A stretch of 54,586 bases of DNA from Flavobacteriaceae bacterium (GTDB taxonomy: Bacteria; Bacteroidota; Bacteroidia; Flavobacteriales_C; GCA-002722245), in assembly GCA_964230605.1 (NCBI GenBank), contig CAXRIN010000012.1, positions 1 through 54,586 on the forward strand, written 5' to 3'. A program made the translations under genes and the position numbers. Below the pieces are notes generated by a model. It had not been told where the DNA came from. It saw only the letters and a list, made by a program, of their open reading frames with translations, and did no database searches. Positions 1 to 54,586 of this stretch are shown one piece after another (position 1 is the stretch's first letter; every line of letters begins with the position of its first letter).

Positions 1-1563
1 AGTTGATTGCTGCTCTGGTTGTGCAGGTGCAGCTGGCTCAGCAGGAGCTTGGTAAGTTGGTTGAGCTGGAACTTCGTTAAAAGTTGGCTCGAAAGTTTGA
101 GGAGCTTCTGGCTCTTCAACTTCAGCTTGAGGAGCTTCAAAAGATGGAGCTTGATATTGCTCGTCATCCTGAGCGGAGTCGAAGGATTCTACTTCTTCTG
201 TTCCGAAATCGAAAGTTGGTCCTTCGTTTGGATTCTCATCGTAAACTTCCTCCTCGTAAGCTTCTTCTAAAGTATCCTCTTCTACTTCAGCAACAACTTC
301 TTCCTCATCGTATAAATTATGCACAATCTTTGGAGCTTCAGCTTCAGCAACTGGCGCTTCAACTACTGGCTCTTCAGTTTTCACTTCCCAAGTTTGTACT
401 GGCTCTTCTTTCTTCTCAACAACAGGAACATCTAAATCCATTACTACCTGCTCAACTTGTGGCTGCTCAGGAGTTTTTAACTGAGGTTCTAATGGAGAAG
501 CTGGAGTTTCAACTTTAGTCTCAACAACAGGAGCAACATCTTCTTTTAAGCTGTGTACTACCTTCTCTTTTTTCTTCTCAGTTTGGATTCCTCCAATTGT
601 TTTGTTCGCTTCAAATCCTGTAGCGATTAATGTGATCGAGATGTTATCTCCTAACTCCTCGTCTCTACCTGTACCCCAGATGATATCAGCAGATAATCCC
701 GCTTCATCCTGGATGTAATCAGTAATTTGAGAAATCTCATCCATCATTACTTCATTATCTCCAGAAGTAATGTTTAATAAGATGTAGTTAGCACCTTCAA
801 TATTGTTATCATTTAATAATGGTGATTCTAATGCCTCTTGAGCCGCTTTTAACGCTCTGTTTTCTCCAGATGCTAAAGACGATCCCATGATTGCAACACC
901 ACTATCAGTCATTACAGTTCTAACATCTTCGAAATCCACGTTGATGTAACCAGTCCTTGTAATGATTTCTGCGATTCCTTTTGATGCAGTAGTTAAGATA
1001 TCATCCGCTTTTGCGAAAGCATCCGATAACGAAAGGTTACCGTAAATTTCTCTTAACTTATCATTACAGATGATTACACAAGTATCAACTGAATCTCTTA
1101 ATTCTTCTAATCCACCATCAGCTTGGTGTGATCTTTTTCTTCCCTCGAAACCAAATGGGTAAGTAACAATTGCTACAGTAAGGATTCCTAATTCCTTGGC
1201 TGCTTTTGCAATGATTGGTGCAGCACCTGTTCCGGTACCACCTCCCATTCCGGCAGTGATGAATAACATTTTTGTATCCTTCTCAAGGATCTCTTTGATT
1301 TCATCGATGTTCTCGATAGCAGCGTTTTTTCCTACCTCTGCAATAGATCCTGCTCCTCGTCCTCCTGTAAGGTTTAAACCTAATTGGATTTTGTTAGGAA
1401 CTGGACTCATTTCTAGAGACTGCTCATCAGTATTACAGATGTAAAAATCTACACCTTTAATACCTTGCTTGTACATGTGGTTAACCGCATTGGATCCACC
1501 ACCTCCAACACCAAATACTTTGATGATAGAGCTTTCTGGTTTTTCAATTTCAAATTGCATCAT
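1..1563 (-). CDS. ftsZ: Cell division protein FtsZ (3' end truncated by window edge)
   Basis: The minus-strand frame is open from the ATG at 1563 to position 1. It is absent from the ORF track because it has no stop in the window. N-terminus MMQFEIEKPESSIIKVFGVGGGGSNAVNHMY; GMGGGTGTGAAP tubulin signature around 1230. The first ~500 nt of the window encode a P/E/A/Q-rich linker. It follows ftsA in canonical dcw order. Confidence 0.95.
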   Translation of the reverse strand, partial: MMQFEIEKPESSIIKVFGVGGGGSNAVNHMYKQGIKGVDFYICNTDEQSLEMSPVPNKIQLGLNLTGGRGAGSIAEVGKNAAIENIDEIKEILEKDTKMLFITAGMGGGTGTGAAPIIAKAAKELGILTVAIVTYPFGFEGRKRSHQADGGLEELRDSVDTCVIICNDKLREIYGNLSLSDAFAKADDILTTASKGIAEIITRTGYINVDFEDVRTVMTDSGVAIMGSSLASGENRALKAAQEALESPLLNDNNIEGANYILLNITSGDNEVMMDEISQITDYIQDEAGLSADIIWGTGRDEELGDNISITLIATGFEANKTIGGIQTEKKKEKVVHSLKEDVAPVVETKVETPASPLEPQLKTPEQPQVEQVVMDLDVPVVEKKEEPVQTWEVKTEEPVVEAPVAEAEAPKIVHNLYDEEEVVAEVEEDTLEEAYEEEVYDENPNEGPTFDFGTEEVESFDSAQDDEQYQAPSFEAPQAEVEEPEAPQTFEPTFNEVPAQPTYQAPAEPAAPAQPEQQST

Positions 1564-1589
1564 AACATTGGTTGGTTTTATTCTAAATT

Positions 1590-2864
1590 TTATTCTGAGT
1601 CATCCTCGAAAAACTCACGACTCTTCTTTAAGATTACATCAAAGAAGTTTCCTTTGCTTTTACTTGAATGTCCTTTTACTTTATTAGTTTGAGTGCTCTG
1701 CTGTTGTTTAGCAGCTTTCTCTAATCCTTTAATTACAAGTCCAACACCGGTTGCAAATACTGGAGAAGTAATTTCCTCTGCGTTACCGCTTGCTAAGTGT
1801 TCGTTTGGATAACCAATTCTAGTATCCATTCCTGTCATGTATTCAATTAACTGAGTAATGTGTTTCAACTGAGATCCACCACCTGTAACTACAATACCCC
1901 CAATTAATTTCTTTTCGAATCCAGAGTTCTTGATTTCGAAGTAAACGTTTTCAATGATTTCTTCTAACCTTGCCTGAATAATATGTGCCAAGTTCTTAAC
2001 CGAGATCTCTTTTGGAGCTCTACCTCTTAAACCTGGAATACTTACGATTTCATTTTCCTGATTTTCGTTAGCTAATGCAGAACCAAACTTTACTTTTAAC
2101 AACTCCGCTTGAGACTTGATAATTGTGCATCCTTCCTTAATATCTTCCGTTACGATGTTACCTCCAAATGGGATAACTGCTGTATGACGAATAATTTGAT
2201 CCTGGAAAATCGCAATGTCTGTTGTTCCTCCTCCTATATCTATCAATGCAATTCCAGCTTCTTTCTCTTCATCGCTCAATACAGCCTCCGATGATGCCAA
2301 AGGCTCCAAAATCAAATCAGCAACTTGAAGTCCAGCTTTTTCAACACATTTGTAAATGTTTTTAGCAGCTGTAACTTGTCCAGTAATGATGTGGAAATTA
2401 GCTTCTAATCTAACCCCCGCCATTCCAATTGGATCCTTAATCCCCTGTTCGTTATCAACGATATATTCTTGCGGAAGAACGTGGATAATTTCTTCTCCAG
2501 GTAAAGTCACCAATTTATACATATCATCGATTAATCCATCGATGTCCGACTGTCCTATTTCATCTTCAGTAAACTGGCGAATTTTTTCACCTCTATGCTG
2601 TAAACTTTTAATGTGCTGACCAGCAATACCTACATTAACAACACGAATATCAACGCCAGATTGTGCTTCGGCTTCAGCAACAGCTGTTTTAATACTATCA
2701 ACAGTTTTATCAATGTTAGATACAACACCACGAGTTACTCCAACCGACTCGGACTTACCCATTCCAAGAATTTCGATTTTCCCAAACTCGTTTCGGCGAC
2801 CAACCATACACACAATTTTGGTGGTCCCTATATCTAATCCAACAACTATATCTGACGTACTCAT
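1590..2864 (-). CDS. ftsA: Cell division protein FtsA (actin-like ATPase)
   Basis: 424-aa ORF. N-terminal VGLDIGTTKIVCMVG phosphate-1 motif and DIGGGTTDIAIF motif. Sits between ftsQ and ftsZ. Confidence 0.95.
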   Translation of the reverse strand: MSTSDIVVGLDIGTTKIVCMVGRRNEFGKIEILGMGKSESVGVTRGVVSNIDKTVDSIKTAVAEAEAQSGVDIRVVNVGIAGQHIKSLQHRGEKIRQFTEDEIGQSDIDGLIDDMYKLVTLPGEEIIHVLPQEYIVDNEQGIKDPIGMAGVRLEANFHIITGQVTAAKNIYKCVEKAGLQVADLILEPLASSEAVLSDEEKEAGIALIDIGGGTTDIAIFQDQIIRHTAVIPFGGNIVTEDIKEGCTIIKSQAELLKVKFGSALANENQENEIVSIPGLRGRAPKEISVKNLAHIIQARLEEIIENVYFEIKNSGFEKKLIGGIVVTGGGSQLKHITQLIEYMTGMDTRIGYPNEHLASGNAEEITSPVFATGVGLVIKGLEKAAKQQQSTQTNKVKGHSSKSKGNFFDVILKKSREFFEDDSE

Positions 2865-2874
2865 TCTAATTTCT

Positions 2875-3651
2875 TTATTTGCAAACTATTTGCTTATCAA
2901 ACTTCACGTTCACCTCTTTGTATTTATCCCACCCCATTTTTGGAGCAATTTCATCGTAATACCTTTTAATCTTATTAAACTTATTTTGGTAATCTGTTAA
3001 TTCACCGAAAACGAACTCCTCATTTCCAACCAAGGGAATAAGAATTGCATCTCCATTTTGATTGATGTACACCTGTCCAATTTGAGATCGCCAAAACGCA
3101 TCTTTATTTACAAAATTTGCGAACTCATATACATCCTCCACTAACTTGGTGTGAGTTGACAAATCAACATCTACCAAAGAATCTTTTAAGTATCGATTGT
3201 AGTTTCTTAAATGACCAGTTATTGTTAATACTCTTGGAGAGTATTTTGATAACCAAGGCATAGTTCCACCATCTTCATCTACATAAAATCCCGACGTTGA
3301 GTCAGGTTTAATTCTTGCGATTACTTTTTTAAGCTCAACTTTTAAATGAACGTCTCCATTATGTTTAACATATGCTTCTGCATTTTTAACCGAACTCTCT
3401 TTTCTTAATAGATTTTCAACTTCGTTTAAATGCAAATTCCCTAGTGGTTTTCCCACTAAGGTATCTTGTCGTGAATACACTAAATTGATAACATCATCTT
3501 TATCTAAAAAAGGATCTCCTTTTGTAGCGTTAATGTGTACATCAACATTTTTCACTAACTTTTTTTCTTGCTCATTATTCGCAAATGACACCAAAACGAA
3601 AAAGCCAATCAACAGTAAAAATCCAACTATATTTCTCAGTCCTTTCTTCAC
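2875..3651 (-). CDS. ftsQ: Cell division protein FtsQ/DivIB-like (single N-terminal TM, POTRA-type periplasmic part)
   Basis: 258-aa ORF with one N-terminal TM helix (IVGFLLLIGFFVLVSF). Sits between murC and ftsA in the dcw cluster. The call rests mostly on synteny and architecture. Confidence 0.7.
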   Translation of the reverse strand: MKKGLRNIVGFLLLIGFFVLVSFANNEQEKKLVKNVDVHINATKGDPFLDKDDVINLVYSRQDTLVGKPLGNLHLNEVENLLRKESSVKNAEAYVKHNGDVHLKVELKKVIARIKPDSTSGFYVDEDGGTMPWLSKYSPRVLTITGHLRNYNRYLKDSLVDVDLSTHTKLVEDVYEFANFVNKDAFWRSQIGQVYINQNGDAILIPLVGNEEFVFGELTDYQNKFNKIKRYYDEIAPKMGWDKYKEVNVKFDKQIVCK

Positions 3652-3670
3652 GCTAATCGTCTATTTCCCT

Positions 3671-5032
3671 TTAGTTTAACAAGAACTTTTTTATGTTCTC
3701 CACCTCTGCTCCAATATCACCCGCACCTATTGTTAAAACTACATCACAATCAGAAGCACTTATAAGGGAGGTAAGCTCTTTTTTTGAACAAAGCGTTTTT
3801 GAATTCATGTTAATTAAATCCAAAAGCATTTGAGAATCCACCCCCGGAATTGGCAATTCTCTTGCTGGATAGATATCTAAAAGCAGCAATTCATCCAACA
3901 ACTCTAAACTCCTCGCAAAGCCATCTGCGAAGTCTTGTGTACGGCTAAATAAATGTGGTTGAAATATTCCTAAAACTTTACGCTTTGGATACATTTTTCT
4001 TACAGATTTAACCAACTTTGTTATCTCTTCTGGATGATGTGCATAATCATCGATATAAACCAGTTTATCCGATTTGATTTGAACGTCAAATCTCCTATCA
4101 ACACCACTATAATTGGCAATTGCTTGTTTAAGTAATTCTGGATTAATGCCTTCTTCTATTCCTACTCCAAAAGCCACCAAAGCATTCTCCATATTATGAA
4201 TTCCTGGCAGACCAATTTTTACGTCTTTTAACTCTCCTCCAGACCATTTAAAATCAGCTAAAAACTCAGCGTTTTCAACTCTAAAATTAGCTGCGTGATA
4301 ATCTGCTGAGGCGTCCTCTATTGAGTAAGTTTTATAATCTTTCCCCAGAACATCTGTTAGAGAACTATGCACAATTCCTACACCGCCTTCAATAAGGTTT
4401 TCGGATAAAAATTGCTTGAAGGTTTTTTGCATTTCTTCCTTCGTTCCATATATATCTAAGTGATCTGGATCAATTGCAGAAACGGTTGCGATTGAAGGTT
4501 TTAATTGCAGAAAAGATCGATCGTATTCATCTGCTTCTATGACAGTGATTTCACTATTAGAATCATGGTAATAATTGCTTCCTAAATCTTTTGAAATCCC
4601 ACCCAAGAATGCCGTAAAAGGAACTTTACAGTATTTAAAAATGTGCGATATCATGCTAGAAATAGTCGTTTTCCCATGTGTTCCAGCTACACCAACACTC
4701 CTGTTTGACTCTGTGATTCTTCCCAAAACTTGAGAGCGCTTTAACAACTCAAAGCCTTCAGATTGGAAGTAGTTCCATTCGGAATGATTTTTTGGAATCG
4801 CAGGTGTGATAATCACCAAAGTGTTTTCTTTATCCTTGAAAGCATTATCAACCAATGATAAGTCATCTTCGTAATGAATCTCTACTCCTTCCTCTACTAA
4901 CTTTTTTGTAAGGGTAGTTTCAGTTTTATCATACCCCCCAACTCGTTTTCCTTGCGCCACAAAATATCGGGCTAAGGCGCTCATTCCAATCCCTCCAACT
5001 CCAATGAAGTATATATTTTCCTTTTGCGTCAC
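3671..5032 (-). CDS. murC: UDP-N-acetylmuramate--L-alanine ligase
   Basis: 453-aa ORF. YFIGVGGIGMSALA N-terminus, GTHGKTT P-loop and Mur ligase C-terminal domain. Overlaps the murG stop by 4 nt. Confidence 0.95.
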   Translation of the reverse strand: MTQKENIYFIGVGGIGMSALARYFVAQGKRVGGYDKTETTLTKKLVEEGVEIHYEDDLSLVDNAFKDKENTLVIITPAIPKNHSEWNYFQSEGFELLKRSQVLGRITESNRSVGVAGTHGKTTISSMISHIFKYCKVPFTAFLGGISKDLGSNYYHDSNSEITVIEADEYDRSFLQLKPSIATVSAIDPDHLDIYGTKEEMQKTFKQFLSENLIEGGVGIVHSSLTDVLGKDYKTYSIEDASADYHAANFRVENAEFLADFKWSGGELKDVKIGLPGIHNMENALVAFGVGIEEGINPELLKQAIANYSGVDRRFDVQIKSDKLVYIDDYAHHPEEITKLVKSVRKMYPKRKVLGIFQPHLFSRTQDFADGFARSLELLDELLLLDIYPARELPIPGVDSQMLLDLINMNSKTLCSKKELTSLISASDCDVVLTIGAGDIGAEVENIKKFLLN

Positions 5033-6138
5033 TTTTTCAATAATTTTTCAACTTCAACCATTATCAAATCGGCTGCGTTTTCAATTTTCAGTTTCTCAAT
5101 GTTTCGCTTTAATCGCTCTCTCTTATTATCATCGGTAAGTAAAATATCCACCTCATTGAATAGCTTTTCTTTAACCTCAGAATCTTTCACCAATATTCCT
5201 GCGTTGTTATTTACCAACGCCATAGCGTTAGCAGTTTGATGATCCTCTGCGGCGAAAGGGAACGGCACTAAAACACAAGGTTTACCAACTAAACTTAATT
5301 CGGTAACCGACATCGCACCAGAGCGAGAAATAACCACATCAGCAGCAGCGTAGGCTAAATCCATCTCATAGATAAATTCATGCGCATGTAATAAATCTGA
5401 GCCAATTGATTTTACTCTATTTTGAGATTCTGTTTTATAAAACTTACCTGTTTGCCAAAGTAGTTGATACCCTTTTTCTACAAACTTTTCTAAGTCTGCA
5501 TCTAAAGCATGATTAATACTTCTTGCACCCTGACTACCTCCAATTGATAATACAATGGGTTGATCTCCTTTTAAACCAAACTTTTCTAAAGCACGTGCTT
5601 TTTTTCCTTCCAATTTGAGGATTTCTTGTCGGACAGGGTTACCTGTAATTACCAAATTCTTCGCTGTAGGGAAGAACTTTTGCATCCCTTGAAAAGCCAC
5701 GCAAACGGTGTTTACATTCTTACCCAATAATTTATTAGTAATTCCTGGATATGAATTTGATTCGTGAATCAATGTAGGAACTTTCGCCCATGTAGCTGCC
5801 TTTAACAAAGGTCCACTAGCAAATCCTCCTACTCCAATACAAATATCAGGTTTAAACCTTTTTATAATCTTTCGAGCATTCCAAAGACTTGATATTAATT
5901 TAAATGGAAAGGATAGATTGGATAACGTCAACTTTCTTTGAATCCCACTGATCCACAAACCTTCAATTGGATAACCTGCCTTTGGCACTTTTTCCATTTC
6001 CATTTTTCCCTTTGCACCAACAAAAAGGATGTCCGCATCGGGATATTTTAATTTAATAGCATTAGCAATAGCGACAGCTGGAAAAATATGACCTCCAGTT
6101 CCACCACCACTTACTATTACTCTAGGCGATTTCTTCAT
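5029..6138 (-). CDS. murG: UDP-N-acetylglucosamine--N-acetylmuramyl-(pentapeptide) pyrophosphoryl-undecaprenol GlcNAc transferase
   Basis: 369-aa ORF. SGGGTGGHIFPAVA N-terminal motif and GT28 architecture. dcw synteny. Confidence 0.95.
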   Translation of the reverse strand: MKKSPRVIVSGGGTGGHIFPAVAIANAIKLKYPDADILFVGAKGKMEMEKVPKAGYPIEGLWISGIQRKLTLSNLSFPFKLISSLWNARKIIKRFKPDICIGVGGFASGPLLKAATWAKVPTLIHESNSYPGITNKLLGKNVNTVCVAFQGMQKFFPTAKNLVITGNPVRQEILKLEGKKARALEKFGLKGDQPIVLSIGGSQGARSINHALDADLEKFVEKGYQLLWQTGKFYKTESQNRVKSIGSDLLHAHEFIYEMDLAYAAADVVISRSGAMSVTELSLVGKPCVLVPFPFAAEDHQTANAMALVNNNAGILVKDSEVKEKLFNEVDILLTDDNKRERLKRNIEKLKIENAADLIMVEVEKLLKK

Positions 6139-7270
6139 CTTTGATATTGCTACTTGATTCTCTACTTACACTTAGTATAATTCCAATTGCAATTGCTGTG
6201 AACCACAGCGAGGTTCCTCCCATGCTAACCATGGGAAGTGGTTGACCTGTTACAGGGAAAATGCCAACTGCAACAGCCATATTACTAAAAGCCTGAAGTA
6301 CTAGTCCAGATGACAGTCCAATGACTAATAATGTTGAAAATAACTTGTTACACTTTCGAGCAATTTTTATGCTTCGGAAGAATAATATAAGGTACATGAA
6401 GATAGTAAAAACACCACCTACCAATCCGTAATTTCTCAATATGGTAGCGTAAATAAAATCGGAAGCTGCTTGTGGAGGCTGGCCATATTTCCCTGGTAAA
6501 ATATCAAACCATAAACCTACGGCTCCACCGTCGTATATGGATGCTTGAGCTAAATTCTTTTGATAATTTCCACTTCCAGCATCAGCGTTTTCAGCTGTAA
6601 AAGCGGTTAATCTGTTTATCCATGTTTGAAGTCTTTGAAGATTATCCGGAAACACCAATACCATCAAAGTAAATAAACCAATAATGGCTAATAAAATGAT
6701 TCCGAAATGAGAAAGTTTAACTCCGCCAAAAAACATCATAATGAAACACCCACCCATAATAAGAGCAGCTGTAGAAAAATCCGATTTAATAATTAATGCA
6801 CACGTAATGATTACAGGCAAGAAAAGGTGTTTTACCACCTCTTTAAAATTATCTAAGTCCCCTTGCTTTCTGCTGAGGACTCTGGCTAAATAAATGGTTA
6901 ATGAAATTTTTGCGAAATCCGAGGTTTGGAAACTCAAACCAATCACAGGGATTTTTATCCACCTTTCTGCCGAATCAACACTATGACCAGCAAGCATAGT
7001 GTACAAAAGCAATGGTATGGTGACGACCATTAAAATTAGCGATAGCCGAGAGAGATAACCATGTTTAATTTTTGAAACTTGGTAAGCTATGACAAAGGCA
7101 CTTAACAAAATTATTGCGTGTTTAATCACGAAATAAAAGAAGTTACCTCCCCTTAGCAACGCTAATTGTTCCGTTCCTACATAAACAATAGGAATCGAAA
7201 GCAACGCAAGAGATATAATTACACCCCAAATGACTTTATCGCCATATATTTTGTTGTAAATCTCTTGCAT
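6122..7270 (-). CDS. ftsW: FtsW/RodA/SpoVE (SEDS) family peptidoglycan glycosyltransferase
   Basis: 382-aa polytopic membrane ORF. SDF..A and GQPLPMVSMGGTS SEDS motifs. Sits between the murD region and murG. Confidence 0.9.
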   Translation of the reverse strand: MQEIYNKIYGDKVIWGVIISLALLSIPIVYVGTEQLALLRGGNFFYFVIKHAIILLSAFVIAYQVSKIKHGYLSRLSLILMVVTIPLLLYTMLAGHSVDSAERWIKIPVIGLSFQTSDFAKISLTIYLARVLSRKQGDLDNFKEVVKHLFLPVIITCALIIKSDFSTAALIMGGCFIMMFFGGVKLSHFGIILLAIIGLFTLMVLVFPDNLQRLQTWINRLTAFTAENADAGSGNYQKNLAQASIYDGGAVGLWFDILPGKYGQPPQAASDFIYATILRNYGLVGGVFTIFMYLILFFRSIKIARKCNKLFSTLLVIGLSSGLVLQAFSNMAVAVGIFPVTGQPLPMVSMGGTSLWFTAIAIGIILSVSRESSSNIKDEEIA

Positions 7271-7276
7271 ACGATT

Positions 7277-7408
7277 TTACAATACTCCCTCTTTAATCTT
7301 TTTCACAATCCACACAGTACTGAAAATCAAAAACAATAATACACTCGAAGCGATAACTGTAAAAAGGTGACGAACCTCCGTACTTTTATCAGGTTTTACT
7401 TGAGCCAT
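7277..7408 (-). CDS. Unannotated 43-aa single-pass membrane micro-ORF (MAQVKPDKSTEVRHLFTVIASSVLLFLIFSTVWIVKKIKEGVL)
   Basis: Hand translation of the minus strand: ATG at 7408, TAA at 7279-7277. It fills the gap between the MurD-CTD ORF (ends 7422) and ftsW (starts 7270). One clear hydrophobic helix flanked by charged residues. Too short for the ORF track. No homology evidence. Confidence 0.3.
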   Translation of the reverse strand: MAQVKPDKSTEVRHLFTVIASSVLLFLIFSTVWIVKKIKEGVL

Positions 7409-7421
7409 AGTTTAAGTTGTT

Positions 7422-7970
7422 TTATAAGCTTCTCACAGCTTGTTTGAAAGAATTCCCCCTTTCCTCTAGGTTCTCGAACATGTTAAAGCTCGCTGAAGCA
7501 GGAGAAAGTAAAACAGTCTCCCCTTTGTCTGCAATGTAGTATGCCATTTGAACTGCCTCTTCCATCGATCCAGCATCTACAATCATATCTACTTTATCTA
7601 AAAAGTTTTCAAAGACTTTTGATTTGTTAGTTCCGATGTAAACGATCGCTCTAACTTTCTCTTTAGCCAACTCTTGTAATGAAGAATAATCTACTGTCTT
7701 GTCAACACCCCCTACAATCCAGATAGTTTGTCTTTGCATTCTTTCTAAAGCGTACCAAGTTGAATTCACGTTAGTAGCTTTTGAATCGTTGATGTACTCA
7801 ATACCATGTACGTTTGCTACAAACTCCAGTCTGTGCTCAACATTTTCAAAATCACTAAACTTTTCTCTTAAGCTTTCCTTTCTTAAGTTCCCAACGTTCT
7901 TCTTCAAGTTTTCAGCCATCGTGTCACCGATGCTTAATTTGCTTTGGAATTCAAAATTTCCCTTTGTCAT
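7422..7970 (-). CDS. Stand-alone Mur ligase C-terminal domain protein, paralogue of the MurD C-terminus
   Basis: 182-aa intact ORF starting 15 nt downstream of the murD stop. From EHRLEFV to the end it aligns with the last ~137 aa of the adjacent MurD. By hand count about half the positions are identical, including YINDSKATN, GGVDK, LLSPA.ASF and ERG..FKQ. Confidence 0.7.
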   Translation of the reverse strand: MTKGNFEFQSKLSIGDTMAENLKKNVGNLRKESLREKFSDFENVEHRLEFVANVHGIEYINDSKATNVNSTWYALERMQRQTIWIVGGVDKTVDYSSLQELAKEKVRAIVYIGTNKSKVFENFLDKVDMIVDAGSMEEAVQMAYYIADKGETVLLSPASASFNMFENLEERGNSFKQAVRSL

Positions 7971-7985
7971 GATTTTAATTAAATT

Positions 7986-9326
7986 TTACGCGTTTAGTTT
8001 GGTTATTCCTTGTTTAAATTTTTTACCACGGTCTTCATAATTCGAAAACAAATCAAAACTTGCACAAGCTGGTGATAATAAAACAGTGAATCCTTCTTCC
8101 GCCATAGCAGAAGCCTTTAACACAGCCTCATCAGCACTGCTTGCATCTTCAATTCGCTCAACAATTCCACCAAATGCTTCGTGAAGCTTTTGATTATCCT
8201 TGCCTAAGCAAATCATACCATAAACTTTGGATTTAACTAAAGGGATAAGTTGGGAATAATCATTCCCCTTGTCCACACCACCAGCAATCCAAATAACGTT
8301 GTTTTCCATACTTTCCAATGCGTAAAAGGTACTATCCACATTAGTAGCCTTTGAGTCATTGATGTATTCAACTCCGTTAAGAACAACTACCCGTTCCATT
8401 CTGTGTTCAATAGGCTGAAAAGATTCCACAGCAACTAAAATTTTCTTTTCATCAATGCCTAAAACACTTGCCGCTGAAACAGATGCCATAATATTATACG
8501 AATTATGCTTGCCTTTCAAGGAAACCCTATCAACAGATATCAGCACAGGACTGTTAATATCTATTAATATATTGTTACCTTTTAACCCTGCACCTTTACC
8601 AGTTAACTCACTCAAACTGAATTGATAAACCGATTTAGGCAAGGTTACATTTTGAAGTTTTTTAGCCATGTTTTCATCATCCGAATTGTAGATAAAAACC
8701 GAATTTTCATCGAAGTTTTTAACTAATTGGAATTTAGAATCGATGTATTTATCTAAACTGTATTCGTATCTATCCAAATGATCTGCTGTGATATTTAACA
8801 AGATCGACACGTCTAATTTTAGATTTTCAATACCATCTAACTGAAAACTGCTTAACTCCAACACATAATAATCGTAATCACATGTTGCCACCTGAAGCGC
8901 GAAACTATCACCAATGTTACCTGCAACCCCTACATTTAAGCCTGCACTTTTCAAAATGTGATAAGTCAAGCTAGTTGTAGTTGTTTTCCCATTGCTTCCT
9001 GTAATTCCAATTAACTTAGCGTTTGTGTACCATGACCCAAATTCAATCTCAGAGATGACTTTAGTACCTTGATTTTTTAACTCTATAATTAATGGAGCCT
9101 TATCAGGAATTCCTGGACTTTTAACAACAACATCAGCATTTAGTATTTGCTCTTTGGTATGTTTTGTTTCCTCAAATAGGATGTTTTCTTTTAAAAGAAC
9201 GTCTTTATATTTCTCAGCAATTGTTCCCATATCGGAAACAAAAACCTCGTAGTTTTTTTGTTTTCCAAGAATCGCGGCACCAACTCCGCTTTCCCCTGCA
9301 CCTAGTATGACTAATCGCTTACTCAT
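7986..9326 (-). CDS. murD: UDP-N-acetylmuramoylalanine--D-glutamate ligase
   Basis: 446-aa ORF. ILGAGESG N-terminus, GSNGKTTT P-loop and NDSKATN motif. dcw synteny. Confidence 0.95.
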   Translation of the reverse strand: MSKRLVILGAGESGVGAAILGKQKNYEVFVSDMGTIAEKYKDVLLKENILFEETKHTKEQILNADVVVKSPGIPDKAPLIIELKNQGTKVISEIEFGSWYTNAKLIGITGSNGKTTTTSLTYHILKSAGLNVGVAGNIGDSFALQVATCDYDYYVLELSSFQLDGIENLKLDVSILLNITADHLDRYEYSLDKYIDSKFQLVKNFDENSVFIYNSDDENMAKKLQNVTLPKSVYQFSLSELTGKGAGLKGNNILIDINSPVLISVDRVSLKGKHNSYNIMASVSAASVLGIDEKKILVAVESFQPIEHRMERVVVLNGVEYINDSKATNVDSTFYALESMENNVIWIAGGVDKGNDYSQLIPLVKSKVYGMICLGKDNQKLHEAFGGIVERIEDASSADEAVLKASAMAEEGFTVLLSPACASFDLFSNYEDRGKKFKQGITKLNA

Positions 9327-9350
9327 CTTAATTCCGTCCGCCGGTGGCGG

Positions 9351-10577
9351 TTATCTAAGTTTAAGAGTTGCGATTGCGAAAATGGCTAGCAAGATTCCTA
9401 CAATCCAGAATCGGCTAACGATTTTTGCTTCGTGGTAACCAGACTTTTGATAATGGTGATGTAAAGGCGCCATCTTGAAGATTCGTTTCCCTTCACCAAA
9501 CTTTTTCTTTGTGTATTTGAAGTACCCAACCTGCATGATTACACTCAGGTTTTCCACTAAGAAGATTCCACATAAAATTGGAATCAATAACTCTTTTCTT
9601 ATGGCAATAGCGAACGTTGCTATGATACCTCCAAGTGCTAAACTCCCAGTATCTCCCATGAAGACTTGAGCTGGGTAAGCATTGTACCATAGGAAACCAA
9701 CACAAGCTCCTACAAATGCTCCCATGAAGATTACAAGCTCTCCAGAATCTGGGATATACATAATATTTAAGTAATCAGCGAAAAAAGCGTTACCAGAAAC
9801 ATAAGCTAGTACACCAAGCGCTACTCCAATTATTGCAGATGTTCCTGTTGCTAATCCGTCTATTCCATCTGTAAGGTTTGCTCCGTTTGAAACTGCTGTG
9901 ATAATGATAATTACAATTGGAATAAAGATTATCCATCCCCACTGATCAGCATCTAAACCAATCCATTCTACAGCATCACCATAATTCAGCTCATTATTTT
10001 TAAAGAAAGGAATTGTAGTTGAAAGCGATTTACTTTCCTCCCAAACTGTATTCTTCACGACCTTGCCGTCAACAACCTCAATTGTTGAAGTTGGTGATTC
10101 TTCGGCAATAACTACATCATTACTAAAGAAAAGAGTTGCTCCTACGATCACGCCTATTCCAACCTGACCAACAACCTTCATCTTCCCTTTTAAACCTTCT
10201 TTGTTCTTTTTAAATACTTTAATATAATCATCTAAAAATCCAATTATTCCCAACCAAACTGTTGAAAGTAAAAGCATTATGATGTATATATTATCTAACT
10301 TAGCGAATAATAGTGTTGGAATTAAAATTGCCGACAAAATCAATAAACCTCCCATTGTTGGAGTTCCTGATTTTTCAATTTGACCTTCTAATCCTAAATC
10401 TCTAACAGTCTCACCAACTTGTAACTTGTGTAGCATTTTAATGATTCTTTTTCCAAGAATCATAGAAATGATCAGTGATACTATAATTGCAAAAGCCGCT
10501 CTTGTTGTAATGAATTGGAAAGCTCCAGCTCCAGGGAAATCAATTTCGTTTAAGTATTCAAATAAGTAGTATAACAT
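9351..10577 (-). CDS. mraY: Phospho-N-acetylmuramoyl-pentapeptide transferase
   Basis: 408-aa polytopic [34 protein letters not shown] and PLHHH motifs. Confidence 0.95.
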
Positions 10578-10578
10578 C

Positions 10579-12042
10579 TTATTTCTGTAATAGTTTAAAT
10601 GAATCTTCTAACACTTCAAAGTCATCAAATGGATGCTTAACACCATTTATTTCTTGGTACTTTTCATGCCCTTTACCAGCAACAAGTATTATGTCACCAG
10701 GTTGAGCCAAAGTACATGCAGTTTTAATGGCCTCAGCTCTATCTGTAATAGATAGAATTTTGGCTAACTCAGTTGGGTCTAAACCTAACTTCATTTCATT
10801 AATAATTGCCTCAGGATTTTCAGATCTTGGATTATCCGAAGTAGCAAAAACACGATCACTTAAATTCGCAGCAATACGCGTCATCAATGGTCGCTTTTCT
10901 TTATCTCGGTCTCCTCCACAACCAACAACTGTTATTAATTGTTCGTTCCCCGATCTGATATCTTTAATGGTATTCAAAACCTTCTTTAATGCATCTGGTG
11001 TGTGGGCGTAATCAACAATTGCAATTACTCCACTTGGGGATTTGAAATGTTGAAATCTACCTTCAACGGCAGATAGACTGCTTAATGAAGTTAACACCTC
11101 CATTTTATCTTCACCTAATTCAATTGCTGTTGCGTAAACAGCTAGTAAGTTATAAGCGTTAAAAGACCCAACAATTCTCGTCCAAACATCTTGTCCGTCA
11201 ATATTTAATTGTAATCCTTCAAATGAATTCTCAATGATCCGACATTTATAGTCCGCCATTGCCTTTAGTCCGTATTTCTTAACATCTGCTTTTGTATTCA
11301 AAACCATTGTGTTACCATGTCGTTCATCGGCATTGGTAATCGCAACAGTTCCAACTGGCAAATCATCGAAAAACTGTTTTTTGGCTTTGATGTACTCATC
11401 AAAAGTTTTGTGATAATCTAGATGATCATGAGTGATGTTTGTAAACAAAGCAATATCAAACTCTAAACCGGCGATTCGTCTTTGATGAATTGCATGAGAG
11501 CTCACTTCCATAAAGCAGTGCGTACATCCCTTATCTACCATTTGCGCTAACAATTCATTAATTGCAATAGCATCAGGTGTTGTATGTGTTGATGGTATTG
11601 TTTCTCCAATAATTCTGTTTTTTACTGTTGATAGTAGTCCTGCTTTTTTTGCTAAGCTTCTAAACAACAAGTACAATAATGTAGCTGTAGTGGTTTTACC
11701 ATTTGTTCCTGTAACTCCAACTAGCTTTAATTTCTCAGAAGGATTATCATAAAAGTTAGACGCTATGATTCCTAGAGCATTGGAAGAGCTTTTTACTTTC
11801 ACGTAAGTAATGCGCTCTAAAATCTCCTCTGGAAATTCTTCACAAACAATAGCCATTGCGCCATCGTTAATTGCAGTTTCAATGAAAGAATGACCATCAA
11901 CGTGAACTCCTCTTGTAGCAATAAAAAGACTGTCACGAGTCACTTTTCGTGAATCGAAACATATTGAAGTAATTGCAAGGTTTGTATTTCCTTTCACCTC
12001 TTCAATCCCTGTCTTGTATAATAAATCAGATAGTAATTTCAT
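10579..12042 (-). CDS. murE: UDP-N-acetylmuramoyl-L-alanyl-D-glutamate--2,6-diaminopimelate ligase
   Basis: 487-aa [15 protein letters not shown]-loop and a GGDRD..KR / DNPR motif consistent with the mDAP-adding type. Confidence 0.93.
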
Positions 12043-14129
12043 TATCCTAAAATGATTTCTATTTGTTTTCCCTTAATCACCTTGCTACCTGGTGATAAGC
12101 TTTGTTTTATAACCTTTCCTCTTCCTAAAATCTTCACTGTTAAGCCTCTTTCTTCAAGCAAAGAAATCGCGTCTTTTGCCGAAAGCCCTCTAACATTTGG
12201 AACTTTATCTCCTTGAATTGTAATTTCTTTCGTGGATAATGCGCCATTATTAATTGAACCCGCTACATAAGTGTTTTCTCCTCTAACCTCAGCTTTTAAA
12301 TTCAACTCTTTAGCAACAGACAGAATTTCATTCTCTAATCCGTTTTTAGTTTCTAAATCTGGCTTTTTATTCTCTGCAATTAGTTCTGTTCTCAACTCCT
12401 TATCAAGCGCATAAACTCTATCGGATATCTTTCTGAATACTGGGGCAGCAGTGCTTCCTCCATAAAACCCATTTTCACGTGGGTTGGTAACTACTACTAT
12501 GCATGAATATCTTGGATTATCAGCTGGGAAATACCCCGCAAATGAACTTCGGTATTCCACCTTGTTTTTACCGTTTTTAGCATAATTGATTTTAGCCGTT
12601 CCTGTTTTCCCTGCAACTTCATATAGCGATCCTTTGAAAGGCCATTTTGCAGTTCCATTTTCAACAACACCTTCCAACAATTCCTGCAATTTCTTCACAG
12701 TAGTTTGAGAACAAATTGAAGACTTGATTACATGTGGCTCAAATACAGTTTCCTTTTTGTTTTCATCTACTATTTTTTCGATGAAAATTGGTTTAACTAG
12801 CTTTCCATCATTAGCTACAGCATTATAAAAAGCCAAAATTTGAAGAGGAGTAAATTGCGTTTCATAACCATGTGAAGTCCATTGTAATGTCGTTCCATAC
12901 CAATCTTCATCAGAAGGAGATTTGATTTTTGGCGTTGCCTCTCCAATGATGTCAACATTCAATTTATCGTGTAACCCAAAGCTATATAGCCTTTCAATAT
13001 ATTCTCCTGGATTCTCTTTGTATAATTCTTCAATTAATTTAACTGTTCCAACATTCGATGACTTCTCAAAAACTTCTCGAGCAGTGAAAGTTGTTCGGGT
13101 TGGATAAGTATGAGAATCTCTTACTTTTCTATCATAAACTTTATAAACTCCGTGTCCTACATCAAAAGTCTTCTTATCCAAATCAAATTGCTGTTTTTCA
13201 AGTGCAGCCATGAAGCTTGCCAGTTTAATTGTTGAACCTGGTTCCTCAGCATCAGCAACAGCGTAGTTTCTTGCCTCAGTAAATTGTCCTGTAGCTGTAT
13301 CAATAAGTAAATTGGCAATTGCTCTAATTTTCCCTGTATTAACCTCCATTACAACAGCGCAACCGTAATCGGCTTTATTATGGAATAATTGATCTTTTAA
13401 GGCATTTTCTGCAACTTCTTGAATATTAATATCAATAGTTGAATAAACATCAGCACCGTCTATTGGCTCTTTAATATTAGTTTCATCAACAGGCACCCAA
13501 ACATTGGATTTTCTTCTTTGCAGTTGCTCTCCATCTTCTCCTCTCAAATAAGAATCATATGCTCCCTCTAAACCAAATGGTGCTTTCGAACCAATTGTTC
13601 TTGAAGCCAAAACACCAAACGGTTTTTTACGCTTGGTGTACTTTCTGTATGCTAATCCGCTTTCTAATTTCCCTTGGTTAATGAACGGGAATTTTTTCAA
13701 CTTCTGAAATTCTGGATAATTCAATCCTCTACTCAAAGGGAGCCATCTTACATCATTTTTATACGCATCTGTTATTGCCCTATAGTATTCTTTGGAAGTT
13801 TTCTTACCTATTAAAGCTGCTAAAGAATCAGCAAGCGGTTTTGCATATTTGTTTAAAGTGTCTTCATTAATAGCAGGCGAAGTCATATCCAATCCTACTT
13901 CATAATAAGTCAATGAAGTAGCCAACAGACTACCATCTTTGGCATAAAGATCTCCTCTTTTCGCAGGAAAAGTTCTCTTTTTAACACTCGTAGTTTTAAC
14001 GTTTGCAACTACTGTTTCAGCCTTGAAATACTGAATATTAATAGTCGCCGCTATAATCAGCAAGCTAAACGCCACTAACACGAAAAAGAAAAGGTAAACT
14101 CTTTTGAGTATGTTTGCCTTTGGTTCCAC
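12042..14129 (-). CDS. ftsI: Penicillin-binding protein 3-like transpeptidase (FtsI) with C-terminal PASTA domain
   Basis: 695-aa ORF. N-terminal TM, STIK active-site motif (PGSTIKLAS), SSN and KTGT motifs. The C-terminal ~60 aa (VPNVRGLSAKDAISLLEERGLTVKILGRGKVIKQSLSPG) look like a PASTA domain. Confidence 0.9.
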   Translation of the reverse strand: MEPKANILKRVYLFFFVLVAFSLLIIAATINIQYFKAETVVANVKTTSVKKRTFPAKRGDLYAKDGSLLATSLTYYEVGLDMTSPAINEDTLNKYAKPLADSLAALIGKKTSKEYYRAITDAYKNDVRWLPLSRGLNYPEFQKLKKFPFINQGKLESGLAYRKYTKRKKPFGVLASRTIGSKAPFGLEGAYDSYLRGEDGEQLQRRKSNVWVPVDETNIKEPIDGADVYSTIDINIQEVAENALKDQLFHNKADYGCAVVMEVNTGKIRAIANLLIDTATGQFTEARNYAVADAEEPGSTIKLASFMAALEKQQFDLDKKTFDVGHGVYKVYDRKVRDSHTYPTRTTFTAREVFEKSSNVGTVKLIEELYKENPGEYIERLYSFGLHDKLNVDIIGEATPKIKSPSDEDWYGTTLQWTSHGYETQFTPLQILAFYNAVANDGKLVKPIFIEKIVDENKKETVFEPHVIKSSICSQTTVKKLQELLEGVVENGTAKWPFKGSLYEVAGKTGTAKINYAKNGKNKVEYRSSFAGYFPADNPRYSCIVVVTNPRENGFYGGSTAAPVFRKISDRVYALDKELRTELIAENKKPDLETKNGLENEILSVAKELNLKAEVRGENTYVAGSINNGALSTKEITIQGDKVPNVRGLSAKDAISLLEERGLTVKILGRGKVIKQSLSPGSKVIKGKQIEIILG

Positions 14130-14142
14130 TTAATTAATACAA

Positions 14143-14469
14143 CTATTCGTTATCTATTTTGCTATTATCTTTTTCTAATTGAAAAGGAGGCTTTTTACTC
14201 TCTTTCAAACCTAACTTTTCAACTTTCTCCACCACCTCATTCCTTTGTCCTTTTAAACTCACTTGGGTTTTAGTAATTACAAACTCATTGTTTTGATCAT
14301 TAATTTGATTTTTTATGCTTTCCATCTCTCTTACCGTCTCTTCCAAATAGTAAGAATTAGTGATGTATAAAAAACCTAACCCAGTTAAAAAAAGAACGAA
14401 TGGCAGGTTTTTGAAAAACAATTTTTCATTTAACCCAAACCACTTTTTTATTTTAAGTTTCTCTTTCAC
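14143..14469 (-). CDS. FtsL-like cell division protein (bitopic, coiled-coil)
   Basis: 108-aa ORF with one TM (LPFVLFLTGLGFLYI) followed by a coiled-coil-like segment. Sits in the canonical position between rsmH and ftsI. Confidence 0.55.
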   Translation of the reverse strand: MKEKLKIKKWFGLNEKLFFKNLPFVLFLTGLGFLYITNSYYLEETVREMESIKNQINDQNNEFVITKTQVSLKGQRNEVVEKVEKLGLKESKKPPFQLEKDNSKIDNE

Positions 14470-15366
14470 TTAAACTTTCTCTGCTATCCTCAATTTTGCA
14501 CTACGTGCTCTATTGTTCTCTTTAATTTCTTTATCTGTTGGAACAATTGGCTTTCTAGTAATCACCTTAAATGGTGAAAGTGAGTTTCCAAAAAAATCTT
14601 TTTCTTCTTCTCCCGAAAACTTCCCAGCTTTCATAAAGTTTTTCACTAACCTATCCTCAATTGAGTGATAAGAAATCACTACCAACTTCCCACCTGGCTT
14701 TAAAACTTTAGCAGTTTGCTCAAGCATAGATTTAAGGACTTCCATTTCGTTGTTCACCTCAATTCTTAACGCTTGAAAAACCTGAGCTAAAAACTTATTA
14801 TGCTTATTTGGCGGAGCTAATTTCTTAACCACATCAACCAAAGCACCTGTTGTTTTAATTGGCTCAGCGTCATTTACATCTTTAATTCGACGTGCAATTC
14901 TACCAGCTCCTTTCAAATCTGAATAACTTCGTAACATTTCTGCTAACTCCTCCCAAGTGTATTCTGTAATAATATCGGCTGCAGTTTTTTGAATTCCCTT
15001 GCCCATTCTCATGTCCAATGGACCATCAAAACGGATAGAAAAACCTCTTTCCTCAGCATCAAATTGATGTGACGAAACTCCTAAATCGGCAAGAATTCCA
15101 TCAACTTGATTTTCACGATACAGTTTTAAAGAATTTTCAAGGTCTGAAAAATTAGAGTGGATCAATGTTAATCGATCGTCATCCAATTCATTTTCCAAAG
15201 CATCCTCATCCTGATCAAAAGCATACAAAGAACAATCTTCGGCTCTGCTTAAAATTTCTTTGGAATGACCTCCGCCACCAAAAGTAACATCAACGTACAC
15301 TCCTCCTTCAGAAACTTCAAGTGCGTCAACGCTTTCCTTAAGTAAAACAGATTGGTGGTATTGCAT
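14470..15366 (-). CDS. rsmH: 16S rRNA (cytosine1402-N4)-methyltransferase RsmH/MraW
   Basis: 298-aa ORF. YHQSVLLKE, DVTFGGGGHS and DLGVSSHQ motifs. Confidence 0.95.
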   Translation of the reverse strand: MQYHQSVLLKESVDALEVSEGGVYVDVTFGGGGHSKEILSRAEDCSLYAFDQDEDALENELDDDRLTLIHSNFSDLENSLKLYRENQVDGILADLGVSSHQFDAEERGFSIRFDGPLDMRMGKGIQKTAADIITEYTWEELAEMLRSYSDLKGAGRIARRIKDVNDAEPIKTTGALVDVVKKLAPPNKHNKFLAQVFQALRIEVNNEMEVLKSMLEQTAKVLKPGGKLVVISYHSIEDRLVKNFMKAGKFSGEEEKDFFGNSLSPFKVITRKPIVPTDKEIKENNRARSAKLRIAEKV

Positions 15367-15825
15367 TTATTCGTCCAGGTTAATATCTCCCATAACTTCT
15401 TCAGCAAGACCAGCAAAATCGTCATCACTCATGTCTAATTCTGCATCGTACGCCGCCTTATCCCAAATCTCAATTTTATTACCGTATGCAAAAAGGACTA
15501 ATTCCTTTCCTACTCCTGCATACTCTAACAAATTCTTTGGAAGGTTAACCCTTCCAACACTATCGAGTTCTAGTTGCGTTGCACCACTGATGAACTTACG
15601 GGCAAATACCCTGTTCTTTTTAACGAATTGGTTAAGGCTACTCACTTTCTCGGAAACAGACTCCCAATCGTGTTTTTGGTACAACTCCAGACACTTCTCT
15701 ATACCACGCTTGACAAAAAGCTTTCCTTCAGCTTCTGGAGAGAATTGCTTACGAAGACCTACAGGCACCATTAATCGGCCTTTCGCGTCCACTTTGCATT
15801 CATATTCCCCAATCAAATTTGTCAT
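15367..15825 (-). CDS. mraZ: Division/cell wall cluster transcriptional repressor MraZ
   Basis: Two SpoVT/AbrB-like halves with the DxKGR signature (VDAKGRL, LDSVGRV). The ORF track starts at 15843. I prefer the ATG at 15825, which gives the usual MTNLIGEYECKVD N-terminus. Confidence 0.9.
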   Translation of the reverse strand: MTNLIGEYECKVDAKGRLMVPVGLRKQFSPEAEGKLFVKRGIEKCLELYQKHDWESVSEKVSSLNQFVKKNRVFARKFISGATQLELDSVGRVNLPKNLLEYAGVGKELVLFAYGNKIEIWDKAAYDAELDMSDDDFAGLAEEVMGDINLDE

Positions 15826-15860
15826 AGCATTTTTTGGCATCATAAAAGTACTGATATTCT

Positions 15861-15885
15861 ACCACCTTTTACCACCTTTTACCAC
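15861..15885 (-). promoter_or_regulatory. Candidate MraZ operator: three GTGGT pentamers at 10-bp phasing
   Basis: The minus strand reads GTGGTaaaagGTGGTaaaagGTGGT, 36 nt upstream of the preferred mraZ start. This is the same architecture as the three phased G-rich direct repeats bound by E. coli MraZ. Confidence 0.6.
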
Positions 15886-16119
15886 GTTGTTGATAACTTT
15901 ACAACGAACTAAGATAGCGTATATTCCATTACCAGTCAAAAACCTTTATTTATTAAGGGTTTTTGCATTTTTATAGCTTGTGGTAAATGGTGGGAAGAAA
16001 TTTTAATTGTTGAAAAGTAGGAGGTAATTAACACTCCGTAATTCTTCCATTTTCAGTCTGGTTTTTTTTACCATTTTCAAGACAAACATTTATAAACGTT
16101 TCCCATTTTGAATAAAATG

Positions 16120-16150
16120 TTTGAACGCGAGAGCGCTTTTGTTATATTTG
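16120..16150 (+). promoter_or_regulatory. Bacteroidota sigma-A-type promoter (TTTG-N19-TATATTTG)
   Basis: TTTG at 16120-16123, an exact 19-nt spacer, then TATATTTG at 16143-16150. This matches the TTTG / TAnnTTTG consensus and lies 25 nt upstream of the ATG at 16175. Confidence 0.5.
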
Positions 16151-16174
16151 CGCTTGATATTGACGTCAGGAAAT

Positions 16175-16939
16175 ATGAATTACGAAATCAAAGAAGAGGG
16201 AAAATTCAAATATTTGGAAGAAGGTGAAGGTGATGTAGTTATTTTACTACACGGTCTTTTTGGAGCTTTATCTAATTTTCAAGATTTATTCGAACATTTC
16301 AAAGGAAAGTACAAGGTCGTAATACCAATGCTTCCTTTATACGATCTTCCTGTTATAAAAACAGGGGTTAAATCTTTAGCAAAACACGTTAAAGAATTTA
16401 TTGATCTAAAAGGTTATGACAACATTACTCTTCTTGGAAATTCTTTAGGAGGGCATGTTTCATTAGTTTATTATGCTAATTGGCCAGAGAAAGTTCACTC
16501 TATGGTATTGACTGGATCATCTGGATTGTACGAAAACGCTTTCGGAAATCAATATCCAAGAAAAGGAGATAAAGAGTATATCCGTGAAAAAACGGCTAAA
16601 ACTTTCTACGACCCTGCATTAGCTACAGACGAACTAGTTGATGAAGTTCAAGGAATTATTGGAGACAGAAATAAGTTGGTAAGAATCTTAGCTTTAGCTA
16701 AAAGCGCTATTCGTCACAACATGGAAAAAGACCTTCCTAATTGTAACATTCCTGTTAACCTAATTTGGGGAAAACAAGATATTGTTACTCCACCCGAAGT
16801 TGCTGAAGATTTCCACAGATTAATGCCAAATTCAGTTTTAAACTGGATAGACAAATGTGGTCATGCTCCTATGATGGAACATCCAAAACAATTTAATGAG
16901 ATTTTAGAGCCTTGGCTTGATGAAGTTAGAGGAAAATAA
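16175..16939 (+). CDS. Alpha/beta hydrolase fold protein
   Basis: HGLFG oxyanion motif, GNSLGG nucleophile elbow and a C-terminal CGH catalytic His. The track ORF starts at a TTG (16121). The ATG at 16175 (MNYEIKEEG) fits the promoter better. Confidence 0.8.
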   Translation: MNYEIKEEGKFKYLEEGEGDVVILLHGLFGALSNFQDLFEHFKGKYKVVIPMLPLYDLPVIKTGVKSLAKHVKEFIDLKGYDNITLLGNSLGGHVSLVYYANWPEKVHSMVLTGSSGLYENAFGNQYPRKGDKEYIREKTAKTFYDPALATDELVDEVQGIIGDRNKLVRILALAKSAIRHNMEKDLPNCNIPVNLIWGKQDIVTPPEVAEDFHRLMPNSVLNWIDKCGHAPMMEHPKQFNEILEPWLDEVRGK

Positions 16940-16957
16940 TATTTATAGAATCTAAGA

Positions 16958-16985
16958 ATGGCCGGTTAATCCGGCCATTTTTTTT
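16958..16985 (+). terminator. Rho-independent terminator
   Basis: atggccgg-ttaat-ccggccat hairpin followed by a T7 run, 19 nt after the hydrolase stop. Confidence 0.8.
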
Positions 16986-17002
16986 GTGCTTAACTTTGTA
17001 TC

Positions 17003-17605
17003 ATGGAAATTAAATCAGCAAGCTTCGTTGTAAGTAAACCACATTGGAAAGACTGTCCAAACCCTGTAATGCCAGAGTATGCATTCATAGGGCGATCTAA
17101 TGTTGGTAAAAGCTCTTTAATTAACATGCTATGTAATCATAAAGGATTAGCTAAAACTTCATCAACTCCCGGAAAAACTCAATTAATTAACCATTTCCTA
17201 ATTAACGACAACTGGTATTTATGCGATTTACCAGGTTACGGTTATGCTAAAGTGAGTAAAAAGTCGAGAGAGAAATGGGAGAAAATGATTAAAGATTATA
17301 TCCAAAATCGTGAGAACTTAATGAACACTTTTGTTTTGGTTGATTCAAGAATTAAACCTCAACAAATTGATATTGATTTCATGTTGTGGCTTGGTGAAAA
17401 CGGCATACCATTCTCAATCATATTTACCAAAGCTGATAAGCTTAAACAAAAAGAACTCAACGCCAATTTAAAAGGCTATGAAAACGAGCTTTTAAAATAC
17501 TGGGAAGAGCTCCCTCCTTACTTTGTAACTTCATCTGAAAAGAAAAAGGGAAAGGATAAAATCCTATCCTATATATCAGATATAAATACATTATTTGAAA
17601 AATAA
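17003..17605 (+). CDS. engB: Ribosome biogenesis GTP-binding protein EngB/YihA/YsxC
   Basis: 200-aa [16 protein letters not shown]-loop, DLPGYGY G3 motif and TKADK G4 motif. Confidence 0.9.
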
Positions 17606-17698
17606 TTCATAGTTATCAAATCACTTATTCAACTTTAACAATTGAATAAATATTTCAACTTGCTCTTTTTAGCTCAAACTAGAGATTTATTTTAGTAT

Positions 17699-19456
17699 AT
17701 GCCTTTAACAAGAGCTCAAAAAAGTATTGCAACATTTTATGATATTTCCTTTTGGGTAGCATTAAGTGGCTTGCTTGTTTTCATCATAGATTATGGTTTT
17801 AAGCAAGATGAAGATGTTCAGCATATTTTCGACACTTATTACTATGTTGCCATTGCCATTGGTTTAGTAGCAACAGGTTTTAGATACTTACAAAAAATCC
17901 GACGAAGGTTATTTAAAGTAATTGCTTTCGATACAATTTTTCTTGCCGTAGCGATTTATCTTTTCTACAAAAGTTTTCATGAAGAATACGGTTTTTTACA
18001 TTGGTTTTGGAATCCAGGAATATTTCTAAAACTACTTGTTCTCTTCACTTTTATCAGAGAATTATCCGAACGAAAAATCAACTTTAAACGAACCACTTTA
18101 AACCCAGCTCAGCTTTTCATAATAAGCTTTATTGCGCTTGTAATACTTGGTGCATCACTATTATTATTACCCAACGCCACAACCGGCCCTTTTACAGTTT
18201 TAGATGCACTTTTCACCTCAACAAGTGCCGTTTGTGTTACGGGATTAGCTGTTGTTGATACTGCTACCCATTTTACCGATTTTGGAAAAACCATTTTGAT
18301 GATTTTAATTCAAATTGGAGGTTTGGGAATATTAACCTTCGCCAGTTATTTCAGCTATTTTTTCAAAGGTGGATCAACCTACGAAAACCAATTGGTTTTG
18401 GGTGACATGACAAGTTCTAAAAGGCTAAACGAAGTGTTTAGTATGTTGAAATACATTTTGGTTATCACTTTTGGAATTGAAATTACATCAGCTGCTTTGA
18501 TTTATTTTTCTCTTGATAGTCAACTTTTCTCCTCATTCGGTGATCAGGTTTTTTTCTCGATCTTCCATTCCGTTTCTTCCTTTTGTAACGCTGGATTCTC
18601 AACGCTACCGTATGGATTATTTAACGAAGGATTCCGTTATAATTATGGTTTCCAAACCATCATTATTCTTACATTCATTTTTGGAGGTTTAGGATTCCCA
18701 ATTGTTACGAATATTTTAAACTTTTTGAAGTACAAATTGCTCTTTTTAATTCGAAATAAGGATCGCAGATTATACAAACCGTGGGTATTAAACATTAACA
18801 GTAGAATCACATTAATAACCACAATTAGCTTATTTGTAATTCCTACAATTCTATTTTTCTTTTTAGAATACAACAACACACTATCTGAACATAATTGGTT
18901 TGGTAAAATCATCAACGCATGGTTTATTGCCGCAACTCCAAGAACAGCCGGATTTAATACTGTTGATATGGCTTCTTTAGCATTCCCTACAGTTATGGTG
19001 ATGTTTTTATTGATGTGGGTGGGAGCTTCTCCTCAATCAACTGGAGGAGGTATTAAAACCAGTACTTTCGCTATAGCTACTTTAAATATATTCAGTCTGG
19101 CAAAAGGAAAATCAAGAATTGAAATTTACAGAAGAGAAATTGCTGATATATCTGTTAGAAGAGCTTTTGCAACTATTTCTTTGTCTCTAATAGTAATTGG
19201 TTTCGGCATAATGCTTATTTCAATGCTCGAACCGCAGCAGGATTTAAAAAACATTGCTTTCGAATGTTTTAGTGCCTACAGTACAGTTGGTTTAAGTTTG
19301 GGAATAACTGGTGATTTAAACGAATGGAGTAAGGTTATTCTCATTATAATAATGTTTATTGGTAGGGTAAGTATGTTATCAATTGTGATAGCATTGATGA
19401 AAAAATCAAAGTATAAAAATTACAAGTACCCAACAGAGGAAATCACGATTAACTAA
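17699..19456 (+). CDS. trkH: TrkH/KtrB-family potassium transporter membrane subunit (with N-terminal TM extension)
   Basis: 585-aa polytopic ORF with repeated selectivity-filter-like segments (CVTGLAV, CNAGFS, RTAGFN, STVGLS). Followed by a TrkA gene. Confidence 0.85.
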   Translation: MPLTRAQKSIATFYDISFWVALSGLLVFIIDYGFKQDEDVQHIFDTYYYVAIAIGLVATGFRYLQKIRRRLFKVIAFDTIFLAVAIYLFYKSFHEEYGFLHWFWNPGIFLKLLVLFTFIRELSERKINFKRTTLNPAQLFIISFIALVILGASLLLLPNATTGPFTVLDALFTSTSAVCVTGLAVVDTATHFTDFGKTILMILIQIGGLGILTFASYFSYFFKGGSTYENQLVLGDMTSSKRLNEVFSMLKYILVITFGIEITSAALIYFSLDSQLFSSFGDQVFFSIFHSVSSFCNAGFSTLPYGLFNEGFRYNYGFQTIIILTFIFGGLGFPIVTNILNFLKYKLLFLIRNKDRRLYKPWVLNINSRITLITTISLFVIPTILFFFLEYNNTLSEHNWFGKIINAWFIAATPRTAGFNTVDMASLAFPTVMVMFLLMWVGASPQSTGGGIKTSTFAIATLNIFSLAKGKSRIEIYRREIADISVRRAFATISLSLIVIGFGIMLISMLEPQQDLKNIAFECFSAYSTVGLSLGITGDLNEWSKVILIIIMFIGRVSMLSIVIALMKKSKYKNYKYPTEEITIN

Positions 19457-19461
19457 GGAAA

Positions 19462-20154
19462 ATGAAGTACATCATCATAGGATTAGGAAATTTTGGAGCA
19501 TCGTTAGCCGAAAAACTAACGGCACAAGGAAACGAGGTTATAGCTATCGATACTAGCATGGAAAAAGTTGATTTGTACAAAGAGAAAATCTCTCACACCA
19601 TATGCATGGACTCCACCGATGAATTAACCGTAAGAGGTTTGCCTTTAGAAGAAACTGATGTAGTTATTGTTGCAATTGGAGAAGATCAAGGGGCAAGTGT
19701 AATGACTACTGCTTTGATGAAAAATTTAAATGTAAAGCGATTAATAAGTCGAGCAATCAATCCCCTTCACGAAAAAGTTTTACAAGCTATTGGGGTTAAT
19801 GAAATAGTTCATCCAGAGGAAGAAACCGCAGAAAGATGGTCTAAAAAACTTTGCTTATCCAACATTAAAGATTCATTTGAATTGGGCGAAAATTACAGTA
19901 TAATTGAAGCTGGTGTACCCAATGAATTTGTTGGCAAAACAATTAAAGAAATTGGATTCCGAACATCATATAACTTGTTAGTTTTAACCACCAAAAGTGA
20001 ATCGCAAGAAAAAAACTTTTTTGGAAAAGAAATGACTTGTGAAAATGTAAAAGGTGTAGTTACTCCTGATCAAGTTTTACAGGCAAATGAAAGCTTAGTG
20101 CTTTATGGCGCAAATAAAGATTTACAAAAATTCCTAAAACGAGAAATTGAATAA
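19462..20154 (+). CDS. trkA: TrkA/KtrA potassium uptake regulatory subunit (RCK N and C domains)
   Basis: 230-aa ORF. IIGLGNFG Rossmann motif and a TrkA-C-like C-terminal half. Starts 5 nt after trkH. Confidence 0.85.
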   Translation: MKYIIIGLGNFGASLAEKLTAQGNEVIAIDTSMEKVDLYKEKISHTICMDSTDELTVRGLPLEETDVVIVAIGEDQGASVMTTALMKNLNVKRLISRAINPLHEKVLQAIGVNEIVHPEEETAERWSKKLCLSNIKDSFELGENYSIIEAGVPNEFVGKTIKEIGFRTSYNLLVLTTKSESQEKNFFGKEMTCENVKGVVTPDQVLQANESLVLYGANKDLQKFLKREIE

Positions 20155-21061
20155 TATGCTCCCTACACTGCTCCAACCAGGTGACAAAATTGGTATTGTT
20201 GCCTTCGCTAAAAGAATAACCCTTGAAGAAATTCAGCCAGCAATAGCTGTTTTTGAAAGCTGGGGGCTTGAAGTTGTTGTTGGAGAAACAATTGGGGCAC
20301 AATGGAATCAGTTCGCTGGCAACGACGAACAGCGCAGAGCCGATGTTCAAAAAATGCTCGACGACCCTTCAATTAAAGCGCTAATTTCAGCGCGCGGAGG
20401 ATATGGATCTGTCCGAATTATCGATCAAATAGATTTTACTCATTTCAGCAATCATCCTAAATGGTTAATCGGTTTTAGTGATATCACCGTTTTTCATTCT
20501 CATATTGCTCAAAATCTGTCAATACCAACTTTACATGCAACAATGCCCGTATTTTTCAAGGGCAATACTGAAGAAGCAATCTCCTCTTTAAAATCGGTTT
20601 TATTTGAGGGCACTATGAATTTTAATTGTTCTTCAAAACAGATTGAATTTTGTAAAAATGGTATTGCGGAAGGAGAAATCATTGGTGGAAACCTCTCTAT
20701 ATTATACAGTTTATGCGGATCTGCTTCTTCTGCTGAAACCTATGATAAAATTCTTTTCTTAGAAGATTTGTGTGAATATCTATACCATACCGATAGGATG
20801 CTCAATAACCTTAAAAGAAATGGAATGTTTAGCAATTTAGCTGGTTTAATTATTGGAGGATTTACGGATATGAAAGATGGACCAGTTAAGTTTGGAAAAT
20901 CTATTGAAGAAATGATATTTGATTTCTGCAAACATCTTGACATTCCAATTTTCACCGGTTTCCCTGCTGGACACATCAACGATAATCGTGCAATTGTTTT
21001 TGGTGCAAAATGTAAAATGGAAGTGAATGAAGGAAATATTCAACTTAATTTAATTCAATAA
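20147..21061 (+). CDS. LD-carboxypeptidase (peptidase S66, muramoyltetrapeptide carboxypeptidase-like)
   Basis: 304-aa ORF. ARGGYG, GFSDIT (nucleophile Ser), LEDL.E and FPAGH motifs. Overlaps the trkA stop by 8 nt. Confidence 0.8.
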   Translation: MNNMLPTLLQPGDKIGIVAFAKRITLEEIQPAIAVFESWGLEVVVGETIGAQWNQFAGNDEQRRADVQKMLDDPSIKALISARGGYGSVRIIDQIDFTHFSNHPKWLIGFSDITVFHSHIAQNLSIPTLHATMPVFFKGNTEEAISSLKSVLFEGTMNFNCSSKQIEFCKNGIAEGEIIGGNLSILYSLCGSASSAETYDKILFLEDLCEYLYHTDRMLNNLKRNGMFSNLAGLIIGGFTDMKDGPVKFGKSIEEMIFDFCKHLDIPIFTGFPAGHINDNRAIVFGAKCKMEVNEGNIQLNLIQ

Positions 21062-21068
21062 GCTTGAT

Positions 21069-21578
21069 TTGATTACCTGGATAGTCATAGGAATAATTAT
21101 AGCTTACTACGTTGTTGGATTTATTCTTCCGGCATCTGTAACTGTGGCTGCTTCTTTACGAATGTCAGGTACGAGTGAATCAATTTTTACTACAATTAAA
21201 AACTTTAGAAACTGGGAAGGATGGGCGATTTGGAATTCTGATAATTCAATGAGTATCACGATTTCAGATCCTGCAAACGAAGTTGGTTCGCGCTATCGAT
21301 GGAAAAGCCAGATTAAAGAAATTAAAGATGGCTTAATTGTTCTAACGTCTGCTTCCGAAAACGCAGAACTAAATTATGATTGGTTTTACGGAAAAAGAAA
21401 ACGAGGCACCATCATGTTTAATATTGAACAACAAGGAAATCACAGCTTTGTAACCTGTTCAATTACTATCCATAACGAAAAGAAAATATTTGCGCGTTAT
21501 TTCACGCAGCTCATTAAAAATTCAATCTTAGATAACATCGAAGATGTATTGCTTAAAATAGACGAACGCAGCATGTGA
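21069..21578 (+). CDS. Membrane-anchored SRPBCC/START-like protein (tentative)
   Basis: 169-aa ORF (TTG start) with an N-terminal TM helix. The body resembles polyketide-cyclase/SRPBCC proteins in size and pattern. The family call is weak. Confidence 0.45.
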   Translation: MITWIVIGIIIAYYVVGFILPASVTVAASLRMSGTSESIFTTIKNFRNWEGWAIWNSDNSMSITISDPANEVGSRYRWKSQIKEIKDGLIVLTSASENAELNYDWFYGKRKRGTIMFNIEQQGNHSFVTCSITIHNEKKIFARYFTQLIKNSILDNIEDVLLKIDERSM

Positions 21579-21580
21579 TT

Positions 21581-21712
21581 TTTTCTCACACAGATCTCGC
21601 AGATTCCACAGATTTTCTTTTAGACAACAAAGTTGTCTTACATAATAGTTTTTAATATTTGGCTTTGCCGAATGAGAAAATCTGCGGAATCTGCGAGATC
21701 TGTATGAGAAAA
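21581..21712. repeat. 132-bp palindromic element: 38-bp inverted arms (2 mismatches) around a 56-bp core
   Basis: The left arm is ttttctcacacagatctcgcagattccacagattttct (21581-21618). The reverse complement of the right arm (21675-21712) is agaaaatctgcggaatctgcgagatctgtatgagaaaa. The core contains the small hairpin agacaac-aaa-gttgtct (21622-21638). Confidence 0.85.
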
Positions 21713-21718
21713 CAAGGC

Positions 21719-21745
21719 AAAAAAAATCCCGCATAAGCGGGATTT
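21719..21745 (-). terminator. Rho-independent terminator of the DUF2795 gene (potentially bidirectional)
   Basis: aaatcccgc-ataa-gcgggattt hairpin. It is flanked by A8 on the plus strand (a T8 tail on the minus transcript) and by cgttttt on the other side. Confidence 0.8.
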
Positions 21746-21750
21746 CGTTT

Positions 21751-21972
21751 TTAGTATTCATCCTCATTAAAGAGAAAATCTTCTTTTGTTGGGAAGTCTG
21801 GCCATATCTCTTCGATACTTTCGTAAGCCTCAACCTCCTCTTCTAACTCTTGCAAGTTTTCAGTCACCTCTAGTGGCGCTCCAGATCTCATGGCGTAATC
21901 AATTAACTCGTCCTTAGTAGCTGGCCAAGGTGCGTCTGTCAAATAATTCGCAAGTTCTAATGTCCAATACAT
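21751..21972 (-). CDS. DUF2795 domain-containing protein
   Basis: 73-aa ORF. The segment LTDAPWPATKDELIDYAMRSGAPLEVTENLQELE matches the remembered DUF2795 pattern. It has its own terminator. Confidence 0.7.
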   Translation of the reverse strand: MYWTLELANYLTDAPWPATKDELIDYAMRSGAPLEVTENLQELEEEVEAYESIEEIWPDFPTKEDFLFNEDEY

Positions 21973-22181
21973 ATTATAAATCTTTAAGTGTGATGGTCAA
22001 TTTTCCGCAAAAATATACTTTTTAAAATACCATCAAAATTTTTTGATAAATTATTAAAAACAATTAATTCACATGTCTCTATCTTACTGAAAGACAAAGA
22101 CTCTAACTAACTGCAAAAACGCCAATAAATCTAATTTTGTTACTGCTTTAGGATAACTTTTTTCAAAAACATTAATTTTGC

Positions 22182-25100
22182 ATGATGGAATCCACAAAAT
22201 GGTTGTCTGCATTCGAAAATCATCCTGCATTTTCTTCTTTAAAAGACGCTTTAATTACAGATGAAAAATTAGTAATTCAAGGAAATAAGGGTTCCTTCCT
22301 GCAGGTTTTAATGGCTGCACTTCAAAACCAAAAAGCTCAAAAGCAATTAATTATTGCAGCTGATCAAGAAGAAGCAGCCTATGTTTACAACGACCTTCAG
22401 AATCTTTTAGGAGAAACTAAAGCTTTATACTACCCTGCAAGTTCCGTTAGCCCATACACCGTTAGCCGAACTCAAAATGCTAATGTTGTTCAAAGAGCTG
22501 AAGTATTATCCGAATTAAATAACAACAAAAAGAAATTCATAGTTACCTACCCTGAAGCCCTACTTGAAAAAGTTGTTTCGAAAAAGGAATTAGCCAAGAA
22601 TAGCCATCAAATAAAAGTTGGGGATACGCTCTCAATGGACTTTTTGATTGATGTGCTATTTGAATATGAATTCACAAGAGAACAATTTGTTATTGAGCCA
22701 GGTCAATTTGCTGTCCGAGGTGGCTTAATGGACATTTGGTCATACTCATACGATAAGCCTTTCAGAATTGACTTTTTCGGTGATGATGTTGATTCAATTA
22801 GAGCCTTTGATCCAGCCGATCAACTTTCAATTGCCTCTTATGACAACATTCAAATTGTTCCTAATGTTCAAGAAAAGATTTTAAAAGAGGAGCAAACTTC
22901 ATTTTTAGAGTTTTTAGGACTGTCTTCCATAGTTTGGGTTAAAGATGTGCAATTCACGCTGGATAAGGTTGAACAATATTATCAAAAAGCTGTTGATGCC
23001 TGGAGTAAAATCGAGGAAAACACTATACAATTACCACCTAATGAATTGTTTACTTCAAAAGTTGGATTAGAAAGAGCGCTTACCGAAACAAAGGTGATTG
23101 AATACGGTGGATCTAATTTTTATAAATCTCCAACCATTAAATTAAACACAACTCCTCAACCTAATTTCAATAAGAATTTCAAGTTACTTATTGAAGACAT
23201 TAAAGCGCATGATAGTAATGGTTATGAAGTCAATATAATTAGTGAAAATGCGAAGCAAATTGAGCGTATTCACAACATATTTGAAGATTATGAATTTAAT
23301 GGACAATCAATAGGTAAAGACTTAAAATTCAACCCTCAATATTTCACTTTACATGAAGGATTTATTGATAACGACACTAAGATTGTTTGTTATACCGATC
23401 ACCAAATTTTTGATCGATATCACAGATTCCGAGTAAAAGACAGTCTGCGTAAAAGCAATCAATCCATAACCATAAAAGAATTAACGGGGCTTCAAAAAGG
23501 CGATTTTGTAACGCATATTGATTACGGGATTGGTGTATTTGATGGGCTTGAAATCATCGATCAAGGCGGTAAAAAAACAGAATCAATAAGATTACTTTAC
23601 AAAGATAGAGACGTACTGTACGTTAGTATTCAATCTTTGCATCGTATTGCTAAATATTCAGGAAAAGAAGGTAAAGAGCCTGTACTTAATAAATTAGGAA
23701 CTAACACTTGGAAAGCTAAAAAATCAAGCACAAAGAAAAAGGTTAAAAAAATCGCTTACGATTTGATTAAGCTTTACGCAAAAAGGAAAGCTACTCAAGG
23801 TTTCCCTTTCAGTAAGGATTCGTACTTGCAAAACGAACTAGAAGCTTCCTTCTTATTTGAAGATACCCCGGATCAAGTTACCTCAACCGCTGCAGTAAAA
23901 AAAGACATGGAAAAGCCATTTCCAATGGATCGTTTAATTTGCGGAGATGTTGGATTTGGAAAAACAGAAATTGCTATTCGAGCCGCCTTTAAGGCTGCAG
24001 TTGATGGTAAGCAAGTTGCCATTTTAGTCCCTACTACAATTTTAGCTTTTCAACATTATCAAACCTTCTCTAAAAGATTAAAGGATTTCCCTGTTACTGT
24101 TGATTATATCAACCGATTTAGAAGTACTAAAGATCAAAAGGAAACACTTAAAAAGCTAGAGGAAGGTAAAATCGACATTATTATTGGAACGCACAGATTA
24201 GCGGGAAAAGATATTAAATACAATGATTTAGGTCTTTTGATCATTGATGAAGAACAAAAATTTGGGGTATCGGTTAAGGATAAACTTAAAACCTTAAAAG
24301 CTAACTTAGATACCCTAACGCTTACTGCTACTCCAATTCCAAGAACATTGCAATTCTCATTACTTGGAGCACGCGATTTAAGTGTAATTAACACTCCTCC
24401 CCCTAATCGATATCCAGTTGAAACTTCAATAACTGGTTTTAATGAGGAAACCTTAAGGGATGCTATTTCATACGAGTTAGCCCGAGGCGGACAGGTTTAC
24501 TTCATTCATAACCGTGTAGAAAACATCAAAGAGGTTGCAGGAACATTACAAAGGCTAGTTCCAAACGCCAAAATTGGCGTAGGACATGGGCAGATGGAAG
24601 GAAAAAAGCTAGAAGGAATCATGATGGATTTCATGAGCGGTGATTTTGATATTTTGGTCGCTACAACTATCATTGAATCTGGTTTAGATATTCCTAATGC
24701 CAACACGATCATTATTAACCAAGCTCAAAATTTCGGACTAAGTGATTTGCACCAAATGCGTGGAAGAGTTGGTCGATCTAACAAAAAGGCATTCTGTTAT
24801 TTATTAGCTCCTCCTCAAAGTACTTTAACTCCTGAAGCGCGTAAAAGACTTCGAGCTTTAGAGGAGTTTAGCGATTTAGGGAGTGGTTTTAACATTGCCA
24901 TGAGAGATTTGGATATCCGAGGTGCTGGAGATATGTTAGGTGCTGAGCAATCTGGTTTTATTTCAGATATCGGTTATGATACTTATCAAAAAATTCTCGA
25001 CGAAGCTATTCAGGAACTGAAAGAAGGTGAATTTAAGGATCTGTATGCTGAAGAACTGAAAGAGGAAAATCGTGTTTTCGTAAAAGATTGTGTTATTGAA

Positions 25101-25538
25101 ACTGATATGGAGATCTTAATGCCAACAACCTACGTTAACGCGGTTGATGAGCGTTTAAGATTATACAAACAATTGAATGATATTGATAACGAAAAAGAGC
25201 TTCAAAAATTTGCCGATAATCTTATTGACCGATTTGGAGAGATTCCACATCAAACAAAAGAGTTGCTCTCTACCATGCGTTTAAAATGGTTAGCCCAAAA
25301 TATAGGGTTGGAAAGACTATATATGAAGAACGGAATATTGCGAGGATACTTTATTTCAAACCCTGATAGTGATTATTATCAGACTGAAAAATTTGGCAAA
25401 ATTTTAATGTTCGTGCAGCAAAATCCAACAGCTTGTAAAATGAAAGAAATAAAGGGAAAACTGGCGCTTACATTCAATAAAATACGTTCAATAGAAGAAG
25501 CTTTTTCGGTATTGAAAAATATTGAAGAGAAATTCTAA
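22182..25538 (+). CDS. mfd: Transcription-repair coupling factor
   Basis: 1118-aa ORF. CarD/RID-like region, superfamily-2 helicase motifs (GDVGFGKTE, DEEQKFG, TATPIPRT, QMRGRVGRS) and a TRCF C-terminal domain. Confidence 0.97.
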   Translation: MMESTKWLSAFENHPAFSSLKDALITDEKLVIQGNKGSFLQVLMAALQNQKAQKQLIIAADQEEAAYVYNDLQNLLGETKALYYPASSVSPYTVSRTQNANVVQRAEVLSELNNNKKKFIVTYPEALLEKVVSKKELAKNSHQIKVGDTLSMDFLIDVLFEYEFTREQFVIEPGQFAVRGGLMDIWSYSYDKPFRIDFFGDDVDSIRAFDPADQLSIASYDNIQIVPNVQEKILKEEQTSFLEFLGLSSIVWVKDVQFTLDKVEQYYQKAVDAWSKIEENTIQLPPNELFTSKVGLERALTETKVIEYGGSNFYKSPTIKLNTTPQPNFNKNFKLLIEDIKAHDSNGYEVNIISENAKQIERIHNIFEDYEFNGQSIGKDLKFNPQYFTLHEGFIDNDTKIVCYTDHQIFDRYHRFRVKDSLRKSNQSITIKELTGLQKGDFVTHIDYGIGVFDGLEIIDQGGKKTESIRLLYKDRDVLYVSIQSLHRIAKYSGKEGKEPVLNKLGTNTWKAKKSSTKKKVKKIAYDLIKLYAKRKATQGFPFSKDSYLQNELEASFLFEDTPDQVTSTAAVKKDMEKPFPMDRLICGDVGFGKTEIAIRAAFKAAVDGKQVAILVPTTILAFQHYQTFSKRLKDFPVTVDYINRFRSTKDQKETLKKLEEGKIDIIIGTHRLAGKDIKYNDLGLLIIDEEQKFGVSVKDKLKTLKANLDTLTLTATPIPRTLQFSLLGARDLSVINTPPPNRYPVETSITGFNEETLRDAISYELARGGQVYFIHNRVENIKEVAGTLQRLVPNAKIGVGHGQMEGKKLEGIMMDFMSGDFDILVATTIIESGLDIPNANTIIINQAQNFGLSDLHQMRGRVGRSNKKAFCYLLAPPQSTLTPEARKRLRALEEFSDLGSGFNIAMRDLDIRGAGDMLGAEQSGFISDIGYDTYQKILDEAIQELKEGEFKDLYAEELKEENRVFVKDCVIETDMEILMPTTYVNAVDERLRLYKQLNDIDNEKELQKFADNLIDRFGEIPHQTKELLSTMRLKWLAQNIGLERLYMKNGILRGYFISNPDSDYYQTEKFGKILMFVQQNPTACKMKEIKGKLALTFNKIRSIEEAFSVLKNIEEKF

Positions 25539-25542
25539 AAGC

Positions 25543-26733
25543 CTATTTTATCCGTCTAATTGGTACCAACGAAGCAATTGAACCAATACTATTAATCACC
25601 AATGCTATAATTAGTAAATCGGTATAATGAAGCTCTACTGGAAAACAATCGAATCCGCTTGTTGTCCCATACCCAAAGAAACAAAATTGCAGTTGCAAAA
25701 GAATTAAAACAACGCCCAAAACAATTCCAATCAACGAACCAAAAACAGAAATTAAACTTCCTTCCAGCCAAAATATAAATCTAATTTGTTGAAGGTTAGC
25801 ACCCATGCTTTGAAGTACAAAAACATCTTTTTTCTTATCAATCACCAACATAGTCAATGACCCCATAACATTGAAAATAGCTAAAACAATTACCAATGAA
25901 AGAATAAGCAGAGTAATCCATTTTTCGGCATTAATCGATTTAAATAAAAACTCATTTTGCTCAAATCTTGTTTTAACACTAAACTCCTCTCCCAGCAAGT
26001 TTTGAATATTCAATTTCAAATCTTCTACGTCTATAGTTAAATCAATTCCTACATCAATTGAATTAATCTCATCTTTAATCCCTATCAAATTCCTAGCTTG
26101 ATCAATTGAAACAATAATGTATTTGCTGTTAAAATCAGAATTAATATCAAAAATACCTCGAGGGTAAGAAGTGACAGATTTGAACAAATCCATTGGCCCA
26201 GCACCTTCTCCATTCAAATTTGGTATATACATTCTCAAAGGAATATTCGAGTCTGTATTCACTCCTAATTTATAGGCAATATTTACACCCAAAACACTCT
26301 CATTTGCCCCACCAACTTCTGGCCCATAATACCCTTCAATAATGGCATTTTCAATGTTAGATATTTGAGGAAAGTAATTTGTAACACCCTTTACTGTAGC
26401 AACTTCCTGGTTATCTTCATATTTCAACAATGCAGTTTCCTCTAACGAGAATGATAACATTGAAACACCCGGCAGTTTCTCTAACTCATGGATTGGAATA
26501 CTATCAGGATTAAAACGAACGCCTCTTTTAGTCTCAATTTTTATTTCAGGATCAAAATTGGAATATAAACTCATCACCGAAGTTGATAAGCCATTCATCG
26601 CACTCATGATGATTACCAATGCTCCCGCTACAATTGCTACAACAGACACAGAAATCCATGTAATCCAATTGATTACATTGTTTTTCTTTTTCGAAAAAAG
26701 ATATCTAAGCGCTATGGAAAAAGAGAATTTCAA
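25543..26733 (-). CDS. FtsX-like ABC transporter permease (LolC/LolE-type)
   Basis: 396-aa ORF. N-terminus FSIALRYLFSKKKNN, a large periplasmic loop and a C-terminal three-TM FtsX domain. Confidence 0.75.
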   Translation of the reverse strand: MKFSFSIALRYLFSKKKNNVINWITWISVSVVAIVAGALVIIMSAMNGLSTSVMSLYSNFDPEIKIETKRGVRFNPDSIPIHELEKLPGVSMLSFSLEETALLKYEDNQEVATVKGVTNYFPQISNIENAIIEGYYGPEVGGANESVLGVNIAYKLGVNTDSNIPLRMYIPNLNGEGAGPMDLFKSVTSYPRGIFDINSDFNSKYIIVSIDQARNLIGIKDEINSIDVGIDLTIDVEDLKLNIQNLLGEEFSVKTRFEQNEFLFKSINAEKWITLLILSLVIVLAIFNVMGSLTMLVIDKKKDVFVLQSMGANLQQIRFIFWLEGSLISVFGSLIGIVLGVVLILLQLQFCFFGYGTTSGFDCFPVELHYTDLLIIALVINSIGSIASLVPIRRIK

Positions 26734-26790
26734 AATTTAAATTATGGTAGATAACACCCTATCAAAACAGGAATTTAAGTGATGACTTAT

Positions 26791-26817
26791 TATGGCCTAT
26801 TTTCATAGGCCACTACA
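26791..26817. repeat. REP-like hairpin repeat, copy A (tatggcctattttcataggccactaca)
   Basis: This 27-mer is identical at 30647-30673. Variant copies occur at 53606-53636 (reverse orientation) and 53674-53701. The stem is ggcctat/ataggcc with a 4-nt loop. It lies between the rbfA stop and the LolE-like start. Confidence 0.8.
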
Positions 26818-26832
26818 AACAAAACTTTTAAG

Positions 26833-27168
26833 TTATTCTTTTAAAAGTTTATCTATCGTTTCGTAATAATCTAGGGAATCATCAATATAAAACTGGAATT
26901 CAGGTACTTTTCTCATTTGGTGACGAACCTGCTGAGCAATAATATGTCTGATTTCCTTTGCCTGAGCTTTCACAGTCTTTAAAACTGCTTCACCTTCTTT
27001 ACCAAAAACGCTCAAATAAACCTTAGCATATGACATGTCCGTAGTTACTCTAACATTAGTCACTGTAATAAAGGCTCCAGCGAACATAGATCGGGATTCT
27101 CGTTGAAAAAGAGATGCCAAGTCTTGCTTTAAAACGTTGGCTATTTTTTGTTGTCTTCTACTTTCCAT
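26833..27168 (-). CDS. rbfA: Ribosome-binding factor A
   Basis: MESRRQQKIANVLKQDLASLF start and a KH-like RbfA pattern (VTNVRVTTDMSYAKVYLSV). The track ORF starts three codons earlier (27177). Confidence 0.9.
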   Translation of the reverse strand: MESRRQQKIANVLKQDLASLFQRESRSMFAGAFITVTNVRVTTDMSYAKVYLSVFGKEGEAVLKTVKAQAKEIRHIIAQQVRHQMRKVPEFQFYIDDSLDYYETIDKLLKE

Positions 27169-27347
27169 AATAAACAAAGGGAAATGTTATGTTAACTTTA
27201 AGTTAACATCGGAATGCTAACTTCGCGCAAAATCCAAAGGTACATGGCTTTCATGTTCTTTTATGGATTAAGAGCAAATTTAATTTTTTAATTTTGTCGC
27301 GAAAATTTAAGTGCGAACAATAATTTAAGTAACTAAGACTTACAAAC

Positions 27348-28169
27348 ATGAAAAAACTAGTTTCAACGTTAATGCTTTCTTTAACTCTTGCGTTAGGGTT
27401 ATTCACTACAAATGCAGCTTTTGCAAGTGCTGATTCTGCACAAGTAGAAACTGCAGCGACAGAAGAAAATAATGATGCAGTTGCTGAAGAAGCAACTTCT
27501 GAAAGCTCTGCAAATGCAGCAGTTGAAGGAGGTAAAGAGCCTTCGTTTACTCAAATCGTTAAAAAGAGATTTATCGAAGGAGGTGTAAACTTCATGATTT
27601 CAGTATTAGCATGTTTAATCTTAGGTATTGCAACTGCTATTGAAAGAATCATTTATTTAAGCCTTTCAAACGTTAACACAAAGAAAGTTCTTAATCAAGT
27701 AGAAGAAGCGTTAAACACAAGCGGAATCGAAGGAGCTAAGGAAGTTTGTAGAAATACAAGAGGTCCTGTTGGAGCTATTTTTTATGATGGTTTAACAAGA
27801 GCGGACGAAGGAATTGAGCAAGTTGAAAAAGCGGTTATCGCTGGTGGATCTGTTCAAATGGGATTAATGGAAAAAGGTGTTTCTTGGATTTCATTATTCA
27901 TCGCATTAGCACCAATGTTAGGGTTCTTAGGAACTGTATTAGGTATGATTGGAGCGTTTGACTCGATTGCTGAAGCTGGAGGTATTGAGGCATCTGCAAT
28001 GGCAGGTGATATTAAAATGGCCTTAATTACTACGGTAGCTGGTCTTATCGTTGCGATTATCCTTCAATTATTCTACAACGTAGTTATTGCTAAAATCGAC
28101 AACTTAGTGAACCAAATGGAGGATGCTTCTAACGCGTTCATTAAAATTGTTCAAAATAAAATTGGTTAA
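27348..28169 (+). CDS. exbB: MotA/TolQ/ExbB proton-channel family protein with signal peptide and acidic N-terminal extension
   Basis: 273-aa ORF. Signal-peptide-like N-terminus, an A/E/S-rich ~45-aa stretch, then an ExbB core (LAPMLGFLGTVLGMIGAFDSIA). Confidence 0.85.
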   Translation: MKKLVSTLMLSLTLALGLFTTNAAFASADSAQVETAATEENNDAVAEEATSESSANAAVEGGKEPSFTQIVKKRFIEGGVNFMISVLACLILGIATAIERIIYLSLSNVNTKKVLNQVEEALNTSGIEGAKEVCRNTRGPVGAIFYDGLTRADEGIEQVEKAVIAGGSVQMGLMEKGVSWISLFIALAPMLGFLGTVLGMIGAFDSIAEAGGIEASAMAGDIKMALITTVAGLIVAIILQLFYNVVIAKIDNLVNQMEDASNAFIKIVQNKIG

Positions 28170-28194
28170 TCAAAACCACTAATTCTATAAGAAT

Positions 28195-28587
28195 ATGAAA
28201 TTAGGTTTAACAGTTGGAAAGTGGGCATTAATTCTTGTAATATGGATATTTATCCTTCTTACAATGAATGATGGGATTGATGTATTAACCATGATACAAT
28301 TCTCATTAGGCTTATGCTACACTGCCGTTGCTGCAGCAGTTGGTTTTTGGTTGTTCAATACAGCTGAGAATCCAAAATCGGCAATGTCGTTTATTATCAG
28401 ATATGCTTTACTTGCAGTATTATTATTCGTTTGTTACGCAGTTTCATCAGATAGTATTGATGAAGAAACTGGTTTAGTTATCGAGGGAAGTAAATTAACT
28501 GAAGGAGGTATTTACGGTTTATACACTGTTACAATTATTGCTGTTTTAGCAATTGTTGCCTCTGAAATCAAAAAGATGTTAAAGTAA
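28195..28587 (+). CDS. Hypothetical four-TM membrane protein between exbB and exbD
   Basis: 130-aa ORF with four hydrophobic segments. Its stop overlaps the start of the next gene (ATG at 28587). No family recognised. Confidence 0.5.
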
Positions 28588-29279
28588 TGCCAAAAAGACA
28601 AGCACCAGAGGTTAATGCAGGTTCGATGGCTGATATTGCTTTCTTACTTTTAATCTTCTTCTTAGTTACTTCTGAGATGAGTAAGGAAGCTGGTATGTTT
28701 CAATTGCTTCCTGAGAAAACTGATGAAAAGCAGGAGATTACTGATAAAGTAAAACAAAGAAATATCATTGAAGTTCTTGCTAGATCAAAGGGAGAAATTA
28801 AATTTGGAGCAGATTTGAAAGCAGTTAAAATGACTGAAATACCTGCTTTATTGGGTGAAATGATTCTGAATGAATCAAACAACCCTGATTGGCCGGAGAG
28901 CAGAGCTATTACAACTGAAGAACTTCAAGCAATAGTTGACAAAAATAAAGCTGCTCTTGAAAATGCTTCTGAAGAAAGAAAAAACTCAGCTGAAAAGGCA
29001 CTTAAAAAATCTGAATTAAGATTAAAAGCCCTAGAAATTTTCGGAGATGATTTTAGAAAATCTCAACACGTAGTTAACTTACAGGCGACTCAAGATGCTG
29101 AGTACGATACTTATATTGAGCTAAAAGATGCCTTGAAGAAAGGTTATACTCTATTAAGAGATAAGTTGGCGAAGAAAACATTAGGTAGAGGTTGGGATAA
29201 CCTAACGCTTGAAGAAAAAGAAATGTTGAAAATGGTGTATGATGAAAATATTTCGGAAGCACCAGTAGTTCAAAATTAA
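28587..29279 (+). CDS. exbD: ExbD/TolR-family biopolymer transport protein with long C-terminal extension
   Basis: N-terminal [21 protein letters not shown] ExbD TM motif. 230 aa, longer than typical ExbD, with a K/E-rich helical segment. Confidence 0.8.
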
Positions 29280-29291
29280 TAAACAACCGAT

Positions 29292-29792
29292 ATGTCTAAA
29301 TTCGACGGAGGTAATAAAAAAAGAGAAGAACCAGGAATATCTACGGCATCCCTACCGGACATCGTATTTATGTTACTTTTCTTCTTCATGGTTGCTACAA
29401 AATCTAAGGATAATGAAGCAAGCGTTATGGTTAAATTGCCTACAGCTACCGAGACTGGAAAGTTGGAAGACAAAACACCTACTGCATATATTCAACTAGG
29501 AGTTCCTGTAAAATCAATGCAAAAAATTTACGGTGATAAAACCGCAATTCAGTTGAATGATGCCATTAAAGAAAAGAAAGATATTCGCCAATTCTTAGAT
29601 GAGAAGAGGGCAAGTATTAAAGCTAACTACTCGGATGTTGCACCAGAAATTGGGGCTTCAAAAGCCAAACAGATGGTAGTTTGTTTGAAAGTAGATAAGA
29701 AAACAAAATTAGGTGTAGTTTCTGAAGTTAAAGAAGAATTGAGAGATGCTTCAGCGCTTAAAATTAACTATATCGTAAACGAAGGTAAATAG
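29292..29792 (+). CDS. exbD: ExbD/TolR-family biopolymer transport protein
   Basis: 166-aa ORF with ISTASLPDIVFMLLFFFMVAT motif. Second ExbD paralogue in the cluster. Confidence 0.85.
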   Translation: MSKFDGGNKKREEPGISTASLPDIVFMLLFFFMVATKSKDNEASVMVKLPTATETGKLEDKTPTAYIQLGVPVKSMQKIYGDKTAIQLNDAIKEKKDIRQFLDEKRASIKANYSDVAPEIGASKAKQMVVCLKVDKKTKLGVVSEVKEELRDASALKINYIVNEGK

Positions 29793-29817
29793 TAACTTTC
29801 ACACTCAAAAAACGTAT

Positions 29818-29845
29818 GCCACTTCCAATTGGGAGTGGCTTTTTG
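29818..29845 (+). terminator. Rho-independent terminator of the exb cluster
   Basis: gccacttccaattgggagtggc near-palindromic hairpin followed by ttttt, 26 nt after the exbD stop. Confidence 0.7.
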
Positions 29846-29875
29846 TTACTTTTCATTTGCTTTAAAACCTTTCAT

Positions 29876-30556
29876 ATGCCATTAGATCTTGAGCGTGTCG
29901 CCTTAATTGGACGAACTTACAACGAGTATAAAAGAATGTTTGATGTTACCAGAGAATCTCTTGAAAACAAAAAGATTTTAGACGTTGCTGCTGGTGTAAG
30001 TAATTTTTGTGCAATTGGTAATGTCTTCGGTTTAAACATAACTGCTGTAGATCCTATTTACCATTTAATGGCGGATGAAATTGAAATTCAAGCAGAAAAG
30101 GATTTAGAGCTTGTAGTTATTAAACTCCCTGTAAATTCTTCCCATTATAACTGGGATTTTTATGGAGATATAGAAGGTGTTAGAGTGAGTAGAATGAAAG
30201 CTTACCAAACCTTTTTAACAGATTACCAAAATAACCCAAGTAATTACATACCGGGCGAAATTGGAAATCTCCCATTTGAGGATAAAAGCTTTGATGTAAC
30301 ACTCGTTTCTCATTTGATGTTCCTTTACGACAATCTTTTCTCAGCTGAAGACCATATTGCTATGTTCCGTGAATTATTGCGCGTAACAAGAGAAGAAATT
30401 ATCATTTTCCCTACCAAAAACTTAAGTGGCGAAAACTGTAAATGGGTTGATTTAATTATTAAAAATCCAGAGTTTTTAGATCATACTTTCCGACTAGAAA
30501 AATCTCAATTTGAATTCCAAAAAGGAAATTATTTAAGATTAAGGGTGACGGTTTAA
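29876..30556 (+). CDS. Class I SAM-dependent methyltransferase
   Basis: ILDVAAGVSNF motif I and FDVTLVSHLMF post-motif II region. The track start (29816) lies inside the preceding terminator hairpin, so the ATG at 29876 (MPLDLERV) is preferred. Confidence 0.65.
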   Translation: MPLDLERVALIGRTYNEYKRMFDVTRESLENKKILDVAAGVSNFCAIGNVFGLNITAVDPIYHLMADEIEIQAEKDLELVVIKLPVNSSHYNWDFYGDIEGVRVSRMKAYQTFLTDYQNNPSNYIPGEIGNLPFEDKSFDVTLVSHLMFLYDNLFSAEDHIAMFRELLRVTREEIIIFPTKNLSGENCKWVDLIIKNPEFLDHTFRLEKSQFEFQKGNYLRLRVTV

Positions 30557-30576
30557 CTCTATAATTTAAAGGTCGA

Positions 30577-30718
30577 CTCCCTCAGAGCACTCCGAGTTCT
30601 CGGAGGGAAATGTAATGAATTAAGATAGCATAATAATATGAGTTGCTATGGCCTATTTTCATAGGCCACTACAGAAGAGTTCAATAATGTATTAAACCCT
30701 CTGAGTACTCTGAGGGAG
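30577..30718. repeat. Composite MITE-like element: CTCCCTCAGAG-type terminal inverted repeats enclosing REP-like hairpin copy B
   Basis: Left end ctccctcagagcactc (30577-). The right end, reverse-complemented, reads ctccctcagagtactc (-30718). The central 27-mer at 30647-30673 is identical to 26791-26817. Each end is itself hairpin-forming. Confidence 0.7.
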
Positions 30719-30723
30719 AAAAC

Positions 30724-30752
30724 AAAAAAAGGCTGCTCGTTGAGCAGCCTTT
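30724..30752 (-). terminator. Rho-independent terminator of pgk
   Basis: aaggctgctc-gtt-gagcagcctt hairpin. On the minus transcript it is followed by a T7 run. It lies 20 nt after the pgk stop. Confidence 0.8.
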
Positions 30753-30771
30753 CAAATATTTAAATCGAAAA

Positions 30772-31962
30772 TTAATTCAAAATAGCATCAACTCCTGGAA
30801 GAACTTTTCCTTCTAGAAGCTCTAATAAAGCTCCTCCTCCTGTTGAGATATAAGAAACTTGATCAGCTAAACCATATTTGTTAATTGCAGCAACTGAATC
30901 ACCTCCACCAATTAACGTGAAAGCTCCATTTTCTGTTGCTTTAACAACTGATTCAGCAATAGCTTTTGTTCCACCACCAAAAGTGTCTAATTCAAAAACA
31001 CCTACTGGTCCGTTCCAAAGTACAGTTCCAGATTGCTCAATTACGCTAGCAAATACTTTTCTTGATTCTGGTCCAGCATCTAAACCTTCCCATCCATCAG
31101 GAATTTCACCAGCTGTAGCAACTTGAGTGTTAGCGTCATTTGAGAAACCATCAGCAATAATTGAATCAACTGGAAGGTAAACATTAACACCTTTTTCTTT
31201 AGCTTGTTTTAAAACATCTAAAGCAGTGTCCAAGTAATCCATTTCAACAATTGAATTACCAATATTTCCACCTTTTGCTTTCGAGAAAGTATATCCCATT
31301 CCTCCACCAATGATTAGATTATCAACCTTATCTAACAATTGGTTAATGATTTGGATTTTTGAAGAAACTTTAGATCCTCCCATAATAGCAGTTAAAGGAG
31401 CTTTTCCAGACTTGATTGCTTTATCTATACTTTCTAATTCGCTAGCTAATAACAATCCAAACATTTTATCATTTGGGAAAAACTTTGCAATAATTGTTGT
31501 TGATGCATGAGCTCTGTGCGCAGTTCCAAAAGCATCATTAACATAACAATCGGCTAATTTTGAAAGCTTTTCAGCGAAAGCCTCATCACCAGCAGTTTCT
31601 TCTTTGTAAAATCTTAAGTTATCTAACAATAAAACTTCTCCAGCCTTTAAGTCTGCTGCAGCAGCTTCAACATCAGCACCTACACAATCAGACACAAACT
31701 TTACGTCAACACCTAAGTGCTCAGAAACTTTTGCAACGATGTGTTTAAGAGAAAACTTGTCTTCTGGACCATTTTTTGGTCTACCTAAGTGCGACATTAA
31801 AATAGCACTTCCTCCTTTCTCTAAAATAGTTTTGATAGTAGGAGCGGCGGCTCTAATTCTTGTATCATCAGTTACATTGAAATTTTCATCAAGAGGCACG
31901 TTAAAGTCAACTCTAACAATTGCTTTCTTACCTGAAAAATCATAATCTCTTACAGTGTTCAT
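30772..31962 (-). CDS. pgk: Phosphoglycerate kinase
   Basis: 396-aa ORF. RVDFNVP, SHLGRP, and GGGDS / STGGGA motifs. Confidence 0.97.
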
Positions 31963-32065
31963 ATTGAATAAATGTTTATTTCTTAATTAATACCTTTTCG
32001 GTCGGTCTCAAATTTAATGATTCTTGTTGGTTTATTATTCCTGTTTTGCAATAATGTTTTTAACG

Positions 32066-32145
32066 CCCTCAGAGCACATCAACTTATAAAAGAAATACTT
32101 TTAAAACCAATTGTAATACTGTGAATTCTCTAACATCTCTGAGGG
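32066..32145. repeat. Short element bounded by inverted CCCTCAGAG / CTCTGAGGG (same termini as 30577-30718)
   Basis: ccctcagag at 32066-32074 and ctctgaggg at 32137-32145, 62 nt apart. It sits in the divergent pgk/holB intergenic region. Confidence 0.5.
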
Positions 32146-32168
32146 ATAATTTTTTATCTTTATATTTC

Positions 32169-33302
32169 ATGCAATTCAAAGATGTTGTTGGACATAGCGA
32201 GGTTAAAAAACACTTAATTGATAGTGTAAAAAACAATCGAATTAGCCATGCCCAATTATTTTTGGGCAACGAAGGGAATGGTAATTTTCAACTTGCACTA
32301 GCTTATGCCCAATTCATTAACTGTGAATCACCGTTAGAAGTAGATTCTTGTGGGAAATGTAGTAGCTGTGTTAAGTATCAAAACTTTCAGCATCCTGACT
32401 TAAATTTCTTTTATCCTACTTCAATTGGTAATGATGTAAAAACTCAGCCCTCTAGCAAAAAATTACTTGGTCATTGGATTGATTTTTTACACCAAAACGA
32501 ATACTTTGAATTAAAGGATTGGATGAATCATATTGGTGCTGGTGAACGATTATCCATAATCAACAAATTGGATAGTCAGGACATCATCAAGTCTTTATCC
32601 TTAAAAAACTTTGAAGCCAAATACAAAGTGGTAATTATTTGGTGGCCAGAGAAAATGAATATCGAATGTTCGAACAAAATTTTAAAAGTTTTGGAAGAAC
32701 CAACTCCAAACTCACTTTTTCTTTTAGTTGGACATAACTCCGATGATATACTCGCTACAATAATTTCCAGAGTTCAAATTATCAAAACAGGACTGTTATC
32801 CGATTCTGAAATCCGACAAGGTTTACTGGATAAAGAAGGAGTTCCAGAGGATTTAGCCGATTCTTTATCGGTAATGGCTGGTGGTAATTTCACAAAGGCT
32901 TTAGAATTGGTAAACAACCCTGAAGGAGATGAAAAGTTTATAGCGCTCTTTCAAACATGGATGAGATTGTGTTATGTTGTAGACTACCTCGGACTTGAAA
33001 AATGGGTAGATGAAATCCACAACATGGGAAGAATAAAACAAAAGGATTTCTTGGAATACGGATTGAGAGTTTTTAGGGAATGCATGGTATACAATTACGC
33101 CAATCCCGAATTAAATAGACTTCATCGAAAAGAAGAAATTTTCAATGCAAAATTTTCTAAATTCATTCATGGAGGAAACATTTTAGATATTATTGAAGTT
33201 TTCGAACATACCCATACAGGTATATTAAGAAATGCTTATGCTAAAATTGCTTTCATGAACCTGAGTTTAAAAATGTGTAACCTTTTGAAATACAAGCCTT
33301 AA
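32169..33302 (+). CDS. holB: DNA polymerase III subunit delta'
   Basis: MQFKDVVGHSEVKKHL start, HAQLF..EGNG degenerate P-loop, CGKCSSC zinc module, and KILKVLEEP and SR motifs. The track start (GTG 32121) would read through the repeat element, so the ATG at 32169 is preferred. Confidence 0.8.
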   Translation: MQFKDVVGHSEVKKHLIDSVKNNRISHAQLFLGNEGNGNFQLALAYAQFINCESPLEVDSCGKCSSCVKYQNFQHPDLNFFYPTSIGNDVKTQPSSKKLLGHWIDFLHQNEYFELKDWMNHIGAGERLSIINKLDSQDIIKSLSLKNFEAKYKVVIIWWPEKMNIECSNKILKVLEEPTPNSLFLLVGHNSDDILATIISRVQIIKTGLLSDSEIRQGLLDKEGVPEDLADSLSVMAGGNFTKALELVNNPEGDEKFIALFQTWMRLCYVVDYLGLEKWVDEIHNMGRIKQKDFLEYGLRVFRECMVYNYANPELNRLHRKEEIFNAKFSKFIHGGNILDIIEVFEHTHTGILRNAYAKIAFMNLSLKMCNLLKYKP

Positions 33303-33803
33303 ATGATTCCTGAGTCAATCAAAGATCTTCATGTGAAATCTAAATTCTTTTTTGGATCTCAGTTTTTAAAAGAGATTCTACCTAGGATTAGTGAGGATTT
33401 AGATATTGATTTTCTCCTGATAGGAAAACTCATTTCTAACTCTACTCAAATTCAATCTTTAGTTTACTCAAAGAATGACGATAAATTTCTTCCTCTGAAA
33501 TACGACTTGCGCGCAACTCCTTGTGAACTTACAACGCGGGACAATTATTGTTGTTATGAAAGTAACGTTTCAAAACTATTTCCAGATGATTACTTGTTAG
33601 AGGAAATGCAAATTGAAGGATACATTGGTATTTCATTTGCCAGTTCATTGGAAAAAGTTGAAGGGGTAATTGTCGCATTAACTCATAATCCTATCAACAA
33701 TACCAATTCCATTACCGAAAGCTTAAAGTTGTTTCAAAATAAAATTGCTGAGGAAATTAAGAAAGAAGGCGTGAAAATTTTAAACCCTGAATATTATCAA
33801 TAA
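33303..33803 (+). CDS. Hypothetical protein (possibly GAF-like fold)
   Basis: 166-aa ORF whose ATG directly follows the holB TAA, which suggests translational coupling. The GAF-like impression is weak. Confidence 0.5.
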   Translation: MIPESIKDLHVKSKFFFGSQFLKEILPRISEDLDIDFLLIGKLISNSTQIQSLVYSKNDDKFLPLKYDLRATPCELTTRDNYCCYESNVSKLFPDDYLLEEMQIEGYIGISFASSLEKVEGVIVALTHNPINNTNSITESLKLFQNKIAEEIKKEGVKILNPEYYQ

Positions 33804-33804
33804 A

Positions 33805-33830
33805 AAAGACTGCTTCGGGGGCAGTCTTTA
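33805..33830 (+). terminator. Putative terminator hairpin
   Basis: aaagactgc-ttcgggg-gcagtcttt hairpin right after the stop. The T tail is short. Confidence 0.5.
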
Positions 33831-33919
33831 GGGTAACAAACTAAAACAAAAGGGTGGGGTTATTAATTCATTAGCGAAAGTTTTCTTCTTTTATTGCATC
33901 AACAAACTATCTTTATTTC

Positions 33920-34960
33920 ATGGTTATTCTTTTTGCTGGGAGATATACAAGTGATTATAATAGAAATAAAATCATTTTAGATGGTCTTCAAAAAAAAGAA
34001 GGAGTTAAGGTGATAGAATACAAATTCCGAAAACGAAAGGAGTTTGATCCAGTTAAATTCAAAGCCCTAGTTGAAGAAAGTGATTTTGTTTACTGCCCTT
34101 CCTTTTCACATAAATTTGTAAGATTAATCAAAAAGTATAGCAACAAACCTGTAATTTTTGATCCGCTCATATCTAACTATCTCACCAAGGTTTTTGACTA
34201 CAAAAATGTTTCTCGATGGTCACCAAGAGCTTATAAAAACTACTTAAAAGATAAACTTCCATTTAAGGCTGTAGACCTACTCTTGGCGGATACAGAGCAA
34301 CACAGACAATACTATCATAAAACCTTCGGAATTCCTTTGAATAAAATTGAAGTTCTCCCAGTTGGCGCGAATACTTCAGAATTCCAACCGCAAGATATTT
34401 CTCAAAATGAAATTTTCACCGTTGGTTTCTATGGCGGATTTATCCCTCTTCAAGGAGTGAAATTTATCATTGAAGCAGCAGAACTATTAAAATCAGAACA
34501 AATTCAGTTTCATTTAATTGGTACTGGTTATCAATACCAAGAAATGCAAGACTTAGCGAAAGAGAAACATCTGTCTAATATTCACTTTGATGGTTGGTCG
34601 GATTACAAGGATTTACCTGAAAAAATATCAAAGTTTGACATTTGTCTTGGGATATTTGGTGACACACCCAAAGCACCACTTGTAATTCCAAATAAAATAT
34701 ATCATTACGCTGCAATGGGTAAACCTATAATTACAATGGAATCACCTGCTATAAAAGAAGTTTTTTCCTCAAATGAAAACATCATTCTCACACACAATGA
34801 TGGTCAATCCTTAGCCAATGCTATTCTCGATTTAAAAAATAACAAAGAGAAAAGAACCCAACTAGGAAATAACGCCAGAAAGCTTGCTGAACAAAGTTTC
34901 AGTGAAGATAAGATAGCGGAAAAACTTATTGGATACGCAAAAAAGCTCCTTAATCAATAA
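33920..34960 (+). CDS. GT-B fold glycosyltransferase (family 4/1-like)
   Basis: 346-aa ORF. The C-terminal half has the GT1/GT4 pattern (FYGGFIPLQGVKFIIEAA, IPNKIYHYAAMGKPII, ending in E-rich helices). Confidence 0.75.
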   Translation: MVILFAGRYTSDYNRNKIILDGLQKKEGVKVIEYKFRKRKEFDPVKFKALVEESDFVYCPSFSHKFVRLIKKYSNKPVIFDPLISNYLTKVFDYKNVSRWSPRAYKNYLKDKLPFKAVDLLLADTEQHRQYYHKTFGIPLNKIEVLPVGANTSEFQPQDISQNEIFTVGFYGGFIPLQGVKFIIEAAELLKSEQIQFHLIGTGYQYQEMQDLAKEKHLSNIHFDGWSDYKDLPEKISKFDICLGIFGDTPKAPLVIPNKIYHYAAMGKPIITMESPAIKEVFSSNENIILTHNDGQSLANAILDLKNNKEKRTQLGNNARKLAEQSFSEDKIAEKLIGYAKKLLNQ

Positions 34961-35771
34961 GGAACTTTTTGCTGGAATAACAATCGATCACGAACTTTTC
35001 CAAAACCTTCAAACAAGGATATTTATCCTCATAAAAACACATATGCCCGCCTTTTTCTGAAAGATGAAATTGACCATTTTCACACAATTCACTTTGAGAT
35101 TTCAAATCGCGCCAACGAATAACCTGATCATTTTTGCCTGCAACACATAAAACTGGATATGGTGCAAATCGAAGAATAATTTCACGATCAGGACGAATTT
35201 TCATCCCTTCTAAAGCCGCTAAAATCCCTTGTTTAGGAGTAGAAAGCGCCATGTTTAAAACTCGTCTAATCGCACCTCGAAGTGTTGGCGTATTATTCGC
35301 AACAAACAGATTAGGAATTGCCTCTTTGATGAACATTTCGTGATTTCGTTTCACCACTTCAATTGCTCTGTTTCTAAACTTCACTTTTTCCTCTGAATCC
35401 GGTTTTGCTGTTGAATTGAATAAACACAATCCATTTAAAGCATCAGGATATAAATCCCCAAAAGCTAGTGCTACATAACCACCTAATGAATGCCCAACAA
35501 TAATCGCTTTTCGTTTGTTATTATCCTCTAAAACTTGCTTAACACATCCAGCCATTTCTTCCATTGTATGGACATAACCCATACAATCACTTGCTCCATG
35601 CCCAGGAAGATCAATAGCATAAACCGTATTGTGTTTTGCTAATACCTTAGCATAATCATCCCACACTTTATGGTTTTCCATAAAACCATGAATTAAAACC
35701 ACGGTTCTTTTAGAATTCCCTTTTCGAGAGTAGTTGATTTTTGTGCCCTTATAAACAGCTGTTTTAAGCAT
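34950..35771 (-). CDS. Alpha/beta hydrolase fold protein
   Basis: 273-aa ORF. HGFMEN, GHSLGG nucleophile elbow and a C-terminal GGH. Its 3' end overlaps the convergent glycosyltransferase gene by 11 nt. Confidence 0.8.
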   Translation of the reverse strand: MLKTAVYKGTKINYSRKGNSKRTVVLIHGFMENHKVWDDYAKVLAKHNTVYAIDLPGHGASDCMGYVHTMEEMAGCVKQVLEDNNKRKAIIVGHSLGGYVALAFGDLYPDALNGLCLFNSTAKPDSEEKVKFRNRAIEVVKRNHEMFIKEAIPNLFVANNTPTLRGAIRRVLNMALSTPKQGILAALEGMKIRPDREIILRFAPYPVLCVAGKNDQVIRWRDLKSQSELCENGQFHLSEKGGHMCFYEDKYPCLKVLEKFVIDCYSSKKFLID

Positions 35772-35896
35772 GAAGCAAAAATAAAAATAAGGTCATTTTT
35801 CTGCTAATGAAGTTATAAACAAGTTATAAGCGAGGTGAAATATTGAATTAGACGAAAAATAGGGTTATTTTAGTAGCTAAACTAAAACATAGGAAT

Positions 35897-36805
35897 ATGA
35901 AAAAACTTTTACTATCAATCTTCGCTATTGCTTCTTTAACAGCATCCGCTACTGGAACTACTATAGGTTCAAGTGAATTAAATTGGACAATTGGAAATGC
36001 ATGGTACATGGAAGTGACAACTGGAAAATCAATTGCTGATTTCGCTAGTTCAGGAACAGGTGTTTCATGGGATTTCACTTCATATGAAGGTGCCTCTACA
36101 AAAGATACAATCAAAATTTCAGCGGCTACTGTTAGTGGTGCTAATCTTTCGATTAAATCAGACGTCATTCCAAATACTAATTACATCTCAAACGCTGGTG
36201 ATTATGAAATCAAATCGTTCAATGTTATGAATATAGATGTTTCAATGAATGGTTCGTTATCAATTGGTTTAGATCATATGGATGGTGTTTCTTGGAATCC
36301 ATCTACAACTACTCCTAACTTAATTAATCCAACTCTTCCTGCTATCCCTACAACTTTAACAGGATCTGTTTTAGCTTCAGGACAAGTAACAACAAGCTAT
36401 GGTACTTTTGATGCATTATTGGTTAAAGAGCAATTTGTTATTACAGGTTATGTTGACATGACTTTCTACTACTGGGAAACTGCTGAGTATGGTAGAATTG
36501 CTACTTTAATTGATGGAAGCTTTAGCTTAATGGCTCAAAATAACTTTAACGTTATTACTTCATCAAACAATGTTGAAGCAAGCTCATTTAATGTATTTCC
36601 AAACCCTGCAACAGATAACTTTACTGTTCAAGCTGAAGGTTTAGAAAACGTAAGAGTTTTTGATGCTTTAGGAAATTTAGTAATTAACCAAACAGTTATG
36701 GGTAATACTGTAATAGTTGATACTAAAACTTTAAACGCTGGAGTTTATTTTGTACAAGCTACTTCAAATGGCGTTGCTTCTACTTCAAGAGTTATTGTAA
36801 AGTAA
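35897..36805 (+). CDS. T9SS C-terminal sorting domain-containing secreted protein
   Basis: Signal peptide MKKLLLSIFAIASLTASA. The C-terminal ~75 aa (FNVFPNPATDNFTVQAEGLENVRVFDALGNLV...GVYFVQATSNGVASTSRVIVK) match the type A Por secretion tail pattern. Confidence 0.8.
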   Translation: MKKLLLSIFAIASLTASATGTTIGSSELNWTIGNAWYMEVTTGKSIADFASSGTGVSWDFTSYEGASTKDTIKISAATVSGANLSIKSDVIPNTNYISNAGDYEIKSFNVMNIDVSMNGSLSIGLDHMDGVSWNPSTTTPNLINPTLPAIPTTLTGSVLASGQVTTSYGTFDALLVKEQFVITGYVDMTFYYWETAEYGRIATLIDGSFSLMAQNNFNVITSSNNVEASSFNVFPNPATDNFTVQAEGLENVRVFDALGNLVINQTVMGNTVIVDTKTLNAGVYFVQATSNGVASTSRVIVK

Positions 36806-36826
36806 TTTATTGCACTGCATAAATTC

Positions 36827-36862
36827 AAAGCCAATCCTTTTACGGATTGGCTTTTTCTTTTT
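36827..36862 (+). terminator. Rho-independent terminator
   Basis: aaagccaatcc-ttttac-ggattggcttt hairpin followed by a T-rich tail. Confidence 0.8.
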
Positions 36863-37054
36863 CAAAGAATTGGGGTTGTAACATTATGATTTGACACACG
36901 TTTATTATATTTACACCCACTATCCTTATTACCTGAAACTTTAAACCTTTAACTGTTAAGGTGTTAGTTGAGAATTTGTTTCCTTAAATAATAAAAAGGA
37001 ACTTTGTCTCGCTAATTAACGTTGGTAGGCGCACAATAAATGACCTAGAGACTA

Positions 37055-38527
37055 ATGAAAAATTGGATAGTAATCTTACTAGTTTTTTGTAGCTTGAGCC
37101 AATATGCTCAGGTAGACTCTCTGCGTAATGACTCCATAATAGAAACTCATTTTATCCCAGACGATCCGTTTTTGGCTATGTTGGATAGTTTGCATGAGGC
37201 TCAAATTTTTAATGAGAATCCTATCTCCTATAGCACTCAAGAATTAAACATTCATGGTTTCCCATTAGATTCCATTCCCGTTTATAGTGATTCAATCATG
37301 AATTTAAGATTCCAAAGCTTAAACCATTGGTCACCTATAGAATTCACCTTTAATGAAAAGGTTAAGAAACACATTAAAGTTTATGGAACTCACAGAAGGT
37401 TAATGTTATCCAAAGTAATGGGTATGTCGGAATTATATTTCCCCATGATTGAAGAACAGCTTGAAAAAGAAGACCTTCCAATGGAGTTAAAATATCTTCC
37501 TGTAGTTGAATCTGCACTAAACAACACTGTTAGGTCAAGAGCGGGAGCCCTAGGAATGTGGCAATTTATGTATCGAACAGGAAAGTACCTAGGCCTTGAA
37601 ATCAACTCTTATATTGATGAAAGAAGAGATCCAATAAAATCAACTCAAACTGCCATAAAGTATTTAAAATATTTATATGAAATGTACGATGATTGGTCAT
37701 TGGCGTTAGCTGCATATAACGCAGGACCTGGAAATGTAAACAAGGCAATAAGAAGAGCTGGTGGACAAAAAAACTTTTGGGCGATTCAATATCACTTACC
37801 ACAAGAAACAAGAAACTATGTGCCTTCTTTTATGGCTGTCACCTACTTAATGACTCACTCCGCTGATCATAACTTGTATCCTGTGAAACCTAAGTTTGAA
37901 ATTAGAAATATTGATACGATTACAGTAACAAAATCAATACACCTTAATCAAATTGCCAATGTTTTATGTGTTCCATACGAGGATTTAGTTTTCCTGAACC
38001 CTCAATATAAAAGAGCCTACATTCCTGTAAAAGAAAACGACTCTGTTACTTATACAATTACTCTACCGGTTAACATGATTGGCGATTTCATCGCTAATGA
38101 GGAAATAATATACAATTACAAAGATCCAGAGGTAAATACGGCTCCTGAAGATTTGTATGCAAACAGAAGTGAGGTAGTTCATCGCGTTCGTAAAGGTGAA
38201 AGCGTGGGACTTATAGCACAACGTTATAATGTAAGAATATCTGACGTCAGAGAATGGAATAACTTGAATAGCAGAAGCTACATTTATCCGGGCCAGAAAC
38301 TAGTTATTTTCGCCAAAGATGGCTCAACAGCTGCTAGAGGTTACACAATTAATAATGAGGAAACATATAATGGTTACCTTTACTATACTATCCGTAGCGG
38401 AGATACGTTATGGGATATAGCTAAAAAATACCAAGGTGTTTCTGCTGATGATATTATTAAACTTAATAGAATTTCATCCAGAAAAGTATTGAAGCCTGGT
38501 ATGAAAATTAAAATTAAGTCTACATAA
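37055..38527 (+). CDS. Lytic murein transglycosylase (SLT domain) with two C-terminal LysM domains, MltD-like
   Basis: 490-aa ORF. ES..N...S.AGA.G.WQFM SLT catalytic motif (VVESALNNTVRSRAGALGMWQFM), AYNAGPGNV, and two LysM-like repeats (HRVRKGESVGLIAQRY; YTIRSGDTLWDIAKKY). Confidence 0.8.
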   Translation: MKNWIVILLVFCSLSQYAQVDSLRNDSIIETHFIPDDPFLAMLDSLHEAQIFNENPISYSTQELNIHGFPLDSIPVYSDSIMNLRFQSLNHWSPIEFTFNEKVKKHIKVYGTHRRLMLSKVMGMSELYFPMIEEQLEKEDLPMELKYLPVVESALNNTVRSRAGALGMWQFMYRTGKYLGLEINSYIDERRDPIKSTQTAIKYLKYLYEMYDDWSLALAAYNAGPGNVNKAIRRAGGQKNFWAIQYHLPQETRNYVPSFMAVTYLMTHSADHNLYPVKPKFEIRNIDTITVTKSIHLNQIANVLCVPYEDLVFLNPQYKRAYIPVKENDSVTYTITLPVNMIGDFIANEEIIYNYKDPEVNTAPEDLYANRSEVVHRVRKGESVGLIAQRYNVRISDVREWNNLNSRSYIYPGQKLVIFAKDGSTAARGYTINNEETYNGYLYYTIRSGDTLWDIAKKYQGVSADDIIKLNRISSRKVLKPGMKIKIKST

Positions 38528-38530
38528 AAA

Positions 38531-39568
38531 ATGCGCTACTTAAGCCTTATTCTTTCCGCAATGATTTTATTGTCATGCGGAGAATCAAATCAACCAAAAG
38601 AAGAATTTTCATATTTACCAGATGCCGTTGGTGGTTATAGTACTTTAAATATAATTGCCGATCAAACTCTATGGGATGCTGGATTAAAGGCATACGTTGA
38701 ACCTGTATTCTGTAAGGAAATTGAGGGGCTACTTAATCCTGAGCAAGAATTCGATATTACAACGATTAGATCAAAAGCTTTTAACAGACTTTTTGAAAGA
38801 CAACGTTTCTTGTTACTTTTTGCTACTTCGAAGAAAATTTTAAAAGAAGGTGTAAGTGTAAAAAATGACGTTTATGCCAATGGTCAAATTATCGTTCAGA
38901 TATCAGCCAAAACAGAAGAAAGAGCTATTGAAGTTTTTAAAACAAATCAAAACGATATTTTTCAAGCAATTGATAATTACAGAACCACCATCATTCAAAA
39001 GCTAGCTAAACAAAAAAACAACGCCAAATTAGAAACTCAATTAGCCAATAATCATGGTATTAAATTAACAATACCACAGAGTTACAAGGCTGGAATTGAT
39101 TCAACAAACTTCTTTTACGCATTTAAGCAAGGAGAAATGAAGTGTGAGAAGTTTGAACACAATAACTGTTACTATCAAACTGGAATTTTCACCTACTTTT
39201 TTAACTATACTTCTCAGGATGTATTCACCCCCGAAAAGTTCATTGCAATGCGTGACTCTGTGACTAAACTTTATATTGAAGGAACTACAACATCCGATTC
39301 TGTTAGGTCATATATGCAAGTGTTTAAAAAACTTCCTGTTTCAACAGAGAATGTAAACATCAATGGAAAATTCGGCTATGAAGTAAAAGGCTGGTGGGAC
39401 ATGAAAAACGGCGCAATGGGAGGCCCTTTCATAAGTGTTGCTTTTGTTGATGAATTAAGAGATCGAGTTATTGTGACTGATGCTTTTGTATTTGGTCCAA
39501 ACTTTAACAAAAGACGATTCATTAAAGAATTGGAAGCAATTTGCCTTTCGGCGAGTGCTATTGAATAA
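38531..39568 (+). CDS. Lipoprotein, probably DUF4837 family
   Basis: 345-aa ORF with a lipobox (LLSCG). Sits directly after the MltD-like gene. The DUF4837 assignment is from memory of the family's size and context only. Confidence 0.45.
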   Translation: MRYLSLILSAMILLSCGESNQPKEEFSYLPDAVGGYSTLNIIADQTLWDAGLKAYVEPVFCKEIEGLLNPEQEFDITTIRSKAFNRLFERQRFLLLFATSKKILKEGVSVKNDVYANGQIIVQISAKTEERAIEVFKTNQNDIFQAIDNYRTTIIQKLAKQKNNAKLETQLANNHGIKLTIPQSYKAGIDSTNFFYAFKQGEMKCEKFEHNNCYYQTGIFTYFFNYTSQDVFTPEKFIAMRDSVTKLYIEGTTTSDSVRSYMQVFKKLPVSTENVNINGKFGYEVKGWWDMKNGAMGGPFISVAFVDELRDRVIVTDAFVFGPNFNKRRFIKELEAICLSASAIE

Positions 39569-39614
39569 ATCCCCTCACCCTTCGGGAGCTCCCCTTGTCA
39601 AAGGGAGCGGTTGA
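39568..39614. repeat. Left 47-bp GC-rich structured repeat flanking the DUF559 gene
   Basis: aaatcccctcacccttcgggagctccccttgtcaaagggagcggttg. Its reverse-complement partner is at 40091-40140 and a diverged solo copy is at 50937-50985. Confidence 0.9.
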
Positions 39615-39618
39615 AACA

Positions 39619-39978
39619 TTATCCTTTGTTTTTGGTTATTTCAAGTTTTATGGCTTCCAAAACTAAATCTAAATGATTTTTAATTGTTTGATTCTCAAAC
39701 CTTAGAACTTTAAATCCCAATTTAGTTAATATCTCATCCCTAACCGTATCATTCACCCTTCCGATAGGAGTAAAATGGTTTTGACCATCTATTTCAATAA
39801 TGATTTTGTTTTTCAAGGCTGCAAAATCGACTATAAAATCACCAATACTTACTTGTCGCCTAAACCTGATGTTTAACTTATTATTCCTTATTTCTCGCCA
39901 GAGCAAATTTTCATAGTAAGTTGAATTATTTCTTAGATATTTTCTAGTTTCTTTTAGTGAATGCTTGTATGTTTTCAT
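39619..39978 (-). CDS. DUF559 (Vsr-like PD-(D/E)xK) endonuclease domain protein
   Basis: 119-aa ORF. E..LW..IR.....FRRQ..IG.FIVDF......IIEIDG..H pattern and a C-terminal KVLRFEN. Confidence 0.85.
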   Translation of the reverse strand: MKTYKHSLKETRKYLRNNSTYYENLLWREIRNNKLNIRFRRQVSIGDFIVDFAALKNKIIIEIDGQNHFTPIGRVNDTVRDEILTKLGFKVLRFENQTIKNHLDLVLEAIKLEITKNKG

Positions 39979-40090
39979 GTCTCAAACATAAAGACTCAAG
40001 AAATTTTAAGGAGAAAAAAAGTGAAATTTAAAAAGATTAAATCCAAAACGTTTTATAAATGGTTAATACTGAAAATATTTCACCAAATAT

Positions 40091-40140
40091 TCCAACCGCT
40101 CCCTTTGACAAGGGGAGCTCCCAAAGGGTGAGGGGATTTT
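40091..40140. repeat. Right 50-bp repeat flanking the DUF559 gene (inverted copy of 39568-39614)
   Basis: tccaaccgctccctttgacaaggggagctcccaaagggtgaggggatttt. Its reverse complement matches the left copy at about 46 of 48 positions. Confidence 0.9.
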
Positions 40141-41000
40141 CAAGCCAATTCCTCCTCCCAAAACGATTTGGTACTCAAAGGCTCCCTTCCAAGTACTTCT
40201 TTCAATTTGCTATTTTCATGAATATTATCCTCGCCTAGTAAGAGATATTGATCCTTATTCATAATTTGAGGAAACAAAGCAATCACTAATCTGAACGGTT
40301 TATCAATTAACCACTTCGGGATTCTGATAATTTTAATCTTCCCTTTACCGGCAATATTAATCCAATCTTCTAAAGAATAAATTTCTGGACCTGTGGCATA
40401 AATTTCTTGTCTGTTTAAATCTTGTTTAATGCATTCAATGGCAGCATGAGCAACATCTTCCCCCATTACAGGTTGGAACTTAGCAGATAAAAAATGAGCA
40501 GGACAAGGCAGGAACCCCAATTGCCACTTTGCCATATTTTGAAGCATTTTTATTTTGCTGATAATCATTGTTCTAGGGGTACAAACAAAACTTGGATGGA
40601 TAATATTCACGTTATCCTCTTTCATCAAAATTTCATCTGCAACTCCTTTTGTTGAAGCATACCTAGAAGGAGAATTCTTGTCGGCTCCTAATACCGAAAC
40701 ATGAACAATTTTCGGATTGCCTAACTGAGGTCTTTCAGTGATGATTTTCTTTACAACATCAATATGAATTTTTTCAAAAGTATTCTCCCCTTTTTCTTCG
40801 ATTATACCAACAGAATTGATAATAACATCCAACTTCCCCAAACTACTCCAGTCCTCCTGAAAAACATTAAATTGAAAACCATTCGCGCCTTTTCCGCTTC
40901 GGGAACAACTTAGAATTTCCGCATTGGGAAATGCCTTAGAAACCTCTTGGTTAATTACAGTTCCAATTTGTCCGGTACCTCCTAATATTGCTAATCTCAT
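40140..41000 (-). CDS. NAD(P)H-binding atypical SDR / NmrA-like protein
   Basis: 286-aa ORF. MRLAILGGTGQIG Rossmann motif. Last gene of the GbsR-headed operon. Confidence 0.65.
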   Translation of the reverse strand: MRLAILGGTGQIGTVINQEVSKAFPNAEILSCSRSGKGANGFQFNVFQEDWSSLGKLDVIINSVGIIEEKGENTFEKIHIDVVKKIITERPQLGNPKIVHVSVLGADKNSPSRYASTKGVADEILMKEDNVNIIHPSFVCTPRTMIISKIKMLQNMAKWQLGFLPCPAHFLSAKFQPVMGEDVAHAAIECIKQDLNRQEIYATGPEIYSLEDWINIAGKGKIKIIRIPKWLIDKPFRLVIALFPQIMNKDQYLLLGEDNIHENSKLKEVLGREPLSTKSFWEEELA

Positions 41001-41040
41001 TGTTGTCTAATTTTGTCATTCTGAGCCTGTCGAAAGATTT

Positions 41041-41691
41041 TTAACCCATCACCTTTCTTGGCTCATTCCATGTGTAATGGATAACATCTTTTACTTTAAA
41101 AGCACCTAAAAGTTTAGCCGACTTAAAAAAATTCGTCGCAAAGTGATAACACTTTACCGGCTCAATAGGCCAATGCTTTCTGGCTATTTTCGTAACGAAT
41201 ATGCCATTATCTTCTGTTGCATATGCCCTATCAATTCTATGTATTTTTTGATAAAGTGCATTATCTTCATTTACTTCCGAAAAAGGATCTAAAGCATAAT
41301 CTACATATTTACCCATCTGCTTCAATGAAAAAGCATCGTAAATCTCTTTGATTTTCCCATTGGTTAATTTGTAATTTGAGATTAAATTCCCCACCCAATT
41401 CATCAATGGTCGATTTGAAAAACTCTTTAAAAAGTAAATTCCTTTAGGCTCAATTTTGTTAAATTTCGAATCATCCAAAAGCAGTCTAAAAGCAACATGC
41501 CGATAGCCAAATTTGAAAAATGGCAACCAAGTGGGTCGCATGTTTTTTAACTGCACATCCACCATCGAAATAATTGCTTTACCATTCTCCTGAAAAACTT
41601 TCAATGATTGAGGCACCATTGGTAAAACCTCCTGCAAATCAACCGAAAAGTTGATTAGTTTAACATTGTGTAATTCTCCTGTAAATTTCAT
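41041..41691 (-). CDS. DUF2071-like protein
   Basis: 216-aa soluble ORF. The pattern (ISMVDVQLKNMRP...GYRHVAFRLLL...KGIYFLKSFSN) resembles DUF2071. Called from memory, not verified. Confidence 0.5.
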   Translation of the reverse strand: MKFTGELHNVKLINFSVDLQEVLPMVPQSLKVFQENGKAIISMVDVQLKNMRPTWLPFFKFGYRHVAFRLLLDDSKFNKIEPKGIYFLKSFSNRPLMNWVGNLISNYKLTNGKIKEIYDAFSLKQMGKYVDYALDPFSEVNEDNALYQKIHRIDRAYATEDNGIFVTKIARKHWPIEPVKCYHFATNFFKSAKLLGAFKVKDVIHYTWNEPRKVMG

Positions 41692-41713
41692 GATTAATTA
41701 GTTTTATTTAGAG

Positions 41714-42223
41714 CTAATTCAATTCTGCATCTAAAATTTCAGAATCGTTGTATTGATAATCTGTTTCCTGATTGAAAATGTTATTCAAATAAAGTGCTTC
41801 TAACCACCATAAAATGGTTGTGAAGATTAGAAATAATGAACCTGTTACCCACCAGTTTTCAATTGATAAAGGACCAAACCGTGAGAATAACCAAAATAAG
41901 CTTGTTGGTATTGCGACAATTCCAGACCATTTGAAATAACTAAACCTACCCGTTGAAGCTAGAAAAATAAATTCTAAAGCCAATGCATTTGCCAGTATGC
42001 CAAAAGGAATTCCTACTTGATAAACCATACATGAAAATCCAAATAAGAATGGATTGAGCAACCAAATGAAGGCTCTTGGTCCAACCTTTTTGTTAAGCAT
42101 TATTGCTTGTCCGATAACCACTAATAAAGTAGCTGAAATTGGAATGTAAAAAAGTGTAAGCAGACTAACGAAAATGGCTATTGTGTTGTATAAAATCCAA
42201 TTTCTTTTAAATGTATTTTTCAT
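41714..42223 (-). CDS. Hypothetical polytopic membrane protein
   Basis: 169-aa ORF with 5 predicted hydrophobic helices. Sits within the operon. Confidence 0.5.
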   Translation of the reverse strand: MKNTFKRNWILYNTIAIFVSLLTLFYIPISATLLVVIGQAIMLNKKVGPRAFIWLLNPFLFGFSCMVYQVGIPFGILANALALEFIFLASTGRFSYFKWSGIVAIPTSLFWLFSRFGPLSIENWWVTGSLFLIFTTILWWLEALYLNNIFNQETDYQYNDSEILDAELN

Positions 42224-42322
42224 AATTATTAGGTATTAGTTTCCCGCAGGGTCTGGCTTTATGCCTGCCCTAACAGTTTAAATTTATATGTTGTAAGATT
42301 TTGGGAGGGTATGTGCCCTTCC

Positions 42323-43135
42323 CTACAAATAATATATTGTCAATAAAACACCAGCTGAAAAATGGAGAATTAACCACCAAATAAATGTTTGTTTTTGCGA
42401 AACTCCCAGCATTTTCACTCTTTTAAAATGCATCCAAATCATGAGTAAATCACTCAAAATCATCGATCCTATCACCCAGGCTAAATTGGGAAATAACGTA
42501 TAACCAACAAGGGCAAAACTTTGCAATAAAATAGCAGTTCCTGCAATTACAGCTAAATGTCCCCAATAATCCCACTTGTTAGCTTTTTGATACAATAATC
42601 CAGTAATTAACCATCCTGCTCCTGTGACAGAGATTAATTTCCAACCATTTAAAAATCCAAACAATTCAGAAGTACTCAAAACCTCTCCTTTCTTGTAAGT
42701 GATAAAGCCAGCAAAAAGTGCCAAAAGCATCAGCAAAGCAACTCTATATCCCTTTTTTAGTTTAGGTTCACAGGTAGATTCATTAACTTCCAAAGGAGCC
42801 AAAATCCTCCGATTGCTTGCAAAGAAAATGTAAACTGGATTTAGTAACGCTTTAACCAAAGCTAACTTCATCAAGCGGGCTAAAAAATCACTTTTTAAAC
42901 TAATAATATCAACCCATCCATCATATCCGTAAGTTACTTCAAGCGTATCCAAATCAATTACGGCCATTTCATCGCAAGCCCTATTTGGATCAACATTACA
43001 AGCAATGGCGTTATCTTGAAAACTATCCAGTTCAATCCCCAGCTCATCAGACATTAAACCGAGAGATTTAAAATTTCTAGCACCCAAACCGCAAACTGCA
43101 CATTTATTATCGAAAACTATACTATACCTCTTCAT
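42323..43135 (-). CDS. DCC-family (DUF393) thiol-disulfide oxidoreductase-like domain fused to a membrane domain
   Basis: N-terminal IVFDNKCAVCGLGARNF (D.xC..C signature). The C-terminal ~150 aa form 4-5 TM helices. Overlaps the upstream gene by 4 nt. Confidence 0.45.
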   Translation of the reverse strand: MKRYSIVFDNKCAVCGLGARNFKSLGLMSDELGIELDSFQDNAIACNVDPNRACDEMAVIDLDTLEVTYGYDGWVDIISLKSDFLARLMKLALVKALLNPVYIFFASNRRILAPLEVNESTCEPKLKKGYRVALLMLLALFAGFITYKKGEVLSTSELFGFLNGWKLISVTGAGWLITGLLYQKANKWDYWGHLAVIAGTAILLQSFALVGYTLFPNLAWVIGSMILSDLLMIWMHFKRVKMLGVSQKQTFIWWLILHFSAGVLLTIYYL

Positions 43136-43527
43136 ACCATTCCAATTTTAAAATAAACCACTGTCATGTACACCCAAAAAAACGAGAATAAAATATGCAT
43201 TGTCGTTTCAAAAAACTTTCCTTTCCAAATTTGGGAGGAGTATCCAAACCACTGTATGAATGATCGAATTCCCCAAAAAACGCCAAGCCCTAAACAAATC
43301 CATTTACCTAATTGAGTAGAGATTAAATCCTCCGTTAAAAACACATTCATCAATCCAACCATTAAAACGAATAATGCTATAAAAAACACGTGAACCTGGA
43401 ACATTTGTTTATTAATTAAACTCAATTGACTTAGTTCTTTCTTCCAATTAAATCGTTTAGGAAAAACAACATGCATTAAGCTCAATATTATTAATAAAGC
43501 TCCTATTATTTTTAAATGATACCCCAT
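43132..43527 (-). CDS. Hypothetical four-TM membrane protein
   Basis: 131-aa hydrophobic ORF. Second gene of the operon. Confidence 0.45.
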   Translation of the reverse strand: MGYHLKIIGALLIILSLMHVVFPKRFNWKKELSQLSLINKQMFQVHVFFIALFVLMVGLMNVFLTEDLISTQLGKWICLGLGVFWGIRSFIQWFGYSSQIWKGKFFETTMHILFSFFWVYMTVVYFKIGMV

Positions 43528-43587
43528 AACTCATTTTTATTCGTTCAGAATTTTCAATTTTTCCTGAAAGTTTGTAGTCAAATTTTT

Positions 43588-44094
43588 TTACTTTTTAATC
43601 AAGAACTTCATTAATGATCCCGTGAACCAATGCTCGTCTGCCTTAACCATTTTATCCAACATCTTATTTGTACTTTCTCCAAACCTGGAAATATCTCCCA
43701 TCAATTTTTTAAACTGCTCGCCTCCTTCTTCTTTAATTTCTTGTTTCTCTAAATCAGATAATAACTCTAAAACAGGAACCAACTCTCTTTTTCTTCTCTC
43801 TTTAAGAATTTGAATAGCTGTTTTGTAAATATCCTTTTCTGCAGTAAAAAACTCTTTTCTCTCCCCAAACTTAAGGACTTTGTGAACAATCCCCCATGAC
43901 ATTAATTCTCTAACATTCATGTTAACATTTCCTCTTGAAATATTTAACTGCTGCATAATATCATCGGCAGATAATGGATCTTCACTCACCAAAAGAAGCG
44001 CGTGAATTTGAGCCATGGTTCTGTTAATACCCCATTGAGTACCAAAAGCTCCCCATGCCGAAATAAACTTTTCTTGTGCTTCTTTTAATTCCAT
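43588..44094 (-). CDS. GbsR/MarR-family winged-helix transcriptional regulator
   Basis: 168-aa ORF. The FISAWGAFGTQWGINRTMAQIHALLLVSEDPLSADDIMQQLNISRGNVNMNVRELMSWGIVHKV pattern is typical of GbsR-type regulators. Confidence 0.65.
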   Translation of the reverse strand: MELKEAQEKFISAWGAFGTQWGINRTMAQIHALLLVSEDPLSADDIMQQLNISRGNVNMNVRELMSWGIVHKVLKFGERKEFFTAEKDIYKTAIQILKERRKRELVPVLELLSDLEKQEIKEEGGEQFKKLMGDISRFGESTNKMLDKMVKADEHWFTGSLMKFLIKK

Positions 44095-44117
44095 AAAACA
44101 ATATTAAACATAACTTT

Positions 44118-44147
44118 CTAAACTTTCAAAAATTTTTGAAAGTTTAG
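44118..44147. promoter_or_regulatory. 30-bp perfect palindrome upstream of the GbsR-type regulator (candidate operator)
   Basis: ctaaactttcaaaaa|tttttgaaagtttag, with both arms exactly complementary. It ends 24 nt upstream of the regulator ATG (44094). Confidence 0.5.
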
Positions 44148-44205
44148 TTTTTAAAACACTAAAAGGCTGCCCATTGGACAACCTTCAAAATATATTTTAC
44201 ATTAA

Positions 44206-44586
44206 TTAGTCTTGCTGTTGCGCGTTTTTAGCCTCAATTGAAAGCGTAGTGTGAGGAACTATTTTCAAGCGTTCTTTAGAAATTAATTTTCCAGTAACTC
44301 TACAAACACCGTAAGTTTTGTTTTCAATTCTTACTAAAGCTGCTTTTAACTGCTGAATAAATTTTCTTTGACGGTGTGCTAATTGAGCAATCTTTTCACG
44401 AGATAATGACTCTGAACCATCTTCTAAACTTGTAAACTTAGATCCGTCATCACCTGTATTATCTGCTGAATGATCAATCTGACCTTGGTAATGTTTTAAA
44501 TCTTTTTCTGCGTTAGCAATCTTTTCTGTAATTAATGCTTTGAATTCTGCTAACTCAGCATCTGAATATCTTACTTTTTCACTCAT
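44206..44586 (-). CDS. DksA/TraR-family protein with degenerate zinc finger
   Basis: 126-aa ORF. Coiled-coil N-terminal part and IENKTYGVCRVTGKLISKERLKIVPHTTLSIEAK C-terminus. Only one Cys remains of the canonical C4 finger. Confidence 0.8.
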   Translation of the reverse strand: MSEKVRYSDAELAEFKALITEKIANAEKDLKHYQGQIDHSADNTGDDGSKFTSLEDGSESLSREKIAQLAHRQRKFIQQLKAALVRIENKTYGVCRVTGKLISKERLKIVPHTTLSIEAKNAQQQD

Positions 44587-44740
44587 AGTTCTAAAAATTA
44601 AGGTTTTAACAACCGCAATCTTCTCTACCTTTCCCAGTCAGACCGCAGTGATTGTGCAATTATAACTCAAGTTTCTCAATTAAGGTTTCATTATTAAATA
44701 GAATTTTTCAACTAAAACATGCAATAATTGCACACGTTAA

Positions 44741-44779
44741 AAAAACAAAAGGCTGGTTTTTGAAGAAACCAGCCTTTTC
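44741..44779 (-). terminator. Rho-independent terminator downstream of the T9SS propeller gene
   Basis: aaaaggctggttt-ttgaag-aaaccagcctttt hairpin. On the minus transcript it is followed by ttgttttt. Confidence 0.8.
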
Positions 44780-44796
44780 TTATAATTCAAGTTGTT

Positions 44797-45900
44797 TTAT
44801 TTCAATACCGTTACTCTAGTTGAAACTGCTCCTTTAGAGCTTTGAACAACTACAAAGTATGTTCCATCAGATAATAAATCAGACGAAATTTGGAATGTAG
44901 TATTGGCGTTTACATTTTGATTATAAACGTTGTTTACAATCACTTTTCCTGTAATATCAACCACCATAACTCCAGTTAAGTCTTCCATATCTTCGGTGAA
45001 CTTCAAGTTAAACTGTCCGTTGTTTGGATTTGGATAAATAATAATTCCATCACCAACCACTTGCTCAATCTCTTCAGAAGCTGTTACTATTGAAGCTTCA
45101 AGATCAAGCTTCCACATACCAGTTGAAGATCCAGCGATAAGCGATCCGAAAACTAAATCTGGAATCAACTCTCCTGGTAAACCTCTAAATGCTAGAGTTG
45201 CAACATCGTTAGCTAAATCATAAATGTAAAGCTCTCTTCTAATTGCTGTATAAACTGTATCAGGGTTTTCCAAGTTGATCATTACTGAACTAAATGCTCC
45301 TTCTCCAGTCACGTTAACATTTGTCATTGTGGCACCTCCATCAGTTGAGACTGCGAAAGCATTATCCAAGTTAGATCCTGCACAAATGTAAAGTGTATCT
45401 GTTCCTCTGGGATCTACTGCTAAATCGTGGATTGGTAAATCTGTTGAACCAGAATTATTGATAGCAGTCGGACCAGTACCTAACTTTGTCCAAGTTGCTC
45501 CTTTATCAGTTGATTTCCAAAGCGTACCTTTTGCTTCCTCGCTCATAGCTAATTCCGAACCACATCCAGCGTAAATTACAGTATCAGTTGCATTTGATCC
45601 CATTGCTAAAGTGTTTCCAAAATAGAAACCAGTTGGTGTAACAATTGTCCAAGAGTCACCTCCATCTGTTGAACGGTAAATGTTTCCGGCAGAACCTTGT
45701 AATCCACCATTACCTCCACCAGTTGTAGCAATTACAATGTTAGAATTAACAAATAAGATATCTGTTACTGACGGATCTTGAGCAGTTGAATTCCAATCTG
45801 TTGGTTGAACATTTCCAAATCCAGTAACACCAGTATGTGTAACAGTAAATCCATTTGAATAACCGTCAATAACGTGATCTGTATTACTTTGGATCGATTG
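44797..45900 (-). CDS. C-terminal fragment of a frameshift-split T9SS-sorted BNR/Asp-box beta-propeller protein
   Basis: The frame is open from 45900 (the track lists only 44797-45603, from the first ATG). The region upstream of that ATG encodes further propeller sequence, including YRSTDGGDSWTIV. The fragment ends with a type A T9SS tail (IIIYPNPNNGQFNLKF...GTYFVVVQSSKGAVSTRVTVLK). Confidence 0.75.
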   Translation of the reverse strand, partial: QSIQSNTDHVIDGYSNGFTVTHTGVTGFGNVQPTDWNSTAQDPSVTDILFVNSNIVIATTGGGNGGLQGSAGNIYRSTDGGDSWTIVTPTGFYFGNTLAMGSNATDTVIYAGCGSELAMSEEAKGTLWKSTDKGATWTKLGTGPTAINNSGSTDLPIHDLAVDPRGTDTLYICAGSNLDNAFAVSTDGGATMTNVNVTGEGAFSSVMINLENPDTVYTAIRRELYIYDLANDVATLAFRGLPGELIPDLVFGSLIAGSSTGMWKLDLEASIVTASEEIEQVVGDGIIIYPNPNNGQFNLKFTEDMEDLTGVMVVDITGKVIVNNVYNQNVNANTTFQISSDLLSDGTYFVVVQSSKGAVSTRVTVLK

Positions 45901-47971
45901 CTACAGCAGTTAAACCTGCATCATCTCCTGCACCCGAAATTGGGAACTCTCCATAAGGGGCATTCCACTTATCAAAGTTATTCATTCCATTATCTAAATA
46001 CTTAGTAGTGTATGCTAAACCTGCACTTGTTGCTACATAGAAAACAGATTTGTCATCAGATCTAGTAATCTTGTTAATCTTTACAGCTTCTAAACCAAAG
46101 TTTTTAGCTATTTCAAAATTACCTTGAGTTCCTGCATTACTTACAACAACTCCTCTTCCTACAGTACCAACAACTAAATTAGGATCTGCTGGACTAACCG
46201 CAGCACCATTGTTAGTTAACTGAATATTCTCCCAGTTTTCTCCTAAATCGTATGAAATTGCATCTCCTGGAATAATTAAAATTGTTCCATCACCTTTTAC
46301 ACCAGCTAAACTAGGATGATAATCAACATCACTTAAACTCCATCCAGATTGCATATTTAAGTTAGTCCATGAAGAACCTCCATCAAACGATCTGTAAACA
46401 TCTTTCCCTCCAACTGTTTGGCAAGAAATAAATAAAGTATCTCCCGAAGCATGTCCGTTACTTACAAAAACCGCAGCAACTCCATTAATACCTGCAGGCA
46501 TAGTAACTTGCGTGAAAGTACTACCATCATACTTGTATAAATCAGCTTCGCTGTTGTTTGGATTACCATCTGTATCAATCGCTAAATACATTGGATAACC
46601 ATCAGAAGTATTGCTCGCTGCTATTTTCAATACAGATGCATTGCCGCTAATACTTGCAACATCAGCAACCTTTGTGGTAGTAGATTGGTTAATAGCATAT
46701 ACAGATTTCCCAGACCCTACATAGAAATTGTAATCTGTCATCGTAATACATTTTACTGCATCATGTGAATCTCCTCCAAATTGGTTTTGAGAAATGTAAC
46801 CATCAAAAGCAGTTCTCCATGTTCCTGTATCTCCATTCGCAAATGAAATTACAGCACTCGTTAAAGTTCCAGCCTCTTGACTAGTTTGAACTCCAACCCA
46901 TCCATTGGTGTTAGTTAAAACCCTAAGAGCTCTAACTCCCCAACCTCTTCCACAGTCGTACTCTAAAGAGTCATTTGGGAAAGCTTGGTACCAAGTTTTT
47001 GCAGTATCATCAGTAATAAATAAAGATGCTGGTGTAGAAATTGCACCGAATAATCTACCAGTTTGTGAGAAAGTTAAATCGATACTAGCACCACCATAAA
47101 GCCCTAGGTTCTCTCTATCTCCTTGAGATGCCGTATTACATTCACCACCTCCATTATTATTGTTGTTATTGTTATTATTGTTGTTATTTGAACCATCACT
47201 TACATTGGCTGTAATCGTATCCTTACCAATTCCTGGAATATTGATTTCAACATCGTAATTTCCAATAGCGTCAAAAACTAAGTCTCCAACATTTGCAAAC
47301 TTGGCAAAACTACTTGTTAAGGTACCCGTCATATTTCCAGGTCCATTAACTTTTGTTAATGTATAAGTTCCAGAATACGAAGTATCTAGTTTCATGGTAC
47401 TTTTTGAACCTGCACCAAAAATTAGTTGGTTTGGTTGATTAACAACAGCTTTATCTAATTCAGAAGCTAAAACCATGTCTCCACCACCATTTTGGCATCC
47501 TGGACCATCACCAGTACAAGGATCGAAAGTTTCCCCGCCTCCGTTATTATTTGAATCGTCTTTAATATCTGGTTTCAATGTATCTTTCCCTATACCAGGA
47601 ATTGCTACTTCAATTTCGTATAATCCAGGAGCATCAAATTTGAAATCAGGTATGTAAGCATACTTGAAAATGCTTCCCGTTAAACCAGTGCCAGTAATAT
47701 TTCCTGGACCAGTAATCTTTGTTACAGTATAATTCCCTGTAAAGGAAGTATCAATTTTACCCGTTCCTTTGTCTCCAACTCCAATGAAAAAACCATCAGG
47801 TTGATTAGGAACAAATTTTGAAAAATCTGATGTCATCACGAAATTCCCGCCTCCATTTTGACACCCAGGACCTTCGCCTCCACAAGGGTCCATTTGCTGA
47901 GCATTTCCAATTTGGAACGCAGCTAATAAAGCAGCAGAAACTGCTCCTTTTTTGAGTAATTGTTGAATCAT
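45884..47971 (-). CDS. N-terminal fragment of the same T9SS-sorted BNR/Asp-box propeller protein (signal peptide, two tandem ~125-aa domains, poly-Asn, propeller blades)
   Basis: Preferred start is the ATG at 47971 (MIQQLLKKGAVSAALLAAFQIGNAQQ signal peptide); the track start is 48106. Asp-box-like motifs (SFDGGSSWTNL, SYDLGENWENI). It stops at 45884 with no sorting domain, and the +1 frame continues into the next ORF. Confidence 0.8.
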   Translation of the reverse strand: MIQQLLKKGAVSAALLAAFQIGNAQQMDPCGGEGPGCQNGGGNFVMTSDFSKFVPNQPDGFFIGVGDKGTGKIDTSFTGNYTVTKITGPGNITGTGLTGSIFKYAYIPDFKFDAPGLYEIEVAIPGIGKDTLKPDIKDDSNNNGGGETFDPCTGDGPGCQNGGGDMVLASELDKAVVNQPNQLIFGAGSKSTMKLDTSYSGTYTLTKVNGPGNMTGTLTSSFAKFANVGDLVFDAIGNYDVEINIPGIGKDTITANVSDGSNNNNNNNNNNNNGGGECNTASQGDRENLGLYGGASIDLTFSQTGRLFGAISTPASLFITDDTAKTWYQAFPNDSLEYDCGRGWGVRALRVLTNTNGWVGVQTSQEAGTLTSAVISFANGDTGTWRTAFDGYISQNQFGGDSHDAVKCITMTDYNFYVGSGKSVYAINQSTTTKVADVASISGNASVLKIAASNTSDGYPMYLAIDTDGNPNNSEADLYKYDGSTFTQVTMPAGINGVAAVFVSNGHASGDTLFISCQTVGGKDVYRSFDGGSSWTNLNMQSGWSLSDVDYHPSLAGVKGDGTILIIPGDAISYDLGENWENIQLTNNGAAVSPADPNLVVGTVGRGVVVSNAGTQGNFEIAKNFGLEAVKINKITRSDDKSVFYVATSAGLAYTTKYLDNGMNNFDKWNAPYGEFPISGAGDDAGLTAVAIDPK
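47153..47188 (-). repeat. Twelve consecutive Asn codons (AAT/AAC microsatellite-like tract) inside the propeller gene
   Basis: The plus strand reads attattattgttgttattgttattattgttgttatt, which encodes N12. The equivalent position of the first tandem domain has N3. Confidence 0.9.
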
Positions 47972-48355
47972 AAAACGAACTTTTAGTAGGTTAACTTGAG
48001 CTCGTGTACACCTACTTTTGGAAAAAAAAAGTTTCGTAATGGACTGAAAAACAACATTATGCTTTTTGACGAAACCACTATGCACTAGAACTACATAGGA
48101 TTTCAACTTATGGATGAATGAAATTCACCTAACCTAACATGGTGACTTATTTAAGGCCTATTGCTCCTTTAATTCCGATTGTTCGTCTTTCCTCCTCGGT
48201 TCTCATAAAGCTACTACAATCTAAGATAATGAAAGACGAGACTGAAAGGTATGCATTGAAAATACATAGTTTTAACTTCTGTAATTAAGATTATCTTAAC
48301 TTCCCAAGTTAGGATAAGAATACTAAAACTTTACTTTTATTGAATCTTTTATTAA

Positions 48356-48826
48356 TTAAAGATTTGATGTCTTTACATTTTCCAAATCTTGGATTTTGTG
48401 TACAATTAATTTTATTTCACATGTATCAGCAATTGAAAAAGAAGAGTTTACAAAATCGATATTAACAAACTTATAATCTCCCTCATACCAAGCTTCAATA
48501 TCAACTCTTGATGCTTGCGTCAAGTTCATTAAAGATGCTTTTTCCTGCTCATACATCAAATACTCACCATGATGAATTAAATCTCCATTAAAAAAATATT
48601 CCCATTTACCAGTCGGGATGCCACTTTCGTATTCACACAATGTTCGATGGTTTCCATTTTTGTAAGTCCCTCCAATTGGTTTTACAATCTCAAATTGGCC
48701 ATCTAAAACTTCATTTGATATTGAATCAACATATAATCCATTATATAATTTAACACCAGATATTTTATTCAGACAACTTGAAGCAATAATGCAACATGTA
48801 AACAATAGACCAAAAACTTTTCTCAT
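48356..48826 (-). CDS. Hypothetical lipoprotein (MORN-variant / YwqK-like impression)
   Basis: MRKVFGLLFTCCIIASSC lipoprotein-type signal (ATG at 48826; the track start is 48838). The GKWEYFFNGDLIHHGEY segment resembles MORN-variant repeats. The family call is weak. Confidence 0.45.
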   Translation of the reverse strand: MRKVFGLLFTCCIIASSCLNKISGVKLYNGLYVDSISNEVLDGQFEIVKPIGGTYKNGNHRTLCEYESGIPTGKWEYFFNGDLIHHGEYLMYEQEKASLMNLTQASRVDIEAWYEGDYKFVNIDFVNSSFSIADTCEIKLIVHKIQDLENVKTSNL

Positions 48827-48869
48827 TTCAAAACTCATTTTTCATTTGGAAAATTAAAACTAATTCATT

Positions 48870-48888
48870 TACTTTGAAATTCAAAGTA
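48870..48888. promoter_or_regulatory. 19-bp palindrome TACTTTGAAaTTCAAAGTA (operator candidate, copy 1), overlapping a TACTTTTG -7-like box
   Basis: Perfect 9-bp arms around one central base. It ends 9 nt before the ATG at 48897. A second copy lies at 49958-49976. Confidence 0.5.
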
Positions 48889-48896
48889 CTTTTGAA

Positions 48897-49571
48897 ATGA
48901 GTGAAAATCAAAAACATTTAGAAGATTTACAGCAAATACGCTCAATCATGGAGCGCTCTACTACTTTTATTTCTTTGAGTGGTTTAAGTGGAATTTCTGC
49001 TGGACTTTTTGGATTAATCGGAGCGGCTTTAGCATACTTAAAGTTAGCGGGTGAGTTTTCAATTTTACATTCGGGTGGTTTGTATTCAAGGATTGAAGTT
49101 ATTGATGTGAACTTTTTTAATGTGGTTAGAATGAATTTGGCCTACGGACCAACTTTAGATTTAGTCATTATTGCAACAGGTACTTTAGGGATGGCACTTA
49201 TTTTTGCTACTCTTTTTACCGCTAGAAAAGCAAAAAAAGACGGAGTTGGATTATGGTCGTCTACTGCTAAAAAACTATTGTACAATACTGCTTTACCGCT
49301 TGTAGTTGGAGGATTATTTTGCTTAGCATTACTAAAGCACGGACTATTTGGATTAGTTGCTCCATGTACTTTAATATTCTACGGATTAGCATTAATTAAT
49401 GGAAGCAAATTCACTTTACCAGAAATTAAATATGTTGGGATCATTAACATCATTTTAGGTCTACTAAATACCATTTACATTGGTCAGGGATTATTTTTCT
49501 GGGCGCTTGGTTTTGGTGTAGCGCATATCATTTATGGTATAGTGATGTACTTTAAATATGAAAGAAAGTAA
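48897..49571 (+). CDS. Hypothetical polytopic membrane protein
   Basis: 224-aa ORF with ~5 hydrophobic helices. Sits immediately upstream of the winged-helix regulator gene. Confidence 0.55.
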   Translation: MSENQKHLEDLQQIRSIMERSTTFISLSGLSGISAGLFGLIGAALAYLKLAGEFSILHSGGLYSRIEVIDVNFFNVVRMNLAYGPTLDLVIIATGTLGMALIFATLFTARKAKKDGVGLWSSTAKKLLYNTALPLVVGGLFCLALLKHGLFGLVAPCTLIFYGLALINGSKFTLPEIKYVGIINIILGLLNTIYIGQGLFFWALGFGVAHIIYGIVMYFKYERK

Positions 49572-49642
49572 TAGGTAATTATGAAGTCGATAAAACACAC
49601 CCTCTTTAAAAGAGCCTTAAAAGTGTGTTAAACGAAAACAAA

Positions 49643-49942
49643 ATGAAAGGATTAATTACAGATTTAAACAAAGCGTTTGAAAATCGAATTCGATTAGGTA
49701 TTATGAGTGTGCTCATGGTAAATAGTGAAGTAGATTTTAAAACGATGAAGGAGACGCTTGATGTTTCGGATGGAAACTTAGCATCGCATACTTCGGCACT
49801 TGAAAAGCAAGAATATATTGTCATTGAAAAAAAATTCATCGGAAAAAAACCAAACACAACTTACAGAGTTACAAAAGCTGGAAAAGAAGCATTTCAAAAT
49901 CACTTGGCAGCTCTTGAAACTTTGCTAAAAAGAAGGAAATAA
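49643..49942 (+). CDS. Small winged-helix transcriptional regulator (HTH_34/ArsR-like)
   Basis: MKGLITDLNKAFENRIRLGIMSVLMVNSEVDFKTMKETLDVSDGNLASHTSALEKQEYI pattern. The track start is GTG 49625; the ATG at 49643 is preferred. Confidence 0.6.
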   Translation: MKGLITDLNKAFENRIRLGIMSVLMVNSEVDFKTMKETLDVSDGNLASHTSALEKQEYIVIEKKFIGKKPNTTYRVTKAGKEAFQNHLAALETLLKRRK

Positions 49943-49957
49943 AAAATTTTATCATTT

Positions 49958-49976
49958 TACTTTGAATTTCAAAGTA
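49958..49976. promoter_or_regulatory. 19-bp palindrome TACTTTGAAtTTCAAAGTA (operator candidate, copy 2)
   Basis: Same arms as 48870-48888, and the surrounding ~30 bp are also similar (tcatttt...actttaaaa). It ends 20 nt before the ATG at 49996. Confidence 0.5.
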
Positions 49977-49995
49977 CTTTAAAAACGTAAAAACC

Positions 49996-50934
49996 ATGAA
50001 AAAGTCAATCATATTTTTATTAAAAGTCACTGCCTTTACAGTACTACTGGCAAGCACATTATTACTATTTAAACAAAATGGTTGGATAACCACTTTATTC
50101 CTTTCAACTGCCATTCAATTTACACTTGGATCACTAGCGTTAGCCGGAATAATGTTTTATTTAAAAAGATATAAATCTGTTGTTTATAGTTCAGTTGCTG
50201 CAGTTCTATTTTCGGTTCAATTCATAGGCTACTTTTTCGAGCCGGAAGAAACTATAGCAGAATTTGAATTTGCGCAACCAAGATTAAAAATTGCTCAATT
50301 CAATGTGCTTACTTCTAACAAATCAAAGAAGGAAACCATTCAACGTATCTTGAGTTCAGACGCAACTATTGTTTCTGTTCAGGAAACAGATATGGCGTGG
50401 GCAAAAGCTTTATCCGATGAATTAAAAAGAGATTATCCATTTTCGGTTTACTTTCCTACTGAAAGGTGTTGCTATGGAATTTCATTATTAAGCAAAGTTC
50501 CTCTGCAGAATTCAGATGTCACTTTTCATGGAGGCGTTCCCAATATTGAAGCGGACGTGATGTTCAATCATCAATTAACTCATGTCATTTCAAGCCATGC
50601 TCCATCACCGGTTTCAAGAGAAAACCTGATTGCCAGAAATCAACATTTAAAAGAGCTGAAAAACCACGTCGCTAAAATTGATAGCCCAACTATTATTATG
50701 GGAGATTTTAATACTGTTCCTTGGGACGAAAATTTAATCGCTTTACGCGAAGAAGCCAATCTAAAAGATAGTAGGAAATCTTACAATGCCACCTTCCCCT
50801 CCTATTTCGGATCAGCGGGAATACCTATCGATTACATTTTACATTCAAATGAAATAAAATGCACAAAATTTAGTTCTATTGCCATTCAAGGGTCAGACCA
50901 TCGTGGCATAATAGGCGAATATGTAATTAACTAA
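49996..50934 (+). CDS. Endonuclease/exonuclease/phosphatase (EEP) family protein with N-terminal TM helices
   Basis: 312-aa ORF with three N-terminal TM segments. EEP motifs: FNVL..N, VQE, GDFN, and a C-terminal SDHRG. Confidence 0.75.
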   Translation: MKKSIIFLLKVTAFTVLLASTLLLFKQNGWITTLFLSTAIQFTLGSLALAGIMFYLKRYKSVVYSSVAAVLFSVQFIGYFFEPEETIAEFEFAQPRLKIAQFNVLTSNKSKKETIQRILSSDATIVSVQETDMAWAKALSDELKRDYPFSVYFPTERCCYGISLLSKVPLQNSDVTFHGGVPNIEADVMFNHQLTHVISSHAPSPVSRENLIARNQHLKELKNHVAKIDSPTIIMGDFNTVPWDENLIALREEANLKDSRKSYNATFPSYFGSAGIPIDYILHSNEIKCTKFSSIAIQGSDHRGIIGEYVIN

Positions 50935-50936
50935 TA

Positions 50937-50985
50937 ATCTTCCCCTCAGCCTTCGGCAGCTCCCCTTAAAAAGCGGAGCAGTTGA
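50937..50985. repeat. Solo, diverged copy of the DUF559-flanking structured repeat
   Basis: atcttcccctcagccttcggcagctccccttaaaaagcggagcagttga aligns with 39568-39614. The first hairpin carries a compensatory change (ccc/ggg to gcc/ggc). Confidence 0.7.
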
Positions 50986-51051
50986 TACTAAAATCGAACT
51001 TTTTAAAAGGATCGACGGAGATTAAACTGTCTAAATCAAAAACCAATAATC

Positions 51052-53589
51052 ATGGAATCAGAAAATCAATCAACACAAAATCCACGCAAAGGAAACATTG
51101 CAATCACATGGGTTGGAAGGGTTTTAGTTATCCTTTCATTCCTAAACTATTATGCTATAAAAGGCTCTAAACTGAGCAGTAATCGATTTATGGATGACGA
51201 CGGATTTGTTTTCATCACCTTCGTTGTAGCCCTGGGATATTTTATCACCATTTTAATCAACTCAATTACCTACAATAAATTCAGGTTTTTAAGATTGGAC
51301 AAAGGACATTTCTCAATTTCAGTTGCACTACTTTGTATAAGTGCCTACACTTTGAATTTAGAATTTGATGTCTTCGAACAATTCAGTTTATGGTGTGAGC
51401 TTACTTTGTTTGCCATACTAATTCCACTTTTTACCAACGACTGGTTTAATAAGCTTCCCGGAATTGGTAAATGGATTTATAGTTTCGTCATGGGATTCGG
51501 GATGATTTTAGCATTGTACTTTACTATTTACCTTCTTCCTGCTTGGCCGCTTGGTGTATTAGCCATCTTGTTTTTAGGATTAGGAATGCATTTCTTTGCG
51601 CCTGCTATTTTACTGTTTACTTTAATTGTTCAATACAAAAAACTAAAACGTTCAAAAAGAGATTTAACCGGATTACTTTCTGGAATTTTATTCCCAGTTG
51701 TCGTGGTAATTTACTTATCAATAAATTGGGGAATTGCAGTGAACAAAATCCATAAAGCAGAACAAAATGTGCCAGCATTTCCGAGGGAATTTCCTGAATG
51801 GTATTACTTGAGTCAGCAATTATACAACGATTATTTTGTAGATCTTGTTCTACAAGGAAACCTAGCCTATAGTACGCCGAAAAACACAGATGTAACAGGA
51901 TTATTTAATGGAAGAGGTGGAACTTCGGCATACGGAGATAGATTCCGTCATGACCCATTAATTTTTACAACTGCACTTTTAGGAAGAGAAATTAATTTAG
52001 ATAAGGAAACTCGATTCAAATTACTGGAAGTTAATTATGCTTCACGTCATCAAACCGAAGAAAAACTGTGGGCGGGGAAAGATTTAGAGACAAAAAAGAT
52101 TGAAAATAATGTTCAAATATTTCCAGAATATCGAATGGCTTACAACGAAAAGACTATCACAATTCATAATGGCAGAAAACCAGGTTGGCGAGATGATCAA
52201 GAGGCTTTGTACAATTTTCACTTGCCTGAAGGTGCATCTGTAAGTTCTTTATCTCTATGGGTAAATGGCGTTGAAAGACAATCTCGATTAACCACAAAAA
52301 AGAAAGCTTCGCAAGCTTATAATCAAATTGTTGGTGTACAAAGACGAGATCCTGCCATTGCTCACTGGCAAGAAGGAAACCGTGTTACTGTTCGTGTTTT
52401 CCCTTGTCCACCTGAAGAATACAGGGTATTTAAAGTTGGTATTACAAGTCCGTTATTAAAAACAGGAGAAACACTCACGTATTCCGACACCTATTTAGAA
52501 GGGCCAATTTTAAAAAATGCCGAAGTTGTTTCAAATATAATTATTGATGGGAAGGAAATAGACTTAGATATGCCTTTTAGTTTTAATAAAGTAGGTGAAA
52601 AAAGTTACCAATATAATGGTTCATTCAACAACTATTTAACCATATCAATGAAAGACCCTGGACTAAGTAAAAATTCGTTTTGTTTCAATGGAAATTGTTA
52701 CCAATTAACTGAATCAAAATCAGAAAATAAATTCAAGCAATACGATAATATTTACTTAGATATAAATGATTCATGGAATGATGAAGAAATTGAGCAAGTA
52801 TTCTCAGTCTTTAAAAATCAAAAATTATGGGTTTACAATGCAGGGAAAATCAAAAGTGTAAAATCTGCAGGTGATGAAGTAATTAGTCAATTACATGATT
52901 TGAGTTTTAACCACATCCCGCTCTACGCATTAGATTCGACTAATTCGTTAATCATCACCAAAAATTCAGGTATCGCTCCAAATGTTGGCGATTTAAAATC
53001 CAGTGGATTCGCCATAAAGACAAAGAAATTTATGGCCAACACTTCATTTGTACCTGATGTTTTCTCATTAAACTATTTGAATGATTATTGGGGGACGCTT
53101 AACCAATTACAGTTAGTGAATGTTAGTTATGGGGATTTAAACGAATTGAAAGACATGGTGATCAATCATAGGTTTGAATATAAATCAGAAAATGATGATT
53201 TGGTTTACATTGACCAAGCTGAAATGATGATTGTGAAAACTGATAGTTCAGCTAAAAGCGAAGCTCCTGATCACTTATTAAGGCTTTTTGGTTACAACCA
53301 AATCCTCAAAAAAATTGGTAGAAAGTTTTATGACAGAGAGCAATGTGAAGACGATTTATTACACATTGCCAATGAAGCCTTTGTACTAAGTCCAATTTCC
53401 AGTATGGTTGTTCTGGAAACCGATAATGATTACGATCGATTTGGCATTAAGGAGAATAAAAACTCATTAAGTAACGCGAAAATGAAATCATCAGGGTCTG
53501 TTCCAGAACCGCATGAATTGGTGCTTATTTTCTTAGGAGGAGTAATATTAATGTATTTGTACAGACGAAAAGTGAATATGGCGGCTTGA
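51052..53589 (+). CDS. Polytopic membrane protein with VIT domain and C-terminal PEP-CTERM-type sorting signal (XrtN-system VIT protein-like)
   Basis: 845-aa ORF. About 7-8 TM helices in the first 230 aa. VIT-like region (FHLPEGASVSSLSLWVNGVERQSRL...RRDPAIAHWQEGNRVTVRVFPCPP). C-terminus SVPEPHELVLIFLGGVILMYLYRRK, i.e. VPEP + TM + basic cluster (VPEP codons at 53500-53511). Confidence 0.75.
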   Translation: MESENQSTQNPRKGNIAITWVGRVLVILSFLNYYAIKGSKLSSNRFMDDDGFVFITFVVALGYFITILINSITYNKFRFLRLDKGHFSISVALLCISAYTLNLEFDVFEQFSLWCELTLFAILIPLFTNDWFNKLPGIGKWIYSFVMGFGMILALYFTIYLLPAWPLGVLAILFLGLGMHFFAPAILLFTLIVQYKKLKRSKRDLTGLLSGILFPVVVVIYLSINWGIAVNKIHKAEQNVPAFPREFPEWYYLSQQLYNDYFVDLVLQGNLAYSTPKNTDVTGLFNGRGGTSAYGDRFRHDPLIFTTALLGREINLDKETRFKLLEVNYASRHQTEEKLWAGKDLETKKIENNVQIFPEYRMAYNEKTITIHNGRKPGWRDDQEALYNFHLPEGASVSSLSLWVNGVERQSRLTTKKKASQAYNQIVGVQRRDPAIAHWQEGNRVTVRVFPCPPEEYRVFKVGITSPLLKTGETLTYSDTYLEGPILKNAEVVSNIIIDGKEIDLDMPFSFNKVGEKSYQYNGSFNNYLTISMKDPGLSKNSFCFNGNCYQLTESKSENKFKQYDNIYLDINDSWNDEEIEQVFSVFKNQKLWVYNAGKIKSVKSAGDEVISQLHDLSFNHIPLYALDSTNSLIITKNSGIAPNVGDLKSSGFAIKTKKFMANTSFVPDVFSLNYLNDYWGTLNQLQLVNVSYGDLNELKDMVINHRFEYKSENDDLVYIDQAEMMIVKTDSSAKSEAPDHLLRLFGYNQILKKIGRKFYDREQCEDDLLHIANEAFVLSPISSMVVLETDNDYDRFGIKENKNSLSNAKMKSSGSVPEPHELVLIFLGGVILMYLYRRKVNMAA

Positions 53590-53605
53590 TTTAATTTAAA
53601 GCGTC

Positions 53606-53701
53606 TGTAGTGGCCGATGAAAATCGGCCATAGCAAGGCATTAATTAAGTTAGATTTTGAAGTACAAAACTGGTTATGGCCGATTTTCATCGGCAACTAC
53701 A
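53606..53701. repeat. Inverted pair of REP-like hairpin repeats (copies C and D)
   Basis: Copy C is tgtagtggccgatgaaaatcggccatagca (53606-53636, reverse orientation). Copy D is ttatggccgattttcatcggcaactaca (53674-53701). They are separated by 37 nt. The stems carry a compensatory T/A to G/C change relative to copies A and B. Confidence 0.8.
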
Positions 53702-53714
53702 GAATTTAAATTCC

Positions 53715-54452
53715 ATGAAAAAAACAATAACAAAATACCAACCCTTCCTCCTCATTGGAATCGCACTTGCTTTAGGTTTTCCAATCTTGAGTAAATTCTT
53801 CAAAATGAACTTTGAAGCCATTATTGGATTGATGTGTTTTCCTTTTGTGATTAGTTTTAAAAAGGAAACAAAATTCAAATTTAAATGGGCAATTGTTTCA
53901 GCATTGTTCTTGGTTCTATATGTACTTACAGGGATAATGACCGCCAATTATTTTGCTATTGGATTCCTAATATTTTTTCTTTTAGAAAACATTTGGGAAA
54001 GTGTTAATTGGCCTTCTCTAGCGCTTCTTTTTGCTGTTTCCCCATTTTTCAATTACATCATTAAAATATTGAGTTTCCCACTGCGAATTCAGTTAACAAA
54101 AGGAGCTGTTGCAGTACTAAGCGTAATTCATCCAGATTTAGAAGCACATGGAAATGTTATTCAAAATGGGGATGTTTGTTTCAGCGTTGATCCAGAGTGT
54201 ATGGGATTAAATTTGATTGTTTTTTCCCTTGGAATTGGTCTGGCAATTTTAGTCCATTTTGAAAAAGGAAAAGGTCACCTGTTGAACTTTTGGCGAACGC
54301 TATTTTTTATTGTTATACTGCTGCTTTTATCTATTCTTGGAAACTACTTTCGAATTATTTTAATCACGCTTTTTGAATCTAAACCAGAAACGTTGAGCCA
54401 TGAAATGATTGGAATATTTTGCTTAATTATCTACACAATAGTTCCCTTTTAA
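53715..54452 (+). CDS. Exosortase-family transpeptidase (short, XrtN-like)
   Basis: Polytopic membrane ORF with Cys (VDPECMGLN), Arg (LGNYFRIIL) and His (SHEMIG) in the order and TM context of the exosortase catalytic triad. The ATG at 53715 (MKKTITKY) is preferred, because the track start 53676 lies inside repeat copy D. Confidence 0.75.
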   Translation: MKKTITKYQPFLLIGIALALGFPILSKFFKMNFEAIIGLMCFPFVISFKKETKFKFKWAIVSALFLVLYVLTGIMTANYFAIGFLIFFLLENIWESVNWPSLALLFAVSPFFNYIIKILSFPLRIQLTKGAVAVLSVIHPDLEAHGNVIQNGDVCFSVDPECMGLNLIVFSLGIGLAILVHFEKGKGHLLNFWRTLFFIVILLLLSILGNYFRIILITLFESKPETLSHEMIGIFCLIIYTIVPF

Positions 54453-54586
54453 CCTGAGCTCGATTCTTATTAGCTTGAAATTCAGTAAATTATGTTGGTA
54501 AAAACTTGTTAGGAAATATGGTGATTTGCAGAAAAATAGCGATTTTTATTACTTCTAAACAAATGAAAATCAAATATTTAACATGC

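Follow-up and report, generated by a model that had tools for sequence, protein, structure and literature searches.

The 573-bp unit around the DUF559 gene of the window, by which the whole analysed stretch of 54,586 nucleotides is meant, is probably (at a rough probability of 0.6) a discrete, exchangeable cassette enclosed by inverted repeats of the BoxC/PIT/intrastrand triplex motif (TM) family, and a member of a widespread class of mobile elements that crosses phyla. The unit has a defined anatomy. Cassettes of this kind are present or absent at one and the same junction, occur there in inverted form, differ in history from their flanks and are found in varied host genes, and DUF559 genes are associated with TM repeats across genomes.

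The unit is delimited by 54-nt inverted repeats (arms at 39567–39620 on the plus strand and 40086–40139 on the minus strand), which are 94% complementary, lie 465 nt apart and form the longest inverted repeat of the window. A 43-nt core of the arms matches at the two arm sites only (up to three mismatches allowed; expectation of 0.00 from 100 shuffles). The long inverted repeat around the DUF559 ORF described in a preliminary description is therefore real and was correctly sited, but its exact ends required revision, since the arms reach a few bases further. As had also been reported, the pair encloses just the 119-residue DUF559 ORF (39619–39978, minus strand) and an upstream stretch, here delimited as an AT-rich region of 107 nt (39979–40085, minus strand), with no other ORF between the arms. 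At its inner end, the left arm shares 2 nt with the DUF559 stop codon. The upstream region presumably carries the gene's own promoter, and it travels with the gene in the inverted cassette of the relative L001; a promoter scan, with Bacteroidota-type promoters outside its scope, gave a weak sigma-70-like match not above shuffles.

The outer ends of the arms abut the stop codons of two convergent genes, a layout that was confirmed by reading the sequence. On the left, the gene of a 345-residue DUF4837 protein (38531–39568, plus strand; Pfam E-value of 8e-68) touches the arm with its TAA stop at 39566–39568. On the right, a gene of 286 residues (40140–41000, minus strand) touches the other arm with its stop codon at 40140–40142; its product has no Pfam match, and some of its homologues are named 'NADH dehydrogenase', 'YbjT (DUF2867 family)' or 'SDR family oxidoreductase' in source records. 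The third, diverged copy that had been noted elsewhere in the window was placed at 50941–50988 (plus strand), between the ORFs at 49996–50934 and 51052–53589, and has neither partner arm nor gene. This solo copy is 81% identical to the left arm and passes the 8-nt triplex-motif test, and the compensatory change of its linker hairpin from CCC/GGG to GCC/GGC, also noted before, was confirmed. The window holds three copies of the repeat.

The repeat is a variant of the BoxC/PIT/TM family and does not represent a new family. It shares with that family a G/C-rich pyrimidine–purine hairpin followed by a mirror-repeat third block, and all three window copies contain the corresponding 8-nt Y/R/mirror-T triple. 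The left arm, found by inverted-repeat search and with its C-rich third block outermost, comprises on the plus strand the third block ATCCCCTC (39569–39576), a 12-nt linker (39577–39588) with the mini-hairpin CCC-TTC-GGG and a conserved A·A mismatch, and a duplex formed by CTCCCCTT (39589–39596) and AAAGGGAG (39600–39607) around the loop GTC. The right arm is the reverse complement of the left; read on the plus strand, it comprises CTCCCTTT (40099–40106), the loop GAC, AAGGGGAG (40110–40117), a linker with CCC-AAA-GGG (40118–40129) and the mirror block GAGGGGAT (40130–40137). The homopyrimidine/homopurine hairpin CTCCCTTT/AAGGGGAG has one G·T mismatch in both arms and in the solo copy, and the same hairpin in L001 is free of it. 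In each of the three copies, 8 nt of AAGGGGAG are mirrored by the third block, which reads GAGGGGAT or GAGGGGAA. These triples were located with a purpose-written triplex-motif detector tolerant of one G·T mismatch, a stricter version of which misses the window arms; block-shuffled versions of the window gave 0–3 triplex-motif matches of any kind. The GAGCTC that had been taken as the centre of the repeat proves to be the point where the linker hairpin meets the triplex duplex block.

At 12 nt, the second linker of the window repeat exceeds the loops of 1–6 nt in the ITxF triplex-motif definition (Holder et al. 2015, PMC4666352), and the repeat would escape the published finder. The E. coli genome has 23 triplex-motif elements (TMECOs), whose loci are prone to rearrangement and whose triplex formation was examined by circular dichroism, NMR or footprinting (PMC4666352). 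The 12-nt linker with its covarying mini-hairpin and conserved A·A mismatch differs from the 3-nt loop of the E. coli elements; because it folds as a mini-hairpin, it could act as a compact loop, and the repeat is for this reason filed as a family variant. Loops of 0–10 nt were reportedly allowed by Hoyne et al., and Bergler (1992) and Hoyne and Maher (2000) are said to have given earlier descriptions of these elements. The window's exact sequence variant is multi-copy in genomes of Caulobacter, Dehalococcoidia, Clostridia and Bacteroidales. Like the known BoxC/PIT/TM elements, the window family has dispersed intergenic copies, occurs in many phyla, is associated with local rearrangement and frequently forms inverted doublets of two subtypes. 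An Rfam scan of the window gave no family at the gathering score, and the arms had no match even at E-values up to 10. Two other classes were considered for the arms and rejected: a terminator, since no T tract follows the arms and no terminator-like match was obtained, and an integron attC site, since the R′/R″ core sites are absent and the corresponding parts of the arms are not conserved across the family.

The linker hairpin, the first hairpin of the repeat, has at least three closing pairs in 105 of 113 unique family members, which were collected with a pattern that leaves the linker stretch unconstrained. In the covariation set of 64 members, 99% of the cells are paired (20–44% in a control with the partner column slid), and 86 double-sided changes were counted, compared with 25.7 ± 5.6 in shuffles. 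Covariation was scored with purpose-written pattern and structure scripts, since MAFFT misaligns the motif in its 3′ half. The proposal of selection on the hairpin structure, first made from the single compensatory change, is strongly supported by this comparison. The support is comparative and not energetic, because single arms, taken by themselves, have ordinary folding-energy z-scores that do not set them apart from shuffles.

The DUF559 protein matches the Pfam profile over positions 4–108 of 109 (E-value of 7.6e-31), and its conserved residues are intact: D51, E62, D64 and G65 are invariant among 31 homologues and H68 nearly so. At the sequence level it matches PDB entry 3HRL (E-value of 9.5e-13). 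An AlphaFold2 model of the 119 residues (pLDDT of 88.6) retrieves, in Foldseek order, 3HRL (target-normalised TM-score of 0.92), the homing endonuclease I-Bth0305I (PDB entry 3R3P; E-value of 3.4e-4) and Vsr (PDB entry 1CW0; E-value of 0.059). The predicted fold is that of a Vsr-like PD-(D/E)xK nuclease, for which the model points to I-Bth0305I, a Vsr-like homing endonuclease, as structurally closer than Vsr itself. The gene is probably functional, and a dN/dS of 0.086 between the window and L001 alleles indicates purifying selection. Another DUF559 protein, VsrA of Caulobacter, damages DNA in vivo (PMC12907096), and this, like the predicted fold, counts in favour of the mobile-cassette reading.

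The junction at which the unit resides is empty in four relatives (L214/215, L216/217, L218/219 and L220/221), which were located through homologues of the 286-residue right flanking gene. In these genomes the DUF4837 gene converges directly on the 286-residue gene with 3–27 nt between them, which bears out the proposal that the 573-bp unit is a discrete insertion. The same junction is filled in the window and in L012, L001, L004 and L008. No clear target-site duplication was observed, both cassette ends showing just an ambiguous AT. The cassette has a history separate from its host flanks: between the window and L001, dS is 1.30 for the DUF559 gene and 0.08–0.25 for four flanking genes, a 5–15-fold excess. 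The junction is occupied even in lineages whose flanking proteins are 65–70% identical, which is also compatible with prolonged vertical inheritance and a loss now and then.

In the close relative L001 the cassette interior is inverted between arms and flanks that keep their places, and L001 and L008 share an orientation opposite to that of the window, L004 and L012. These two orientations, together with the observation that assemblies break at the arms, might suggest a programmed inversion switch, with the arms as sites for a site-specific invertase and phase variation as the outcome. Such a switch is very improbable. Both orientations are found between diverged lineages only, and the dS of 1.3 indicates that the L001 allele is no recent flip. 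A flip would alter no obvious promoter–gene relation, because the gene carries its own upstream region. No recombinase or transposase gene lies within about 9 kb of the cassette, the cassette ORF itself has no transposase family match, and any inverted repeat longer than the assembler k-mer can be expected to break contigs.

Related cassettes occur at sites with no other resemblance. In L168, within CinA, and L193, within a MiaB-like gene, a 532-nt cassette of 82% identity is the sole shared DNA, and the homology stops exactly at the arms. In-frame cassettes were found in the genes of LeuRS, MetH, PriA, RecG, HsdR and others. The LeuRS gene of L154 contains an insertion of 477 nt, with ACCTCACCCC.../...GGGGTGAGGT as its borders, where the gene of L137 is uninterrupted, and one LeuRS gene holds two cassettes. 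From the empty sites, the excess dS, the unrelated host genes and the double LeuRS cassette it follows that the gene itself moves.

The same observations weigh on an explanation modelled on REPIN/RAYT domestication, according to which DUF559 is a single-copy, vertically inherited host enzyme that spreads or maintains the TM repeats, the repeats being mobile. In its favour, TM copies are far more numerous than DUF559 genes (ycjD is the DUF559 gene at the one E. coli locus inspected, and the genome has 23 TMECOs), the gene is under purifying selection, the same junction is filled at 65–70% flanking-protein identity, and the doublets of two arm types recall the Y/Z REP pairs of BIMEs. We nevertheless consider it unlikely, given the empty sites in close relatives, a cassette dS 5–15 times that of the flanks, the same cassette in unrelated host genes with homology ending at the arms, and two cassettes within a single LeuRS gene. 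Comparison of these sequences suggests a gene moving with its arms, which fits better than a strict REPtron/RAYT model.

The association between gene and repeat was assessed in 80 independent, unrelated metagenomic DUF559 loci, which represent only the DUF559 subfamily 37–48% identical to the query. TM motifs number 6.55 per kb up to 200 nt from the DUF559 gene, compared with 0.25 per kb in the remainder of these loci (about 26-fold; 0 in shuffles). A G-rich TM lies within 200 nt of the gene in 67 of the 80 loci and on both sides in 45, and 38 of these 45 have inverted arms. Inverted repeats bracket 34 of 68 testable DUF559 genes and 7 of 127 (5.5%) neighbouring ORFs (odds ratio of 17, p ~1e-12), which upholds the expectation that DUF559 genes are flanked by such repeats above chance. 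The window's exact motif is near the gene in 4 of the 80 loci; as the association is with the motif architecture and not with a sequence variant, an exact-motif search is too narrow. When loci were instead picked by the repeat, a DUF559 gene adjoined in 3 of 120. Since most copies are away from DUF559, the spread or persistence of the TM repeats must be largely independent of a gene in cis.

This enrichment bears on whether gene and repeat meet by passive coincidence, with DUF559 an ordinary Vsr-like mismatch-repair nuclease and TM repeats, as recombinogenic, unstable DNA or as transcript-end structures, gathering round small, horizontally acquired genes. The Caulobacter DUF559 protein VsrA is functionally tied to a cytosine methyltransferase (PMC12907096), the rearrangement-prone E. 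coli TM loci (PMC4666352) would suit such a process, and other small genes (GxxExxY and a four-helix-bundle gene, at L164) are likewise bracketed, by other inverted repeats. Coincidence is nonetheless improbable. The enrichment is specific to DUF559 (26-fold within the same loci, with bracketing of 50% against 5.5%), the arms set the exact limits of the DNA common to cassettes at unrelated sites, and they have no terminator-like T tract. In-frame cassettes in essential genes would also be hard to explain passively.

The cassette shares features with several known systems. A REPtron consists of a RAYT gene flanked by REPs, and REPINs are inverted REP doublets spread by the RAYT transposase. Here too a nuclease-type gene is flanked by inverted structured repeats that are otherwise dispersed as singlets and inverted doublets, and probably with one or few genes and many repeats per genome. 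Unlike in a REPtron, the enzyme is a predicted PD-(D/E)xK (Vsr-like) nuclease and not a Y1 HUH transposase, the sole ORF being DUF559; the repeats have triplex-type mirror symmetry and no GTAG head; and the gene-plus-arms unit is polymorphic for presence and occurs also at non-homologous sites. The REPtron analogy drawn in the preliminary description thus largely stands, as regards the layout of inverted repeats and solo copies; a strict REPtron model fits less well, there being no RAYT and the gene moving with the arms. With homing endonuclease genes, both free-standing ones and those carried by introns or inteins, and above all with the Vsr-like EDxHD family (I-Bth0305I, PDB entry 3R3P), the cassette shares the catalytic domain, according to the model, as well as filled and empty alleles at one site, a history decoupled from the flanks and recurrent insertion in housekeeping genes (LeuRS, helicases, MetH). 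It differs from them in having no intron or intein (Hint) scaffold and in that its insertions have inverted triplex-type repeats at their borders and are apparently read through in frame. Insertion sequences likewise have terminal inverted repeats round a single enzyme gene; the plentiful gene-less doublets of the TM family, with spacers as short as 10–70 nt, resemble MITEs, and its palindromic repeats lie in frame within coding genes as Rickettsia palindromic elements do. In contrast to insertion sequences and MITEs, no DDE, HUH or serine/tyrosine transposase and no clear target-site duplication are found here, and the 119-residue nuclease is unlikely to carry out strand transfer alone.

The family also occurs, scattered over genomes, as solo repeats and repeat doublets without a gene; one such doublet lies at 4363–4503 of L008. 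We infer that the DUF559 nuclease cuts TM DNA and so drives mobility, by a homing or a transposition-like route. The nuclease would act on structured repeat DNA, which could be its own arms or TM doublets that lack a gene. Recombination, with the arms of about 50 bp as homology, would then repair the nick or break so produced, and the cassette could in this way be copied into TM sites, flipped or swapped between lineages.

Catalogues of BoxC/PIT/TM repeats go back to the 1990s and cover hundreds of genomes, and DUF559 is a very large nuclease family of 'unknown function'. To our knowledge, these repeats have no known function or mobilising factor. A link between repeats and nuclease that is strong, specific and open to test would provide both with a candidate partner, would suggest a route by which TM repeats spread and a reason why their loci are unstable, and would bring DUF559, as a new nuclease type, into the small circle of repeat-associated or homing enzymes. 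It is a tentative suggestion that TM-bounded DUF559 cassettes may be previously unrecognised, nuclease-driven mobile elements with triplex-capable terminal repeats, spread across phyla and inserting in frame in essential genes, with BoxC/PIT repeats derived from them or serving as landing sites. On this view, E. coli, cyanobacteria, Caulobacter, gut Clostridia and Bacteroidota would carry their BoxC/PIT repeats as gene-less derivatives or landing sites, and the cassettes in LeuRS, MetH, PriA, RecG and MiaB would either persist as intein-less domain insertions or be removed. The in-frame cassettes raise the question of how essential proteins tolerate or shed an intein-less nuclease insertion of 150–170 residues.

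Publications on BoxC/PIT/TM elements report no associated gene, and DUF559 sets the present family apart. Holder et al. (2015, PMC4666352), the sole relevant match in a literature search on intrastrand triplexes, endonucleases and BoxC, makes no mention of DUF559, ycjD or an endonuclease. In the DUF559 literature searched, the term was absent from titles and abstracts and nothing on repeats or triplexes was found, nor was any article found that joins DUF559 with 'repetitive extragenic palindromic'. The class of the repeats, which the preliminary description did not recognise, was already published (PMC4666352), and the DUF559–TM link, of which that description knew no formal account, appears undescribed in the searchable literature.

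At one further locus (L132), a repeat pair lies 443 nt apart with no convincing ORF inside. The E. coli DUF559 gene ycjD is an adjacent case and is not bracketed. Some 170 nt separate the 3′ end of the gene from the BoxC element TMECO#9, and a degenerate TM hairpin adjoins the stop codon, so that TM elements occupy the 3′ side only, and the 5′ side carries an unrelated 17-nt palindrome.

The 573-bp cassette of the window comprises a DUF559 gene and two 54-nt inverted repeat arms (39567–39620 and 40086–40139), which are 94% complementary, are spaced 465 nt apart and make up the longest inverted repeat anywhere in the window. At up to three mismatches, the 43-nt arm core occurs in two places only (shuffle expectation of 0.00, 100 shuffles). 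The DUF559 open reading frame (ORF; 39619–39978, minus strand, 119 residues; Pfam DUF559, E = 7.6e-31) and its 107-nt upstream stretch are the sole content between the arms, whose outer ends are met by the stop codons of two convergent genes, a DUF4837 gene on the left (38531–39568) and a 286-aa gene on the right (40140–41000). A third, unpaired copy at 50941–50988 shares 81% identity with the left arm and differs by a compensatory change from CCC/GGG to GCC/GGC. The preliminary description had recognized this layout (inverted repeats around DUF559, an interior limited to the gene and its upstream region, abutting stop codons, and a diverged solo copy with a compensatory hairpin change), and it is upheld in each respect. 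Folding energies of the single window arms are unexceptional, an Rfam search returned no family match for the window repeat, and neither a terminator-like T tract after the window arms nor a recombinase or transposase gene within about 9 kb of the cassette was found. Our preferred reading, to which we assign a probability of roughly 60%, is that the unit is a mobile or exchangeable cassette, in which inverted repeats of the intrastrand triplex motif (TM; BoxC/PIT class), two in number, enclose a DUF559 gene of homing-endonuclease-like type.

Orthologues of the DUF559 gene occupy the same DUF4837/286-aa junction in loci from other genomes, with identities of 99% (L012), 83% (L001), 61–65% (L004) and 53–56% (L008). 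Empty sites at this DUF4837/SDR junction, which the preliminary description proposed to look for, are present in four other relatives (L214–L221), where the flanking genes converge directly, with no repeat and with stop-to-stop distances of 27, 3, 8 and 10 nt. Ordering the lineages by flank identity leaves filled and empty states intermixed. In L001, an inverted interior lies between arms and flanks that remain collinear with those of the window, an arrangement that could also come from a programmed invertible switch, which we consider very improbable. Between the window and L001, the flanking genes have dS values of 0.08–0.25, compared with 1.30 for the DUF559 gene (dN/dS 0.086), indicating purifying selection and a history far deeper than that of its surroundings. 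The difference between L001 and the window points to a putative swap or replacement with the arms as its limits, rather than a recent flip. In L008, the DUF559 gene lies outside, beside a gene-less inverted doublet (4363–4503, 63-nt spacer) located just downstream of it; on its upstream side there is only a possible repeat remnant, TTTTCCCC. The contig ends of L002, L003, L010, L011 and L012, from independent assemblies, lie within a repeat arm or shortly past it; assemblers can be expected to break at an inverted repeat that exceeds their k-mer, and such breaks are therefore alone no evidence of inversion heterogeneity.

The same cassette is also found in different genes. Loci L168 and L193 have in common a 532-nt cassette alone (82% identity), with homology stopping at the repeat ends; it interrupts CinA in L168 and a MiaB-like radical-SAM gene in L193. 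Cassettes lie in frame and stop-free inside larger genes in at least 11 of 80 loci, a count based on ORF continuity that says nothing on the frequency of out-of-frame insertion. Besides CinA and the MiaB-like gene, the hosts are LeuRS (L136/L137, L137:1487–4909; and L154, L154:1260–4383, with two cassettes), MetH (L157 and L165), PriA (L159), RecG (L191), an Eco57I-type methylase (L172) and HsdR (L175). A 477-nt (159-aa) insert in the LeuRS of L154, with ends ACCTCACCCC.../...GGGGTGAGGT, has its place uninterrupted in L137. Inteins are similarly placed, but the in-frame cassettes are without a Hint domain. Solo triplex-type repeats also occur in frame, in a glgB-like ORF (L190, 2240–4912) and an ispF-like ORF (L169, 2456–3454), encoding peptides such as LSPLLSGEGQGGEV and recalling the Rickettsia palindromic elements. 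In L164 (ORF 1136–3049), tandem repeat units translated in frame give an array of the peptide PLEGEARKGLS upstream of the DUF559 domain.

On the G-rich strand, the window copies read CTCCCTTT–loop–AAGGGGAG–12-nt linker–GAGGGGAT or GAGGGGAA, corresponding to a pyrimidine/purine hairpin followed by a mirror repeat of the purine block; a predicted triple accounts for the sequence of these flanking blocks. The same architecture characterizes the E. coli BoxC/PIT/TMECO intrastrand triplex motifs. These have been documented for more than 260 genomes, form inverted doublets of types A and B, show an association with local instability and are without known function (Holder et al. 2015, PMC4666352; for BoxC copy numbers, see also PMC2267715). 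On this shared architecture, the window repeat is classed by sequence as a variant of the known family, with a 12-nt hairpin linker where the published definition has loops of 1–6 nt. A single genome from each species was scanned for a pattern constrained only at the unpaired blocks (CCCCTCA, 8–14 free bases, AGCTCCCC, 5–11 free bases, GGAGC), and at least 120 loci matched; the matches listed include Caulobacter, Phenylobacterium, Dehalococcoidia, gut Clostridia, Bacteroidales, Calditrichia and others. Among these matches, copies are mostly inverted doublets of two related subtypes, 10–70 nt apart, and the unconstrained first gap folds into a hairpin with three or more pairs in 105 of 113 unique copies. 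This is the unfiltered value for the linker hairpin; in a covariation set of 64 copies preselected for at least three pairs, 99% of cells pair (20–44% in slid-partner-column controls), with 86 double-sided changes versus 25.7 ± 5.6 in shuffles. The small linker hairpin is flanked by a conserved A·A mismatch, kept at its base in all family members (window 39577/39587). An identical G·T mismatch is present in the main hairpin of both window arms (39589–39607 and 40099–40117); the L001 hairpin is perfect. Vsr-type nucleases recognize mismatches, and the two mismatches are therefore a possible recognition feature.

From the repeat side, most copies among the matches listed are gene-less, and a DUF559 gene is immediately adjacent in 3 of 120 loci. 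The gene side was sampled with 80 metagenomic loci selected solely by protein similarity to DUF559 (37–48% identity). The preliminary description raised the question of whether DUF559 genes are flanked by inverted repeats above chance, and they are: a significant bracketing repeat surrounds 34 of 68 testable DUF559 genes versus 7 of the 127 ORFs that neighbour them in those loci (odds ratio 17, p = 1e-12). A G-rich triplex motif lies within 200 nt of the gene in 67 of the 80 loci and on both sides in 45, forming an inverted pair in 38 of the latter; the third (mirror-repeat) blocks face inward in 27 of these pairs and, as in the window, outward in 11. TM density reaches 6.55 per kb close to the gene, against 0.25 per kb in the rest of the loci; shuffles yield none. 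The exact window variant is rare (4/80), and the association is with the TM architecture, the sequences differing between lineages. In E. coli K-12, TM elements near the DUF559 gene ycjD (NC_000913; L213:4196–4245 and 4391–4425) are the published element TMECO#9 (1351204–1351239), approximately 170 nt from the 3′ end, and a degenerate hairpin adjoining the stop codon; across E. coli genomes, the median number of places with this repeat is 17. Dispersed repeats of this kind might reflect a RAYT-like domesticated enzyme that spreads them and itself stays put, an explanation we regard as unlikely and one that the cassette shared by CinA and the MiaB-like gene speaks against. Under the mobile-cassette reading, gene-less TM singlets and doublets would be cassette derivatives or targets.

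The conserved acidic and histidine positions of the window DUF559 protein are intact, and its AlphaFold2 model is confident (pLDDT 88.6, pTM 0.82). The best structural match is the DUF559 structure 3HRL, followed by the catalytic domain of the I-Bth0305I homing endonuclease (3R3P; E = 3.4e-4, TM-scores of 0.68/0.81), behind which E. coli Vsr ranks (E = 0.059). In Caulobacter lacking a cytosine methyltransferase, the DUF559 protein VsrA inflicts DNA damage in vivo that induces the SOS response, and thus family members can act on chromosomal DNA; that study favours a mismatch-repair role (PMC12907096). An alternative, in which unstable repeats build up passively near a conventional Vsr-like repair gene, would agree with such a role and with the instability of BoxC-type motifs; we hold it to be doubtful, less probable than a RAYT-like enzyme. 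For a mobile cassette, the structured repeat DNA is the probable substrate of the DUF559 nuclease, and repair via the approximately 50-bp arms would allow the cassette to be copied, flipped or swapped, by movement that may be homing or transposition-like.

In kind, the DUF559–TM cassette resembles REPtrons, homing endonuclease genes and IS/MITE pairs. The Holder paper makes no mention of DUF559, ycjD or any endonuclease (PMC4666352); DUF559 is listed, uncommented, as enriched among predicted inversion targets (PMC9881135). Nothing linking DUF559 to repeats was found in the open-access literature searched, nor were the hairpin-linker variant or the cassette behaviour; the 25 papers in which the term DUF559 occurs never carry it in a title or abstract. 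With the repeat family already known, the DUF559 association would be the chief new element, beside that variant and behaviour, and provides a testable connection between two long-standing unknowns, the BoxC/PIT repeats and DUF559.

Other small genes in L164 are bracketed by distinct inverted repeats of their own, namely two identified by eye as a GxxExxY-type small nuclease gene (3348–3752) and a four-helix-bundle ('23S rRNA IVS') gene (383–733), and the phenomenon may be wider than DUF559. A separate 38-nt inverted doublet (TTTTCTCACACAGATCTCGCAGATTCCACAGATTTTCT) in the window, at 21581–21618 and 21675–21712, is 95% complementary with a 56-nt spacer, starts directly after the stop codon of ORF 21069–21578 and is MITE-like in appearance. 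A second small hairpin family, with the core TGTAGTGGCC-GATGAAAATC-GGCCATAGC, has four copies in the window (26782–26817, 30638–30673, 53603–53651 and 53666–53701), two of which form an inverted pair at 53604–53703.
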